Positions 1-50,807 are shown, counted from the first letter of the stretch. The stretch is DNA of 50,807 nucleotides from Actinomycetes bacterium (GCA_021795585.1 JAJYPE010000001.1:1-50807), one strand, 5' to 3'. A program made the numbers and translations. The notes: generated from the sequence alone by a model not told the origin.

Positions 1-686
1 CGGGAGATGAAGCGCTTGACGCCCCCTGAAACGCTTTCCGTCCAGGGATGGGGGGCGGGCCAGTCCCGGTCATCGAGCGAGGGCTCGGCGTCGACTCCAG
101 ACCAGTCCGTGGCGGGCTCTGGATGCGAATGGGAGAAGAAGCGGTGGCTGCGCTCGACGTAAGTGGGCTCATCCTCCTCGAAGAAGGCGGCTGCGGCGCC
201 TTCCTCCTCTTCCTCTTCTCGCTCGCTGGCACGAGTCTTCGAAAAAAGGGACTCGGCAAAGGACGAGGAGGTTTCGCCCCAAGGTGGCTCACCCGTTTCA
301 TGTGTGAAATCTTGATCAGACTCAGGGATCGCGTTGGCCGCCCTGCGGAATATGCGGCGGGGGCGCTCCGCCGTCCGAGGCTCTCCGGCGGGCGAGATAC
401 CAGACTCTTCCGAATGCATCTCTGTCACGGGTCGGTTAGGTTCCGCTTCATAGTCGGCCGGCTCCGGCCCAGGACCACTCTCGGTACCGCCGAGGTTTCC
501 TTTTGGAAGCTCCTCAGTCTTGCCGGCGAGGAGCGCCAGGCCACGCCTCAGCTGCGACTTGGAAGTTGACTTCGAAGTTGCTGCCTTGCGTTCGATGCTC
601 TTGGCAGCAGCAGACTTCTTCTTGCGGATTTCCGGATCGAAGTCACCACGAAAGATGTCGTCGGATGGATACCTGCCCTCAACCAT
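1..686 (-). CDS. Hypothetical protein, N-terminal part (runs off the window start); low-complexity, acidic, probably disordered
   Basis: Read by hand, not in the ORF track: ATG at 686 after GGGGAGGAAAG (SD), open to the window edge: MVEGRYPSDDIFRGDFDPEIRKKKSAAAK...EREEEEEEGAAAAFFEEDEP... Confidence 0.65.
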   Translation of the reverse strand, partial: MVEGRYPSDDIFRGDFDPEIRKKKSAAAKSIERKAATSKSTSKSQLRRGLALLAGKTEELPKGNLGGTESGPGPEPADYEAEPNRPVTEMHSEESGISPAGEPRTAERPRRIFRRAANAIPESDQDFTHETGEPPWGETSSSFAESLFSKTRASEREEEEEEGAAAAFFEEDEPTYVERSHRFFSHSHPEPATDWSGVDAEPSLDDRDWPAPHPWTESVSGGVKRFIS

Positions 687-1021
687 GAGCTTTCCTCCCC
701 GTGGCCATCGGGTTCGGCCCAACGATCGCTGCGGTCACAAAACGACAACGCCCGTAAATAACATTATTGTAGTTTTCCGCAAGGAGCGCACGCGTGTCTG
801 GCAACATCTCGACCCAAGGCGTCCAATTGCGACTTCGCGCCGGCCGCATGCTATTGAACGCACCCTCAAGTGAATCACGCCGCAGCGGGCCCCGGATCGG
901 TTTGGCCAATAGGGAAGGGAGGATATGCGGCGGCCCCGTCCCGTGGACCGCCGGACGCCTACGTCAGCTACATCTTCTCTTATGATTTAGATGCCCTGGG
1001 CATGGAGGACCGCAGGCAAAT

Positions 1022-1094
1022 GCCGGTGTGGCGCAGTTGGTAGCGCAGGCGATTTGTAATCGTCAGGTCGTGGGTTCGAGTCCCACCACCGGCT
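1022..1094 (+). tRNA. tRNA-Thr(UGU); CCA not encoded
   Basis: Acceptor GCCGGTG/CACCGGC, D arm GCGCAGTTGGTAGCGC, anticodon arm GGCGA-TT-TGT-AA-TCGTC, T loop GGTTCGAGTCC; possible -10 TATGAT at 981-986. Confidence 0.96.
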
Positions 1095-1112
1095 CAGATT
1101 TTTGCCCCCTGA

Positions 1113-1934
1113 TCAGGGATTCTGTTGCGCCGAACGCAGGCGGGCCAGCTCGAAGAGCGAGATGGCTGCGGCGTTTGAAACGTTGAGCGAGTCGAGTTTG
1201 CCCACCTGCGGAATCCGGATCAGACGGTCGCAGCGTTGCGCCGTAAGCCGCGCCAGGCCGCGATCCTCGGCCCCCAGAACAAGCGCCACACGGGAAGCTT
1301 CACCGGCGTTGAGTGAATAGACGCTGCTCGTGCCGCGCACATCCAGGCCAATGCGGATGACGTCCATCTTTTCCAATTGCATCAGCGCGTTGGGGATGCC
1401 AGGCACCAGAGTGAACTGAAGATATTCGACCGCCCCCGCAGCCGCCTTCGCCACCGTGGGCGTAATCAGCGAAGTCCTATTCTGCGGAAGCACCACGCCC
1501 GTGGCTCCGGCGAGCTCGGCCGAGCGCAACACTGCGCCCAGGTTGTGGGGATCGGTTATCCCGTCGATGACGACCAGGAACGGCTGCTCGGACGCCTCGA
1601 CCATCTCATCGAGATCCACCTCGCGCAGTGCTGCAGCGCGGGCTAGCACCCCCTGGTGTCCCTCCGAGCGGGTGGCCATCTCGAACTTGCGGCGAGAGGC
1701 GGCGATCAGTGGCACACGCTTAGAGACGCATAGATTGACGATCTCCTCGACAATCCCTTTTCGTTGGACGGACTCCTCGATCCAGACCTGCTCGACGCGC
1801 CGGCGACCGGCCGCCAGCAGCTCTCTCACAGCCTGGCGGCCTTCGATCTGTTCGCCGCCGAGTGAGCGCCGCCTGATCGGGGTGCGGTGTTCGTCGCCGT
1901 GGCGCTGGCTTTTGTTTCTTGGCTCTTTGGCCAT
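1113..1934 (-). CDS. rlmB: 23S rRNA (G2251-2'-O)-methyltransferase RlmB
   Basis: SPOUT motifs DGITDPHNLGAVLRSA, VLGAEDRGL, IPQVGKLDSLNVSNAA; follows ispDF. Confidence 0.92.
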   Translation of the reverse strand: MAKEPRNKSQRHGDEHRTPIRRRSLGGEQIEGRQAVRELLAAGRRRVEQVWIEESVQRKGIVEEIVNLCVSKRVPLIAASRRKFEMATRSEGHQGVLARAAALREVDLDEMVEASEQPFLVVIDGITDPHNLGAVLRSAELAGATGVVLPQNRTSLITPTVAKAAAGAVEYLQFTLVPGIPNALMQLEKMDVIRIGLDVRGTSSVYSLNAGEASRVALVLGAEDRGLARLTAQRCDRLIRIPQVGKLDSLNVSNAAAISLFELARLRSAQQNP

Positions 1935-2040
1935 CAGTCAAACCCTTCCGGCGAGGCAGAACTGGCCCTGGCCGTCACACACGCCGGCTCACAAGCGCAA
2001 AGCCGGCAAAGTCGACAATACTAACTGCGTTGCGGGCGCT

Positions 2041-2544
2041 TCATAGCCGAGGGGCCAGCAGAAGTGCCGCGGCGGTGCAAACCACGGCCTGCTCCTCGCC
2101 CAGCGGACCCACGCCCTCGGGGCTCTTTGCTTTCACACAAACCGGCGCACCCACGACCTCTGACATACGCGACTCCATCGCAGCCCGGAACGGGGCCAAA
2201 CGGGGAGCCTGAAGTATGACGGTCGAGTCGACGTTGATGACCTCGAATCCGGCACGCTCGGCCATACCCACGCATTTGGCCAGCAGTTCGACCGAGTCGG
2301 CGCCGGCCAGGGTTGGATCGGAAGCAGGGAAGTGGTCGCCTATGCCGCCCATGCCGGCCGCACCGAGAATTGCGTCTGCGATTGCGTGGCAGACGGCATC
2401 GGCATCGGAATGCCCCACCGGCCCATTGGAGGCCGCGACTTCCACCCCTGCGAGCAGGAACTTCCGCCCAGGATCGACACTGAGGGGGTGAAGATCAAAA
2501 CCGCTCCCGACCCGCAAGCGCCTGAGATCCCCGGCGGCAGTCAT
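2041..2544 (-). CDS. ispF: 2-C-methyl-D-erythritol 2,4-cyclodiphosphate synthase
   Basis: RVGSGFDLH, GHSDADAVCHAIADAILGA, GIGDHFP, NVDSTVILQAPRLAP. Confidence 0.95.
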   Translation of the reverse strand: MTAAGDLRRLRVGSGFDLHPLSVDPGRKFLLAGVEVAASNGPVGHSDADAVCHAIADAILGAAGMGGIGDHFPASDPTLAGADSVELLAKCVGMAERAGFEVINVDSTVILQAPRLAPFRAAMESRMSEVVGAPVCVKAKSPEGVGPLGEEQAVVCTAAALLLAPRL

Positions 2545-3215
2545 TGGCCTGCCCTCTCCACGTATGCCCCGGCGAGTGCCCGGGCGACGACGAGATCGGC
2601 CGGGGTCGTTATCTTCATGTTGGTCCGCTCCCCGTCGACGCAGGCAACGCGAACTCCCATCGCCTCGGCCGCTCCTCCGTCGTCCGTGGTGTCGATTCCG
2701 CTTGCGTGCACGGCACGCAGCACATCGGCCTTAAAACCTTGCGGGGTTTGCGCGGCAAACATGTTCTCCCGGGAAACCGAGCGCAGGGAGCCGTCGTCGG
2801 CGAGCCTCTTCAGCGAGTCCACCACGGGTACAACGGGCACCACCGCGTCCTCCCCGGCCTCCAGGGCTTCCACCACGCGTGCGAAGAGGGCCGGTGTAGC
2901 CAGCGGACGAGCTGCGTCATGCACCAGAATGGCCTGGGCATTCGCTGGTACGGATCGGAGACCGCACCGCACAGACTCGGACCTCGTGTCTCCGCCCGCG
3001 ACGGTCAACGTGCCAGGCCTCTCCAGCTCGTGCCTCATTTGCTCAGGAGCTGCCACGACTACGCCCTCGCTCACAGCAAGAGCAGATCTGATAGCCATGT
3101 CCAGCGCAGTGCTAGACCCGATCTCTACGAGCTGCTTTGGGCCCCCGAAGCGAACACCGCTGCCTGCGGCCACTATGACGGTCCAAACGCGCAGGCCGCT
3201 GCGCCCCGAGGACAA
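2541..3215 (-). CDS. ispD: 2-C-methyl-D-erythritol 4-phosphate cytidylyltransferase
   Basis: AAGSGVRFGGPKQ, GGDTRSESV, LVHDAARP, QTPQGF, NMKITTPADL. Confidence 0.95.
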   Translation of the reverse strand: MSSGRSGLRVWTVIVAAGSGVRFGGPKQLVEIGSSTALDMAIRSALAVSEGVVVAAPEQMRHELERPGTLTVAGGDTRSESVRCGLRSVPANAQAILVHDAARPLATPALFARVVEALEAGEDAVVPVVPVVDSLKRLADDGSLRSVSRENMFAAQTPQGFKADVLRAVHASGIDTTDDGGAAEAMGVRVACVDGERTNMKITTPADLVVARALAGAYVERAGQ

Positions 3216-3227
3216 CGGCGGCTCGAC

Positions 3228-3707
3228 CTAAGCCAGAGCCGCGTCGAGCCTGGCCTCAGCATCCTCCTCGGAGACACTGAGAGCAAAAGTGAGCTCGGAC
3301 ACCAGGATTTGACGCGCCTTGGAAAGCATCCGCTTCTCACCTGCGGAAAGGCCCTTGTCCTTGTCACGAATAGACAGGTTTCGCACGACCTCGGCAACTT
3401 GATAGATGTCGCCGGACTTGAGCTTCTCCACGTGGTTCTTGTAACGGCGCGACCAGTTCGTCGGCATTCGCGCATCCTTCTTACGCAGGACTGCGAAAAC
3501 CTCCTCGACCTCTTCGTCGTTGATGACCTCGCGGATTCCGACCTCTTCGGCTTTCTCCACCGGCACCTTCAAGGTAAGATCACCGTAAGCGAGCTTGAGC
3601 ACGAGGTATTCGCGGGTCTCGCCGAGGAGGTTCATTGCTTCCCGCTTTTCGATCACGGCCGCGCCGTGGTGCGGGTAGACAACTTTGTCTCCAACCTCGT
3701 AATTCAT
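3228..3707 (-). CDS. carD: CarD transcription regulator
   Basis: VGDKVVYPHHGA, NWSRRYK, AEVVRNL, LSAGEKRML; start set at ATG 3707 (SD GGGAG, 159 aa); carD-ispD-ispF order. Confidence 0.95.
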   Translation of the reverse strand: MNYEVGDKVVYPHHGAAVIEKREAMNLLGETREYLVLKLAYGDLTLKVPVEKAEEVGIREVINDEEVEEVFAVLRKKDARMPTNWSRRYKNHVEKLKSGDIYQVAEVVRNLSIRDKDKGLSAGEKRMLSKARQILVSELTFALSVSEEDAEARLDAALA

Positions 3708-3836
3708 GATTCTCCCGGGGCTCAACGTGTCTTTAACAATTCTAGAGCCGAAGGACAACCAAGGGCCCGGGGCGAAGGTCGGTATTTTAGATGGAATAGG
3801 ACCGTAGTTCAAGTGCACGGTTCAAATAGGTGGGGG

Positions 3837-4514
3837 ATGAATAAGAATCTGAACGTGGATATTGTCGAGCTGTTGTCGCACACTCCGCTATTCCAGACCC
3901 TGGAAGAGGAGACCCTCGGGGCTGTACTCGCCTATCACAAGATCACGAGCTACCGTCGCAACGAGGAGATCTTCCACGAAGACGAGTCCGCCAACTCGCT
4001 ATTCGTAGTTCTGTCGGGGCGAATCGGCATCATAAAGTCCTTTCTGGATCGCAAGGAGTCGATCGTCGCGATCATGGAGCCCGGAGACCTGTTCGGAGAG
4101 ATGGGCCTCTTCGACCAGGAAGGGCGCTCGGCCACTGCGAGGGCCATCGAACGCTGCGAGGTTATCGAAGTCCCTTATGCCCCTATCCGCCAGGCGATCG
4201 AGTCTCGGCCCAGGCTGCTCTTATCGCTGCTAAAGCTGCTGGCGGGGCGCCTGCGTCAGACAGACGACGCGCTTACCGACGCCATGTTCCTAGACGTCAC
4301 GGGTAGGACCGCAAAGCGGATCATCGAACTGGCCGGCGACAGCGATGAGTTCACTCTCCCGCTCACCCAGGAGGAGCTGGCGGGCCTGATCGGCGCTTCA
4401 CGGGAACGCGTGAACAAGACACTGGCAACCTTCGTCAGGGCCGGCTACATCGAGGTCAACGACCGCAACTACCGGATCAAGAACCGCAAGCAGCTGCAGA
4501 TCATCGCCGGTTGA
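3837..4514 (+). CDS. crp: Crp/Fnr family cNMP-binding transcription regulator
   Basis: cNMP domain GDLFGEMGLFD...RSATARA; HTH LTQEELAGLIGASRERVNK; real start ATG 3837 inside the long 2544 ORF. Confidence 0.88.
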   Translation: MNKNLNVDIVELLSHTPLFQTLEEETLGAVLAYHKITSYRRNEEIFHEDESANSLFVVLSGRIGIIKSFLDRKESIVAIMEPGDLFGEMGLFDQEGRSATARAIERCEVIEVPYAPIRQAIESRPRLLLSLLKLLAGRLRQTDDALTDAMFLDVTGRTAKRIIELAGDSDEFTLPLTQEELAGLIGASRERVNKTLATFVRAGYIEVNDRNYRIKNRKQLQIIAG

Positions 4515-4650
4515 GATTGACAGGCGCGCGATGGCGCGGGTGGAAGGCAGCGAATCCGGACAAAATCGGCGATCACCGAGGTGACGCTCTCGCTCGGCCC
4601 CGCCGACTACCGATCAAGCGGCTTTGAGGAATGCCGCGCGCTTCGCTGAG

Positions 4651-4845
4651 ATGCCGAGGGCCGTTCGCTGGACCCTCATTGCCGGAGGTATGGGCGCCGT
4701 AGCCGGGTTCGTGGTGGGCCTGGTGGTATACCCCCCAACCCCGGCCTTCGCCGCGTTGGAACTGGGCATCCCCTCGGCGATCCTCGGAGGGGTGGCCGGA
4801 GCCATCGTCCAAAGTTTCACCCGCACCGGTCGCAGTAAACCATGA
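4651..4845 (+). CDS. Small hypothetical membrane protein (two hydrophobic helices)
   Basis: MPRAVRWTLIAGGMGAVAGFVVGLVVYPP...LELGIPSAILGGVAGAIV; start uncertain (4624 or 4651). Confidence 0.5.
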   Translation: MPRAVRWTLIAGGMGAVAGFVVGLVVYPPTPAFAALELGIPSAILGGVAGAIVQSFTRTGRSKP

Positions 4846-4888
4846 ACTGCGGTTCCAGCCTTCCTCTTCGATAGACGTAGCGGAGGCG

Positions 4889-5170
4889 GTGCCAGAATCC
4901 GAGGACCTCGATGGCGCTTCGCCGAAAGGGGGTCGGTGTCGTGATGATCGTGGGGGCCTCGGACCGGATCCCGTCGGGCTGATCCGGTTGGCTGCAGTGT
5001 TCGCCGAGTCGGAAAGCAGAGTCGCGAAGCTTTCGACCGGCAGGTATTCGGCGGTCCTGTTCGGCGATGCCATCCATTTGAGCCTCGGCCACGAGTGCGC
5101 TTGGGTACGGCCAAGGAGCGTCGGAAGCGTTCGGTTGCGGAACTACGACCAGCAAGAGCAGGAGCGCTAA
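4889..5170 (+). CDS. Possible hypothetical protein
   Basis: 93-aa ORF filling the gap and converging on the lysS stop; GGAGG close upstream; a competing minus-strand ORF (4817-5155) exists. Confidence 0.25.
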
Positions 5171-6588
5171 TCGCGTTCCTGCTCGGGGCGCATGGTGGGA
5201 AAGGCGATGATCTCGCGGATTTGAGAGTTGTCCGTGAGCAGCATCACGAGTCGGTCTATGCCGATTCCCAGGCCACCCGTCGGTGGAAGGCCGTATTCCA
5301 GGGCGCGCAAGTAGTCCTCGTCCATGGACATCGCCTCCTCGTCCCCGGCCCGGCCCACCTCGACCTGATGCGCAAAACGCTCGCGTTGAACGTCCGGGTC
5401 GTTCAGCTCGGAGAACGCATTAGCAAGCTCGCGTCCGGCGACGACGGCCTCGAAGCGCTCGACATGACCGGGCTTCGACCTGTGATCTCTCGACAAGGGG
5501 GAGACCTCCGTCGGGAAGTCCATGACAAAGACCGGGTCCCAAAGACTGGCCTCGGTGGTCTTCTCGTAAATTTCGAGCATCAGCTTCCCGGGGCCCCAAC
5601 TCGGGTCGTCCTCGATACCAACCTGCTTGCCAACTTCTGCCAACCGATCACGGCCTAGGTCTATGCTCACCTCGACGCCCATCGTCTCGCTGGTGAGCTC
5701 CTCGAGTGTCGCCCGGCGCCAGGGCGGAGCAAAATTGAGCGTGCGGCCCTGATAGACAACCTTGGAGGCCCCGAAAAGTTCGGTGACAATTTCGTTGACC
5801 AGCGATTCCGTAAGCTCCATGATGTCGCCGTAGTCCGCGTAGGCCTGGTACAGCTCGAGCATGGTGAATTCGGGATTGTGACGGGGCGAGATTCCCTCGT
5901 TTCGGAAGACACGTCCGATCTCGAAGACCTTCTCAAAGCCGCCGACCACCAGGCGCTTGAGATAAAGTTCCGGCGCAATGCGCAGAAAGAGATCCATGTC
6001 CAGCGCGTTGTGGTGAGTGACGAAAGGACGGGCGAGCGCCCCTCCGGATATCGGCTGGAGCATGGGCGTCTCCACCTCGATGAAACCTCGTGACTCCAAC
6101 GCGCGCCGCATTATCGAAACGATCCGGAAACGCGTCCTAAGGGCGGTCCGCACCTCCGGGTTGGCCCAGAGGTCGGCGTAGCGCTGCCGATGACGGGTGT
6201 CGACGTCGTTGATGCCGTGCCACTTGTCCCCGAAGCCACGGCGCGCCTTGGCCAGCAGAACGAAGGACTCCACGAAGACCGAGAGCTCGCCCCTGCGTGT
6301 CTTCGCCACCTCGCCTTTCGCGCCGATCCAATCGCCGAGCGAAAGCGAGCAAAAAGCGTCGAAGGAGTCGAGATCGTTGGCGCGGGCGAAGAGCTGAATC
6401 GAGCCGGTCTCGTCGCGAAGCTCCGCAAAGGCGACTTTCCCCTGGACCCTGAGCAGCATCACCCTTCCCGCCACCGACGCCTTCACGCCGGAGCTCTCCC
6501 CCTCAGCCAAGCCGGAGTACTGGGCCACCAGCGCGCCGGCTTGGGCAGTCGCCTCGTACCGGTAGGGAATGCTCAACTCTTCCGCCAT
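5167..6588 (-). CDS. lysS: Lysine--tRNA ligase (class II)
   Basis: OB anticodon domain, [58 protein letters not shown]. Confidence 0.97.
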
Positions 6589-6882
6589 TTGCCCTCGATG
6601 CTAGAGATGTCCTTGGCAACGAGTCTATCCGTGTGACCAGCTCACCAAAGGAAAGGTTCGGCTGGCTCCGGCCTCCACCACTGTCGTGCGAGTGACTGAA
6701 GTCCTGGCGCAATGGGGCGCCCGCTTATTCGTCGGACGCTCATGCCCTACGCGATCGAGGATGGAAGGTTTCCCCAATGCGGCACATCACTCGTGCTTGG
6801 TCCTGTCCGCCATGCCTATGACCCAGGTGTACCGACCCAGCCCACGGCTCGGGCCACGGCGTGGACGGGCCCCCACGGCACC

Positions 6883-7704
6883 TCAGCGGGAAAGGACGTT
6901 CCGCTCGTACAGGAGGCGCAGGCCGTGCAAGGTCAGCCAGGGCTCGACTGCGTCGATCTGCTCGCAGTAGGGTGCGATAACGCTGGCCAGGCCTCCAGTG
7001 GCGATGACCTTGGTCTCGGGACCCAGCTCAGCGCGGAACGCCCTCACCATGCCATCAGCCTGGGCACCGAACCCGTAAAGGGCGCCCGACTGCATCGACT
7101 CCACCGTGGAGCGGCCGATTACCCCACGCGGCGCGACAAGTTCCACCTTGCGCAATGCTGCGGCGCTCGCCACCAGAGCGTTCATAGATATTTCCACCCC
7201 CGGGCAGATCGCCCCGCCAAGGTATTCGCCCTTGGCGCTCACGGCGTCGAAAGTCGTCGCGGTGCCAAAGTCCACCACCACCAGCGGGATGCCATAAAGG
7301 TCACGACCTGCCACGGCGTCGGCGATCCTGTCGGCGCCCACCTCCTTGGGGTTGTCGTAAAGTATGGGCATTCCGGAGCGGACGCCGGGCCCGATCACCA
7401 GGGGTGCGGTGTCGAACCACCGCTCGGCCATCTCCCTCAAAGCCTGCGTAGCCGAAGGCACCGTAGACGAGATGACCACTCCGGAGATGGACGTGAGGTG
7501 ATCCAGCCCCTTCATACCCAGCAGCTGGACCATGAGGAGAGCCTGCTCGTCCGCCGTGCGCTCTTCGACGGTGGCGAGCCGGAAATGGTGGGTAAGCCCG
7601 CTGTCGGGTTGCCGTTGCCGGACCTCGTCGGGGCCGTTCAAACTGGATGCCTCGTAGACGCCGATGACGGTGTTGGTATTGCCGACGTCGATTACCAGAA
7701 GCAT
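6883..7704 (-). CDS. coaX: Type III pantothenate kinase
   Basis: MLLVIDVGNTNT, EVGADRI, VVDFGTATT, YLGGAICPG, VIATGGLA, LTLHGL. Confidence 0.95.
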   Translation of the reverse strand: MLLVIDVGNTNTVIGVYEASSLNGPDEVRQRQPDSGLTHHFRLATVEERTADEQALLMVQLLGMKGLDHLTSISGVVISSTVPSATQALREMAERWFDTAPLVIGPGVRSGMPILYDNPKEVGADRIADAVAGRDLYGIPLVVVDFGTATTFDAVSAKGEYLGGAICPGVEISMNALVASAAALRKVELVAPRGVIGRSTVESMQSGALYGFGAQADGMVRAFRAELGPETKVIATGGLASVIAPYCEQIDAVEPWLTLHGLRLLYERNVLSR

Positions 7705-7718
7705 TCCCCCGGGCCTTC

Positions 7719-8579
7719 CTACTTCTCGAATACTGCGACGTTGTCGATGAGGCGGACTCCATCGTAGCTAGCGGCCACGAAGAACCTCGTTTCCGCCTCG
7801 AAGCGCTCGAGCGAGCGTAGGTCCTCTCCACTCGCAGCTTCGAGATAGTCGATCGCAAGGGCGGCACCGGTCTGGGCAGCCCGGTCCTCGATCAGGCGCC
7901 GCATCGACGCAAGTACCGGAGCGGTGGCGCTCCCCTGCACCGCATTTGCGCGCCCGGCTTGAAATGCCGCGTACATCGCCGGAGCGGCATCTCTGGCCGC
8001 CCGCGTCAAAAGGCGGTTTCGAGACGACAGGGCCAGCCCGTCGGCCTCGCGCACCGTGGGCACCACCACCATCTCGACCGGAAAGTGGAACTCTCTGATT
8101 AGGTCGGCGATGACCCTGGTCTGCTGGTAGTCCTTCTCTCCGAAGAAGACCTTGGACTTTCCCACCGAAATGAAGAGCTTCGACACGACGGTCGCAACGC
8201 CGTCGAAATGGCCGGGCCTATGAGCGCCCTCCTGCCTGTCGACGATCCCGCTGGTGGCGACACGCATGTTGATGGGTGCAGGATGAATGTCCTCTACGCC
8301 CGGGACGAAGATTGCGGCCACCCCCATCGCCTCCAGCGCTGCCGCATCCGCATCGAAATCCCGGGGGTACCGGTCGAAGTCGGCCGGATTGTTGAACTGG
8401 AGCGGGTTGACGAATATCGATACGCAGACTCGATCGCACAGCCGCTTGGCCGCCTCCACCAACCCGAAGTGCCCCTGGTGAAGAGCCCCCATGGTCGGCA
8501 CCAGCCCCACCCGGTCACCGGCGGAACGGAACTCCTCGGTGCAAGCGAAAAACTCGAGGGGATCATTTACCGTGCGCAC
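7719..8579 (-). CDS. panC: Pantoate--beta-alanine ligase
   Basis: VPTMGALHQGH, SIFVNPLQF, RPGHFDGV, FFGEKDYQQ, READGLALSSRN, RLIDN; start set at GTG 8579 after AAGGGAG. Confidence 0.95.
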   Translation of the reverse strand: MRTVNDPLEFFACTEEFRSAGDRVGLVPTMGALHQGHFGLVEAAKRLCDRVCVSIFVNPLQFNNPADFDRYPRDFDADAAALEAMGVAAIFVPGVEDIHPAPINMRVATSGIVDRQEGAHRPGHFDGVATVVSKLFISVGKSKVFFGEKDYQQTRVIADLIREFHFPVEMVVVPTVREADGLALSSRNRLLTRAARDAAPAMYAAFQAGRANAVQGSATAPVLASMRRLIEDRAAQTGAALAIDYLEAASGEDLRSLERFEAETRFFVAASYDGVRLIDNVAVFEK

Positions 8580-9123
8580 GTGCACTCCCTTCTTCTGGAC
8601 CGTCAGCCGCCAAGTGCTCTCCCACAACTTGGGCGGACATGAAGACTTCTACGACCTGGCTGCCGAAGCGGGTCCGGTACTCGGTGTCGCCGACATGCGC
8701 GGCGTCGAAGTCGAACCCCGCCACCTCCTGCGCCATGGAGGAATCCAGCTCAGCTAATGGCACCAGGACGAAGAGACGCGAGGCGGCCCGTGGATGGGGA
8801 ATGGTCAGCACGTCGTCCTCGAGCCGGATCCGGTCCGCGGCCACTATGTCGAGATCCAGCGTTCGCGGAGCGTTTCTGTAGGGACGCCGTCGGCCCAGGG
8901 AATCCTCAATTTGGGCCAGCCGTGACCAAAGCTCGTGCGGCCCTTCCGGGAAGTCCAACGCGGCCACCGCATTGAGCACCGGCTCTGCATCCGGCTCCAT
9001 CTCCACGGGGGAGGTCAGGTAGATGGATGAGGTTCCGGCCAAGCCCGGAAGCAGCCGCAACGCCCCGATCAAGTTCGCAAGCGGGTCCCCGCTGTTAGAG
9101 CCCAATGCGACGAAGTACTTCAC
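8563..9123 (-). CDS. folK: 2-amino-4-hydroxy-6-hydroxymethyldihydropteridine diphosphokinase
   Basis: VALGSN, PRTLDLDI, LTIPHPR, FVLVPLAEL. Confidence 0.93.
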   Translation of the reverse strand: MKYFVALGSNSGDPLANLIGALRLLPGLAGTSSIYLTSPVEMEPDAEPVLNAVAALDFPEGPHELWSRLAQIEDSLGRRRPYRNAPRTLDLDIVAADRIRLEDDVLTIPHPRAASRLFVLVPLAELDSSMAQEVAGFDFDAAHVGDTEYRTRFGSQVVEVFMSAQVVGEHLAADGPEEGSARAHGK

Positions 9124-9491
9124 CGGCCGCTGCGCCCCTCGATCTCCACTTCCACCGCCGCGTGAGCCAGTCTGACCGGCATGGGCGGGTGAAGCTTCGC
9201 CACCTTGACCCAGACTCTTTGGACGTCGAAGCGCTCCTGCGCCGCGGAGGCGATCCGCCAGCAGAGGGCCTCCAGTAGGTGGAAGCTCTCTCCCTCCACG
9301 ATCTCCACCACAAGGTCGGCCAGCCGTGAGTAGTCGAGGGCCTCGGCGATATCGTCACCGGTAGCGGCCCCGGCGATATCCAAGGTTGCCCTGACGCTCA
9401 CCTCGAACTGCTGGGGCCGACTCCGCTCCTCGGCACCGACTCCGTGCCTGCCATCGACGCGTATCCGGTCCAATTCCACGACACCGATCAT
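9120..9491 (-). CDS. folB: Dihydroneopterin aldolase
   Basis: GRHGV..EER...Q.F, DDI...LDY, LLEAL, VAKLHPP. Confidence 0.93.
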   Translation of the reverse strand: MIGVVELDRIRVDGRHGVGAEERSRPQQFEVSVRATLDIAGAATGDDIAEALDYSRLADLVVEIVEGESFHLLEALCWRIASAAQERFDVQRVWVKVAKLHPPMPVRLAHAAVEVEIEGRSGR

Positions 9492-9497
9492 TGTCCG

Positions 9498-10274
9498 TTA
9501 CCTGTAACCGGCGAGGGATCGCAGCTGAAGCACCTCTCGAACATCGTGCACCCGCATTGCCCGCACGCCGCGGGAAAAACACCAGGCAGCGGTAGCAAGT
9601 GAGCCCTCCAGGCGATCGCGGGGCGGAGGCATTTCGCCTTCGAAGCGCGAGGCTATCCTTCCGAGGAAGGTCTTCCTAGAAGTGCCCACCAGGACCGGGA
9701 AGCCCAGCTCGACGAGAGGGTCGATATTGGCCAGCAGTTCGAGATTGTGCTCCACCGTCTTTCCGAATCCGATGCCAGGGTCCAGCCAAATCTCGTTTAT
9801 GCCAAGTTGCCTGGCCCAGTCCGCCTTTGCGCGCAAGTAGTCCACGACCTCTGAGACCACATCGTCGTAGTGCGGGTTCTCCTGCATGGTCCGCGGCTCA
9901 CCCTGCATGTGCATTGCCACCCAGCCGACACCCGCCGCTGCGGCCACCTCTGCAAGGGATGAGGAGATGTCGTTGACCAGTGTCGCCCCCGCGTCGATCG
10001 CGGCCCTGGCCACCGAAGGCTTGACCGTGTCGATGGAGACCCGCACCTGCTTGGAGAGCGCGGCGACGACGGGCAACACCCTGCGCACCTCCTCCTCCTC
10101 GTCGATGGGCAGCGAGCCGGGCCGCGTCGATTCGCCGCCTACGTCCACGATGTCACAGCCCAGCCCGACCAGCTCGAGTCCGTGCTCGATCGCCTTCGCA
10201 TGATCGAAAAAGTCGCCACCATCGGAAAACGAGTCGGGGGTGACGTTGACCACCCCCATCACCAGCGCGCTCAT
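9498..10274 (-). CDS. folP: Dihydropteroate synthase
   Basis: MGVVNVTPDSFSDGG, GGESTRPG, SIDT, DPGIGFGK, GTSRK, RVHDV. Confidence 0.96.
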   Translation of the reverse strand: MSALVMGVVNVTPDSFSDGGDFFDHAKAIEHGLELVGLGCDIVDVGGESTRPGSLPIDEEEEVRRVLPVVAALSKQVRVSIDTVKPSVARAAIDAGATLVNDISSSLAEVAAAAGVGWVAMHMQGEPRTMQENPHYDDVVSEVVDYLRAKADWARQLGINEIWLDPGIGFGKTVEHNLELLANIDPLVELGFPVLVGTSRKTFLGRIASRFEGEMPPPRDRLEGSLATAAWCFSRGVRAMRVHDVREVLQLRSLAGYR

Positions 10275-10861
10275 GTGCCTGGCTCGGTCTCATGCCATTG
10301 CAGCAGCGCCATGGCCTCGCGTCGGAGATCAGGATCGTCACGAAGGGCGCCGACGGCCGAAGTGGTGAGCAACTTGGAGCCCACGTCGGTGTGGTCCTTC
10401 ATGGTCATGCAGAGGTGCTCCCCCTCGGTGAGGACAAGGGCTCCGGCCGCAGAAACCCCCTCCATGACCGCCTCGGCGATCTGGGTGGTCAGGCGCTCCT
10501 GGACCTGCAGTCGCTTGGATACCATCGAGACGACGCGCGCCAAGTTCGAGGCACCGGCTATCTGTCCGCTGGGTCCGGGCAGGTAGACAATGGAGGCTTT
10601 GCCGAAGAAAGGGAGGAGGTGGTGCTCGCACATCGAGAAGAACGGAATCTCCCTTAGCGCCACCATGTCGTGGTGGCCCTCGGAAAAGCCACCCCGCAAC
10701 AGCGCGGCCGGTTCGGCGCCGACGCCGGAAACAAGTTCGACCCAGAGGTCCGCCACCCGCTTGGAGGTGAGCTCACTCTCCTCCGGGGGCATATCCAGGC
10801 CGAGCGCATCTAGCAATCCCGCCACCGCGAGCCTTACCTGCTCCAGATTCATCGGCCCCAC
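10271..10861 (-). CDS. folE: GTP cyclohydrolase I
   Basis: SMCEHHLLPFFG, RLQVQERLT, HLCM; first gene of the fol cluster. Confidence 0.9.
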   Translation of the reverse strand: MGPMNLEQVRLAVAGLLDALGLDMPPEESELTSKRVADLWVELVSGVGAEPAALLRGGFSEGHHDMVALREIPFFSMCEHHLLPFFGKASIVYLPGPSGQIAGASNLARVVSMVSKRLQVQERLTTQIAEAVMEGVSAAGALVLTEGEHLCMTMKDHTDVGSKLLTTSAVGALRDDPDLRREAMALLQWHETEPGT

Positions 10862-10927
10862 TCGCGATCGTCAAACCCGCCCAACGCTCCCAGCCTAACC
10901 GCACGGCCAAGTCGGGATTTGCGAAGG

Positions 10928-11491
10928 CTAGGGGACCCTCTCACGGTAAGTGGCGATGTAAGGAAGGTTCCTGTACCGCTCGGCCACGTCGAGGCCGTAG
11001 CCCACCACGAACTCTGCCGGAATGTTGAAGCCCACGTAATTGATGTCCATCTCGGCGGCCGCCGCCCCATCCTTGACCAGGAGAGCGCATACCGCCAGGC
11101 TCGCGGGGTTGCGGAACCGCAGATTGCGTATCAGATACGAGAGGGTGAGGCCGGAGTCGATGATGTCCTCGACGATGAGGACGTGCTTCCCTGCGAGATC
11201 GGAGTCCAGGTCTTTCAGGATACGCACTACCCCGGATGTCTGGGTGGCAGCGCCATAGGAGGAGACCGCCATGAAATCAAACTCGACCGGCACTTCGATC
11301 TCGCGAGCAAGGTCGGACATGAACAGGAAGGCGCCCTTGAGCACCCCAACCAGGAGAATGGACTTTCCCAAATAGTCGCGAGAGATCTGCGCCCCTAGCT
11401 CCGAGACCCTGCCGGAGAGGGTCTCGGCGGAGATCAGCTCTCCGGCCAGGTGCGGATCCTCATCGCTCCAAGCGCGCGCGCCAAGTGTCAT
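10928..11491 (-). CDS. hpt: Hypoxanthine phosphoribosyltransferase
   Basis: [40 protein letters not shown]; start uncertain (11491 chosen for its SD). Confidence 0.95.
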
Positions 11492-11568
11492 CTTCTTCCC
11501 ATCCACACTCATAAAACCGCAAAGAGGATAATACGCCCGCGGGCCAACCATTGCTGAATCCGCCACCG

Positions 11569-12522
11569 TCACAGCGGGGGATCGAGGCGCCGGTATTCTA
11601 TCCTTCCCCGGACCGCCTGCACTTCGACACGTCCTGACAGCTGGAGGCGAAACCGCCCGCCTTTCAGGATCAGAGCATCCAGCCGCTCCAGCGAACTCCG
11701 ATCCGGCGGATATCCGGAGATGGCTGAAACCGCCTGGCGCAGCGCTCGCATCCGCAGTGGCCGCGGGGCGGCGCCGAGCGCGGATACATCGCCGGCGTCG
11801 ATCCCCAGTGCCTCCGAGTCCAGGAGGTCGTCCTCCTCACGAAAGACCTTCGCGCTACGCGCCAGGATGGGAGCCGGATCCCGCTTGGTAATCTCGCCCA
11901 GCAAGGGGAGCAGCTCGTGACGAACACGGTTCCGCAGAAAGTCGGAGCTCTGGTTGCTGGGGTCACGGATCGGAGTAAGCCCCAAGGCGGCGCAGACGGC
12001 CTCCGTGTCCGCACGCCTAATGCCGAGCAAAGGCTTGGTGGGGCCGGGCCGCATCGCGGCCAGTCCGCGGGGGCCAGCGCCCCGGGCAAGATTGATGAGA
12101 ACCGTTTCCGCCTGGTCATCCATGGTGTGACCGGTTGCAGCGCCTGCCGGGATCCGCTCACGACGCAGCTGGCGCGCGCGTGCCTCCAGGTTCGGTCCGC
12201 TTGGAACCTCCTCGCGCACAAGGTGGAAGGGCATCCCCAAGGCGGTGGCGAACTCCTCAACCGCTGCCGCCTCCTCTCCGGACGTAGGCCGCAGACCGTG
12301 GTCCACGTGCCAAATCGAGCCGCGGACTCCAGCCACGTTCGCAAGGACCGCCAACGCCACCGAATCGGGTCCGCCTGAGACCGCGAGGTCAAGGCTCTGG
12401 CCGGCGGCAGGAAATGTGCAGGCGGCAAGTAGCTCTTCGGCCGGGCGCAGCCCACGTGATACTGCAAGGCGGATTGCCGCCGTGCTATGGACGATGGAAT
12501 TCTCCGTGACGATCGCCGGCAC
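11569..12522 (-). CDS. tilS: tRNA(Ile)-lysidine synthetase (short form)
   Basis: [29 protein letters not shown]....RNRVR; upstream of hpt. Confidence 0.93.
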
Positions 12523-12561
12523 GGAAGAAAGGCTAGAGCAGACCCGGCGTCCGCAAGCGCT

Positions 12562-13629
12562 TCAGACCGTGGCTCCAACCCGGCCAAGCCACTTCCGCGG
12601 ATCGTTGATCTCGTCCAGGTCCGGCATGAACTCGCTCTTCTCGAAAAGCTTGGCTATGGTCTGCTGGCCACCCGCTTCCTCGATGGTTTCCAGGAACGCC
12701 TTTCCTGCCGCGTACTGGCGCAGCTTGGCGTCGAACCCGTAGAGCTGACCGATGATTTTCGCCACCAGATTTGGTGATTCCCGGCGCTGATGAAGGGCCT
12801 CTTCGAAGCGCTCCGCCTCCGGGATCACCCCGGCGGAGGCGCGACCCATGATCAGATCTCCGTGGCCTTCTAGCACACTCATAAGTCCGCCCAAGCGGGA
12901 AAGGATCGCCCTTTGCTGGTCGTTGATGAAGAGCCCCGCAACTCCGGAATCGCGGAGCGGGTTGCGTCCCTCGCGAAGCTCCTCAACCACCCGGGTCAGA
13001 CCGTCCAGCAAATCGCCGGGCCCGAGGTTCACATTCTCGATGAGGCTGCTTACCAGCCCGCGGTAATAGCCGACCATCCACGGAACGGCCTCGAACTGAA
13101 GCTTATGGGTCAGCTCGTGCAGGAGAACCCACCGCTCGAACTGCTCGCGGGGGAAGCCGAACCTGGTCTCGAGGGTGATGATGTTCGAGCCGACGATGTA
13201 GATCGGGGTGGGCGAGCCCTCATTGTCACCATCGCCATTGGCGAAAAGGGCCGCGTCGTACTGGCCGAGAACCCTGCGCGACATCCAGCCGAACAACAGA
13301 CCGAACTGCACCGCGCTGGCCTGCGCCCCCACCGCTCCCAAGGGGCCAGGCATGTTGCCGGACAGCTTCTTGGCCAAGGGATCAAGCAGCGAGGACATGG
13401 AGCGCACGTTGGCATCGACCCACTCGCTGCGGGTTACGACACTCACGGGCAGGGTGTCGGTATCCAGATGAAGGCCAGATGCAGCCGAGACCAGGGAAAG
13501 TGCCTCGGAACTAAATGCGCCGAGCTCCTGTTCGGTCCGCTTGAGCACCGCCTTGTCCTCTGGGGGAAACGTTGCTATTAGGCCCTTTGCCACCTTCGCG
13601 GCTGTCGTCCACGCAATCACCTGGCACAC
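12562..13629 (-). CDS. Zinc-dependent metalloprotease (actinobacterial DUF2342/zincin-like, tilS-associated)
   Basis: RVLGQYD, WVLLHELTH (HExxH), MSVLEGHGD, KLRQY..G..F; usual position upstream of tilS. Confidence 0.85.
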   Translation of the reverse strand: MCQVIAWTTAAKVAKGLIATFPPEDKAVLKRTEQELGAFSSEALSLVSAASGLHLDTDTLPVSVVTRSEWVDANVRSMSSLLDPLAKKLSGNMPGPLGAVGAQASAVQFGLLFGWMSRRVLGQYDAALFANGDGDNEGSPTPIYIVGSNIITLETRFGFPREQFERWVLLHELTHKLQFEAVPWMVGYYRGLVSSLIENVNLGPGDLLDGLTRVVEELREGRNPLRDSGVAGLFINDQQRAILSRLGGLMSVLEGHGDLIMGRASAGVIPEAERFEEALHQRRESPNLVAKIIGQLYGFDAKLRQYAAGKAFLETIEEAGGQQTIAKLFEKSEFMPDLDEINDPRKWLGRVGATV

Positions 13630-13654
13630 CTCCCCGGGGAGAGAAGACCCTCCG

Positions 13655-13849
13655 CTAGGAGATCTTACGCCCTCGGGTTCGTGGGACGGTTAGAGGCTGG
13701 TGGGTGAAGCAATACTTGCCGCCGTTGTAGATCGAGAGCTGAGTTCCGCAGTTCGGTTCCTTGCACACCCGATCCTTAGGGTATGCCCGGGAAGCCCGGG
13801 AGAGGCCGGTAACCGGAATGCCGCCTACCGCTTCGGTTCTGTTCGCCAT
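13655..13849 (-). CDS. Small basic Cys/His protein (64 aa), possible Zn binder
   Basis: RVCKEPNCGTQLSIYNGGKYCFTH (C-x4-C...C-x2-H); directly downstream of rsrA. Confidence 0.7.
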   Translation of the reverse strand: MANRTEAVGGIPVTGLSRASRAYPKDRVCKEPNCGTQLSIYNGGKYCFTHQPLTVPRTRGRKIS

Positions 13850-13878
13850 GGTTGGACCAACCCACACTTCGAGGGAAA

Positions 13879-14157
13879 TTATTCCGAACTTTGAGCTCTG
13901 GAGGTCTTTTCAAGGTCGATCAACGCAGCAATTTTCACACGCAATAGATCCGGCACATGGTCTCGGAGACGGTTCGCGATCATTTGTCGCAACTCGGCTT
14001 CGAATTCATAGGCCTCAAGGCACGGAGAGCATTTGTCCAGGTGATGCTGAATTTTCCGCCGCCTGGTTTCCGTCAGCTCCCCGTCCAGAAAGCTGTAAAG
14101 CCGGGCCAGGACTTCCTGACATTCGCTGGCTATATCGTGTGTATGGTTACTTTGCAC
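13879..14157 (-). CDS. rsrA: Zinc-binding anti-sigma factor (RsrA/RshA type)
   Basis: [15 protein letters not shown]...HLDKCSPC (ZAS HxxxCxxC); overlaps the sigma factor stop. Confidence 0.9.
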
Positions 14158-14722
14158 TGCGACCTGCTACAAGTCCACGTTCTGCTCCGAACTCGAACAA
14201 CGCTTTCTGTAACGCTTTTCTTCCGCGATGCAAACGCGACATCACAGTTCCGATTGGAACGTCCATGATCCCCGCAATCTCCTTGTAGGAGAACCCCTCT
14301 ACGTCGCTCAGTATCACCGCGAGGCGGAACTGATCGGGAAGGGACTCGATAGCGGACTTCACCTCATCGTCGGTAAAGGACTCGAGCACCTCCTCCTCGG
14401 CCGAGCGTCCGGCCTGCGCCGCTTCAAGAGCTCCAAGCCGCCTGTAGAGGTACAGATCCTCCACATCGTCCAAGTCGCTCTCTTCCGGACGGCGCTTCTT
14501 GGCCCGGTAGGAGTTAATAAAGGTGTTGGTAAGAATCCGATAGAGCCAGGCCTTCAGATTCGTACCCTCCTGGAACGACCCATAACCGCGATAGGCCTTC
14601 AGGTAGGTCTCCTGCACGAGGTCTTCGGCCTCCGCAGCGTTTCTCGTCATACGCATGGCCGCCGAGAACAGGGCATCAAGATAGCCCATGGCGTCCTCGG
14701 CGAACCTCTCTTTATCCGCCAT
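14147..14722 (-). CDS. sigR: ECF sigma factor SigR/SigH (thiol-oxidative stress)
   Basis: [75 protein letters not shown]; start ATG 14722. Confidence 0.92.
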
Positions 14723-14761
14723 AGAACCTTCATCATACGTCTGCAGTTTTGGAACCGTCTT

Positions 14762-14787
14762 AACGCCAGTTGAAGGCGCTCTATTCC
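14762..14787 (-). promoter_or_regulatory. SigR/SigH-type autoregulatory promoter
   Basis: Minus strand GGAAT-AGAGCGCCTTCAACTGGC(18 nt)-GTT, exact GGAAT-N18-GTT consensus, 40 nt upstream of the sigR ATG. Confidence 0.8.
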
Positions 14788-14892
14788 AAATCACCGGCCG
14801 ACCCGCTGCTCACGGCGAGTCGAACACTCTCGCGTATGTGAATCCGTGCCGCACTGGGCCCGCCGGGTGGGCGGCCCCGTCTTTGCCGACCC

Positions 14893-15108
14893 CTAGATGG
14901 CCCGTTTGGACCGCGCCGCCAACAAAAGAGCCACCACCCAGCCGATAAGTGACCAGCCGAGGAAGAGGTTCACCACCAGCACCAAGAGGGTGTTGGGGGC
15001 GTGCCGAACCAAGGCCACGATGGTTGGCACGAAATAAACGACCAGCCCAACCAGGCCGAACCACGACACGAGAAAAGAGAATCCACTGACCAGGAGCCCA
15101 AGCATCAT
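14893..15108 (-). CDS. Superinfection immunity protein (T4 Imm-like)
   Basis: YFVPTIVA..R......LVVNLFLGWSLIGWVVAL matches the Imm_superinfect pattern. Confidence 0.85.
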   Translation of the reverse strand: MMLGLLVSGFSFLVSWFGLVGLVVYFVPTIVALVRHAPNTLLVLVVNLFLGWSLIGWVVALLLAARSKRAI

Positions 15109-15369
15109 CCCAGCTCCTCACCGAGTCTGTAATACCATGATGTGCCGCCGGTTCGGTGCGAAGAGCGGAACATCGACTCAAAATGATCTTTACACACCTA
15201 AGCCGCTTCGACAAGGACAGGGGCGGAGAGTGGCCCGGCCGCAAGTGGCTCGAGTTCCCGGTACGCAACCCCTGGCTGGTAATGAATTCGAGCCGGGCAT
15301 AGGGATTCCGGCCAATAAAGGGGCGGGATCACATTTCTTTAATATCGTACTCCGATATACTCTTCGTTC

Positions 15370-17058
15370 ATGACGGTCTTCCGCGCCGAGCCCCGCCGCC
15401 ATGAGGTCAGCCTTGGCGCGTCGCCCGCCAGGATGACATGGTTCGCCGGGCTTGGCCTGTGCCTCGGTGTGGTCGGCGGACTGGCGGCGTTCGCAGTGGT
15501 GAAGCTCGTCGCCATAATCAGCAACCTGGCTCTTGTGCACCGAGTGGGATTCGCGCTCCCCAATCTGCGCGATTACCATCCGGGCCTGCTACTGCTTCCC
15601 ATTGCCGTCATCGGCGCACTCGCGGTGGCCGCGCTCTCCCTTTGGACGCCGATTATCAAAGGTCACGGCATACCCGAGTCGCTCGAGACCATCATCCTGC
15701 GCGAAAGCCGGATTCGCCCCAGGGTCGTCATCGCCAAGCCGCTGTCGGCCGCGATCGCGATGGGAACCGGTGGCCCCTTCGGTGCCGAAGGACCGATCAT
15801 CGTGACCGGCGGAAGCATCGGATCGCTTCTCGGCCAGATCCTTCCGGTATCGGCGGCGGAGCGGCGCATTCTGCTGGCAACGGGGGCGGCGGCCGGAATG
15901 GCAGGCGTATTCGCGACACCCTTGGCGGCGGTGATCTTTGCCTTCGAGCTTCTGCTTTTCGAGCGCTCCCTTCGAGCCTTGCTCCCGCTGACGGTCGCCT
16001 GCGCCGTGGCCACCGAGATCCACTATCTCACATTGGGCGCACAGCCTCTTTTCCGGGCGGGAGGGATCCACACCGCCCCAGCTCCCCAGCTCCCTCTATT
16101 TGCCATCCTGGGGGTGGCAGCCGGCCTTCTGGCGGTTGTGATCAACAAGGGCCTATTCGCCTGGGAGGGCCTGTTCCGCCGCTCGCGCATCCGTGAGACT
16201 TTGCACCCGGTCGTCGGCGCTCTCGCGTTCGCGTTGGTTGGCCTGGCTGTGCCCGGATCGCTATCGGTGGGTTACTGGGCGATATCCGACGCGGTCAACG
16301 GCCGCTTCCTGGCGAGCGCCGCCTTGGTTTTGAGCGGGGCCAAACTCCTGTCATGGTGGATCGCCCTGGCCCCAAACACCTCGGGCGGCACGCTGGCACC
16401 GATCTTTCTGATCGCATCCACGCTGGGCGAAGCAATCGGGATCGGATTTTCTCACCTCTTCCCGGCTCTACACATACAGCCTGCCGCCTTTGCCATAGTG
16501 GCGATGGGGGCAACGTTCGGTGCGGCCTCCCGCGCCCTGTTGACCGGCGGCATCTTCGCACTCGAGGTGACCGGCGCCTACCACCTCGCTGTGCCGATCC
16601 TGCTCTGTCTAGGGGTCGCCGAACTCGTGGCGGGCCGCCTGCTTCCGGAACGCATCATGACCGACAAGCTCGTCCGCCGCGGATTCCGAGTCGAGTTCGA
16701 CACACAGGTGGACCCCTTCCGCACAGCCGTGGCGGCGCAGGTGATGGAGCCTCTGGCCGAAGGCCCCGAGGTCCCGACGCTGCCTGCCATCTCTCCCACC
16801 TCCTACCTCTCCGACGCACTCGACTTGTTCCTCAGTACCGATGCAGAACGAGTCTTAGTAGTCGACAGCGAGCGTCCCGTGGGCATCCTGAGACGCGCAG
16901 CGCTCCGAGATGCACTCGCGCGCCGCCTGGCGGAAAACGAGCCGCAGCCACCTACTCTGCTTCGGGGAAAGGCGGCCGAGCGTTTTCGGCTGCGCAAGGT
17001 GGTGGAACCGGACCAAGGTGCTGACCTTGGAGACGCGGAGGGAGAGCTCACCGAGTGA
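15370..17058 (+). CDS. ClC family chloride channel/antiporter with degenerate C-terminal CBS region
   Basis: GHGIPE, GPFGAEGP, GAAAGMAGVFATPLAA..FAFELL, FALEVTG; many TM helices. Confidence 0.9.
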   Translation: MTVFRAEPRRHEVSLGASPARMTWFAGLGLCLGVVGGLAAFAVVKLVAIISNLALVHRVGFALPNLRDYHPGLLLLPIAVIGALAVAALSLWTPIIKGHGIPESLETIILRESRIRPRVVIAKPLSAAIAMGTGGPFGAEGPIIVTGGSIGSLLGQILPVSAAERRILLATGAAAGMAGVFATPLAAVIFAFELLLFERSLRALLPLTVACAVATEIHYLTLGAQPLFRAGGIHTAPAPQLPLFAILGVAAGLLAVVINKGLFAWEGLFRRSRIRETLHPVVGALAFALVGLAVPGSLSVGYWAISDAVNGRFLASAALVLSGAKLLSWWIALAPNTSGGTLAPIFLIASTLGEAIGIGFSHLFPALHIQPAAFAIVAMGATFGAASRALLTGGIFALEVTGAYHLAVPILLCLGVAELVAGRLLPERIMTDKLVRRGFRVEFDTQVDPFRTAVAAQVMEPLAEGPEVPTLPAISPTSYLSDALDLFLSTDAERVLVVDSERPVGILRRAALRDALARRLAENEPQPPTLLRGKAAERFRLRKVVEPDQGADLGDAEGELTE

Positions 17059-17504
17059 CCGGTGGACAGGGCGAACGCCAGCAGCGCTTCAGTAACGAGC
17101 AATACCGCGATATTCTCGCCTTCCGCGACCAGCTCCGCCGCTTCCTGGCCTGGAGCGAGATGCAGTGCCGAGCTGTCGGGCTAACGCCTTCTCAGCACCA
17201 GCTGCTGCTGGCTGTGCGGGGCCACCCCTCCTCGGAGGCACCGACCATCGGGGAGGTAGCTGAACATCTCCAACTTCGCCACCACTCCGCGGTCGGACTA
17301 GTCGACCGTGCCGAAGCTGCGGGCCTGATAAGGCGCGAACACGACTTGAGCGACCGGCGCGTTGTTCGGATCCTCCTCGAACCCGCAGGGGAAGAGGCAT
17401 TGGAGGAACTCACCGCTCTCCATGTCACGGAGCTGGCGGTCCTGGCCGAAGCATTCGAAGCGTTCCGGGCACCCGGGCCGCAGCACGGCGGCGACGGCCA
17501 CTGA
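17055..17504 (+). CDS. MarR family transcription regulator
   Basis: GLTPSQHQLLLAV, HSAVGLVDRAEAAGLIRR..D..DRR; GTGA overlap with the ClC gene. Confidence 0.9.
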   Translation: MTGGQGERQQRFSNEQYRDILAFRDQLRRFLAWSEMQCRAVGLTPSQHQLLLAVRGHPSSEAPTIGEVAEHLQLRHHSAVGLVDRAEAAGLIRREHDLSDRRVVRILLEPAGEEALEELTALHVTELAVLAEAFEAFRAPGPQHGGDGH

Positions 17505-17535
17505 CGGTAGGGTCGGGACGAATCACGGGGTTGGG

Positions 17536-17611
17536 TGGAGCCCGAGAGGGGATTTGAACCCCTGACCTGCTCATTACGAGTGAGCTGCTCTGCCGACTGA
17601 GCTACCCGGGC
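17536..17611 (-). tRNA. tRNA-Thr(CGU) with encoded CCA
   Basis: Minus strand GCCCGGGTAGCTCAGTCGGCAGAGCA-GCTCA-CT-CGT-AA-TGAGC-AGGTCAGGGGTTCAAATCCCCTCTCGGGCTCCA; usual position downstream of holB. Confidence 0.97.
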
Positions 17612-17636
17612 CCGGATGTGTTAATCCTAGCGATCT

Positions 17637-18701
17637 TCAGGGTTGCTCCCCCAACAGCGCACCGAGCGCCGTGACCTCGCTGACGCCGGCAGCAAGGCGG
17701 CGCATGGCTACTCCAACACGCTGCTGCAATCGCGAATGGGCCTGATAAGCAGCCCCAAGATCGCCCTCGCCCCTCATGCCGGGATGCATCTCGCGCAACA
17801 TGATCGCGAATCCAAGCTCGAACTCGCTGCGCCGCAGCCATTTCAGCTCGCGAGTCAGGTCTGCCTCTGCTTCTTTGATCGCGCCACGAGTTACGCCGCC
17901 CTTGGCCACCCGTTCGCGTAATTCCGCCAGGTCCGCTTCCCCCTTCCGCTTGCGTTCGGCAACCACATCGTCCACGAAACCGATCAGGCCGCCCACGGAG
18001 CGCATGAGCTCGAAGCCGCTCTGAGGATGGTCTCGTGCCGCGGAGCCCCAGAGCGAGAGGCGTCGTAAAAGGAATCCTCCGGCCAATAACTCCTGGGCCT
18101 TGGCCAAGCTCCCTCCGCACAACTGCGCTGCCGTCGACGCCTCCTCTGGTTCGGCTCCCCGGGAGACGAGGTATGTCTCTATCTCTGCGGCATCTACCGG
18201 AGGAAAGTCCACCTTGACGCACCTCGAGGCGATGGTCGCCATCTCGTTCCCCACCACGGAGGCCACAATTACGTAGATCGTCGACGGTGGTGGCTCTTCG
18301 ATCGCCTTGAGGAGGACCGGTGCCACTCTTCCTATGTTCTCGAACTCCTCCATCACGACGACGCGATATCGAGTGCCTGAGGGCGAGAGTGATGCGTACT
18401 TGATGGCCCGGCGCGCGTCGTCGACAGACATGCTTCCGTCGCGGTTGGCGAAGACGTTAACGTCGGGGTGCATGCCGGCCAGGACGGAGCGGCAGTCGCC
18501 GCACTCGCCGCAACCGCCATTCGGACACACCAGCGCAGCTGCAAAGCCGATTGCCCATTCCTCCTTGCCGCTGCCCGGTGGTCCGAGGAAGAGATAGGCA
18601 TGGCGCGGGGAGAGGAGATGAGCGCCGAGCACGCTAACCAGTCCTGTCTGGATACCCAGGCGCACGAGAACGGGTGGCCGTCGATCCCCCTCCGTGCTCA
18701 A
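17637..18701 (-). CDS. holB: DNA polymerase III subunit delta'
   Basis: HAYLFLGPPGSGK, Zn finger CPNGGCGECGDC, HPDV, LLKAIEEPP, TIASRC. Confidence 0.9.
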   Translation of the reverse strand: MSTEGDRRPPVLVRLGIQTGLVSVLGAHLLSPRHAYLFLGPPGSGKEEWAIGFAAALVCPNGGCGECGDCRSVLAGMHPDVNVFANRDGSMSVDDARRAIKYASLSPSGTRYRVVVMEEFENIGRVAPVLLKAIEEPPPSTIYVIVASVVGNEMATIASRCVKVDFPPVDAAEIETYLVSRGAEPEEASTAAQLCGGSLAKAQELLAGGFLLRRLSLWGSAARDHPQSGFELMRSVGGLIGFVDDVVAERKRKGEADLAELRERVAKGGVTRGAIKEAEADLTRELKWLRRSEFELGFAIMLREMHPGMRGEGDLGAAYQAHSRLQQRVGVAMRRLAAGVSEVTALGALLGEQP

Positions 18702-19321
18702 CGCGGTGCTCCCAGCCCACGCTCTATTGCAGCCAGAATGCGGTCCGTCACCTCGGCACGGCTACCGTGACTGTCAACTACCTCCCAACCGTGCCTTGCG
18801 GCCAACGCGAGGTAGCCCTCCTCGACGCGCGTCTGGAAGTCCGCCCCCATTCCCTCAAAGCGGTCAGAGCCGTCCAGGCCGCGATGCGCGCCGGACAAAC
18901 CGTTCGAGAGCAGGATCGTGAGATCGGGCCTGACTCCCCCGGCAGCGAAGTCGTTCAGCGCCTCGAGTTGCGGCAATGGAATGCCTCGGCCATACCCCTG
19001 GTAGGCGTAGAAAGAGCCGTCGAAGCGGTCGGATAGGACCCACTCACCGCGCGCGAGGGCCGGGCCAATGACCTGAGCGCAGTGCTGGGCCCGGGCAGCG
19101 GCCATAAGGAGGGCCTCGGCCGAGGGATCTATGTCATGGTCATCGGCCAGGAGCGACCTGATTCGCTCTCCAAGTTCGGTCCCGCCCGGCTCACGGGTTC
19201 GTTTGACCACCAACCCGGTTTTGGCCAGACGCTCCGCAACAGCGGCCACCTGAGTGGTCTTGCCAACCCCGTCACCGCCTTCGAGCACCAGAAAGCGGCC
19301 GCGCCTCGGTTCAGTCGGCAT
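18698..19321 (-). CDS. tmk: Thymidylate kinase
   Basis: LEGGDGVGKTTQ, TREPGGT, LSDRFDGS.YAYQG, PDLT, DRFE. Confidence 0.96.
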   Translation of the reverse strand: MPTEPRRGRFLVLEGGDGVGKTTQVAAVAERLAKTGLVVKRTREPGGTELGERIRSLLADDHDIDPSAEALLMAAARAQHCAQVIGPALARGEWVLSDRFDGSFYAYQGYGRGIPLPQLEALNDFAAGGVRPDLTILLSNGLSGAHRGLDGSDRFEGMGADFQTRVEEGYLALAARHGWEVVDSHGSRAEVTDRILAAIERGLGAPR

Positions 19322-22043
19322 TGCTCTTTCGAGCCACTGACGTTTTGCGCGTCGTCTTGGCCTTTGTGCCCTTCGCTGCGGTCTTTTTGGTGCCGGTCAC
19401 CGCCGTCCTGCGGCGAGTCGTCTTGGCTGCGCCCTCCGGGACGCTTGCACGCTTCTCCGCCAGCAGCTCGACTGCTCGTTCCAGCGTCAGCCCCTCCTCG
19501 ACCTCGAACTGCTTGACCGAGCAGTTCACCTCGCCATCGCTGATGTAGGGGCCGAAGCGGCCGGAGCGGAGAACCACCTTGCGGCCATCGGGATCGGCAC
19601 CAAGCTCCAAAGAGGTGGAACTGCGCCGGCCCCGCCCCGCTTGAGGCGTCGCCAACAGCTCGAGGGCATCGGGCAGGGTAATCGAGAAGATGCGCTCCTC
19701 GGAGTCAAGGTTCCTAGAGGTAATGCCGCGCTTTATGTAGGGGCCAAACTTTCCGTTGGCCGCCAGGACCTCCTGCCCGCCTTCCGGATCCACGCCGACC
19801 ACCCGCGGAAGGGAGAGAAGCTCGACCGCTTCCTCCAAGGAGACGGTCTGGGGTGTCATGCTCGAGAAGAGGGATGCGGTCTTCGGCTTCTCGCCCTTGG
19901 GCAGAGTCTCGGCATCACCCAGTTGCACAAAGGGCCCGAACCGGCCAACCTTCACGTAAACGGGTTCGGCTAGCTCAGGATGAACGCCGAGTAAGCGATC
20001 CGACTGGACCGTTGCCAACAGCTCGAGTGCCTTCTCGATCGTCAGCTCGTCGGGAGCGATACCCTCGGGGACCGGAGCGGTCTTCTCGCCCATTTGGATG
20101 AACGGCCCGTAGCGGCCGACTCTGACCACGCACTCGCCGCCATCCGGCCCCATGCCCAGGGGGATGGTGTTGATCGCCCTCGGGTCGATCTCCTCCAGCT
20201 GGCTCTCCACCAAATCCTTCAACCCCGGGGCGTGGTTGCCGTAGTAGAACTGCTCCAGGTAGGGGATGGCCGGCTCTTCGCCATTGGCGATCCTGTCCAG
20301 GCGATCCTCGAGCTCCGCCGTGAAGTTGTAATCGACGAGCGAGCCAAAATACTGCTCGAGAAGGGTCACAACGGCGAAGGCGACAAAGGAGGGAACCAGC
20401 GCGGCTCCCCTCTTGAAAACGTAACCGCGATCCTGGATGGTGGAGATGATGCTGGCGTAGGTGCTCGGCCTGCCGACCCCCAGCTCTTCAAGCGCCTTTA
20501 CCAGGGACGCCTCGGTGAAGCGGGCGGGCGGGGTGGTGGAATGGCTCGCGGTGCGAACCTCCGAGACCGGCACGCTCTCACCCTCGGTAAAGGCGGGGAG
20601 AATGGCCTCCCTCTCGTCCCCGGCATCGTCCCCGTCGTCGATGTCCTCAACATAGACGCGAAGAAATCCAGGGTGGGCGATGGTGGTGCCGGAGGCAGCG
20701 AGGTAGGCGGTTGCCGGATTGAGTACCGTCCCCTCGGGGCTTCCAACCGGGCCGGCCAAGCCAAGCGGGGCTGAGAAACGGACGGTCACCGAGGTTCCGG
20801 TGGCGTCCGTCATCTGGGAGGCAATGGTCCGCTTCCAGATCAGGTCGTACAGTTTGAGTTCGTCGGAGCCGACCACACGGGCGATTTCCGCCGGGTTGGC
20901 CCAGCGGTCGCCGGCGGGCCGAATGGCCTCGTGCGCTTCCTGGGCGTTCTTTACGGAGTTGCGATAGTTGCGTGCCCCTTTGGGCATGAACTCAGGCCCA
21001 AAGGTGTGCGAAATGATGGATCGGGCTTGGGCGATTGCCGCCTCGGCAAGATAAGTCGAGTCGGTCCTCATATAGGTGATGTGGCCGGCTTCGTAGAGGC
21101 GCTGAGCCGCGGCCATGGTCCGCTTGGATGAGAAGCGAAGCTTGCGCCCGGCCTCCTGCTGCAGGGTCGAAGTCCTAAAAGGCGGGGCGGGCGAGCGGCG
21201 ATACGGCTTGGACTCCACAGCGTCGACAACGAGGGAGCGGGGCCGCAAATCGTCGGCAACCGACTGCGCCGAGCGCTCGTCGAGAACGATTAAGCTCGCG
21301 CTCTTCAGTCTTGCCGGGTCGAGGTGTCCATCGGAGGCGAAGTCGCGGCCGACCGCCACACGGGCCGAGTCCAATGCCGTCAGTGTCGCCTCGAACGACG
21401 ATCCCTGCTTGGCTCCCGCCACCCTGACTGAGCAATACGAGGCGCTGGAGAAACTCATGCGCTCGCGTTCGCGCTGCACGAGAATTCGCGTGGCAACGCT
21501 CTGCACACGTCCGGCGGATAGCGCCGGCTTGACCTTCTTCCAAAGCACCGGAGAGACCTCGTACCCATAGAGGCGGTCGAGGATGCGGCGCGCTTCCTGG
21601 GCACTGACAAGGTCGGTGTCAATGGAGCGGGTGTGTTCGATGGCCTCGTTGATGGCCGACTCGGTGATCTCATGGAAGACCATGCGGCGCACCGGCACCC
21701 GCGGCGCCAGCACCTGCGTCAGGTGCCACGCGATGGACTCGCCTTCGCGATCCTCGTCTGTTGCCAGATAGAGCTCGCTCGCCTGGCCTACCAAGTCCTT
21801 CAGCCGTTTGACCTGAGCGCGCTTTTTGTCACTCACCACGTAGAGCGGCTTGAAGCCGTTCTCCACGTCGACGCCAAGCCGGGCCCACTTCTCCTTCTTC
21901 AGGGCGGCCGGTATCTCCGAGGCGCTCGTTGGCAGGTCCCGTATGTGGCCGATCGAGGACTCCACCAGATAACCGGAGCCCAGGAATTTGGAGATCGTCT
22001 TCGCCTTGGCCGGTGACTCGACTATGACAAGTGGTTTCGCCAT
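19311..22043 (-). CDS. topA: Type IA DNA topoisomerase I
   Basis: LVIVESPAKAKTI, LATDEDREGE, SAGRVQS, ITYMRTDS, GRPSTYA; actinobacterial GRF/YGP C-terminal repeats and Lys-rich tail. Confidence 0.97.
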   Translation of the reverse strand: MAKPLVIVESPAKAKTISKFLGSGYLVESSIGHIRDLPTSASEIPAALKKEKWARLGVDVENGFKPLYVVSDKKRAQVKRLKDLVGQASELYLATDEDREGESIAWHLTQVLAPRVPVRRMVFHEITESAINEAIEHTRSIDTDLVSAQEARRILDRLYGYEVSPVLWKKVKPALSAGRVQSVATRILVQRERERMSFSSASYCSVRVAGAKQGSSFEATLTALDSARVAVGRDFASDGHLDPARLKSASLIVLDERSAQSVADDLRPRSLVVDAVESKPYRRSPAPPFRTSTLQQEAGRKLRFSSKRTMAAAQRLYEAGHITYMRTDSTYLAEAAIAQARSIISHTFGPEFMPKGARNYRNSVKNAQEAHEAIRPAGDRWANPAEIARVVGSDELKLYDLIWKRTIASQMTDATGTSVTVRFSAPLGLAGPVGSPEGTVLNPATAYLAASGTTIAHPGFLRVYVEDIDDGDDAGDEREAILPAFTEGESVPVSEVRTASHSTTPPARFTEASLVKALEELGVGRPSTYASIISTIQDRGYVFKRGAALVPSFVAFAVVTLLEQYFGSLVDYNFTAELEDRLDRIANGEEPAIPYLEQFYYGNHAPGLKDLVESQLEEIDPRAINTIPLGMGPDGGECVVRVGRYGPFIQMGEKTAPVPEGIAPDELTIEKALELLATVQSDRLLGVHPELAEPVYVKVGRFGPFVQLGDAETLPKGEKPKTASLFSSMTPQTVSLEEAVELLSLPRVVGVDPEGGQEVLAANGKFGPYIKRGITSRNLDSEERIFSITLPDALELLATPQAGRGRRSSTSLELGADPDGRKVVLRSGRFGPYISDGEVNCSVKQFEVEEGLTLERAVELLAEKRASVPEGAAKTTRRRTAVTGTKKTAAKGTKAKTTRKTSVARKSNAD

Positions 22044-22177
22044 CTGTTGCCCAAACTATTCCGCTGCCCGGCTGCGGGCACGGACCCTTTCTGCCCTAAC
22101 AAACATACGGGCACACGGCCGCCGCCTTGCGTGCCGGGCAGAAATTCCCACTCGAAGTGCAGCGCCGCGAAGCCTCG

Positions 22178-24595
22178 CTAGTCTTCCACCTCGACAGGTG
22201 CGAATTCGTACGTCGGGTTCATCATGGCGATGTGGCCCTCGATCTCGCCGACAGTCCCCTCGGCGGTCATCCGCCTACCTGGCTCGATGCCCGGCACCTG
22301 GCGCTTGCCCGCGAAGACGAGCAGGATGGCCCCGGTGCCGTCTTCGAGGCGCACTGCCAATGACGGTACCGAGTCCATTGGCTGCACCCTTACCGACCGG
22401 ACCCGCCCCGCCACCTTGGCACGGCGTCGATAGACCACGTCTCCAATCGCCATGGTGCCCTCGAGAAGGCGTGCGCCGAACGCCTCGGTCTCATGGGCCG
22501 AGATCGACTGCTCCTTCTCCCCGGAGGGCTTGGGACGGTGGTCGAAAATGACCTTGTCGGTTCCTCCGATCACGACTTCGAAGGGAATGATCGTGGCGTT
22601 CACGTGGGGAATCTGAGAAAGCACCTTCGCCAGGGCGTCAGCCGTACGATCGTGCAGAATCCGCTGCATGAATCCCGGATAGACACGCCTCGGCAAAAGA
22701 ACCGTGACCTCGGAGTCACCGGGAAGCGCCGCCTCGGCGACCACGTCGAGGGCCGCGCGGCGGATCCGCCGGTCGGCACATTCGACCACCTCCAGGTCGA
22801 GATGGCTCACGCCCAGCCTCGACCACTCCTGCTCGAGGGTTCGTGCCTCCTTCGTGTCGATCTCAATGTGCACCGCCCTTATCTCGTCAGGGGTGAGTGT
22901 GCGCGCATATTGAATGGCACGTGCGGTAGCCAGGTCCAGATTCTCGACGAAGAGAATCACCTTGTGTTTGCGCAAAACCGGCGCTTCGCAGGCCACGGCC
23001 ACGCCCTGCTCGAGCTGGACCTCCTCGGCGACGTAGCGGCGATTCAGGCGTATAAAAAGGAAGACGAGCGGTATGCCGGCGGCCAGCACGGCCCAGGCGC
23101 CCTCCTTGAATTTTGTCACCAGGAACACGACGACAACGATTGCGGAAAGGATGGTGGCCAGCAGGTTGACGGCAAACCCGCGGCGGTAGCCGGGCTCGCG
23201 CAGCTTCAAGTGGTGCTTCAACATGCCACCGCTGGCCATGGTGAAGCCGGTGAAGACGCCGATGGCGTACAGGGCCACCAGAGCGGAGACGCTCGCCCGT
23301 GTGGCGATCAGGATCAGCTCCGACACCACCGTAAGAAGGATTATGCCGTTGGAGAGTGCCAGGCGATGCCCGCGCCGGGCGAGCTGACGGGGGAGGAAGG
23401 AGTCCTCGGCCGCGAAGGAGACCAGGAAGGGGAACCCGTTGAAGCTGGTGTTGGCGGCGAAGATGAGGATGAAGTACGTGGAGGTCTGCAGGAGGTAGTA
23501 CGCCACCTTCCCGAGAAGGCTCCCCCCGTAGACGGTCTGGGCGATCATGGAGATCACGGTCGGGGTCCCGCTTACCCGGGGTATGGGGTGGATGTGGGAG
23601 GCTAGGAACGATAGTCCGAAGAAGAGAACGCCAAGAATGGTGGCCATCACCACCAGGACGATGCGCGCATTCTTCCACTGGGGGGTCCGGAAGATCGATA
23701 TTCCGGTGGAGACCGCCTCTATACCGGTCAGGGCGGTGCCGCCATTCGCAAAGGCCTGCAGGAAGATGAAGAGAGAAGCCCCTAGGAGCAGTCCGGAACC
23801 GGCATGGCCCAGTGTCAGGGCCCCGTGGACGTGCGATGGGAGGTAGTGAAGCTGATGGGTCATGGCCCGGTAGATGCCAAAACTCAGCATGACGGCCATG
23901 TTGGCCATGAAGAAGTACGCGGGAAAGGCGAAGATGCGCCCCGCTTCGCGCACCCCTCGAAGGTTGCCGTAGGCAAGCAGCAGCACGAAGACGATCGACA
24001 GGTAAAGGTTGTAGCGGGCGAGGGCGGGGATTGCCGAAGTGATGGCGTCGACTCCTGCCGCCACCGAAATAGCCACCGTAACCGTGTAGTCGATCATGAT
24101 CGCCACGGCCGCGATCTGCGCAATCTTGGGTCCGAAGTTGTCCCGCGCCACCACGTAGGCGCCGCCGGCACGTGGGTAGGCCTTGACGACCTGGAAATAG
24201 GAGGCCGTAACCGCGGCCAGGATGACCAGGATGAGGACGCTGACCGGCAGCACAAGCGAGAAGGCCGCCAGGCCCACAACCGGTATCAGGACGGTCAGGA
24301 TCTGCTCCGTGGCGTAGGCACTGGAGGAGATGACGTCCGAGGAGAGCACGGCCAGCGCTGTTGGCTTGCCGAGGCGTTCCCCCTTCATCTGCTCATTGAC
24401 GAGCGGCTTTCCCAAAAGGGAGTTTTTGAGGCGATAGGAGCGCGTCTCGGGAAGGTCGTAGGAGCCTAAGGGCGCCATCGTCTCAGGGCGAGCACCCTGG
24501 CCCTTGGCGCCACTGAATCTCGCGGCGCCGTCCACCCTGGTGCCCCCCTCGTCATGGCCTACGGCTGCGTCATTCTCGGCAGCGCTGTCGCTCAA
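22178..24595 (-). CDS. APC-family (KimA/YdaO-like) K+ transporter with fused C-terminal OB-fold domain
   Basis: SSDVISSSAYATE, AYPRAGGAY, DYTVTVAISV, ALTGIEAVS, ILHDRTA; C-terminal VAGRVRSVR...LEDGTGAILLVFAG...GIEPG...NPTYE; divergent from trkA pair. Confidence 0.85.
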   Translation of the reverse strand: MSDSAAENDAAVGHDEGGTRVDGAARFSGAKGQGARPETMAPLGSYDLPETRSYRLKNSLLGKPLVNEQMKGERLGKPTALAVLSSDVISSSAYATEQILTVLIPVVGLAAFSLVLPVSVLILVILAAVTASYFQVVKAYPRAGGAYVVARDNFGPKIAQIAAVAIMIDYTVTVAISVAAGVDAITSAIPALARYNLYLSIVFVLLLAYGNLRGVREAGRIFAFPAYFFMANMAVMLSFGIYRAMTHQLHYLPSHVHGALTLGHAGSGLLLGASLFIFLQAFANGGTALTGIEAVSTGISIFRTPQWKNARIVLVVMATILGVLFFGLSFLASHIHPIPRVSGTPTVISMIAQTVYGGSLLGKVAYYLLQTSTYFILIFAANTSFNGFPFLVSFAAEDSFLPRQLARRGHRLALSNGIILLTVVSELILIATRASVSALVALYAIGVFTGFTMASGGMLKHHLKLREPGYRRGFAVNLLATILSAIVVVVFLVTKFKEGAWAVLAAGIPLVFLFIRLNRRYVAEEVQLEQGVAVACEAPVLRKHKVILFVENLDLATARAIQYARTLTPDEIRAVHIEIDTKEARTLEQEWSRLGVSHLDLEVVECADRRIRRAALDVVAEAALPGDSEVTVLLPRRVYPGFMQRILHDRTADALAKVLSQIPHVNATIIPFEVVIGGTDKVIFDHRPKPSGEKEQSISAHETEAFGARLLEGTMAIGDVVYRRRAKVAGRVRSVRVQPMDSVPSLAVRLEDGTGAILLVFAGKRQVPGIEPGRRMTAEGTVGEIEGHIAMMNPTYEFAPVEVED

Positions 24596-24732
24596 GGTAA
24601 ACGGCCTCCGCTATCAGTTGCAAAACCTACACTATATCGACGGTACCAATGGGCTTTCCCATTGGAAGGCTGCGCGCCCGGCCGATCTGAGGCGGCCGAC
24701 CTCCGGGCGACGATGAAACCAGGTGATTAAAA

Positions 24733-25395
24733 GTGCACATAATCGTCGTCGGGTGTGGACGAGTGGGTTCTGAGCTGGGCACGCGCCTCTCGGTCGAAGG
24801 CCATTCGGTTGTAATTATCGACAAGAATGCATCCGCCTTTCGTCGGCTCGGGGAGCACTTCTCCGGAAGGACCATCCCTGGACTGGGTTTCGACCGCCAG
24901 CATCTCGAGCTTGCGGACATTGGGTCGGCCGGCGCACTGGCGGCAGTGACAAGCGGCGACAATTCCAACATCCTGACCGCGCGGATCGCCCGTGAGGTTT
25001 ACGGGGTCCCCAAGGTGGTAGCGCGCATCTACGACCCACGCCGAGCCGAGATCTACCGACGCCTGGGCATCCAGACCGTTGCCACCGTCACTTGGACTAC
25101 CGACCAGGCCATGCGCCGCATTTTCGACGCCGCCAGCCAGCCCGACTGGACCGACCCCAACGGCAACGTGGTGCTTGTCGAAAAGGGCGTTCCGCCGCAT
25201 TTGCTTGGCAAGCGACTCGGCAAGTTGGAGGAGATCGCGGGAGTGAAGCCGGTGCTTCTGACGCGAGGCACCTCAACACGCCTCTTCCAGCCCGACATCG
25301 TGGCGCAGGAGGGTGACCTGATGCACTTCATGGTCGAACGAGAGGCAATAGCCTCCCTGGAAATCGCACTCGGGGGCAAGGAGAAAAAGCAGTGA
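24733..25395 (+). CDS. trkA: TrkA family K+ uptake regulatory protein (RCK_N/RCK_C)
   Basis: IIVVGCGRVG, AVTSGDNSNI, VVARIYDP.RAE.Y.RLGI. Confidence 0.92.
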   Translation: MHIIVVGCGRVGSELGTRLSVEGHSVVIIDKNASAFRRLGEHFSGRTIPGLGFDRQHLELADIGSAGALAAVTSGDNSNILTARIAREVYGVPKVVARIYDPRRAEIYRRLGIQTVATVTWTTDQAMRRIFDAASQPDWTDPNGNVVLVEKGVPPHLLGKRLGKLEEIAGVKPVLLTRGTSTRLFQPDIVAQEGDLMHFMVEREAIASLEIALGGKEKKQ

Positions 25396-26072
25396 AGGTG
25401 GTAATCGCGGGAGCCGGGAGCGTCGGCTCCTTCATCGCCGAGGATCTGCAGGCCGCCGGGCACGACGTGCTGGTAATCGAGCAGAACGAGCTGGAGGTCA
25501 AAAAACTCGCCGAGCAGATCCCATGCCGCTTCCTTGTCGCCGACGCCTGTGAGGTATCCTCACTCCAGCTGGCGGGCCTGGCCGAAGCCGACGTGGTGGT
25601 GGCCGCCACCGGCGACGACGAGGACAATCTGGTCGTATCACTATTGGCGAAGCAGGAATTCATGGTCCCGCGCGTAGTGGCAAGAGTGAACAACCCGAAG
25701 AACCACTGGCTCTTCAACAAGACCTGGGGCGTAGACGTATCGGTCTCCACCCCTCACCTGCTCTCTTCTCTCGTTGAGGAGGCGGTGTCGGTCGGATCCC
25801 TGGTACGCCTCCTGTCGTTCGAGAAAAGCGGCGCCCGCCTAGTGGAGGTCACCCTGGCCGAGGATTCTCCGGCAAACAACGTGCAGATCGCTCAACTCGG
25901 GCTGCCCAAGACCGCCTCCATAGTTGCAATCATTCGTCTGGACAACGTCATCGTCCCACGCGGCAACACGCTTCTGCACGACGGTGACGAAGTGGTCGCG
26001 CTCGTCACCGAGGACGCCGAAGCGGAGATCAAGACGATTCTGATCGGAGAGAAGCCGATTCCCGGGCAATAG
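25392..26072 (+). CDS. trkA: TrkA family K+ uptake regulatory protein (second copy)
   Basis: VVIAGAGSVG, AATGDDEDNLV.SLLAK.EF.VPRVVARVNNPKN.WLF. Confidence 0.92.
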   Translation: MKVVIAGAGSVGSFIAEDLQAAGHDVLVIEQNELEVKKLAEQIPCRFLVADACEVSSLQLAGLAEADVVVAATGDDEDNLVVSLLAKQEFMVPRVVARVNNPKNHWLFNKTWGVDVSVSTPHLLSSLVEEAVSVGSLVRLLSFEKSGARLVEVTLAEDSPANNVQIAQLGLPKTASIVAIIRLDNVIVPRGNTLLHDGDEVVALVTEDAEAEIKTILIGEKPIPGQ

Positions 26073-26089
26073 CTCCCGCGGCGCGGCAC

Positions 26090-26118
26090 CGGTGGCGCCG
26101 GCCGAAATGGCGCCACCG
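26090..26118. terminator. GC-rich hairpin between convergent genes
   Basis: CGGTGGCGCC-N9-GGCGCCACCG, perfect 10-bp stem; no clear U tract. Confidence 0.5.
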
Positions 26119-26162
26119 ACTTCCATCGGACCGACTGCACTACCGACTTGTATCTCGGCGGG

Positions 26163-27017
26163 CTAAACGAGAGAGGCGGAGAAGGCCGACGCGCTGTCGG
26201 CCCATGAGGTGAGCGGCACCCCAAAAGCGGAGGCTAGCTCCGCCCAGCGCTCACCCTGGAACTCCGCCTCCTCTCGCAGTACCACCGCGGCAGCCGCGGG
26301 GGATTGTTCGAGAAGTGACGAGATGATGAACTTGCGGGAACCGATTCGAGGCGCCAGCCCGACACCGTAGGCGCGCTCAAAAAGTATCCGCTTGGTCAGG
26401 AACGTCCCACAGAGATATGGGGAGGCTGCCAAGGCGACAAGGTCAGAGGCGTCCTCGGCGGCCTTGACGCGACCGTCCAGTACCGAAGGAGTCATCTCCC
26501 AGCTCTGGAGTTCGAGCCACCCGGCCACCTCCGCCAATGTGCCGACCGTGGCTCCGGCCCACGACGAGAGGCGCGGCTCCAGGCGAGTAGTCGCCGTGGC
26601 GTAGACGGGGGCCCAGGGAAGCACGTGCTCAAAAAGGAACGCCGCCAGCACCTTTTCCATCGCCGCCGAATCGCCGCTTCCCGGCGGAGCCTCGAGAAGC
26701 CGATCAATCATGTCGGCCACCATAACCAGCTGGTTTACCAGCGAGGTCGCTTCTCGGATCGGCTCGATCCCGGCCGCTGCCAGGAAGCCGTCTAGGCGCT
26801 CGGCGGGCTCTCCCCCGAGCTGCGCGCCCGGACTCAGGTAGATGCACGCGTCCGGGAGCAATTCGAGCGCAAAGACCTCGGTGTGGTCCGCCGGACTGAA
26901 CCCTTCAAGGCCGAAAAGCGTGCGAATCTCGGAGTGCAGGCCGGCATTGGCCACGACCTCCGAACAGGCGCGCAGGACCTCGGCGCGGGCGCGCTCATCC
27001 GCGCCCGGAACTTTCAT
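26163..27017 (-). CDS. Probable TorD/DmsD-family molybdoenzyme chaperone
   Basis: Last gene of the Mo-enzyme operon; YLSP...LGGE, FLFEHVLPWAP.Y motif; helical. Confidence 0.7.
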   Translation of the reverse strand: MKVPGADERARAEVLRACSEVVANAGLHSEIRTLFGLEGFSPADHTEVFALELLPDACIYLSPGAQLGGEPAERLDGFLAAAGIEPIREATSLVNQLVMVADMIDRLLEAPPGSGDSAAMEKVLAAFLFEHVLPWAPVYATATTRLEPRLSSWAGATVGTLAEVAGWLELQSWEMTPSVLDGRVKAAEDASDLVALAASPYLCGTFLTKRILFERAYGVGLAPRIGSRKFIISSLLEQSPAAAAVVLREEAEFQGERWAELASAFGVPLTSWADSASAFSASLV

Positions 27018-29947
27018 GGCCTTGCCACCTCTTCCTCGTGCCGTGCAGGCAGCGCAAACGCCTGGGCGGACGGCTTGAGCGGCCGCATGAGCCAGCGTGG
27101 GCGACGAGCCCCATTGGGGGAGACGCCATAGGCGCTGCGTGTGATCTCCAGCCAGCGCTTGTAGGCCTCGCGCGAGCGGTCGGTATCCACATACACCTCA
27201 CCGTGGATATCGTCCGAAGCAGCCTTGCTTATCCGGACCGCCTGGTGCCAGCAGTGCATTCCCGATATGGGATCCGGATGCACCGGGAAGGTGAGATTCT
27301 GGTGCACACCGACGTCCCCCCACCAGATGCGCTGGGTGTCGGGGTCCTCGCTGACATAGGGCTTGACAGGCTCCTTCGGCTCGAGATGCCAGCGCGCCTC
27401 CTCATTGTTTAGCGCGACGGTGCGCATCAACTGGCGCTGGCCGTGGCCATGCAACTTCCACCGGCCCATGTGGTGGGAGCAGGCCACCACGCCTGGGCGG
27501 ATGCCCTCCGTTATCCAAGGCTTGACCACGAAATAGCCGATTTCCGTCTCGACCCTGACCATCGCTTTGGCGTCGATCCCGAGCCGCTCGGCGTCCTGAG
27601 GATGGATCCATAGCGGATTGGTGTGGGCGATCTCGTCAAGCCACTTCGAGTTGGCGCTTCGCGTATGGATCTGCACCGGTAACCGGAATGTGCTGATGAG
27701 GACCATCTGGTCTGGATCCATGTTTTCGGGGTGCACATGGCTCTTGATGTAGCCGGGTATGGCGTGCTCTGGCCAACCCCAATCGGCCAGCGTCGAGGAG
27801 TAGAACTCCAGTTTTCCGCTGGGCGTGGGAAAGCCCTTCAAAAGGTCGCCATCGACGTTGACGCCCACCGGGCGCCGGCCTTCGGCATCAGGGTCGGGAT
27901 CACCGGTCGGCACAATGTTCTTGGAGGCCGGCTTGGGAGTCGGCGAGTAGACGCGCTTGGTAACCGGGTCGATGTAGGCGTCGGTGATCTCCTCCGGCTC
28001 CAGCGACTTCTCGTACACCTTGCCCACGTTGCGGCTTATCTCGAAAGCCCCCCGCTTGCGCATGTACTCGAGGGGGGTCACCCCCTCGGCGGCGGCGGCC
28101 TCGGGCAAACCTGGAACCGAGTTCTCGAAGATGAAGGCGTAATACTCATCGACGCTCATGCGGCGGCTCGGATCGGCGGGAGATTCGTAGAACTTGCGGA
28201 TGCCCATGGAGCCATCGGGGTCGATGCGCCACGAGAGTTCCATCCAGAACTCGTTCTCCTCCCATACCTCGCCTGGATTCACTTCACGGGTGTCGGCGAC
28301 GTCCCGGCCCTCCGCAAGCGCCTTGGCACGCAGCACCGGCTGGCGGAAGGAGATCCACTGTCCGTCGTACTGCTCATAAGACATGAGATCGTGCCGCTCC
28401 GAGGCGTGGCCCATGGGGAGCACGTAGTCGGCAAAATACGCCGTCTCGTTCCAGGTCGGCGTCAGCGCGACGTAGCAGCCGACCATGGACTGGTCGCGGA
28501 GCACCTCCACCCAGCTCATGCCGTCCGGGTTGGTCCACACCGGGTTGTACACCCGGGTGAAGTAAACCTCCAGCTTGCCCCGTCGGTCCTTGAGGAGGTG
28601 AGGCAGTAGGAATGAGAGCTCGTTCATGGCCAGCGGATATTCGATCGGCCAGGAGAGTTCGTTCCACTTGGTGGGGTGCGGTGGCATGTGCATGGGGCGG
28701 GGAACCCACTTGTTCCAGGCGTTGGGGAAGGTCCCACCGGGGGTAGCGATCGCCCCCAGCAGCGCGTTAACAAGCAGCAGCGTGCGCGAGACCTGCCATC
28801 CTCCGAGGTTGCCCGCACTTGCGGAGCGCCAGGTGTGCGAGGCCAGGGCGGTTCCCGCACCGGCCACGATCTCGGCCACTTCGGCCAGCGTCGAAGCGTC
28901 CACTCCGGACTGGGAGGCGGCGTATTCGAAGGTGAAGTCGGCGTAGAGGCCCCGCAGTACCTCCTCGAAGTCCTCGAAGGTGGCATCGGCCACCCCGCGT
29001 GCGTCGCGCATGTACTGATCCCAGTTCCACCAACGCCTCACGAACTCGCGGTTGTAACGGCCGGTGGCGATTATGTGGTTGGCAATGGCGAGGTTGATGG
29101 CCGCCTCGCTACCCGGCTGGGGTGAGAGCCAGTAGTCCGCGTGCGTCGCGGTGTTGGAGAGGCGGGTGTCCATGACGATGAGCTTTGCGCCGTTGGCCCT
29201 GGCCTCGGTGATGCGCTGTGCATGTGGGTTGAAGTAGTGGCCCGTCTCCAGGTGGGCGGAGATGAGAACAATCACCTTGGCGTTGGCGTAATCCGCGCTG
29301 GGGCGGTCGATGCCGGCCCAATAGTGCCATCCCGCGCGCCCGCCGGAGGAGCAAACGTTGGTATGGGAGTTATGGCCGTCGACACCCCAAGAGGCCAGGA
29401 CGCGCTCGGTGAAACCGTCCTCGCCGGGGCGGCCGATATGGCACATCACCTCGTCGGTGCGCTCCTCCTGTATCGCCTTTCGAATGCGGGCGGCAAGGTC
29501 GTCAAGTGCTTCGTCCCAGTTGACCCGGACCCACTTCCCGCTTCCGCGCTCGCCCTCGCGCTTGAGCGGGTAGAGGATGCGGTCCGGATCCTGGATCTGG
29601 TTGAGCGTGGCCGGGCCCTTTGCGCAGTTACGTCCGCGAGACCCCGGGTGGAGCGGGTTGCCCTCGAACTTGCGGACGGCGCCCGTCTCGTTGTCGACAT
29701 AGGCCAACAGGCCACATGCCGACTCGCAGTTGAAGCAGGTGGTGGGGATGAGTGAATAGCTGCGCTTAAGCCTCTCGGGCCATGCGCGCGAATCAAGCTC
29801 CTCCCAGTCGCTCCAGCGCTCGATGGGCGGAAAGGCCATCAGCGCTCCTTTGGATGGGCCCTGATAGAAGGTCTCCCCGCGCGACTCCGCCTCTGCACGG
29901 AGCCTCAGAAGCCTGCGCCCGAGCCCCTCTTCGGATTTCTTGAACAT
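27014..29947 (-). CDS. DMSO-reductase-family Mo/W-bisPGD catalytic subunit, substrate unknown
   Basis: FS0 motif TTCFNCESAC...NCAKG, DRILYPLKR, HTNVCSS (probable Cys ligand), ETAYFADYVLP, FPTPSGKLEF, WIHPQDAERLGI. Confidence 0.92.
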   Translation of the reverse strand: MFKKSEEGLGRRLLRLRAEAESRGETFYQGPSKGALMAFPPIERWSDWEELDSRAWPERLKRSYSLIPTTCFNCESACGLLAYVDNETGAVRKFEGNPLHPGSRGRNCAKGPATLNQIQDPDRILYPLKREGERGSGKWVRVNWDEALDDLAARIRKAIQEERTDEVMCHIGRPGEDGFTERVLASWGVDGHNSHTNVCSSGGRAGWHYWAGIDRPSADYANAKVIVLISAHLETGHYFNPHAQRITEARANGAKLIVMDTRLSNTATHADYWLSPQPGSEAAINLAIANHIIATGRYNREFVRRWWNWDQYMRDARGVADATFEDFEEVLRGLYADFTFEYAASQSGVDASTLAEVAEIVAGAGTALASHTWRSASAGNLGGWQVSRTLLLVNALLGAIATPGGTFPNAWNKWVPRPMHMPPHPTKWNELSWPIEYPLAMNELSFLLPHLLKDRRGKLEVYFTRVYNPVWTNPDGMSWVEVLRDQSMVGCYVALTPTWNETAYFADYVLPMGHASERHDLMSYEQYDGQWISFRQPVLRAKALAEGRDVADTREVNPGEVWEENEFWMELSWRIDPDGSMGIRKFYESPADPSRRMSVDEYYAFIFENSVPGLPEAAAAEGVTPLEYMRKRGAFEISRNVGKVYEKSLEPEEITDAYIDPVTKRVYSPTPKPASKNIVPTGDPDPDAEGRRPVGVNVDGDLLKGFPTPSGKLEFYSSTLADWGWPEHAIPGYIKSHVHPENMDPDQMVLISTFRLPVQIHTRSANSKWLDEIAHTNPLWIHPQDAERLGIDAKAMVRVETEIGYFVVKPWITEGIRPGVVACSHHMGRWKLHGHGQRQLMRTVALNNEEARWHLEPKEPVKPYVSEDPDTQRIWWGDVGVHQNLTFPVHPDPISGMHCWHQAVRISKAASDDIHGEVYVDTDRSREAYKRWLEITRSAYGVSPNGARRPRWLMRPLKPSAQAFALPARHEEEVARP

Positions 29948-29972
29948 GCCGTCCTCCTGGACTTGGATTCGC

Positions 29973-31565
29973 TCAGGCGAGCGGAACTAGTTGGGCGGAG
30001 CGGACGTAGCTGTGCTCATAGGCGATCATGCCCAGGTAGCAAAGCGCGACTCCGATCTCCGGTTGGATTAGGGCGCCCAGCCCGGCCAGCACTCCGAGGT
30101 TGCCAATCCAGAACCATCCCGACATTGCGCCCCGGGTCATCTCCCAGTGCGCAAGCTTGGCATTAGCGCTGGGGTGGCCGGTGAAGACCTCGGCCGACAC
30201 CAGCAGCGAGTGCAGCAGCACGAGTCCCACGAAGAGGGGAACGGCGGCGTTGGCGGCGTCCAGGATCAGGCTATGCCTGACAATCGCCGCGAAGCCTGCT
30301 CCGAGCATTGCCGCTTGCACAAGGAGCTGTGGCAGCAGAAGCGGACTCTGCCAGAGGTCACGACCCCTGGATTCCGAGAAGAGGAATGCCGTGTAGCCGG
30401 CAGTGGCCGCTCCGAGCAGGACCGAGGCCATCCCCACGATCTTCACGACGCTCTCGTTCCCCAGATATCCAAAGATCAGGGCCAGGGCCAGTACGGCGCC
30501 ATACGCGGTAAGAACGAAGCCACCCTTGACAAGCCAGCTTCGTGGCTGGGGCCTTATCAGGATCAGGATGAAGCGCTCCGGATGCTTGAGGTCCGCCACC
30601 AGGAGAATGCCGGTGACGACCAGAGCCAGCAACGAGATGGCAGGGGCCACGTATCGGACAAGGGTGCCGGAGAGTGGCTGGCCCGCGAGCAGAGCCATCA
30701 CCAGCACCACCGGGTAGACGCCGGCGGCTATGCCCTTTGTCCAGGTGTAAAGGCTCACCTTCCAGCCCCAGGGGACCGAGTGCGACATGTCGTAGGAGAC
30801 CAGGGCGTTGGTCGAAGAGTTGACGTGAGCGCCTTCCGGGGCGCCCGAATTGGTGATCTTGTGGCTTTGGAGCATCTCGGACCACATGAAGGTTGAACCT
30901 TTGGGCCTCCTGGCGGCCAACGGGTCGAGTGTCGCCTTATGCGCACCCTTGTAAAAGACGCCCGGTACGGTCGCCTTGTCCGGCTTGCGCACCGAGACGG
31001 CCTCGCGGTTGATCACACGCGCGACCTTCGAGGTCGGGTCATTCAAGTCGCCGACAAAAATCGCCTCGGTCGGGCAGACCACCACGCAGGCCGGTTCGAG
31101 ACCGACGTCAAGGCGATGGGCGCAGAAGTTGCACTTCTCGGCCGAGTGGTCCTCGGGGTTGATAAATATGGCGTCATAAGGGCAGGCCGCCATGCACGCC
31201 TTGCACCCCACGCAAATCTTCTTGTCGAAGTCCACTATCCCGTCCGGGCGCTGGTACATCGCCCCGGTCGGACAGGCCGCCACGCAAGGGGGGTTTTCGC
31301 ACTGATTGCATCTCGTGACCTGGAAGCTGCGTCGCACATTCGGGAAGGTGCCCACGTCAACGGATTTCACATAGGTGCGCGTGACCCCCAACGGCACCTC
31401 ATTCTCGCTCTTGCAGGCCGTTGTGCAGGCATGACAACCGATGCAGCGGCTTTGGTCCAGGACTTTCACCCAGCGTTCGCCTTCGTGGTGCCGAAGCGCG
31501 ACGGGTTGCCCCCCGCCTGGGCGGGTTGCCGCCGGCGTCCCAGGAAGCGCCTGCTGCTGGCTCAT
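29973..31565 (-). CDS. Fused 4x[4Fe-4S] ferredoxin subunit and NrfD/PsrC membrane anchor
   Basis: CIGCHAC...C, CNQCENPPCVAACP, CVGCKACMAACPY, KCNFC...PACVVVCP, then W.W....Y...KG, LVADLKHPERF, SWL..G and about 8 TM helices. Confidence 0.92.
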   Translation of the reverse strand: MSQQQALPGTPAATRPGGGQPVALRHHEGERWVKVLDQSRCIGCHACTTACKSENEVPLGVTRTYVKSVDVGTFPNVRRSFQVTRCNQCENPPCVAACPTGAMYQRPDGIVDFDKKICVGCKACMAACPYDAIFINPEDHSAEKCNFCAHRLDVGLEPACVVVCPTEAIFVGDLNDPTSKVARVINREAVSVRKPDKATVPGVFYKGAHKATLDPLAARRPKGSTFMWSEMLQSHKITNSGAPEGAHVNSSTNALVSYDMSHSVPWGWKVSLYTWTKGIAAGVYPVVLVMALLAGQPLSGTLVRYVAPAISLLALVVTGILLVADLKHPERFILILIRPQPRSWLVKGGFVLTAYGAVLALALIFGYLGNESVVKIVGMASVLLGAATAGYTAFLFSESRGRDLWQSPLLLPQLLVQAAMLGAGFAAIVRHSLILDAANAAVPLFVGLVLLHSLLVSAEVFTGHPSANAKLAHWEMTRGAMSGWFWIGNLGVLAGLGALIQPEIGVALCYLGMIAYEHSYVRSAQLVPLA

Positions 31566-31730
31566 ACAATCCCCCCATTAAAGAATGCTTTTCTATATGC
31601 TCTCTTTATTTGACCAGCACGTCCAATAATCAAATTGAATATTCGACATAACGCACCTAAAAATTATTGCGAATTTCACCACGAGCTGGGCAAGCGCACG
31701 AGGCGGCCCGGCTTGCTAAAGTCAGCCGGG

Positions 31731-34025
31731 ATGGGCTCGAGGGGCGGGCAACAGAGAGGCGGCCGACGCGAGCCGGACGCCGCAGCCGAATCCGGCGGAG
31801 CCGACCAGCGCTTCGCGGCTCTGCTGGAGGCGCTTGTCCTCGAAGCGGGCGGCGATCCGGAGATGGCGCACGTGCAGATCGGCGGCGCCTCCCCCGCCTG
31901 GGACCCGGACATCTCCCAGGAGCCTGCCGGCGCCGCTCTCTTATACGGGCCGCCTAACTCCGGCCAGGTCGAGGCGCTGGTAGATCGCGCCCTGGAGCTT
32001 CGTGCTCAAAGCGCGCGCCTCATGGTCGTAACCTCCGGACTGCCGGCAAGCCGCAACCTCGCCACCACCGTTGCCCTAGTGAATCCGGGCCTTGCCGTGG
32101 CCGAACTGGCCAGGCTTCGTTCGCGCAAGGCTGGGCCGGTGATGAGCGCGCGGTCAGACCTTGTGATCGCCACCCCCGAGACCCTGCACCGCGAGGTACT
32201 GCCGGACCGCTATCGTTTCGGGGCGCTGTTGGAGTCCTTGGCCGAAGTCTGGATATGGGACTTGACCTCGATGCGAGGCCTGCTCGGCTCGCACCTTCAC
32301 CACATTCTTGCCCGGCTCGAGCGTGCGCTCGAGGCGGACTTCGGCCATACCCTTACCCTGACCGCAACTGCCAGCGAACTCGGCAAACCGGAGCGCTTCT
32401 TCGAGATGCTCCTGCGCAGGAGCGCTCGCCGGGTGCGCCTGATGCGGCCGGAAGTCACCGGCGTGACGGTGGCGATGGTCGATCCGGCGAGAATGCCCGA
32501 ATCCAAGGCTCCGGCCACAATCGCCTCGGCGATGGCAGCGGCCGCAGCGGAACTCGGAGAGCGGGTACTCGTCCTGACGCAGTCGAGGCTGCAAGCCGAG
32601 CTGATCGCCGGCTATACGCTCGAGCGTGCGCCGGATGAGTTGGCGGGCCGAGTCATCTCCTATCGCGGCGGGTACCTCGAGGAGACCCGGACCGAGCTCG
32701 AAGAGCTGATCGCACGCCAGGATGCCGCGGTGGTGGTATCCACCTCCGCACTCCCGGAGAGCGTGGGCAACTTCGACGTGCTGGTCGAAGTGGGATTCCC
32801 AGGTGTGCTCAGCAGATTCCGGCGTGACCTGGCGCGCCTGAAAGGAAGCCGGGGCCTGGGCATATTCATCGCCGAGAGCGACCTGCTCGATTCCTGGATG
32901 ACAGCGCATGCCCAGGAGCTCGACAGGCGCCCCAACGAGGAGGCCGCCATCAATCCTTGGAATCAAGATGTGCTCCTCTATCAGATGACCTGCGCCTCCT
33001 CCGAGACCGCGGTCGACCCTCGCGCCTGGTCGGCAGGGGATGCCCAAGTGGCGGAAATCCTTGGGGCCGCCTTCGCCGACCTGGAGGAAAGGCGGCTGGT
33101 GGCAGCCACGGCCGCCGGATACGTGTTTACCGGCGCCACCCAGCCACAGCGCAATCGCAGCCTGCGCGGCAAGCAGCACCGCCGATACCTGCTGGTCACC
33201 GGAGGTGGCGAGGTCCTGGAAGAAATGGACGAGGAGAGGATAGCCACCAGCGCCTACCTCGGCGCCGTGTACAGGCATCGCGGTGGGCGTTACCTGGTGA
33301 CAGCAATCGACGAGCACACCGGGACGGTCGTGGTGGAGGAACTGAACGAGCCGGTGCACACCAAGGTGATCACTGAGTCGCACTACAGGTTCTACGAGGC
33401 CAGGAGACTGGGCGCGCCGCGCGCGGGAGTGCAGGCAGGAACCTCGAGGCTCGCCGTGCTCGAGATGCACGTCGGCCACGAGGTGGTGGGAGACGAGGGT
33501 GAGCTTCGCGGTGTCGTCGAGTCTCGCCTTCCCCCGCGCCGGCTGGACACCGACGCGCTCTTCATGGTCTTTGGAGGCGACTTGGAGGCGGCAGGGGATG
33601 CCGACAGGCTCCCGGGTGCTCTGCACGCGCTCGAGCACACCGCCATCGGCGTTCTCGGACTGGTGGCGATATGCGACCGCTGGGACGTCGGCGGAGTTTC
33701 CAGCGCGGCAGTGGAGGAGATGATGCCGGGTATGGGGATCGGTCTCAACGACCCGCGAGGCCTGGTGGCTATCTACGACGGGGCTCAAGGCGGAAGCGGC
33801 ATCGCCGACCTTGCCTACAGCCGCCTGACCGAGCTTGCCCGGGCCACCCTTTCGGTACTTGAGACCTGCCCGTGCGAGCGCGGCTGCCCTTCCTGCATCG
33901 TCAGCCCCAAGTGCGGCAACGACAACGAGCCGCTCTCCAAGGTTGGAGCCGTGGAATTGGCCAGGGCGCTGGTTACAAGCCTCGAAAAGCCGACCCCCAC
34001 CGCGCTAACTAGGATGGAAGCGTGA
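31731..34025 (+). CDS. MrfA/SftH-like DEAD/DEAH-DUF1998 helicase homologue with degenerate ATPase motifs
   Basis: TPETLH..VLP, RG..GSH, SYRGGYL, LHALEH, CDRWDVGG, IYDG..GGSG, CPCERGCPSCIVSPKCGN; start set at ATG 31731. Confidence 0.85.
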   Translation: MGSRGGQQRGGRREPDAAAESGGADQRFAALLEALVLEAGGDPEMAHVQIGGASPAWDPDISQEPAGAALLYGPPNSGQVEALVDRALELRAQSARLMVVTSGLPASRNLATTVALVNPGLAVAELARLRSRKAGPVMSARSDLVIATPETLHREVLPDRYRFGALLESLAEVWIWDLTSMRGLLGSHLHHILARLERALEADFGHTLTLTATASELGKPERFFEMLLRRSARRVRLMRPEVTGVTVAMVDPARMPESKAPATIASAMAAAAAELGERVLVLTQSRLQAELIAGYTLERAPDELAGRVISYRGGYLEETRTELEELIARQDAAVVVSTSALPESVGNFDVLVEVGFPGVLSRFRRDLARLKGSRGLGIFIAESDLLDSWMTAHAQELDRRPNEEAAINPWNQDVLLYQMTCASSETAVDPRAWSAGDAQVAEILGAAFADLEERRLVAATAAGYVFTGATQPQRNRSLRGKQHRRYLLVTGGGEVLEEMDEERIATSAYLGAVYRHRGGRYLVTAIDEHTGTVVVEELNEPVHTKVITESHYRFYEARRLGAPRAGVQAGTSRLAVLEMHVGHEVVGDEGELRGVVESRLPPRRLDTDALFMVFGGDLEAAGDADRLPGALHALEHTAIGVLGLVAICDRWDVGGVSSAAVEEMMPGMGIGLNDPRGLVAIYDGAQGGSGIADLAYSRLTELARATLSVLETCPCERGCPSCIVSPKCGNDNEPLSKVGAVELARALVTSLEKPTPTALTRMEA

Positions 34026-34849
34026 ACGCCGCCTTCTTCGACCTTGACAAGACGGTCATCGCGAAGGCATCGATGCTTGCCTTCGGTCGCACCTTCTACA
34101 AGGAGGGGCTGCTGTCGAAACGCAGCATCCTGCGCTCCGCCTATGCCCAACTCGTCTTCAAGTACACCGGTGCGAACGAAAGACAGCTGAACAAGCTGCG
34201 TGAAACGGTGCTCTCGCTGACCAAGGGCTGGGAGCGCTCGCTTGTCTCCGCCATCGTCGCCGAGACGATGACCGAGATCGTCGAGCCCCTTATCTTCAAG
34301 GAAGCCCTGGATCGCATTGCAGAGCACAAGGCCAAGGGCGACCTCGTCTACATCGTTTCCGCCTCACCCGAGGAGATAGTCGCGCCTCTCGGCGAGCGCC
34401 TCGGAGTCGACGGCGTGATCGCCACGGTCTCGAAGGTGGACGCCAGCGGACGCTACACGGGCGAGATGGAGTTTTACGCCTACGGCCCCTACAAGGCCGA
34501 GGCGATGGCTTCGGTAGCAGAGCGCTACGGCTTCTCACTTGAGGACGCCTTCGCCTACTCCGACTCCTTCACCGACCTGCCGATGCTGGAGGCGGTGGGG
34601 CATCCGATCGTGGTCAACCCCGACCGCGTCCTGGCGAAGATCGCCAAGGAGCGCAACTGGCCGGTCGAGACCTTCGCCAACCCGGTTCGCGTACGCGAGG
34701 GGGAGATCCGCCCCTCCGCACCTATTGGCCTGATCGCGCTGAGCGCAGGAATCGTATCCATCTCCGCGGCGAGCGTCTACCTGCTCGTCAGAGTGCGCCG
34801 CCTTTCGGAGCAGCTGCGCGCCGCGCTGATGCTGCCGATACAGGACTAG
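34022..34849 (+). CDS. HAD-IB hydrolase (Rv3661-like) with C-terminal TM helix
   Basis: AAFFDLDKTVIAK, IVSAS, AYSDSFTDLPMLEAVGHP..VNPDR. Confidence 0.92.
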   Translation: MNAAFFDLDKTVIAKASMLAFGRTFYKEGLLSKRSILRSAYAQLVFKYTGANERQLNKLRETVLSLTKGWERSLVSAIVAETMTEIVEPLIFKEALDRIAEHKAKGDLVYIVSASPEEIVAPLGERLGVDGVIATVSKVDASGRYTGEMEFYAYGPYKAEAMASVAERYGFSLEDAFAYSDSFTDLPMLEAVGHPIVVNPDRVLAKIAKERNWPVETFANPVRVREGEIRPSAPIGLIALSAGIVSISAASVYLLVRVRRLSEQLRAALMLPIQD

Positions 34850-34933
34850 GAGCAAGAACTCCGTTAAACGCCGAAGGCGCCCCCCTGCGGAAAAACCGCC
34901 GAGAAACGCCCTTTGGAACGGCTGGTTCCGGGA

Positions 34934-35011
34934 TCAGGCGGACGCCTTTAGCTTCTTGGCAGCCAAGGCACCTAGCGCTACCAGAACCAAGAGAAAGAAG
35001 ACCTTCTTCAT
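34934..35011 (-). CDS. Unannotated 25-aa membrane peptide MKKVFFLLVLVALGALAAKKLKASA
   Basis: Read by hand (below the ORF-track cutoff): SD GAGG, ATG 35011, TGA 34936-34934; basic-hydrophobic-basic pattern. Confidence 0.65.
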   Translation of the reverse strand: MKKVFFLLVLVALGALAAKKLKASA

Positions 35012-35028
35012 TGCAACCTCACTGTACT

Positions 35029-35056
35029 GAAGAGAAAGGCTGCCCGGTAGGCAGCC
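35029..35056 (-). terminator. Intrinsic terminator-like hairpin upstream of the 25-aa ORF
   Basis: Minus strand GGCTGCC-TACCG-GGCAGCC-TTTCTCTTC. Confidence 0.6.
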
Positions 35057-35251
35057 GATTGACCGGTGCGTCCAGGCAGATAAGAGCCTAGGGGATGCCT
35101 TCGCCTTTGGCGCATGGAGAAGACGTTGTTCCCATTATCGCAGCTCACAGGCCCTGCATTGTAGGGCAATTCCCGGCAAAAGGCGCGCGGCAACTAACGA
35201 CTCGGATAGCTTCTATGCCGAAGCCAACTTAGAGCTGCAAAGGAAGGCACA

Positions 35252-36076
35252 GTGGCCAGCACCCCTTTTGCCACCCGGTTCGACCAGGATACCTCCGTCT
35301 CCCAAGCGGGAGATGACGTCTTCACGGGCGTCATCGTCCCCGGCTGGTCCACCGGCCGCGGCCCCAACGGCGGCTACATAGCTGCGTGCATCCTGCGAGG
35401 GCTGACCGAGCGCATCGCGGATCCTCTCAGGCGCGTCCGCTCGTTGACGGTCCACTACCTGGCTCCACCGTCCACAGCGCCTTTCCGCATCGTCACAACC
35501 GTGGAAAAAACCGGCCGATCGGCCACTTTCATTAGTGGGCAAATGATCCAGGAGGACCGGCTCGTGGCCAAAGCGATGGCCGCGTTCATCACCCCGCAAC
35601 CCGGACCCGACTTCCAGGATGTCGAGCCCCCGAAAGTTGCAGCGCCGGAGGAGTGCCCGCCCCTGGGCACGGCCGTGGAGCATTTGGTCGACATGCGGAG
35701 CCAGTTCAAGGCGAGATTCGCAACTGGATACCCGCCCTTCTCGGAGAGCCCGACGGCGGAGACCGGAGGGTGGATCAGGCTGACGGAGAATAGACCCACC
35801 GACTCCCTGGCGATCGTGGCCTACACGGACGGCTGGCTGCCCGCGGTCTACTCCAAGCTTCCCGGGAAGTATGCGGCACCCACCGTAGACCTGAGCGTGC
35901 ACTTCCGGGCCACCGACGACCCGCTTCCCGTTGCCGATGACGCCTACTGCCTGGTCCGTTTCCGGACCCGGATGGCGAGCGGCGGCTTCATCGAGGAGGA
36001 TGGCGAAGTCTTCACGGCGGATGGGAGGCTGGTGGCGCAATCCCGTCAGCTGGCAATCCTGGCGCCCCTGGGTTAG
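35252..36076 (+). CDS. Acyl-CoA thioesterase-like protein (double hotdog fold)
   Basis: W..GRGPNGGY, SLTVHYL, PTVDLSVHF, GFIEEDGEV...DGRLVAQSRQLA. Confidence 0.88.
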   Translation: MASTPFATRFDQDTSVSQAGDDVFTGVIVPGWSTGRGPNGGYIAACILRGLTERIADPLRRVRSLTVHYLAPPSTAPFRIVTTVEKTGRSATFISGQMIQEDRLVAKAMAAFITPQPGPDFQDVEPPKVAAPEECPPLGTAVEHLVDMRSQFKARFATGYPPFSESPTAETGGWIRLTENRPTDSLAIVAYTDGWLPAVYSKLPGKYAAPTVDLSVHFRATDDPLPVADDAYCLVRFRTRMASGGFIEEDGEVFTADGRLVAQSRQLAILAPLG

Positions 36077-36080
36077 CCGC

Positions 36081-37019
36081 CTAGAGGGCCAGCAGGTCGC
36101 GCGCGCCCGTGTCGGAAGATGGATGGCGCAACTTGGACATGGCGCGGGCCTCGATCTGGCGGATTCGCTCACGTGTCAGGTTGAAGTGCTCTCCAACCTC
36201 TTCGAGGGTGCGGGGCTCGCCACGGTCAAGACCGAAGCGGAGCTTCAGGATCTCGCGCTCGCGGTCGTCGAGAGGAGCGAGCAGGCGTGCGATCTCCACC
36301 GGCAACAGCGAGGTGGCCGCCATCTCGAAGGGCGACTCCGCCGCTCTGTCCTCGACCACGTCGCCGAGTTCGGCATCTCCGTCCTCCCGAAGGGGCTCGG
36401 AGAGGGAAAGCGGCTCGGAGCGGAACTTGAGGGCCTCGAGAAGCTTGGACTCCTCAATCTCCACCTCTTGGGCAAGCTGAGCCAAGGACGGAGGGCGGCC
36501 GAGTGTTATCTCAAGGCGCGCCTGAGCCTTCTGGACCCGGGACAAGGTGTCCCCCGCATGCACCGGAAGCCGTATTGTGCGCCCGGTATTGGCTATGCCG
36601 CGCGTAATGGCCTGACGAATCCACCAGGTCGCATACGTCGAGAACTTGAACCCCTTGCGCCAGTCGAACTTCTCGACGGCGTGCATGAGTCCGAGGTTGC
36701 CCTCCTGGATCAGGTCCAGGAGCGGGAGCCCGGATGCCTGGTACTTCTTGGCGATCGAGACAACAAGCCGGAGGTTGGACTGGACGAAGTAGCGCTGCGC
36801 AGTCTTGCCTTGGCGGACATCGCGCAGCAGCTCTTGGCGCCGCTGGGGCGATATCTCCTTGGTCTTGGAGGAGAGTTCCTTCTGCCCCCGGGCACCGCGT
36901 TCGATATCCTTGGCCAGCTTCACCTCGTCGTCTTTGGTAAGGAGTGGATATTGGCCGATATCGGACAGGTACATCCTGACCAAGTCCTCTTCGTCCTTGT
37001 CAATCCGGTCCTTGGCCAC
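36081..37019 (-). CDS. Group 2 sigma-70 factor (SigB/HrdD-like, no region 1.1)
   Basis: DLVRMYL.DIG.YPLL, NLRLVVSIAKKY, DLIQEGNLGL..AVEKFD..KGFKFSTYATWWIRQAITR, TRERIRQIE; start GTG 37019 after GAGAGG. Confidence 0.9.
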   Translation of the reverse strand: MAKDRIDKDEEDLVRMYLSDIGQYPLLTKDDEVKLAKDIERGARGQKELSSKTKEISPQRRQELLRDVRQGKTAQRYFVQSNLRLVVSIAKKYQASGLPLLDLIQEGNLGLMHAVEKFDWRKGFKFSTYATWWIRQAITRGIANTGRTIRLPVHAGDTLSRVQKAQARLEITLGRPPSLAQLAQEVEIEESKLLEALKFRSEPLSLSEPLREDGDAELGDVVEDRAAESPFEMAATSLLPVEIARLLAPLDDREREILKLRFGLDRGEPRTLEEVGEHFNLTRERIRQIEARAMSKLRHPSSDTGARDLLAL

Positions 37020-37189
37020 GGGCAAAACCTCTCTTGACACCTGCGGCCATCAGGGTTGGCCGCATCGGAGCTCATCCTTATCACCCGGACGATTCAATAA
37101 GCTGGCAATCGGCTGCCGGCCCTCGGCCCATTCGTGCCGACCGTTATTGCTAAGCGGCGCGCCGCGCTGCAACGGGTGGCAACTATGAC

Positions 37190-37216
37190 AACCTTAGGCA
37201 GTGCCGCGTCGATTCC
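37190..37216 (-). promoter_or_regulatory. Candidate SigR/SigH/SigE-type promoter for the sigB-like gene
   Basis: Minus strand GGAAT-CGACGCGGCACTGCCTAAG(19 nt)-GTT. Confidence 0.55.
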
Positions 37217-37247
37217 CTACTGCCCCTCCGCCGAGCGAACCCCCGTG

Positions 37248-37703
37248 TCAAATCTTAGTGAGGCGCTCGATGCACGCCCCACATTCCGCAACTACACCTG
37301 AGGCATCGCGCAGGAATGACAAGAGGTTGCCGTCACGGTGGAGCCGACCCCGGCATTCCACCATGGCTCTTATCTCCTCGAACGTGGCGATAACTTCGTC
37401 GAGCAAATACGCAGCCCGCGCCGCATAGGACAGCCCCGGCGGAAGCGGGGTCACATACGCGGCTTCGAACTCAATCGGGGGAACGGTGACGGGGAAGAGC
37501 TCCTCGGCCGCGAATGAGAGCTCGGCCAGCGAACGTGAACAAACGGACAGCGCGACCCTCGCCTCCGCCGCCGCAGGGAACGAGTGGTCAATCCTCTCGA
37601 GGCCGATGGCCGCGTCCAGGGCGGCGAGCAAGACACGTTTAAGCCGATCGGCGATCTGTGCCGTCTCGTCCAACGAAATGAAACCTGCAGCACCGCCCCC
37701 CAT
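37248..37703 (-). CDS. Hypothetical helical protein
   Basis: 151-aa ORF co-oriented 18 nt downstream of nadE; no motif recognised. Confidence 0.55.
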   Translation of the reverse strand: MGGGAAGFISLDETAQIADRLKRVLLAALDAAIGLERIDHSFPAAAEARVALSVCSRSLAELSFAAEELFPVTVPPIEFEAAYVTPLPPGLSYAARAAYLLDEVIATFEEIRAMVECRGRLHRDGNLLSFLRDASGVVAECGACIERLTKI

Positions 37704-37721
37704 CAGCGGCCACCGTCTGGA

Positions 37722-39533
37722 TCATGGCTCCTCAAGAAAGCCAACCTCCTCAGGGTCGAAGCCGTTGGTGATGGGCATGCGCCGATCCTTGCCGAAAGAC
37801 TTGGGCGTAATCCTGACTCCGGGCGCGGCCTGCCGCCGCTTGTATTCGCTGCGATCGATTAGGCCGGCAACCCTTGTCACGAGCTTGGAGTCGTAGCCGG
37901 CACCTACCAGCTCCATCGGGGTCATATCCCTCTCCACCAGCGCCATCAGGATCGGATCGAGCTCCTCATACGGCGGCAGCGAGTCAACGTCGCGCTGTCC
38001 CGGGCGGAGCTCCGCAGACGGCGGCTTGAGCAGAACCTCCGAAGGAATGACCTCTCGGCCGGCCACAGCGTTGATGCGCTCGCAAAGCCGATACACGAGC
38101 AACTTGGGAACGTCCTTGATCAGAGCGAAGCCACCGGCGGAATCACCGTACAAAGTCGAATATCCGGTCGCAATCTCCGACTTGTTTCCGGTGGTGATCA
38201 CCAAGGCGCCGGTAGCGTTCGAATAGGCCATGATCAATACCGCACGAATTCTGCTCTGCAGGTTCTCGTCGGTCAGGCCCTGGGGCGGAGCTCCGAGCAC
38301 CTTGCCGATCACGTCGGAGAACCCGGTGTGCATGCGCTCGATCTCGGCTATCAGCAGCTCGATCCCAAGATTGTCGGCCAGCTTCTGGGCATCGCCCACC
38401 GAGCCTTCGGAGCTGTAGCGGGAGGGCATGGAGATCCCCGTCACGCGCTCCGGACCGATGGCCTCCACTGCCAGCGCCGCGCAAATGCTCGAGTCGATAC
38501 CACCCGACAACGCGATGACCACGCGCGAAAATCGGTTCTTCTCCACGTAGTCGGTCAGGCCGAGCTTGAGGGCGCCGAGTACCTCGTCAAGGTAGAAGTC
38601 GCTCAGGTCCGACACCCAGTTCTTTTCGAAGCTGGGGCTCGGTTCGAAAAGGAAGGCCGGGTGATCGGCAGGGTGGTAGGCGACGTGGGTGGACCCGACT
38701 GGCAACGAAGGTGCGATAGGTACCGTCTCCAGTTCCTCCTCCGCCACCAGGCCCCGCGGATCCAGCTGGTACTTACGGCTTGCCGCACCGAGGGGAACCC
38801 TGACCGTCTCGATCACTTCCTCGAACTGAGGAAAGCTGTATTTGAGGGTCCCATAGCTGTCGTAGACGAGCGAGCCGCCGTCGAACACCAGCTCGTCCTG
38901 TCCGCCCACCATGTTCACATAGACGATGGGGGTTGACATATCGCTGGCCCGGGTGGAGAGCATCGATGACCGCTGCCAACGGCGGCCCAAAAAGTAAGGG
39001 GAGGCGTTGATGTTCAGAATCACGTCGGCCCCGCCCTGAACCTGATCGAGCGCTGGGCCCGTCGGGCTCCAGATGTCCTCGCAAATGGAGACGCCCACCT
39101 TTACGCCACCTACATCGAAGAGCTTGTGCTCGCCGGAGCCGGGGACGAAGTAGCGCTGCTCGTCGAAGACCGCATAGTTGGGAAGCAACCGCTTGCGGTA
39201 GACGGCTTGCACCATGCCGCCATGCATGAATGCGGCCGCGTTGTGGAGTCGCCGCAGCTGCTCCGGGAAGCCCACGAGCAAGACGAGCTCGGGCAGCTCC
39301 TCCGCGATATGGTCCAAGTAATAGCCGCAGGCACGGATGAACGCCGGCTTGAGCAGCAGGTCCTCCGGGGGATAGCCGGTGAGGGCCAGCTCGGGAAATG
39401 CGACGATGTCCGCCCCTTGCCCGGCGGCATGGCGGGCCGACTCGACGATCTTGGCTGCATTCCCCTCAAGATCTCCGACCTTGAGGTTTATCTGGCAGAT
39501 CCCGACGTTCAGGGAGGTTGCTTCGTCGATCAT
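37722..39533 (-). CDS. nadE: Glutamine-dependent NAD+ synthetase
   Basis: Nitrilase domain FPELALTGYPPEDL, YRKRLLPNY.VFDE.RYF, ICEDIW; synthetase LSGGIDS, ENLQSRIR, TGNKSE...GYSTLYGD, PSAELRPGQ.D.DSLPPY. Confidence 0.96.
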   Translation of the reverse strand: MIDEATSLNVGICQINLKVGDLEGNAAKIVESARHAAGQGADIVAFPELALTGYPPEDLLLKPAFIRACGYYLDHIAEELPELVLLVGFPEQLRRLHNAAAFMHGGMVQAVYRKRLLPNYAVFDEQRYFVPGSGEHKLFDVGGVKVGVSICEDIWSPTGPALDQVQGGADVILNINASPYFLGRRWQRSSMLSTRASDMSTPIVYVNMVGGQDELVFDGGSLVYDSYGTLKYSFPQFEEVIETVRVPLGAASRKYQLDPRGLVAEEELETVPIAPSLPVGSTHVAYHPADHPAFLFEPSPSFEKNWVSDLSDFYLDEVLGALKLGLTDYVEKNRFSRVVIALSGGIDSSICAALAVEAIGPERVTGISMPSRYSSEGSVGDAQKLADNLGIELLIAEIERMHTGFSDVIGKVLGAPPQGLTDENLQSRIRAVLIMAYSNATGALVITTGNKSEIATGYSTLYGDSAGGFALIKDVPKLLVYRLCERINAVAGREVIPSEVLLKPPSAELRPGQRDVDSLPPYEELDPILMALVERDMTPMELVGAGYDSKLVTRVAGLIDRSEYKRRQAAPGVRITPKSFGKDRRMPITNGFDPEEVGFLEEP

Positions 39534-39604
39534 GGCTCGATCACCCCTCGAATGCTAGCGCTGGCGCCCAGCGCAGCGCCACCGGCCCGACCGCAGAGGC
39601 CAGG

Positions 39605-39644
39605 AAACAAAGCGGGGCGGCCACCTTTCGGCAGCCGCCCCGCT
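39605..39644 (-). terminator. Intrinsic terminator downstream of glnA
   Basis: Minus strand AGCGGGGCGGC-TGCCGAAAGGTG-GCCGCCCCGCT-TTGTTT. Confidence 0.8.
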
Positions 39645-39668
39645 CGAAGGCCATGCAAGTCCGCAGAC

Positions 39669-41096
39669 CTACATGTCGTAGTACATCATGAACTCCCAGG
39701 GATGCGGGCGCAGGCGAATCTGGTCCGCTTCCTGGTAGAGCTTGTAATCGATCCAGGTGTCGATCAGATCCTGGGTGAACACGTCACCTTCAAGCAGGTA
39801 GTCGTGATCGTCGGCCAGGGCCTGGAGAGCTCCCTCCAGCGAGGACGGCACCTGCGGAATCTGCTTGGCTGCGTCGCCCTTCAACTCGAAGAGGTCATAG
39901 TCGACGGGGGTCGGTGGCTCGATCTGGTTCTTGATCCCGTCCAGGCCGGCCATCAGCATCGCCGCGAAGGCGAGATACGGGTTGGCCATCGGATCCGGGC
40001 AGCGGAACTCCACGCGCTTGGCCTTCGGGCTGGCGGAGTAGGCGGGGATTCGGCATGCGGCCGAACGGTTCCGCTCGCTGTAGACCAGGTTGACCGGCGC
40101 CTCGTAGCCGGGAACCAGGCGCTTGTAAGAGTTGGTCGTCGGTGCGCCGAAGGCCAGGATCGAGGAGCCGTGCTTGAGGAGCCCGCCGATGTACCAGCGC
40201 GCGAGATCCGAGAGCTGGGCGTATTGCCCATCGGCATCGAAGAAGAGCGGCTTGCCCTCCGTCCAGAGCGACTGGTGGGTGTGCATGCCCGAACCGTTGT
40301 CCTGGAACAGCGGCTTAGGCATGAAGGTGGCGCTGTAGCCGTTCTTGTAAGCCACGCTCTTCACGATGTACTTGTAAAGCATGACCTTGTCGGCCATGGT
40401 AAGCAAAGTGTCGAAGCGCATGTCGATCTCGGCCTGCCCGGCGGTGGCGACCTCGTGGTGCTGCACCTCGATTTCGATGCCCATTTGCTGCATCACAAGG
40501 ACCATCTCGGTACGCAGGTCCTGGAACTTGTCCGAGGGGGGAACCGGGAAGTAGCCCTCCTTGTAGCGAAGCTTGTATCCCAGGTTCGGACCCTCGTCGC
40601 GATTCGAGTTCCAGATGCCTTCGATCGAGTCGACCGAGTAGGAGGCCGAGCGGGAATCCTGGTGGTACTTCACGTCATCGAAGATGAAGAACTCCGCCTC
40701 GGGGCCGAAGTATGCGGTGTCGGCAACTCCGGTCGCGATCAAGTGGTCCTCAGCTTTCTTGGCAATGTAGCGAGGATCGCGATCGTAGTGCTCCAACGTG
40801 AGCGGATCGTGGATGAAGCAGTTGACGTTTAGCGTCTTGTGCTGCCGGAAGGGGTCAAGGACTGCCGTCGCGGGGTCCGGCAGGAGAATCATGTCGGACT
40901 CGTTGATCGCCTTGAAGCCCCGGATCGACGAGCCGTCGAAGCCGAAGCCTTCAGCGAAGGAGTCCTCGGTCAACTGGCTGATCGGCACCGAAATGTGCTG
41001 CATTACGCCCGGAAGGTCGCAGAAGCGAAGGTCGACCATCTCGACGCCCTCGTCCTTGGCCATCCGGATTACACCGGCAGGAGTCTTCTCCGTCAT
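39669..41096 (-). CDS. glnA: Glutamine synthetase type I (GSI-beta/GlnA1-like)
   Basis: [77 protein letters not shown]; start ATG 41096. Confidence 0.96.
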
Positions 41097-41288
41097 TCGC
41101 GCTCCTTGGTAGCTGAAGTCCTCGGCCGGCTGGGGCGGGCAGCATTGGTCGCACCAATTCCGGGCCATCGAAAAGGCTAGAGTCGCCCCAACACACGATC
41201 CGGAGGCAAGTGTGAACACTTCATTAACTCGGGATCGCGACCAGCTCCGAGTCGTGGGTTTTCGCCGGCCACAACTATTGATATATGT

Positions 41289-42632
41289 GTGCCAACACGA
41301 CCGAACATCCGCACTCAGATCGAATACGTCCTCAAGACGGTGGAAGAGCGCAAGGTCGCCTTCATCCAACTGTGGTTCTCCGACGTGCTCGGCACGCCCA
41401 AGAGCCTGCAGATCACGCCGGCGGAGCTGGAGAATGCACTCACCGAAGGAATGACATTCGACGGATCGGCGATCGACGGCTTCTCACGGGTGCAAGAGAG
41501 CGACGTGATCGCCGTGCCGGATCCGACGACCTTCTCGCTTCTTCCCACCGACACCTCGATGGCGCGAATATTTTGCGACATCACCAATTTGGACGCCACC
41601 CCGTTTGCAGGATGCCCCCGCAACACACTGCGGCACGCACTCGACAAGGCGCACGAGCTCGGCTACTCGTTCTTCGCCGCCCCGGAACTCGAGTACTTCT
41701 ACTTCTCCGAGGCGAAGCCTGGCAAGCCGCCAATCCCTATTGATTCCGGCTCGTACTTCGAGCTGACCGTCTCCGACCTTGCCACCCAGCTTCGCAAGCG
41801 GACGGTGCTGGCTCTCGAGGACATGGGCATCCCGGTGGAGTACTCCCAGCATGAGGACTCGCCGGGCCAACACGAAATCGACCTGCGGTACACGGACGCA
41901 CTGACCATGGCCGACAACGTGATGACCACCCGGCTGCTGATCAAGGAGATCGCCTCCGCCAGCGGGGTAATGGCCACGTTCATGCCCAAGCCCATGGCAG
42001 GGGTGCAAGGTTCGGGCATGCACACCCACTTCTCACTCTTCCGCGGCAACCAAAACGCCTTCTACGACGAAAAGGGCGAGTGGGGACTCTCCCAGGTGGC
42101 GCGCCAGTTCATTGCGGGCCTACTCAAACATGCCCCTGAGATAACCGCGGTCACCAACCAGTGGGTCAACTCCTACAAGCGCCTGGTGCCAGGATACGAG
42201 GCTCCCGTATATGTTTCGTGGGCGCAGAACAACCGCTCCGCCCTTGTCAGGGTCCCCAATCCGCGCCACACCAAACCCCAGTCCACCCGCATCGAATACC
42301 GCGCCATCGACCCCGCCACAAACCCTTACCTCGCCTTTGCGGTGGTCCTGGGTGCAGGCCTGGACGGCATCGAGAAGGGCTACGAGCTTCCCGCCGAGAC
42401 CTCGGAGAACCTTTTCGCACTGACGCCGGAGGAGGTGGTCAGGCGTGGCATATGCTCGCTGCCGGGCAGCCTCGAGGATGCGGTCCGCGAAATGGAAAAA
42501 TCGGAGTTGATGCGAGAGGTGCTCGGCGCACACGTCTTCGAGTGGTTCGTCCGCAACAAGCACGATGAATGGAATGGCTACAAAACCCAGGTCTCCCAGT
42601 ACGAGCTCGACCGGTATTTGGGGCACCTATAA
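41289..42632 (+). CDS. glnA2: Glutamine synthetase family protein (GlnA2/GSI-alpha-like)
   Basis: [67 protein letters not shown]. Confidence 0.88.
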
Positions 42633-43310
42633 ATGGAGCCGCTGATCCTCTATCCTGGGGAGCCACCGTTCCACGTGATCAAAGCCCTCCAGGACGGGGG
42701 GTACCCGTTCGCCGCCGTTTCTTCGATGGTACAGGTCTCCAAAGAGGAGACCGAGGAGGGTTGGTCCGGCGCGATCATCTGTGCCGACTCCAATCTCGAA
42801 GACGCCTTTCTCATATGCAGGCAGCTGCGCTCCAAAGAAAGAAACGTCTCGCCGGTACTCCTGGTGGTGGACAGGCAGAGCCTTGGAAAGCTCGAACTGC
42901 GAGAGGACCTCTTCGACGACTTCGTGACGCTGCCCCTCGACGCCCGGGAACTCGAAGTGCGGCTGCAGCGGCTCTTTTTCCGGAGTGGGCGCGGGCTGGC
43001 GAAGGAGGTCATCGAGTACGGGCCGCTGAGAATCAACCTGGAGACGTACCAGGCCGGCATCGGCGACCGCTCGCTGGATCTGACCTACATGGAATACCAG
43101 CTGCTCACCTTTCTGGCTTCGCATCCCGGCCGGGTCTTCAACCGAGAGACTCTCCTCTCGCGCGTCTGGGGGTACGAATACTACGGAGGTGCCCGTACGG
43201 TGGACGTCCACATCCGGCGTCTGCGAGCAAAGCTCGGTGACCAGCACGAGTCGCTGATCGAGACCGTGAGGAGCGTCGGCTACCGCTTCGGGCGCAACCC
43301 GAGGCATTGA
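42633..43310 (+). CDS. glnR: GlnR-like orphan OmpR-family nitrogen regulator
   Basis: wHTH LDLTYMEYQLL.FLA.HPGRVF.R..LL..VWGYEYYGGARTVDVHIRRLRAKLG..HESLI.TVR.VGYRF; atypical receiver; no kinase nearby; abuts glnA2. Confidence 0.8.
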   Translation: MEPLILYPGEPPFHVIKALQDGGYPFAAVSSMVQVSKEETEEGWSGAIICADSNLEDAFLICRQLRSKERNVSPVLLVVDRQSLGKLELREDLFDDFVTLPLDARELEVRLQRLFFRSGRGLAKEVIEYGPLRINLETYQAGIGDRSLDLTYMEYQLLTFLASHPGRVFNRETLLSRVWGYEYYGGARTVDVHIRRLRAKLGDQHESLIETVRSVGYRFGRNPRH

Positions 43311-43449
43311 GCACGTCACGCCCGCAGCTTCTCCGAGGTTCCGAGCGGATTCGCTGGGTCTAGAACCTTTAATGCCTTTGCACCTGAGGTAACATCAGAC
43401 TTGCACTGGCACCGGCGCGACGAGGCCCAAACCTTGCACTGGAGATCTC

Positions 43450-45567
43450 ATGCCCCCGAATATCGACGCCTCTGAGCTCCTGCGCCAAGGCAAGAGCAGC
43501 AAGCCAAAGCCCAAAATCTCGGCCGGTGGCAAAGGCACACCGGCCCGCTCCGATTCCCTGACCAAAGAACTCGCCGAGCGCTTCGCCAAGGCCAGCAAGA
43601 CCAACCCGTCCACGCTCCCCAAACCGGTCTCGACCGACAAGGGCGGAGCACCTCAGCAAAAGCCCGAAAAGCAATCCTGGCTGCAGAAGCAGAAAGAGAA
43701 GCGCAAGGTCAAGGCGCAGGAGAAAAAGGCGTTCAACGAGAAATACAAGAACGCAAAGGTTCCCGCCTTCCGACAGCAGGTAGCCATGAACGAGGAGGCC
43801 TTCAAACAGGAGGGGGCCGTCGACGCCAAGGCAACGCAGAAGGACACCGACCGCAAGGAGGACGCTCCCTTCGTGAAGAGTGCCACGAGCGCTCAGAAAT
43901 TCAGAGAGAAGGCGTTGAAGTCGAAGGTAGGCGGCACGCAGGGCTTCGACGACAGCAAGTTGACCGGCGCGATAAACCAGAAGATCACCCAGCATGGGCA
44001 CGTCGCACAGACCAGCGAACTCGATGACAACATTGCAAATGTAGGGACGGGCCAAACAGCCTTGACCGGGATAGGCGGGGCCACCACCGTGGGCGGCGGC
44101 ATGGCCAGCGGCCTCGACGCCTTGAAGACCCACGTCGCGCCCTCGATGGCCGTCAACAACCTTGGCGCAGGTATCGCTTCTGACGCGGGATCGCTGGTAT
44201 CACTCGTCTCCGGGATAATGGACATCATTGGCCTTGTTTTCGCCAAGCTCAAGGCCGGGGAGGACGCTTCTTCTGCACAGCAGGAGGACCTGAGCCTCCA
44301 GTTGTCCCAGGCGGTCATGAACACGGCGGCAAGCGGGGGCATCCTTGCCAGGGACATCATGGAGCTGGTCGCGATAGGCCAATCCCTGCCCGCGTCATCC
44401 AGCCTCCTCACCACTGCAATCCCCGGCTTGGGTATCGCCATCAGCGCGACACAGATGGTTTCAACCTCTGTCGACCTGGGCCGGCAGGCAGCGCTGGTCC
44501 ACCGAACCAACTCGAACATGGGCTCTCTGCAGAAGATGGCCAAGGACCCCCAGAACGCAAAACAGATGGGTGACATCTCGGTTCTCAAGGGAGCCATCTC
44601 CAACTTCAAGGGCGGCGCGGTAGGGCTCCTCGTCAGCGACGTAATAAGTGCATTTTCCGGACTCGTTTCACTCATTGGCTCGGCCCTGTCTATGCTGGCG
44701 CCCGGCACGCCCGTGCACGGGGCTGGTGCGGCCCTTGGTGTCGCTTCGAGCGGAATCTCGGCAGCCAAGAGCGTCGCCTTCCAGGTCAAGGGCTGGGTAC
44801 AGGCGAGCCAGGTCCACAAGTACCGCGACAAATACAAGTCCGGCCAAATGATGAGCGATGGCCTCGAAGTATCCGAGATGCTGGTCAAGAAGGACCCGAA
44901 GCACGCGGCCCAAACGCTCTTGAGCTACGCCCGTGGTGAACCCAGGCCGGACGGCACGAAGGTGGACCCGACGCTCCAGGACCATGCCAAGAAGCAACTC
45001 AAGGCGCTCGGTGTCGGTGAAGGCGAGCTGAACAAGCTCACTCCCAGCCAACTCCGCGATTTAATGGTGTCAAGGGTCGGCTATTCGCAGGAGCCCAAGA
45101 CCTTTGTACAGACCTTCAAGGACTTGGGCCGGAAGGTGAGCGACGTCTTCACCCAGAACCCGTTACATTACTCAGGAAAGCGCACGGAAATTAAGAACCT
45201 CGCCGAGGTAAAGAACACCCTCGGCTATGGCGGCGTGAATGACCGGGGGTTCAATTGGATTAACAAGCAAGGGGCCTTCTCGAAGCAGGGCGACATACGG
45301 TCACAGCAGGCTCAGATGAAGTTTCTCGTAGCTCAGTCGCCCTTGAGCGAGCAGGAGAAGGACAGGCTGTTGCAGCTTCTCCCGGGCTACAAACCTCAGG
45401 GCACCACCGGCACGCCCAGTACCGGCACGCCCAGTACCGGCACGCCAACTGCAGGCGGCCAACAAGCCAAGAAGGATCCCAAAGGCAAGAACCAGGAGCA
45501 CATCGGGGAGCTCATGCGGGCGGTGCTCGCAAAGAAGGAGGCCGCTGAAAGCGGTGCCAAAGTCTGA
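43450..45567 (+). CDS. Uncharacterised 705-aa protein; candidate injected effector with pore/translocator-like helices
   Basis: SD GGAG; Lys/Gln-rich N-terminus; Gly/Ala/Ser-rich hydrophobic segments in the middle; no Sec/Tat signal. ORF is solid, function is inferred. Confidence 0.75.
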   Translation: MPPNIDASELLRQGKSSKPKPKISAGGKGTPARSDSLTKELAERFAKASKTNPSTLPKPVSTDKGGAPQQKPEKQSWLQKQKEKRKVKAQEKKAFNEKYKNAKVPAFRQQVAMNEEAFKQEGAVDAKATQKDTDRKEDAPFVKSATSAQKFREKALKSKVGGTQGFDDSKLTGAINQKITQHGHVAQTSELDDNIANVGTGQTALTGIGGATTVGGGMASGLDALKTHVAPSMAVNNLGAGIASDAGSLVSLVSGIMDIIGLVFAKLKAGEDASSAQQEDLSLQLSQAVMNTAASGGILARDIMELVAIGQSLPASSSLLTTAIPGLGIAISATQMVSTSVDLGRQAALVHRTNSNMGSLQKMAKDPQNAKQMGDISVLKGAISNFKGGAVGLLVSDVISAFSGLVSLIGSALSMLAPGTPVHGAGAALGVASSGISAAKSVAFQVKGWVQASQVHKYRDKYKSGQMMSDGLEVSEMLVKKDPKHAAQTLLSYARGEPRPDGTKVDPTLQDHAKKQLKALGVGEGELNKLTPSQLRDLMVSRVGYSQEPKTFVQTFKDLGRKVSDVFTQNPLHYSGKRTEIKNLAEVKNTLGYGGVNDRGFNWINKQGAFSKQGDIRSQQAQMKFLVAQSPLSEQEKDRLLQLLPGYKPQGTTGTPSTGTPSTGTPTAGGQQAKKDPKGKNQEHIGELMRAVLAKKEAAESGAKV
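45406..45450 (+). repeat. 15-bp in-frame tandem repeat, 3 copies (TGTPS TGTPS TGTPT)
   Basis: ACCGGCACGCCCAGT twice, then ACCGGCACGCCAACT. Confidence 0.95.
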
Positions 45568-45620
45568 TCCCAACGCAGGCGTTTCGCACCGTGGACGAGG
45601 TCGCACAGTCATTCGCGTAA

Positions 45621-46112
45621 ATGACTGATACCCTGACACTCCCATCCGTCGCAGCGCGTGAGTACGTGTCCACCTACATCGGCGAATACTCAAGAGACGA
45701 GGGCAAGGGAATATTCTCATGGATCCACCAGGGCGACAGGGTGGCATGGGAAGTCACGCTGAGGGCATTCGACCCTGGGGGGGTGGTCGTTGTCGTATCG
45801 ACCTGCCCCTTCAAGATCGAGATACCCGAACGCGCTCTGGTGAACAAGTTCGTTTCGCTGCTCAACTTCCAGAGCACAGAGGCGGTTTTCGCACTGCAAC
45901 CGGAGCTAGGAGACCTGACTACAAAAACCTCTGCGTTCCTCGGCTCGGAGTTCCTGGCCACCCAGATCGCGCTTCAGGACGCCGTGGGCCTGGTTCGATA
46001 CGCGGTGGATGTCAACCTCGAGTCGGCCGAGGAGGTATTCGGCGCGGCTGCCCGGCTTACCCAGGGCATGTCGACCGTTGACGCCGAGTTGCAAGCGCTG
46101 GAAGGACTCTGA
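45621..46112 (+). CDS. YbjN/type III secretion chaperone-like protein
   Basis: Small and acidic; W.V...VVSTCPF.I...R..V..F...LN......F......GDL..KTS pattern. Confidence 0.7.
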   Translation: MTDTLTLPSVAAREYVSTYIGEYSRDEGKGIFSWIHQGDRVAWEVTLRAFDPGGVVVVVSTCPFKIEIPERALVNKFVSLLNFQSTEAVFALQPELGDLTTKTSAFLGSEFLATQIALQDAVGLVRYAVDVNLESAEEVFGAAARLTQGMSTVDAELQALEGL

Positions 46113-46199
46113 GCCTCGTCGGATTGCCGGCGACAATCCGTACCTGGTATCCCTTTGAGGGCTACGCTTAGCCTGTTCTCCCTTATGAAAGGACGCTTC

Positions 46200-46697
46200 T
46201 TGCCCGGCACCAGCAGCAAGACCCTCTTGAACTTGACCGAGGAGGTTCTGAAGGACAGCCAGTTCGAGTACGAGCGAATTTCCGATACCGACGCCTACTC
46301 CATCGATTACAGCTTCGATGACGTGAGTTGGATGATCTTCGTCCAGGTGGTCGAAAATCTCGGCCTGGTGATTGCCTACTCGAGCTGCCCGTTCTCGATA
46401 GAGCAGGAGTACCACTCCCAGGTCATGGAGTTCTCGTCGCGCCTGAACTACGTTCTCTTCGAGGGTGGTTTCGAGATGGACACTGCTGACGGTGACCTTC
46501 GCTTCAAGACCTCCGCCTTCGTAGGCTCGGAAGCCTCGCCCACCACCCTGTCCGAGGAGGACATCAAGGCGCTGATCCAGCACACTGTCTTCTCCAACAT
46601 TTTCGTGGCGACGATTTCATTCCCGTCCGTCGCCAAGATCGTGCGAGGGATAATCTCGGTCGACGAGGCCGTGGTCGCCTCGTCCGACCTGGGCTAG
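46200..46697 (+). CDS. YbjN/type III secretion chaperone-like protein (paralogue)
   Basis: YSSCPFSI......VMEF.SRLNY.L.EGGFEMD..DGDLRFKTS; start set at TTG 46200 after GAAAGGA. Confidence 0.8.
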   Translation: MPGTSSKTLLNLTEEVLKDSQFEYERISDTDAYSIDYSFDDVSWMIFVQVVENLGLVIAYSSCPFSIEQEYHSQVMEFSSRLNYVLFEGGFEMDTADGDLRFKTSAFVGSEASPTTLSEEDIKALIQHTVFSNIFVATISFPSVAKIVRGIISVDEAVVASSDLG

Positions 46698-46746
46698 GCG
46701 AATCTCGGGCGAAAATGTCGGACGCCGGGATCATACTCACTTCGTA

Positions 46747-48732
46747 ATGACCGACCCCAACACGCCTTTCGACTCACAACTCCTGTTGCGCGCCGGTCTA
46801 TTGGCCCGGAGCCGGCAGATGGCATCCGTAGGTGAGAACGGATCTGAGGCTCTGGATAGCTTCGTGGCCATCCTCACCGCCGCTATCGGCCTGGAAGAGC
46901 CGGAATTGATCGCGCCGGCGCTCGCCCAAGCCGAAGTGAAGATGGGTGCGGCGGGCCTGACAGCCCCGATCGACCGGATCTCCTATTTTGCCGGCCTCAG
47001 CCAAGCAGAGCGTGACCTCGTGACCGTTCTGGCCGCGATGCGTGTCGCGCGCGACAGGGGTTACCCCGTCCTGCAGGGCGAGAACGGCGCAGTAGGCATC
47101 GAGTTCGCGCAAGTGGTAGTCGGCTTGCGCAGTGGCGTCGAATCGATTTTCGACGCCGAAGGTGCGCTTTATGACTACGGAGTAGTCGCAAGGCATGGTG
47201 GGCCGGGCCGGGCCGATTCCTTCGTTCAATTGCGAACCCACGCCCTCGCCCAGCTCCGCGGAATCCGCGCGTGCAGTCCGGAACTCGAGGACGCCGAATC
47301 CGCGCTTCCAGATGCGCTCCCATTCGGCCTAGATCTCCCGCCCGCGCTCACGCGGTCGGACTTCCTGTACGTGCGCGGCACCACGGCAGGGCTTGCGCTG
47401 TACCGCATTGCCCAGCTATTGGAATCCGGCGGGCGTAGTGACGCTCGCTGGCTCGACCTGCGCAAGGCAGGCGAGGAAGACGATGCCGCCAGGCGGCTGC
47501 GCATCGCCTGCCTGGACGCATTCGTCAACGGCACCACCTTGGTCGTGGGCCCCATCACCCAACTCGCAGAATCCTCACCGCTACTATTGCGCGGCCTGCA
47601 GGATCCACGGGCCAGCGTCGCGATCTTCGGAACGGTTCCCTGGGAGCATGCCTACCTCGGGTTCGACCCCTACTGCTGGGAAGCTCCACGCCTGGATGAG
47701 GCCGAAGCGGCGATGCTATGGGAGGGGGCTCTGGGAGAGCGTGCAGGCGAAGAAGTTATTGCGGGACTTCGCCATTTGCCCCTCCAGCCCGAGCAGATAC
47801 GAGAATCGGCACGGGTGATCGATCTCGAGACCGGAGAGCGCGAAGGCGGGGTCGAGACCGGCGAAATAATCGGGGCTATCCGGAGTGTGAGCTTCGAGCG
47901 CCTGGGAACCCTGGCTCGGCGCGTTAGCCCCAAAGTGTCATGGGAAGACCTCCTTCTCCCGGACAACGTCACGCGCCAGCTTCGTTGGATGTGCGATCGT
48001 TACCGCCACCGCCATCTCGTGGCCCGAGAATGGCGACTCAAGCCGGGAGGTGGCCGCGGAGTAGGCGTGTCGGCACTTTTCACCGGTGATTCCGGCACCG
48101 GCAAGACTCTGGCAGCCGAGGTCGCCGCTGCGGAGCTTGGCCTGGAGATGCTGGTAGTAGACCTCTCCTCCTTAGTGGACAAGTACGTAGGCGAGACCGA
48201 AAAGAACCTCGAGAGGGTCTTCTCCGTGGTCGAAAACGCGCCTGGGCTCCTCTTTTTCGACGAAGCCGACGCCGTGTTCGGCAAGCGCTCGGAGGTCAAG
48301 GAATCCAACGACCGCTTCGCCAACGTCCAAGTCTCCTACCTGCTGCAGCGGCTTGAGGCATTCAACGGCTTGGCAATACTCTCGTCCAACCTCAAGGCCA
48401 ATATCGACCAGGCATTCATGCGCAGACTGGACCTCGCCATCGACTTCCCGATGCCCGACATCGAGATGCGGGCGCGACTTTGGCGGGAGTTCCTCAGATC
48501 CGTGCCGATCGAGGACGACATCGAGTGGGACTTTCTGGCCTCAAACTTCGAGATGCCGGGCGGCAATATCAGGGCTGCCACCTTGAGCGCCGCCTACCTG
48601 GCGGCGGCCGAGTCGCGCAAGGTTGGTATGCGCGACCTGATGGTCGGCCTGGTACTCGAATACCGCAAGCTTGGCCACCTCTTGAGCGAATCCGAGTTTG
48701 CGCACTGGAGCGCCTTGGTCAAGTGGGTCTGA
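46747..48732 (+). CDS. AAA+ ATPase of the eCIS-associated (Afp15/Pvc15-like) type
   Basis: WEDLLLP, ALFTGDSGTGKTLAAEV.A.ELG, DLSSLVDKYVGETEKNL.RVF, LFFDEADAVFGKRSEVKESNDRFAN..VSYLLQRLE, IDQAFMRRL, EYRKLG; degenerate first AAA domain. Confidence 0.88.
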   Translation: MTDPNTPFDSQLLLRAGLLARSRQMASVGENGSEALDSFVAILTAAIGLEEPELIAPALAQAEVKMGAAGLTAPIDRISYFAGLSQAERDLVTVLAAMRVARDRGYPVLQGENGAVGIEFAQVVVGLRSGVESIFDAEGALYDYGVVARHGGPGRADSFVQLRTHALAQLRGIRACSPELEDAESALPDALPFGLDLPPALTRSDFLYVRGTTAGLALYRIAQLLESGGRSDARWLDLRKAGEEDDAARRLRIACLDAFVNGTTLVVGPITQLAESSPLLLRGLQDPRASVAIFGTVPWEHAYLGFDPYCWEAPRLDEAEAAMLWEGALGERAGEEVIAGLRHLPLQPEQIRESARVIDLETGEREGGVETGEIIGAIRSVSFERLGTLARRVSPKVSWEDLLLPDNVTRQLRWMCDRYRHRHLVAREWRLKPGGGRGVGVSALFTGDSGTGKTLAAEVAAAELGLEMLVVDLSSLVDKYVGETEKNLERVFSVVENAPGLLFFDEADAVFGKRSEVKESNDRFANVQVSYLLQRLEAFNGLAILSSNLKANIDQAFMRRLDLAIDFPMPDIEMRARLWREFLRSVPIEDDIEWDFLASNFEMPGGNIRAATLSAAYLAAAESRKVGMRDLMVGLVLEYRKLGHLLSESEFAHWSALVKWV

Positions 48733-48770
48733 GCTTTACGGGCTTGTTCCTTTTACGGCGGCGTCAAAGT

Positions 48771-48799
48771 AAAAGGGCGGCCCCACAGGGCCGCCCTTT
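48771..48799. terminator. Bidirectional intrinsic terminator between the ATPase and iscA/erpA
   Basis: AAAAGGGCGGCCC-CACA-GGGCCGCCCTTT. Confidence 0.85.
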
Positions 48800-48833
48800 G
48801 GTCAAATTTCGGCCGGCTGCCTTTTTCGTACTC

Positions 48834-49211
48834 TCAGGAGAACGAAGAGCCACACCCGCAGGTGCGAGTGGCGTTGGGGTTTGAGATGTGGAAGCCCGCG
48901 CCCTGAAGACCATCACGGTAGTCAAGGGTGGCACCCTTGAGATGCTCCAGCGAGCTGGCGTCGACAACCACCTTGAAGGTGCCCTTGTCGCCGACGACAT
49001 CGCTGACGATGTCGTCATCGGCTATCTCGGAATCGAAGAACATGTCATAGGAAAAGCCCGAACAGCCGCCCGGCTTCACCGCCACGCGCAGGAAAAGGGC
49101 ATCGGTTCCGCCCTCCTCTGACAGCAGCTCCGCCACCTTCGACGCTGCCGGGGGCGTGACGATGATCGCGGTCGGCTTCTTTCCGATCTTGATTGCGGTA
49201 CCAACAGACAA
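48834..49211 (-). CDS. A-type Fe-S carrier (HesB/IscA/ErpA family)
   Basis: LRVAVKPGGCSGFSY, NPNATRTCGCGSSF. Confidence 0.95.
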   Translation of the reverse strand: MSVGTAIKIGKKPTAIIVTPPAASKVAELLSEEGGTDALFLRVAVKPGGCSGFSYDMFFDSEIADDDIVSDVVGDKGTFKVVVDASSLEHLKGATLDYRDGLQGAGFHISNPNATRTCGCGSSFS

Positions 49212-49439
49212 CTCTTAACCACCTTGGCCTAAAGCATTACGGTTCCCTCGGATACCGAAGTTATCCGAAGTGCGAGCCGCTGCGCTAACGCATTGGCCGC
49301 CTTTTAGAAATAATTCTACACCGGTAGGAGAAATTCTGTCCTCGCGGTTTTGCCCCGTTAGGCTGGAAACCGCCGGAGGCCGCCGGATGACACACCCGGC
49401 CTCATTCCACGGCAGAGTACTCCCGACCGAGGCACCTCA

Positions 49440-50612
49440 GTGACTGAGCCAGAAAAGGCAATTCGAGCTGCGCTCGCCGGCGTCACGGATCCAGAGCTGG
49501 GCGTCGGGATAGTCGAGCTCGGCATGATCGGAGAAATCCGCGTCGACGACGACCGCGCGCGCATCCAACTGGCCCTGACCACTCTGGCATGCCCATTGCG
49601 AACGCGGATCCAGGACGAGATACGCTCCAAGGTCGAGGCCGCCCATCCTGGTCTCGATGTCACCTTCGAGGTGGTCCAGATGGACGCGGGCCAGCGTAGC
49701 CACGCAATGACACTCGCCCGGGTCCGCGCCGCCGAAGCCGCACCCATGACGTCGGTCCCGGCAGCAAGCCAAGTCATTGCGGTGGCTTCAGGAAAGGGTG
49801 GCGTCGGAAAGTCAACCCTCACCGCCGCACTGGGCACGGCCTTGGCCAGGGCCGGCTATACCGTTGGCCTGCTCGACGCGGACATCTGGGGGTTCTCACT
49901 TCCCAAGCTGCTCGGCGTGGAGGCCCGCGCCGCCGCCAGTGGGACCACGGAGAAATGGCAGATCGAGCCTGTGCGAATTAAGGCCGGTAAAGGCGAGCTG
50001 CGCGTGGTCTCGATGGGATTCCTGGCCGAGGACAAATCCTCGGCCATCATGTGGAGGGGCTTGGTCTTGAACCGCGCCTTCCAACACTTCGTCGAAGATA
50101 CGGATTGGTCCGACGTCGATTATCTGCTTATCGACATGCCCCCGGGGACCGGTGACATCCAGATGGGCCTTGCCCGGCTTCTGCCGCACGCCGCCGTGCT
50201 GATAGTGACCACGCCTCACGACAACGCCGGCGAAGTCGCCATGCGCATGGTCGACATGGCTCGCAAGGGGAACCTCGCCGTCCTCGGCGTGGTGGAGAAC
50301 ATGGCTTACTTCGAATGCAACCACGGCGAGCGCCACTACATCTTCGGGCAGGGATCCACCGAGGAGCTCTGCGCCAATCTCTCGCTGCCGCTCCTGGCCA
50401 GGATCCCCTTGGGGAGCCAAGAGGGGCGGGCGGCATCGGCGTTACCGGAGCTTATGGCGCAGGAGGACCTCAGTGCGGACCTGGCTGCGATTGTGGACCT
50501 CGCTCGAGAGCTCGCCGAAAACGTGGCCCCGATTGCAGACATGTCGAGCTGCACCTCTCGACTTGCAGCCTTGGAGAAGCAGCTGCGCGGAGGCACTGAC
50601 AATCTCAGCTGA
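49440..50612 (+). CDS. mrp: Mrp/NBP35 Fe-S carrier ATPase with N-terminal DUF59 domain
   Basis: V.DPELG..IVELGMI, LTTLACP, ASGKGGVGKST, LDADIWG.S.P, MWRG, IDMPPGTGD, GVVENM. Confidence 0.92.
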   Translation: MTEPEKAIRAALAGVTDPELGVGIVELGMIGEIRVDDDRARIQLALTTLACPLRTRIQDEIRSKVEAAHPGLDVTFEVVQMDAGQRSHAMTLARVRAAEAAPMTSVPAASQVIAVASGKGGVGKSTLTAALGTALARAGYTVGLLDADIWGFSLPKLLGVEARAAASGTTEKWQIEPVRIKAGKGELRVVSMGFLAEDKSSAIMWRGLVLNRAFQHFVEDTDWSDVDYLLIDMPPGTGDIQMGLARLLPHAAVLIVTTPHDNAGEVAMRMVDMARKGNLAVLGVVENMAYFECNHGERHYIFGQGSTEELCANLSLPLLARIPLGSQEGRAASALPELMAQEDLSADLAAIVDLARELAENVAPIADMSSCTSRLAALEKQLRGGTDNLS

Positions 50613-50807
50613 TTGCCGGACCCCCAGGCCGCCCCGGCAATGGTGCACCTGTCTGCAGCCCGGCCGTGGAGGCTCGCTCGAAGCCTTCCTCCCCCGGAAG
50701 TAGTACCCGCAGCTCGCCATCCTCCATGAGCATTCGAGGCGCGATGGCCGGGAGATCTCTAAAGGTTCTGGCATCCGCCAAGGCTGAGGCGACATCAGGG
50801 TAGCGGT
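50605..50807 (-). CDS. 3' end of a gene entering from the window end (possibly a NUDIX hydrolase)
   Basis: Read by hand: ...RYPDVASALADARTFRDLPAIAPRMLMEDGELRVLLPGEEGFERASTAG...AIS*; LLPGE.GF tail resembles actinobacterial NUDIX C-termini. Confidence 0.45.
   Translation of the reverse strand, partial: RYPDVASALADARTFRDLPAIAPRMLMEDGELRVLLPGEEGFERASTAGLQTGAPLPGRPGGPAIS

Follow-up and report, generated by a model that had tools for sequence, protein, structure and literature searches.

The closest described counterpart of the machinery discussed here is CIS-Sc, the contractile injection system (CIS) of Streptomyces coelicolor (subtype IId, SCO4242-4260), which is reported to comprise a Pvc16 cap, sheath, tubes, LysM, spike, gp25, baseplate and Tail_P2_I components followed, in the CisA position, by a single-pass membrane protein (PMC12237407, PMC10020575); the full operons of the relatives G010 and G001, described below, match this set. 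According to the same reports, CIS-Sc requires its AAA+ ATPase to function, whereas the particles keep their shape without it. Two further loading ATPases, Pvc15 and Alg15, are reported to share with the enzyme described below a tandem AAA architecture with a dead first domain (D1), an active second domain (D2) and a KY pore loop, and their cargoes likewise have a disordered N-terminus, with DUF4157 being optional (PMC11495950; bioRxiv 10.64898/2026.05.27.728243). The Sle1-Sle2 pair of Streptomyces lividans, as reported, offers a similar kind of cargo, Sle1 being a helical, membrane-seeking CIS cargo without DUF4157 that is stabilized by a small partner encoded adjacently, although no sequence homology to Sle1 is claimed here (PMC13277306). 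Finally, YbjN proteins (PF10722) are placed in the same clan as the class I type III secretion chaperones, which are likewise small proteins encoded directly beside their presumed clients (PMC13466201, PMC5398634, PMC3575483; for TY-Chap, PMC9503650). By itself the YbjN fold is said to imply no secretion role (PMC5398634, PMC13466201), and the family has been termed understudied (PMC13466201).

The cassette considered here lies in a stretch of 50,807 nucleotides from an Actinomycetes bacterium (GCA_021795585.1, JAJYPE010000001.1:1-50807), referred to below as the window, and places two YbjN-like genes, from what is the most widespread, and the least understood, group in the type III chaperone clan, between a predicted CIS cargo gene and the gene of a CIS-type ATPase. 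The link between YbjN-like proteins and CIS cargo, which is lineage-limited, is the new part of the finding; our search of the literature found no paper tying YbjN to a CIS.

The cassette between glnR and iscA

Four co-oriented genes on the plus strand occupy the interval between two core genes, a GlnR-like regulator gene situated behind glnA (42633..43310, plus strand) and the convergent iscA/erpA (48834..49211, minus strand; NF010147 and PF01521). The first encodes a 705-aa predicted CIS cargo (gene 1, 43450..45567) and is followed by the genes for YbjN-like protein 1, of 163 aa (gene 2, 45621..46112), YbjN-like protein 2, of 180 or 170 aa (gene 3, 46155/46185..46697, the start being uncertain between 46155, 46185 and 46197), and a predicted CIS AAA+ ATPase of 661 aa (gene 4, 46747..48732). 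The initial annotation of this arrangement is confirmed by the ORFs and flanks, and genes 1 to 4 are all under purifying selection, with dN/dS values against genome G010 of 0.142, 0.141, 0.117 and 0.094, respectively. Its remark that the window holds no CIS structural genes also stands, the window's contig giving no match for sheath, tube, baseplate, spike, gp25 or Pvc16. The glnR-iscA site is empty in all five genus members checked. The effector-YbjN-YbjN-ATPase order, whose recurrence elsewhere was looked for, is found again within the genus, and in genome G005 the gene 3 orthologue lies directly 3' of a cargo gene.

A 12-bp hairpin (48772..48799; folding z -2.74), assigned to neither strand, separates the ATPase gene from iscA and had been read as a bidirectional terminator that ends the cassette. 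The hairpin exists, but a long T run follows it on the iscA strand only, and it is not among the terminators listed by the terminator scan. As a similar hairpin stands between glnR and iscA in G003 and G004, both of which are without the cassette, it is the ancestral glnR/iscA terminator, older than the cassette, and is ruled out as a cassette element.

The predicted loading ATPase

The window ATPase contains the motifs GDSGTGKT (447), KYVGETEKNL (479), FFDEAD and RFANVQVSYLLQR, with a single Walker A; its first AAA domain (D1) is degenerate and its C-terminal AAA domain (D2) is intact, with Walker A, Walker B and the KY pore loop. CIS genes are present within 10 kb at 77 of the 80 best ATPase loci; of the other three, one is a further copy of this cassette and two are on contigs 1.6 and 4.2 kb long. 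In a tree whose outgroups are three distant sequences only, all from the cassette's own genome, the window ATPase nests in a 36-row clade of CIS-locus ATPases (support 100/99), and within the genus ATPase and sheath co-occur, in the same 5 of 12 genomes. Judged from these loci, the tree and the motif alignment, the protein is a CIS-type (Afp15/Pvc15-type) AAA+ ATPase, as had been proposed together with its dead first AAA domain, but one with a remodelled N-terminal domain. The N-terminal region still aligns with that of its relatives (dN/dS 0.18 there) but no longer has their DDxFRGLY and LNDDxxRR motifs; it also gives no match to the N-terminal winged-helix domain PF22977, which the ATPases of G001 and G492 do match. 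A sequence search of the PDB with the ATPase returned matches to p97/Cdc48 only.

YbjN-like proteins behind cargo-type genes

Gene 3 passes the PF10722 (YbjN) cut-off (29.5 against 22 bits). Gene 2 has no Pfam match of its own and is YbjN-like via gene 3 only, to which it is 33% identical (E 6e-17) and with which it forms one clade (support 98/98); on this evidence, it is a divergent local duplicate of gene 3. The two T3SS-chaperone-like proteins of the initial annotation are thereby borne out, and a tandem pair of this kind is reminiscent of chaperones that work as heterodimers, SycN-YscB for example. A sequence search of the PDB with a YbjN profile yielded nothing useful.

The association with cargo is repeated beside other cargo genes and is thus wider than had been known when the locus was annotated. 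Of the 24 YbjN genes of this type, 16 either come immediately after a cargo-type gene or are the second of a tandem, whilst seven have no cargo neighbour and one is ambiguous. Among the YbjN genes of CIS genomes, those of housekeeping type (located close to mshA or following mfd) and two others without a cargo neighbour are excluded from the count of 24. The cargoes in front of YbjN have at least five unrelated C-terminal parts. Among 12 YbjN matches outside the search-profile set, five stand directly 3' of a PF13699 gene, in genomes that hold only 0-5 such genes. The cargo-linked YbjN proteins are not one clade (five changes on the tree). The link is restricted in its distribution: a YbjN gene within 10 kb was found at none of 79 other ATPase loci, YbjN of this type occurs in one of 49 other CIS-ATPase genomes (a sample that includes a few genomes outside Actinomycetota), and PF10722 had no match in three genomes that do contain a CIS (G021, G032 and G036). 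In the class sample, a Fisher test for an association between a YbjN-type gene and the sheath gave 7/9 versus 9/292, and 5/7 (p 2e-6) when the two profile genomes were removed, although this association is not counted as strong because four of those five genomes come from one family.

Two readings of the YbjN proteins other than as cargo chaperones have to be weighed. Within the same CIS module, they could be immunity proteins that block the active part of the cargo in the producer or its kin, with no role in loading. Immunity genes are often tandemly duplicated, as is the YbjN pair in the window. A toxin gene followed by a small gene is also the usual toxin-immunity order, the YbjN sequences are diverse in the tree, and CIS toxin-immunity pairs are reported to exist (PMC8213781). 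However, that a single fold should stand behind so many unrelated C-terminal domains is easier to understand for a chaperone than for an active-site blocker, and a homologous cargo, that of locus L124, has no adjacent YbjN gene. Immunity is therefore rather unlikely, and the repeated position of YbjN behind unrelated cargoes favours a chaperone.

Alternatively, instead of holding cargo, the proteins could act as substrate adaptors of the AAA+ ATPase, standing in for the usual cargo leader or for the N-domain motifs that the enzyme no longer has. The missing N-terminal motifs and PF22977 match of the window ATPase would fit this role, as would the window cargo, which has neither DUF4157 nor the LQR motif, and the ATPase and YbjN genes are close together in G000 (the cassette's own genome), G001, G320 and G492. 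The role as adaptor is nonetheless unlikely: the stretches read around the cargo-YbjN pairs of G017, G124, G289, G320:C26 and L125 contain no ATPase, and DUF4157 or the LQR motif is still present on most of the cargoes of these pairs. It is thus the chaperone reading that is followed below: with related small proteins encoded immediately after unrelated cargo-type genes elsewhere among actinobacteria, a type of cargo chaperone not described before is suggested.

The predicted cargo

The 705-aa protein has no Pfam or NCBIfam match. It begins with a low-complexity N-terminus rich in K, S, P and G (about residues 1-70), continues with K-rich helices and then with long, apolar Gly/Ala/Ser-rich helices (about 200-460), and ends in a conserved C-terminal region with DPKH and YGGxxDRG motifs. 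Its homologue P0010 carries DUF4157 (hhalign probability 99.5; PF13699 E 1.7e-30), as do two weakly related proteins of G492, and an LQRxxGNxAV leader, common in ORFs at the 80 CIS loci, is present on the homologues P0006/L125, L124, P0015 and P0016. The gene of the distant L125 homologue (about 26% identity) is likewise followed by a YbjN gene. By these comparisons, the protein is a member of a new helical family, the distant members of which bear CIS cargo leaders (DUF4157 or LQRxxGNxAV), and it is likely to be a CIS cargo and a candidate toxin, in keeping with its original designation as an effector candidate.

Structure prediction adds little detail to this picture. AlphaFold2 models are all-helical and of low confidence (pLDDT 44 for the whole protein, 56 for the core); the pLDDT below 50 of the K/S/P/G-rich residues 1-78 is a weak sign of a disordered leader, since the whole model is poor. 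Foldseek searches with the models gave no match at E <= 0.001, the VIA-align matches were generic bundles of four to six helices (best Z about 12), ClyA and PaxB ranking well below them (Z about 8), and a similarity of 0.84-0.86 to the RTX N-terminal family in the ESM Atlas is a lead only. A PDB sequence search with the cargo profile found nothing useful. Neither fold nor family (Pfam, Foldseek, VIA-align) ties the protein to pore-forming toxins. Pore formation is unproven, and the chances that the protein acts on membranes are evenly balanced.

It is also conceivable that the protein is a CIS cargo but no toxin, acting instead as a translocator or as a Sle1/Tme-like modulator in the producer's membrane that tunes physiology. 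Sle1, an actinobacterial CIS cargo, is reported only to slow growth and to reach the producer's membranes (PMC13277306), the CIS here is of the CisA type, and the cassette stands right behind glnA-glnR, the terminator scan listing none in the 139 bp between the GlnR-like gene and the cargo gene. Such a function is decidedly unlikely when set against the enzyme-like, toxin-type domains that fill the slot before YbjN in relatives.

A CIS locus on separate contigs

A search of the rest of the genome located CIS genes on three other contigs, as the idea of a CIS encoded elsewhere had anticipated: C192 has Pvc16, in a gene cut by the contig end, C81 has sheath, tube and DUF4157 genes and is also cut, and C224 has a CisA-like gene with a PAAR-like gene 3' of it. 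The middle of the operon (second tube, LysM, spike, gp25 and baseplate) was not found in this 89%-complete assembly, and the structural contigs break off within genes, in the manner of assembly gaps. In G010 (contig C130) and G001 (contig C33) there is a full structural operon, with no ATPase within the stretch read; the 65%-complete G005, which has cargo and YbjN genes, gave no sheath or tube match. The three contigs, together with the complete operon of a relative that contains no ATPase, indicate a split locus. Moreover, the assembly contains no second ATPase of this kind (next match E 2e-11), which makes the cassette a separated part of the CIS locus rather than the stand-alone unit with an ATPase of its own that had been proposed.

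The gene behind the baseplate encodes a zinc ribbon, a Pro-rich linker, one hydrophobic helix (Kyte-Doolittle peak 1.7-2.2) and a PF25302 domain. Its product matches that of the gene behind Tail_P2_I in all five Streptomyces genomes compared, and its position and build are the same as those reported for CisA (PMC12237407), a likeness founded on position, build and the Streptomyces matches. The presence of this CisA-like membrane protein makes it likely that the machine is a cytoplasmic, membrane-docked CIS of the Streptomyces (CisA) type and not, as first supposed, a released extracellular particle. With a CIS in the same genome, the 'unknown export route' that had also been considered is superfluous and is rejected.

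That the cassette serves this CIS at all is highly probable. That it acts independently of a CIS, be it as an anti-phage ATPase system or by a different export route, is very improbable. Such a role would fit with the ATPase having IteA, an anti-phage protein, as its best NCBIfam match, with the lack of linkage between cassette and structural genes, and with the baseplate and spike not being found in the assembly. Yet the IteA match reaches 100 bits against a cut-off of 510, which rejects that assignment, the ends of the structural contigs resemble assembly gaps, and the context, tree and co-occurrence of the ATPase all favour a CIS.

Proposed mechanism and its implications

The cassette would thus be the detached cargo-loading part of a CIS that has its structural genes on other contigs of the genome. 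Both YbjN proteins would bind the 705-residue cargo and hold it soluble and harmless, and the AAA+ ATPase would then thread it, by its disordered N-terminus, into the tube. The loaded particle would dock on the cell's own membrane via the CisA-like protein and release its helical cargo, for which an action on membranes is predicted, the target being, possibly, either the producer's own membrane or a touching cell. This model builds on the genes themselves, the splitting of the locus, the CIS surroundings of the ATPase, the leaders of the cargo homologues and the repeated adjacency of cargo and YbjN genes. Its other steps are adopted from reports on described systems: ATPase-dependent loading via a disordered N-terminus from Alg15 and Pvc15 (PMC11495950; bioRxiv 10.64898/2026.05.27.728243) and CisA-dependent firing from S. 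coelicolor (PMC12237407). Taken as a whole, it is the best explanation and has somewhat better than an even chance of being correct; the binding of cargo by the YbjN proteins as chaperones is, taken separately, modestly probable. A more specific version makes the YbjN proteins dedicated CIS cargo chaperones in these actinobacteria, one fold escorting unrelated toxins to the ATPase. In this cassette, a YbjN1/YbjN2 heterodimer would take the place of the DUF4157 leader that the cargo has lost, and the ATPase, its N-domain remodelled, would receive from it a helical effector, new and pore-forming, to be fired outward from a particle docked on the membrane. This version is tentative and would more probably prove wrong than right in at least some part.

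Most CIS toxins are without immunity genes, an issue raised in PMC8213781. If the proposed mechanism is true, then both the question of how CIS producers keep toxic cargo safe before loading and the function of YbjN proteins become testable with one small gene set. The cargo-YbjN gene pair could also serve as a marker for CIS effectors that lie far from CIS operons and are missed by operon-centred surveys. In addition, CisA-type injection machines would be extended to the Acidimicrobiia of mine drainage.

Comparison with known systems

Despite its resemblance to CIS-Sc, the present system differs in that the ATPase is encoded outside the structural operon, at glnR, together with a cargo gene and two YbjN genes, in that a PAAR-like gene follows the CisA-like gene, and in its host, an Acidimicrobiia-class bacterium from mine drainage. 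The likeness of the window ATPase to Pvc15, Alg15 and Afp15 is drawn via motifs and CIS-locus relatives. In those systems, particles are reported to be released and to carry tail fibres, and the available portions of the reports describe no separate chaperone, the ATPase itself stabilizing the cargo (PMC11495950; bioRxiv 10.64898/2026.05.27.728243). The reported partner of Sle1 is a DUF4157 protein rather than a YbjN protein, and the Sle1-Sle2 pair is located inside the CIS cluster (PMC13277306). In contrast to the class I type III secretion chaperones, the presumed client here is a CIS cargo and the host a monoderm bacterium.

Site and conservation of the cassette

The four plus-strand genes, encoding a predicted 705-aa cargo (43450–45567), YbjN1 (45621–46112), YbjN2 (46155–46697) and an ATPase (46747–48732), lie as initially annotated between a GlnR-like regulator and iscA/erpA. 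All are under purifying selection (dN/dS 0.09–0.14 against the congener G010, versus 0.03–0.06 for flanking core genes), and in GC content they differ little from the flanks. The gene order does recur: G010 has it at the corresponding site, as does G011 judging from match coordinates; record L005 holds the same cassette and was left out as a separate case. G005 carries a cargo gene (44% identity), one YbjN2-like gene and then the contig end, and in G006 a contig beginning within the ATPase gene (63%) places it beside iscA. The site is empty in all five other genus members checked (G001–G004, G008), where glnR faces iscA. A hairpin (48772–48799) does exist at the proposed terminator, but it is not specific to the cassette and must be older, because a similar hairpin occupies the empty site of G003 and of G004. 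The gap between glnR and the cargo gene (43310–43450), with no listed terminator, contains CCTGAGGTAACATC and CTTGCACTGGAG, both retained in G010; transcription of the cassette may run on from glnA-glnR or be regulated from within the gap.

ATPase and structural machine

One AAA domain of the ATPase is intact and the middle domain is degenerate, in keeping with the dead domain first described. Among the best 80 ATPase loci, drawn from 14 of 64 parts of a GTDB genome scan, 77 lie within 10 kb of contractile injection system (CIS) marker genes. A 39-row tree (27 of these loci, nine from the window and relatives, three own-genome outgroups) places the window ATPase nested among CIS ATPases, as anticipated, with CIS-locus relatives as the reference set; the outgroups are very distant and deeper branching order is without resolution. 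Its N-terminal domain lacks motifs common to its relatives and does not match PF22977. Five of 12 genomes in the genus have the ATPase (E ≤ 1e-40), and these same five have the sheath. The complete genome G017 combines a CIS operon with two distant cargo-YbjN pairs (C1; L114, L116, L117) and has no match to the window ATPase at E ≤ 1e-40. On contig C269 of the source genome (L185:5413–11626), two genes are orthologous to the pair preceding the CIS ATPase in G001 (C90): one encodes a giant protein of Gly/Ser-rich repeats, the other an Ig-like single-pass protein. A glmS-like gene follows them, the ATPase being absent there; this may be the earlier home of the ATPase.

The suggested search of the source genome (2.28 Mb, 315 contigs) located CIS structural genes away from the window on three contigs that each end inside the operon: C192 has Pvc16, C81 has sheath, tube and a DUF4157 protein, and C224 has a membrane protein with PAAR. 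Second tube, LysM, spike, gp25 and baseplate genes were not found in this 89% complete assembly. The structural operon is complete in G010 and G001, and the stretches read there contain no ATPase. It directly follows core rplM-rpsI-glmM in the source genome (C192), G010 (C130), G011 (C12) and G006 (C538), and lies elsewhere in G001.

Behind Tail_P2_I lies a gene whose product combines a zinc ribbon, a Pro-rich linker, a single hydrophobic helix and a PF25302 domain. This gene matches the same-position gene in five of five Streptomyces genomes tested, and shares position and build with CisA, reported to be required for firing of the cytoplasmic CIS of S. coelicolor (PMC12237407). This likeness points to a cytoplasmic, membrane-docked particle instead of the extracellular system originally proposed.

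The predicted cargo protein

The cargo matches no family, and its relatives are scarce (three in one search, five among 1.84 billion representatives, six by profile). Among the distant relatives, P0010 has DUF4157 ahead of the domain common with the window cargo, and P0006 (locus L125), L124, P0015 and P0016 have an LQRxxGNxAV-type motif at their start, which is frequent in ORFs at the best 80 CIS loci and for which no published name was found. The window cargo has only a low-complexity N-terminus as leader region, which fits the reported requirement of CIS cargo for a disordered leader, DUF4157 being optional (bioRxiv 10.64898/2026.05.27.728243). Residues 200–460 form long apolar Gly/Ala/Ser-rich helices (hydropathy peaks 1.5–2.0); structure models were poor (pLDDT 44 and 56) and matched generic bundles only. 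This composition, with a weak RTX lead, suggests that the cargo may act on membranes. Near its C-terminus, a short tandem repeat (45400–45455) encodes TGTPS units, whose copy number differs between close homologues. Three G492 genes (C144) weakly match its C-terminal part (E 4e-7 to 0.007 among 8440 ORFs). These paralogous cargo genes (L156:3641–13565), two with DUF4157, form an array with a divergent CIS ATPase, and a YbjN gene stands after the first.

YbjN genes beside cargo genes

In sets of 41, 301, 351 and 49 genomes, and in L125, searches using the window proteins and two profiles yielded 24 distinct genes of the window YbjN type. Sixteen stand directly behind a cargo-type gene, or second in tandem: two each in the source genome, G010, G011, G017 and G320, and one each in G005, G124, G289, G492, L125 and G001, where the gene ahead counts as cargo solely for its place behind the ATPase and its papain-like His/Cys pattern (PF05903, E 0.046). 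Seven of the 16 are copies of the window cassette, and the genes of G124 and G289 are orthologues, leaving about nine independent cases. Outside the profile-building set, five of 12 matches directly follow a PF13699 (DUF4157) gene. Since genomes carry 0–5 PF13699 genes, chance adjacency is negligible. In G124 and G289 (C1; L141:9490–10461, L142:7060–8022) YbjN is fused behind an unannotated domain of ~170 aa, directly following a DUF4157 cargo gene.

Seven YbjN genes lack a cargo neighbour (G044, G050, G053, G251, G344, G358, G400). In G688 (C5, L197:6321–10763) YbjN ends a co-oriented run begun, about three genes away, by a gene for an LQRxxGNxAV protein that has an HExxH domain; between the two come small genes and a gene that by eye is methyltransferase-like/TPR-like. 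Several results speak against a general link: YbjN of this type occurs at none of 79 other ATPase loci and in one of 49 CIS-ATPase genomes, and three CIS genomes from the same family gave no YbjN hit; L124 has a cargo homologue without an adjacent YbjN gene, and cargo-linked YbjN genes do not form one clade. PF10722 matched 33 times in 23 chosen genomes, most of these CIS-bearing; the 21 new matches comprised housekeeping types (close to mshA or following mfd), two further genes that have no cargo next to them and one probable false frame. A second YbjN-like gene of the source genome (C264:5231–5809), conserved in the genus, is a housekeeping type behind mfd; in other Acidimicrobiia a third type lies close to mshA and proC.

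Proposed mechanism

We give somewhat better than even chances to a scheme in which the YbjN pair would hold the cargo by putative binding, the ATPase would load it and a CisA-docked particle would fire it. That the YbjN proteins instead confer immunity is unlikely: cargoes ahead of YbjN have at least five unrelated C-termini (a helical family, a papain-like one, a family in G017, G320, G124 and G289, a second G017 protein and a fifth in G320, presumably kinase-like by its motifs), and because one fold serves unrelated cargoes, a chaperone is favoured. Still less probable is a putative ATPase adaptor, which would suit the remodelled ATPase N-domain but leaves cargo-YbjN pairs far from any ATPase without explanation.

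Comparison with known systems

In the literature covered, which excludes subscription journals, nothing was found linking YbjN to contractile injection or describing a contractile injection system in Acidimicrobiia. Titles and abstracts on eCIS effectors with CesT gave nothing related, and those on orphan eCIS effectors with DUF4157 concerned other systems only. 'YbjN' is absent from the main text of PMC8213781 and PMC11297309, whose supplements could list PF10722. CIS are already known, as are their loading ATPases and helper proteins encoded alongside, the helpers including Sle2 (PMC13277306), Tme (PMC11126660) and DUF4157, proposed as a chaperone (PMC11297309). By its published description, Pvc15 (PMC11495950) has the same intact and degenerate AAA make-up as the window ATPase, and in S. 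coelicolor CIS function, though not particle shape, is reported to depend on the ATPase (PMC10020575).
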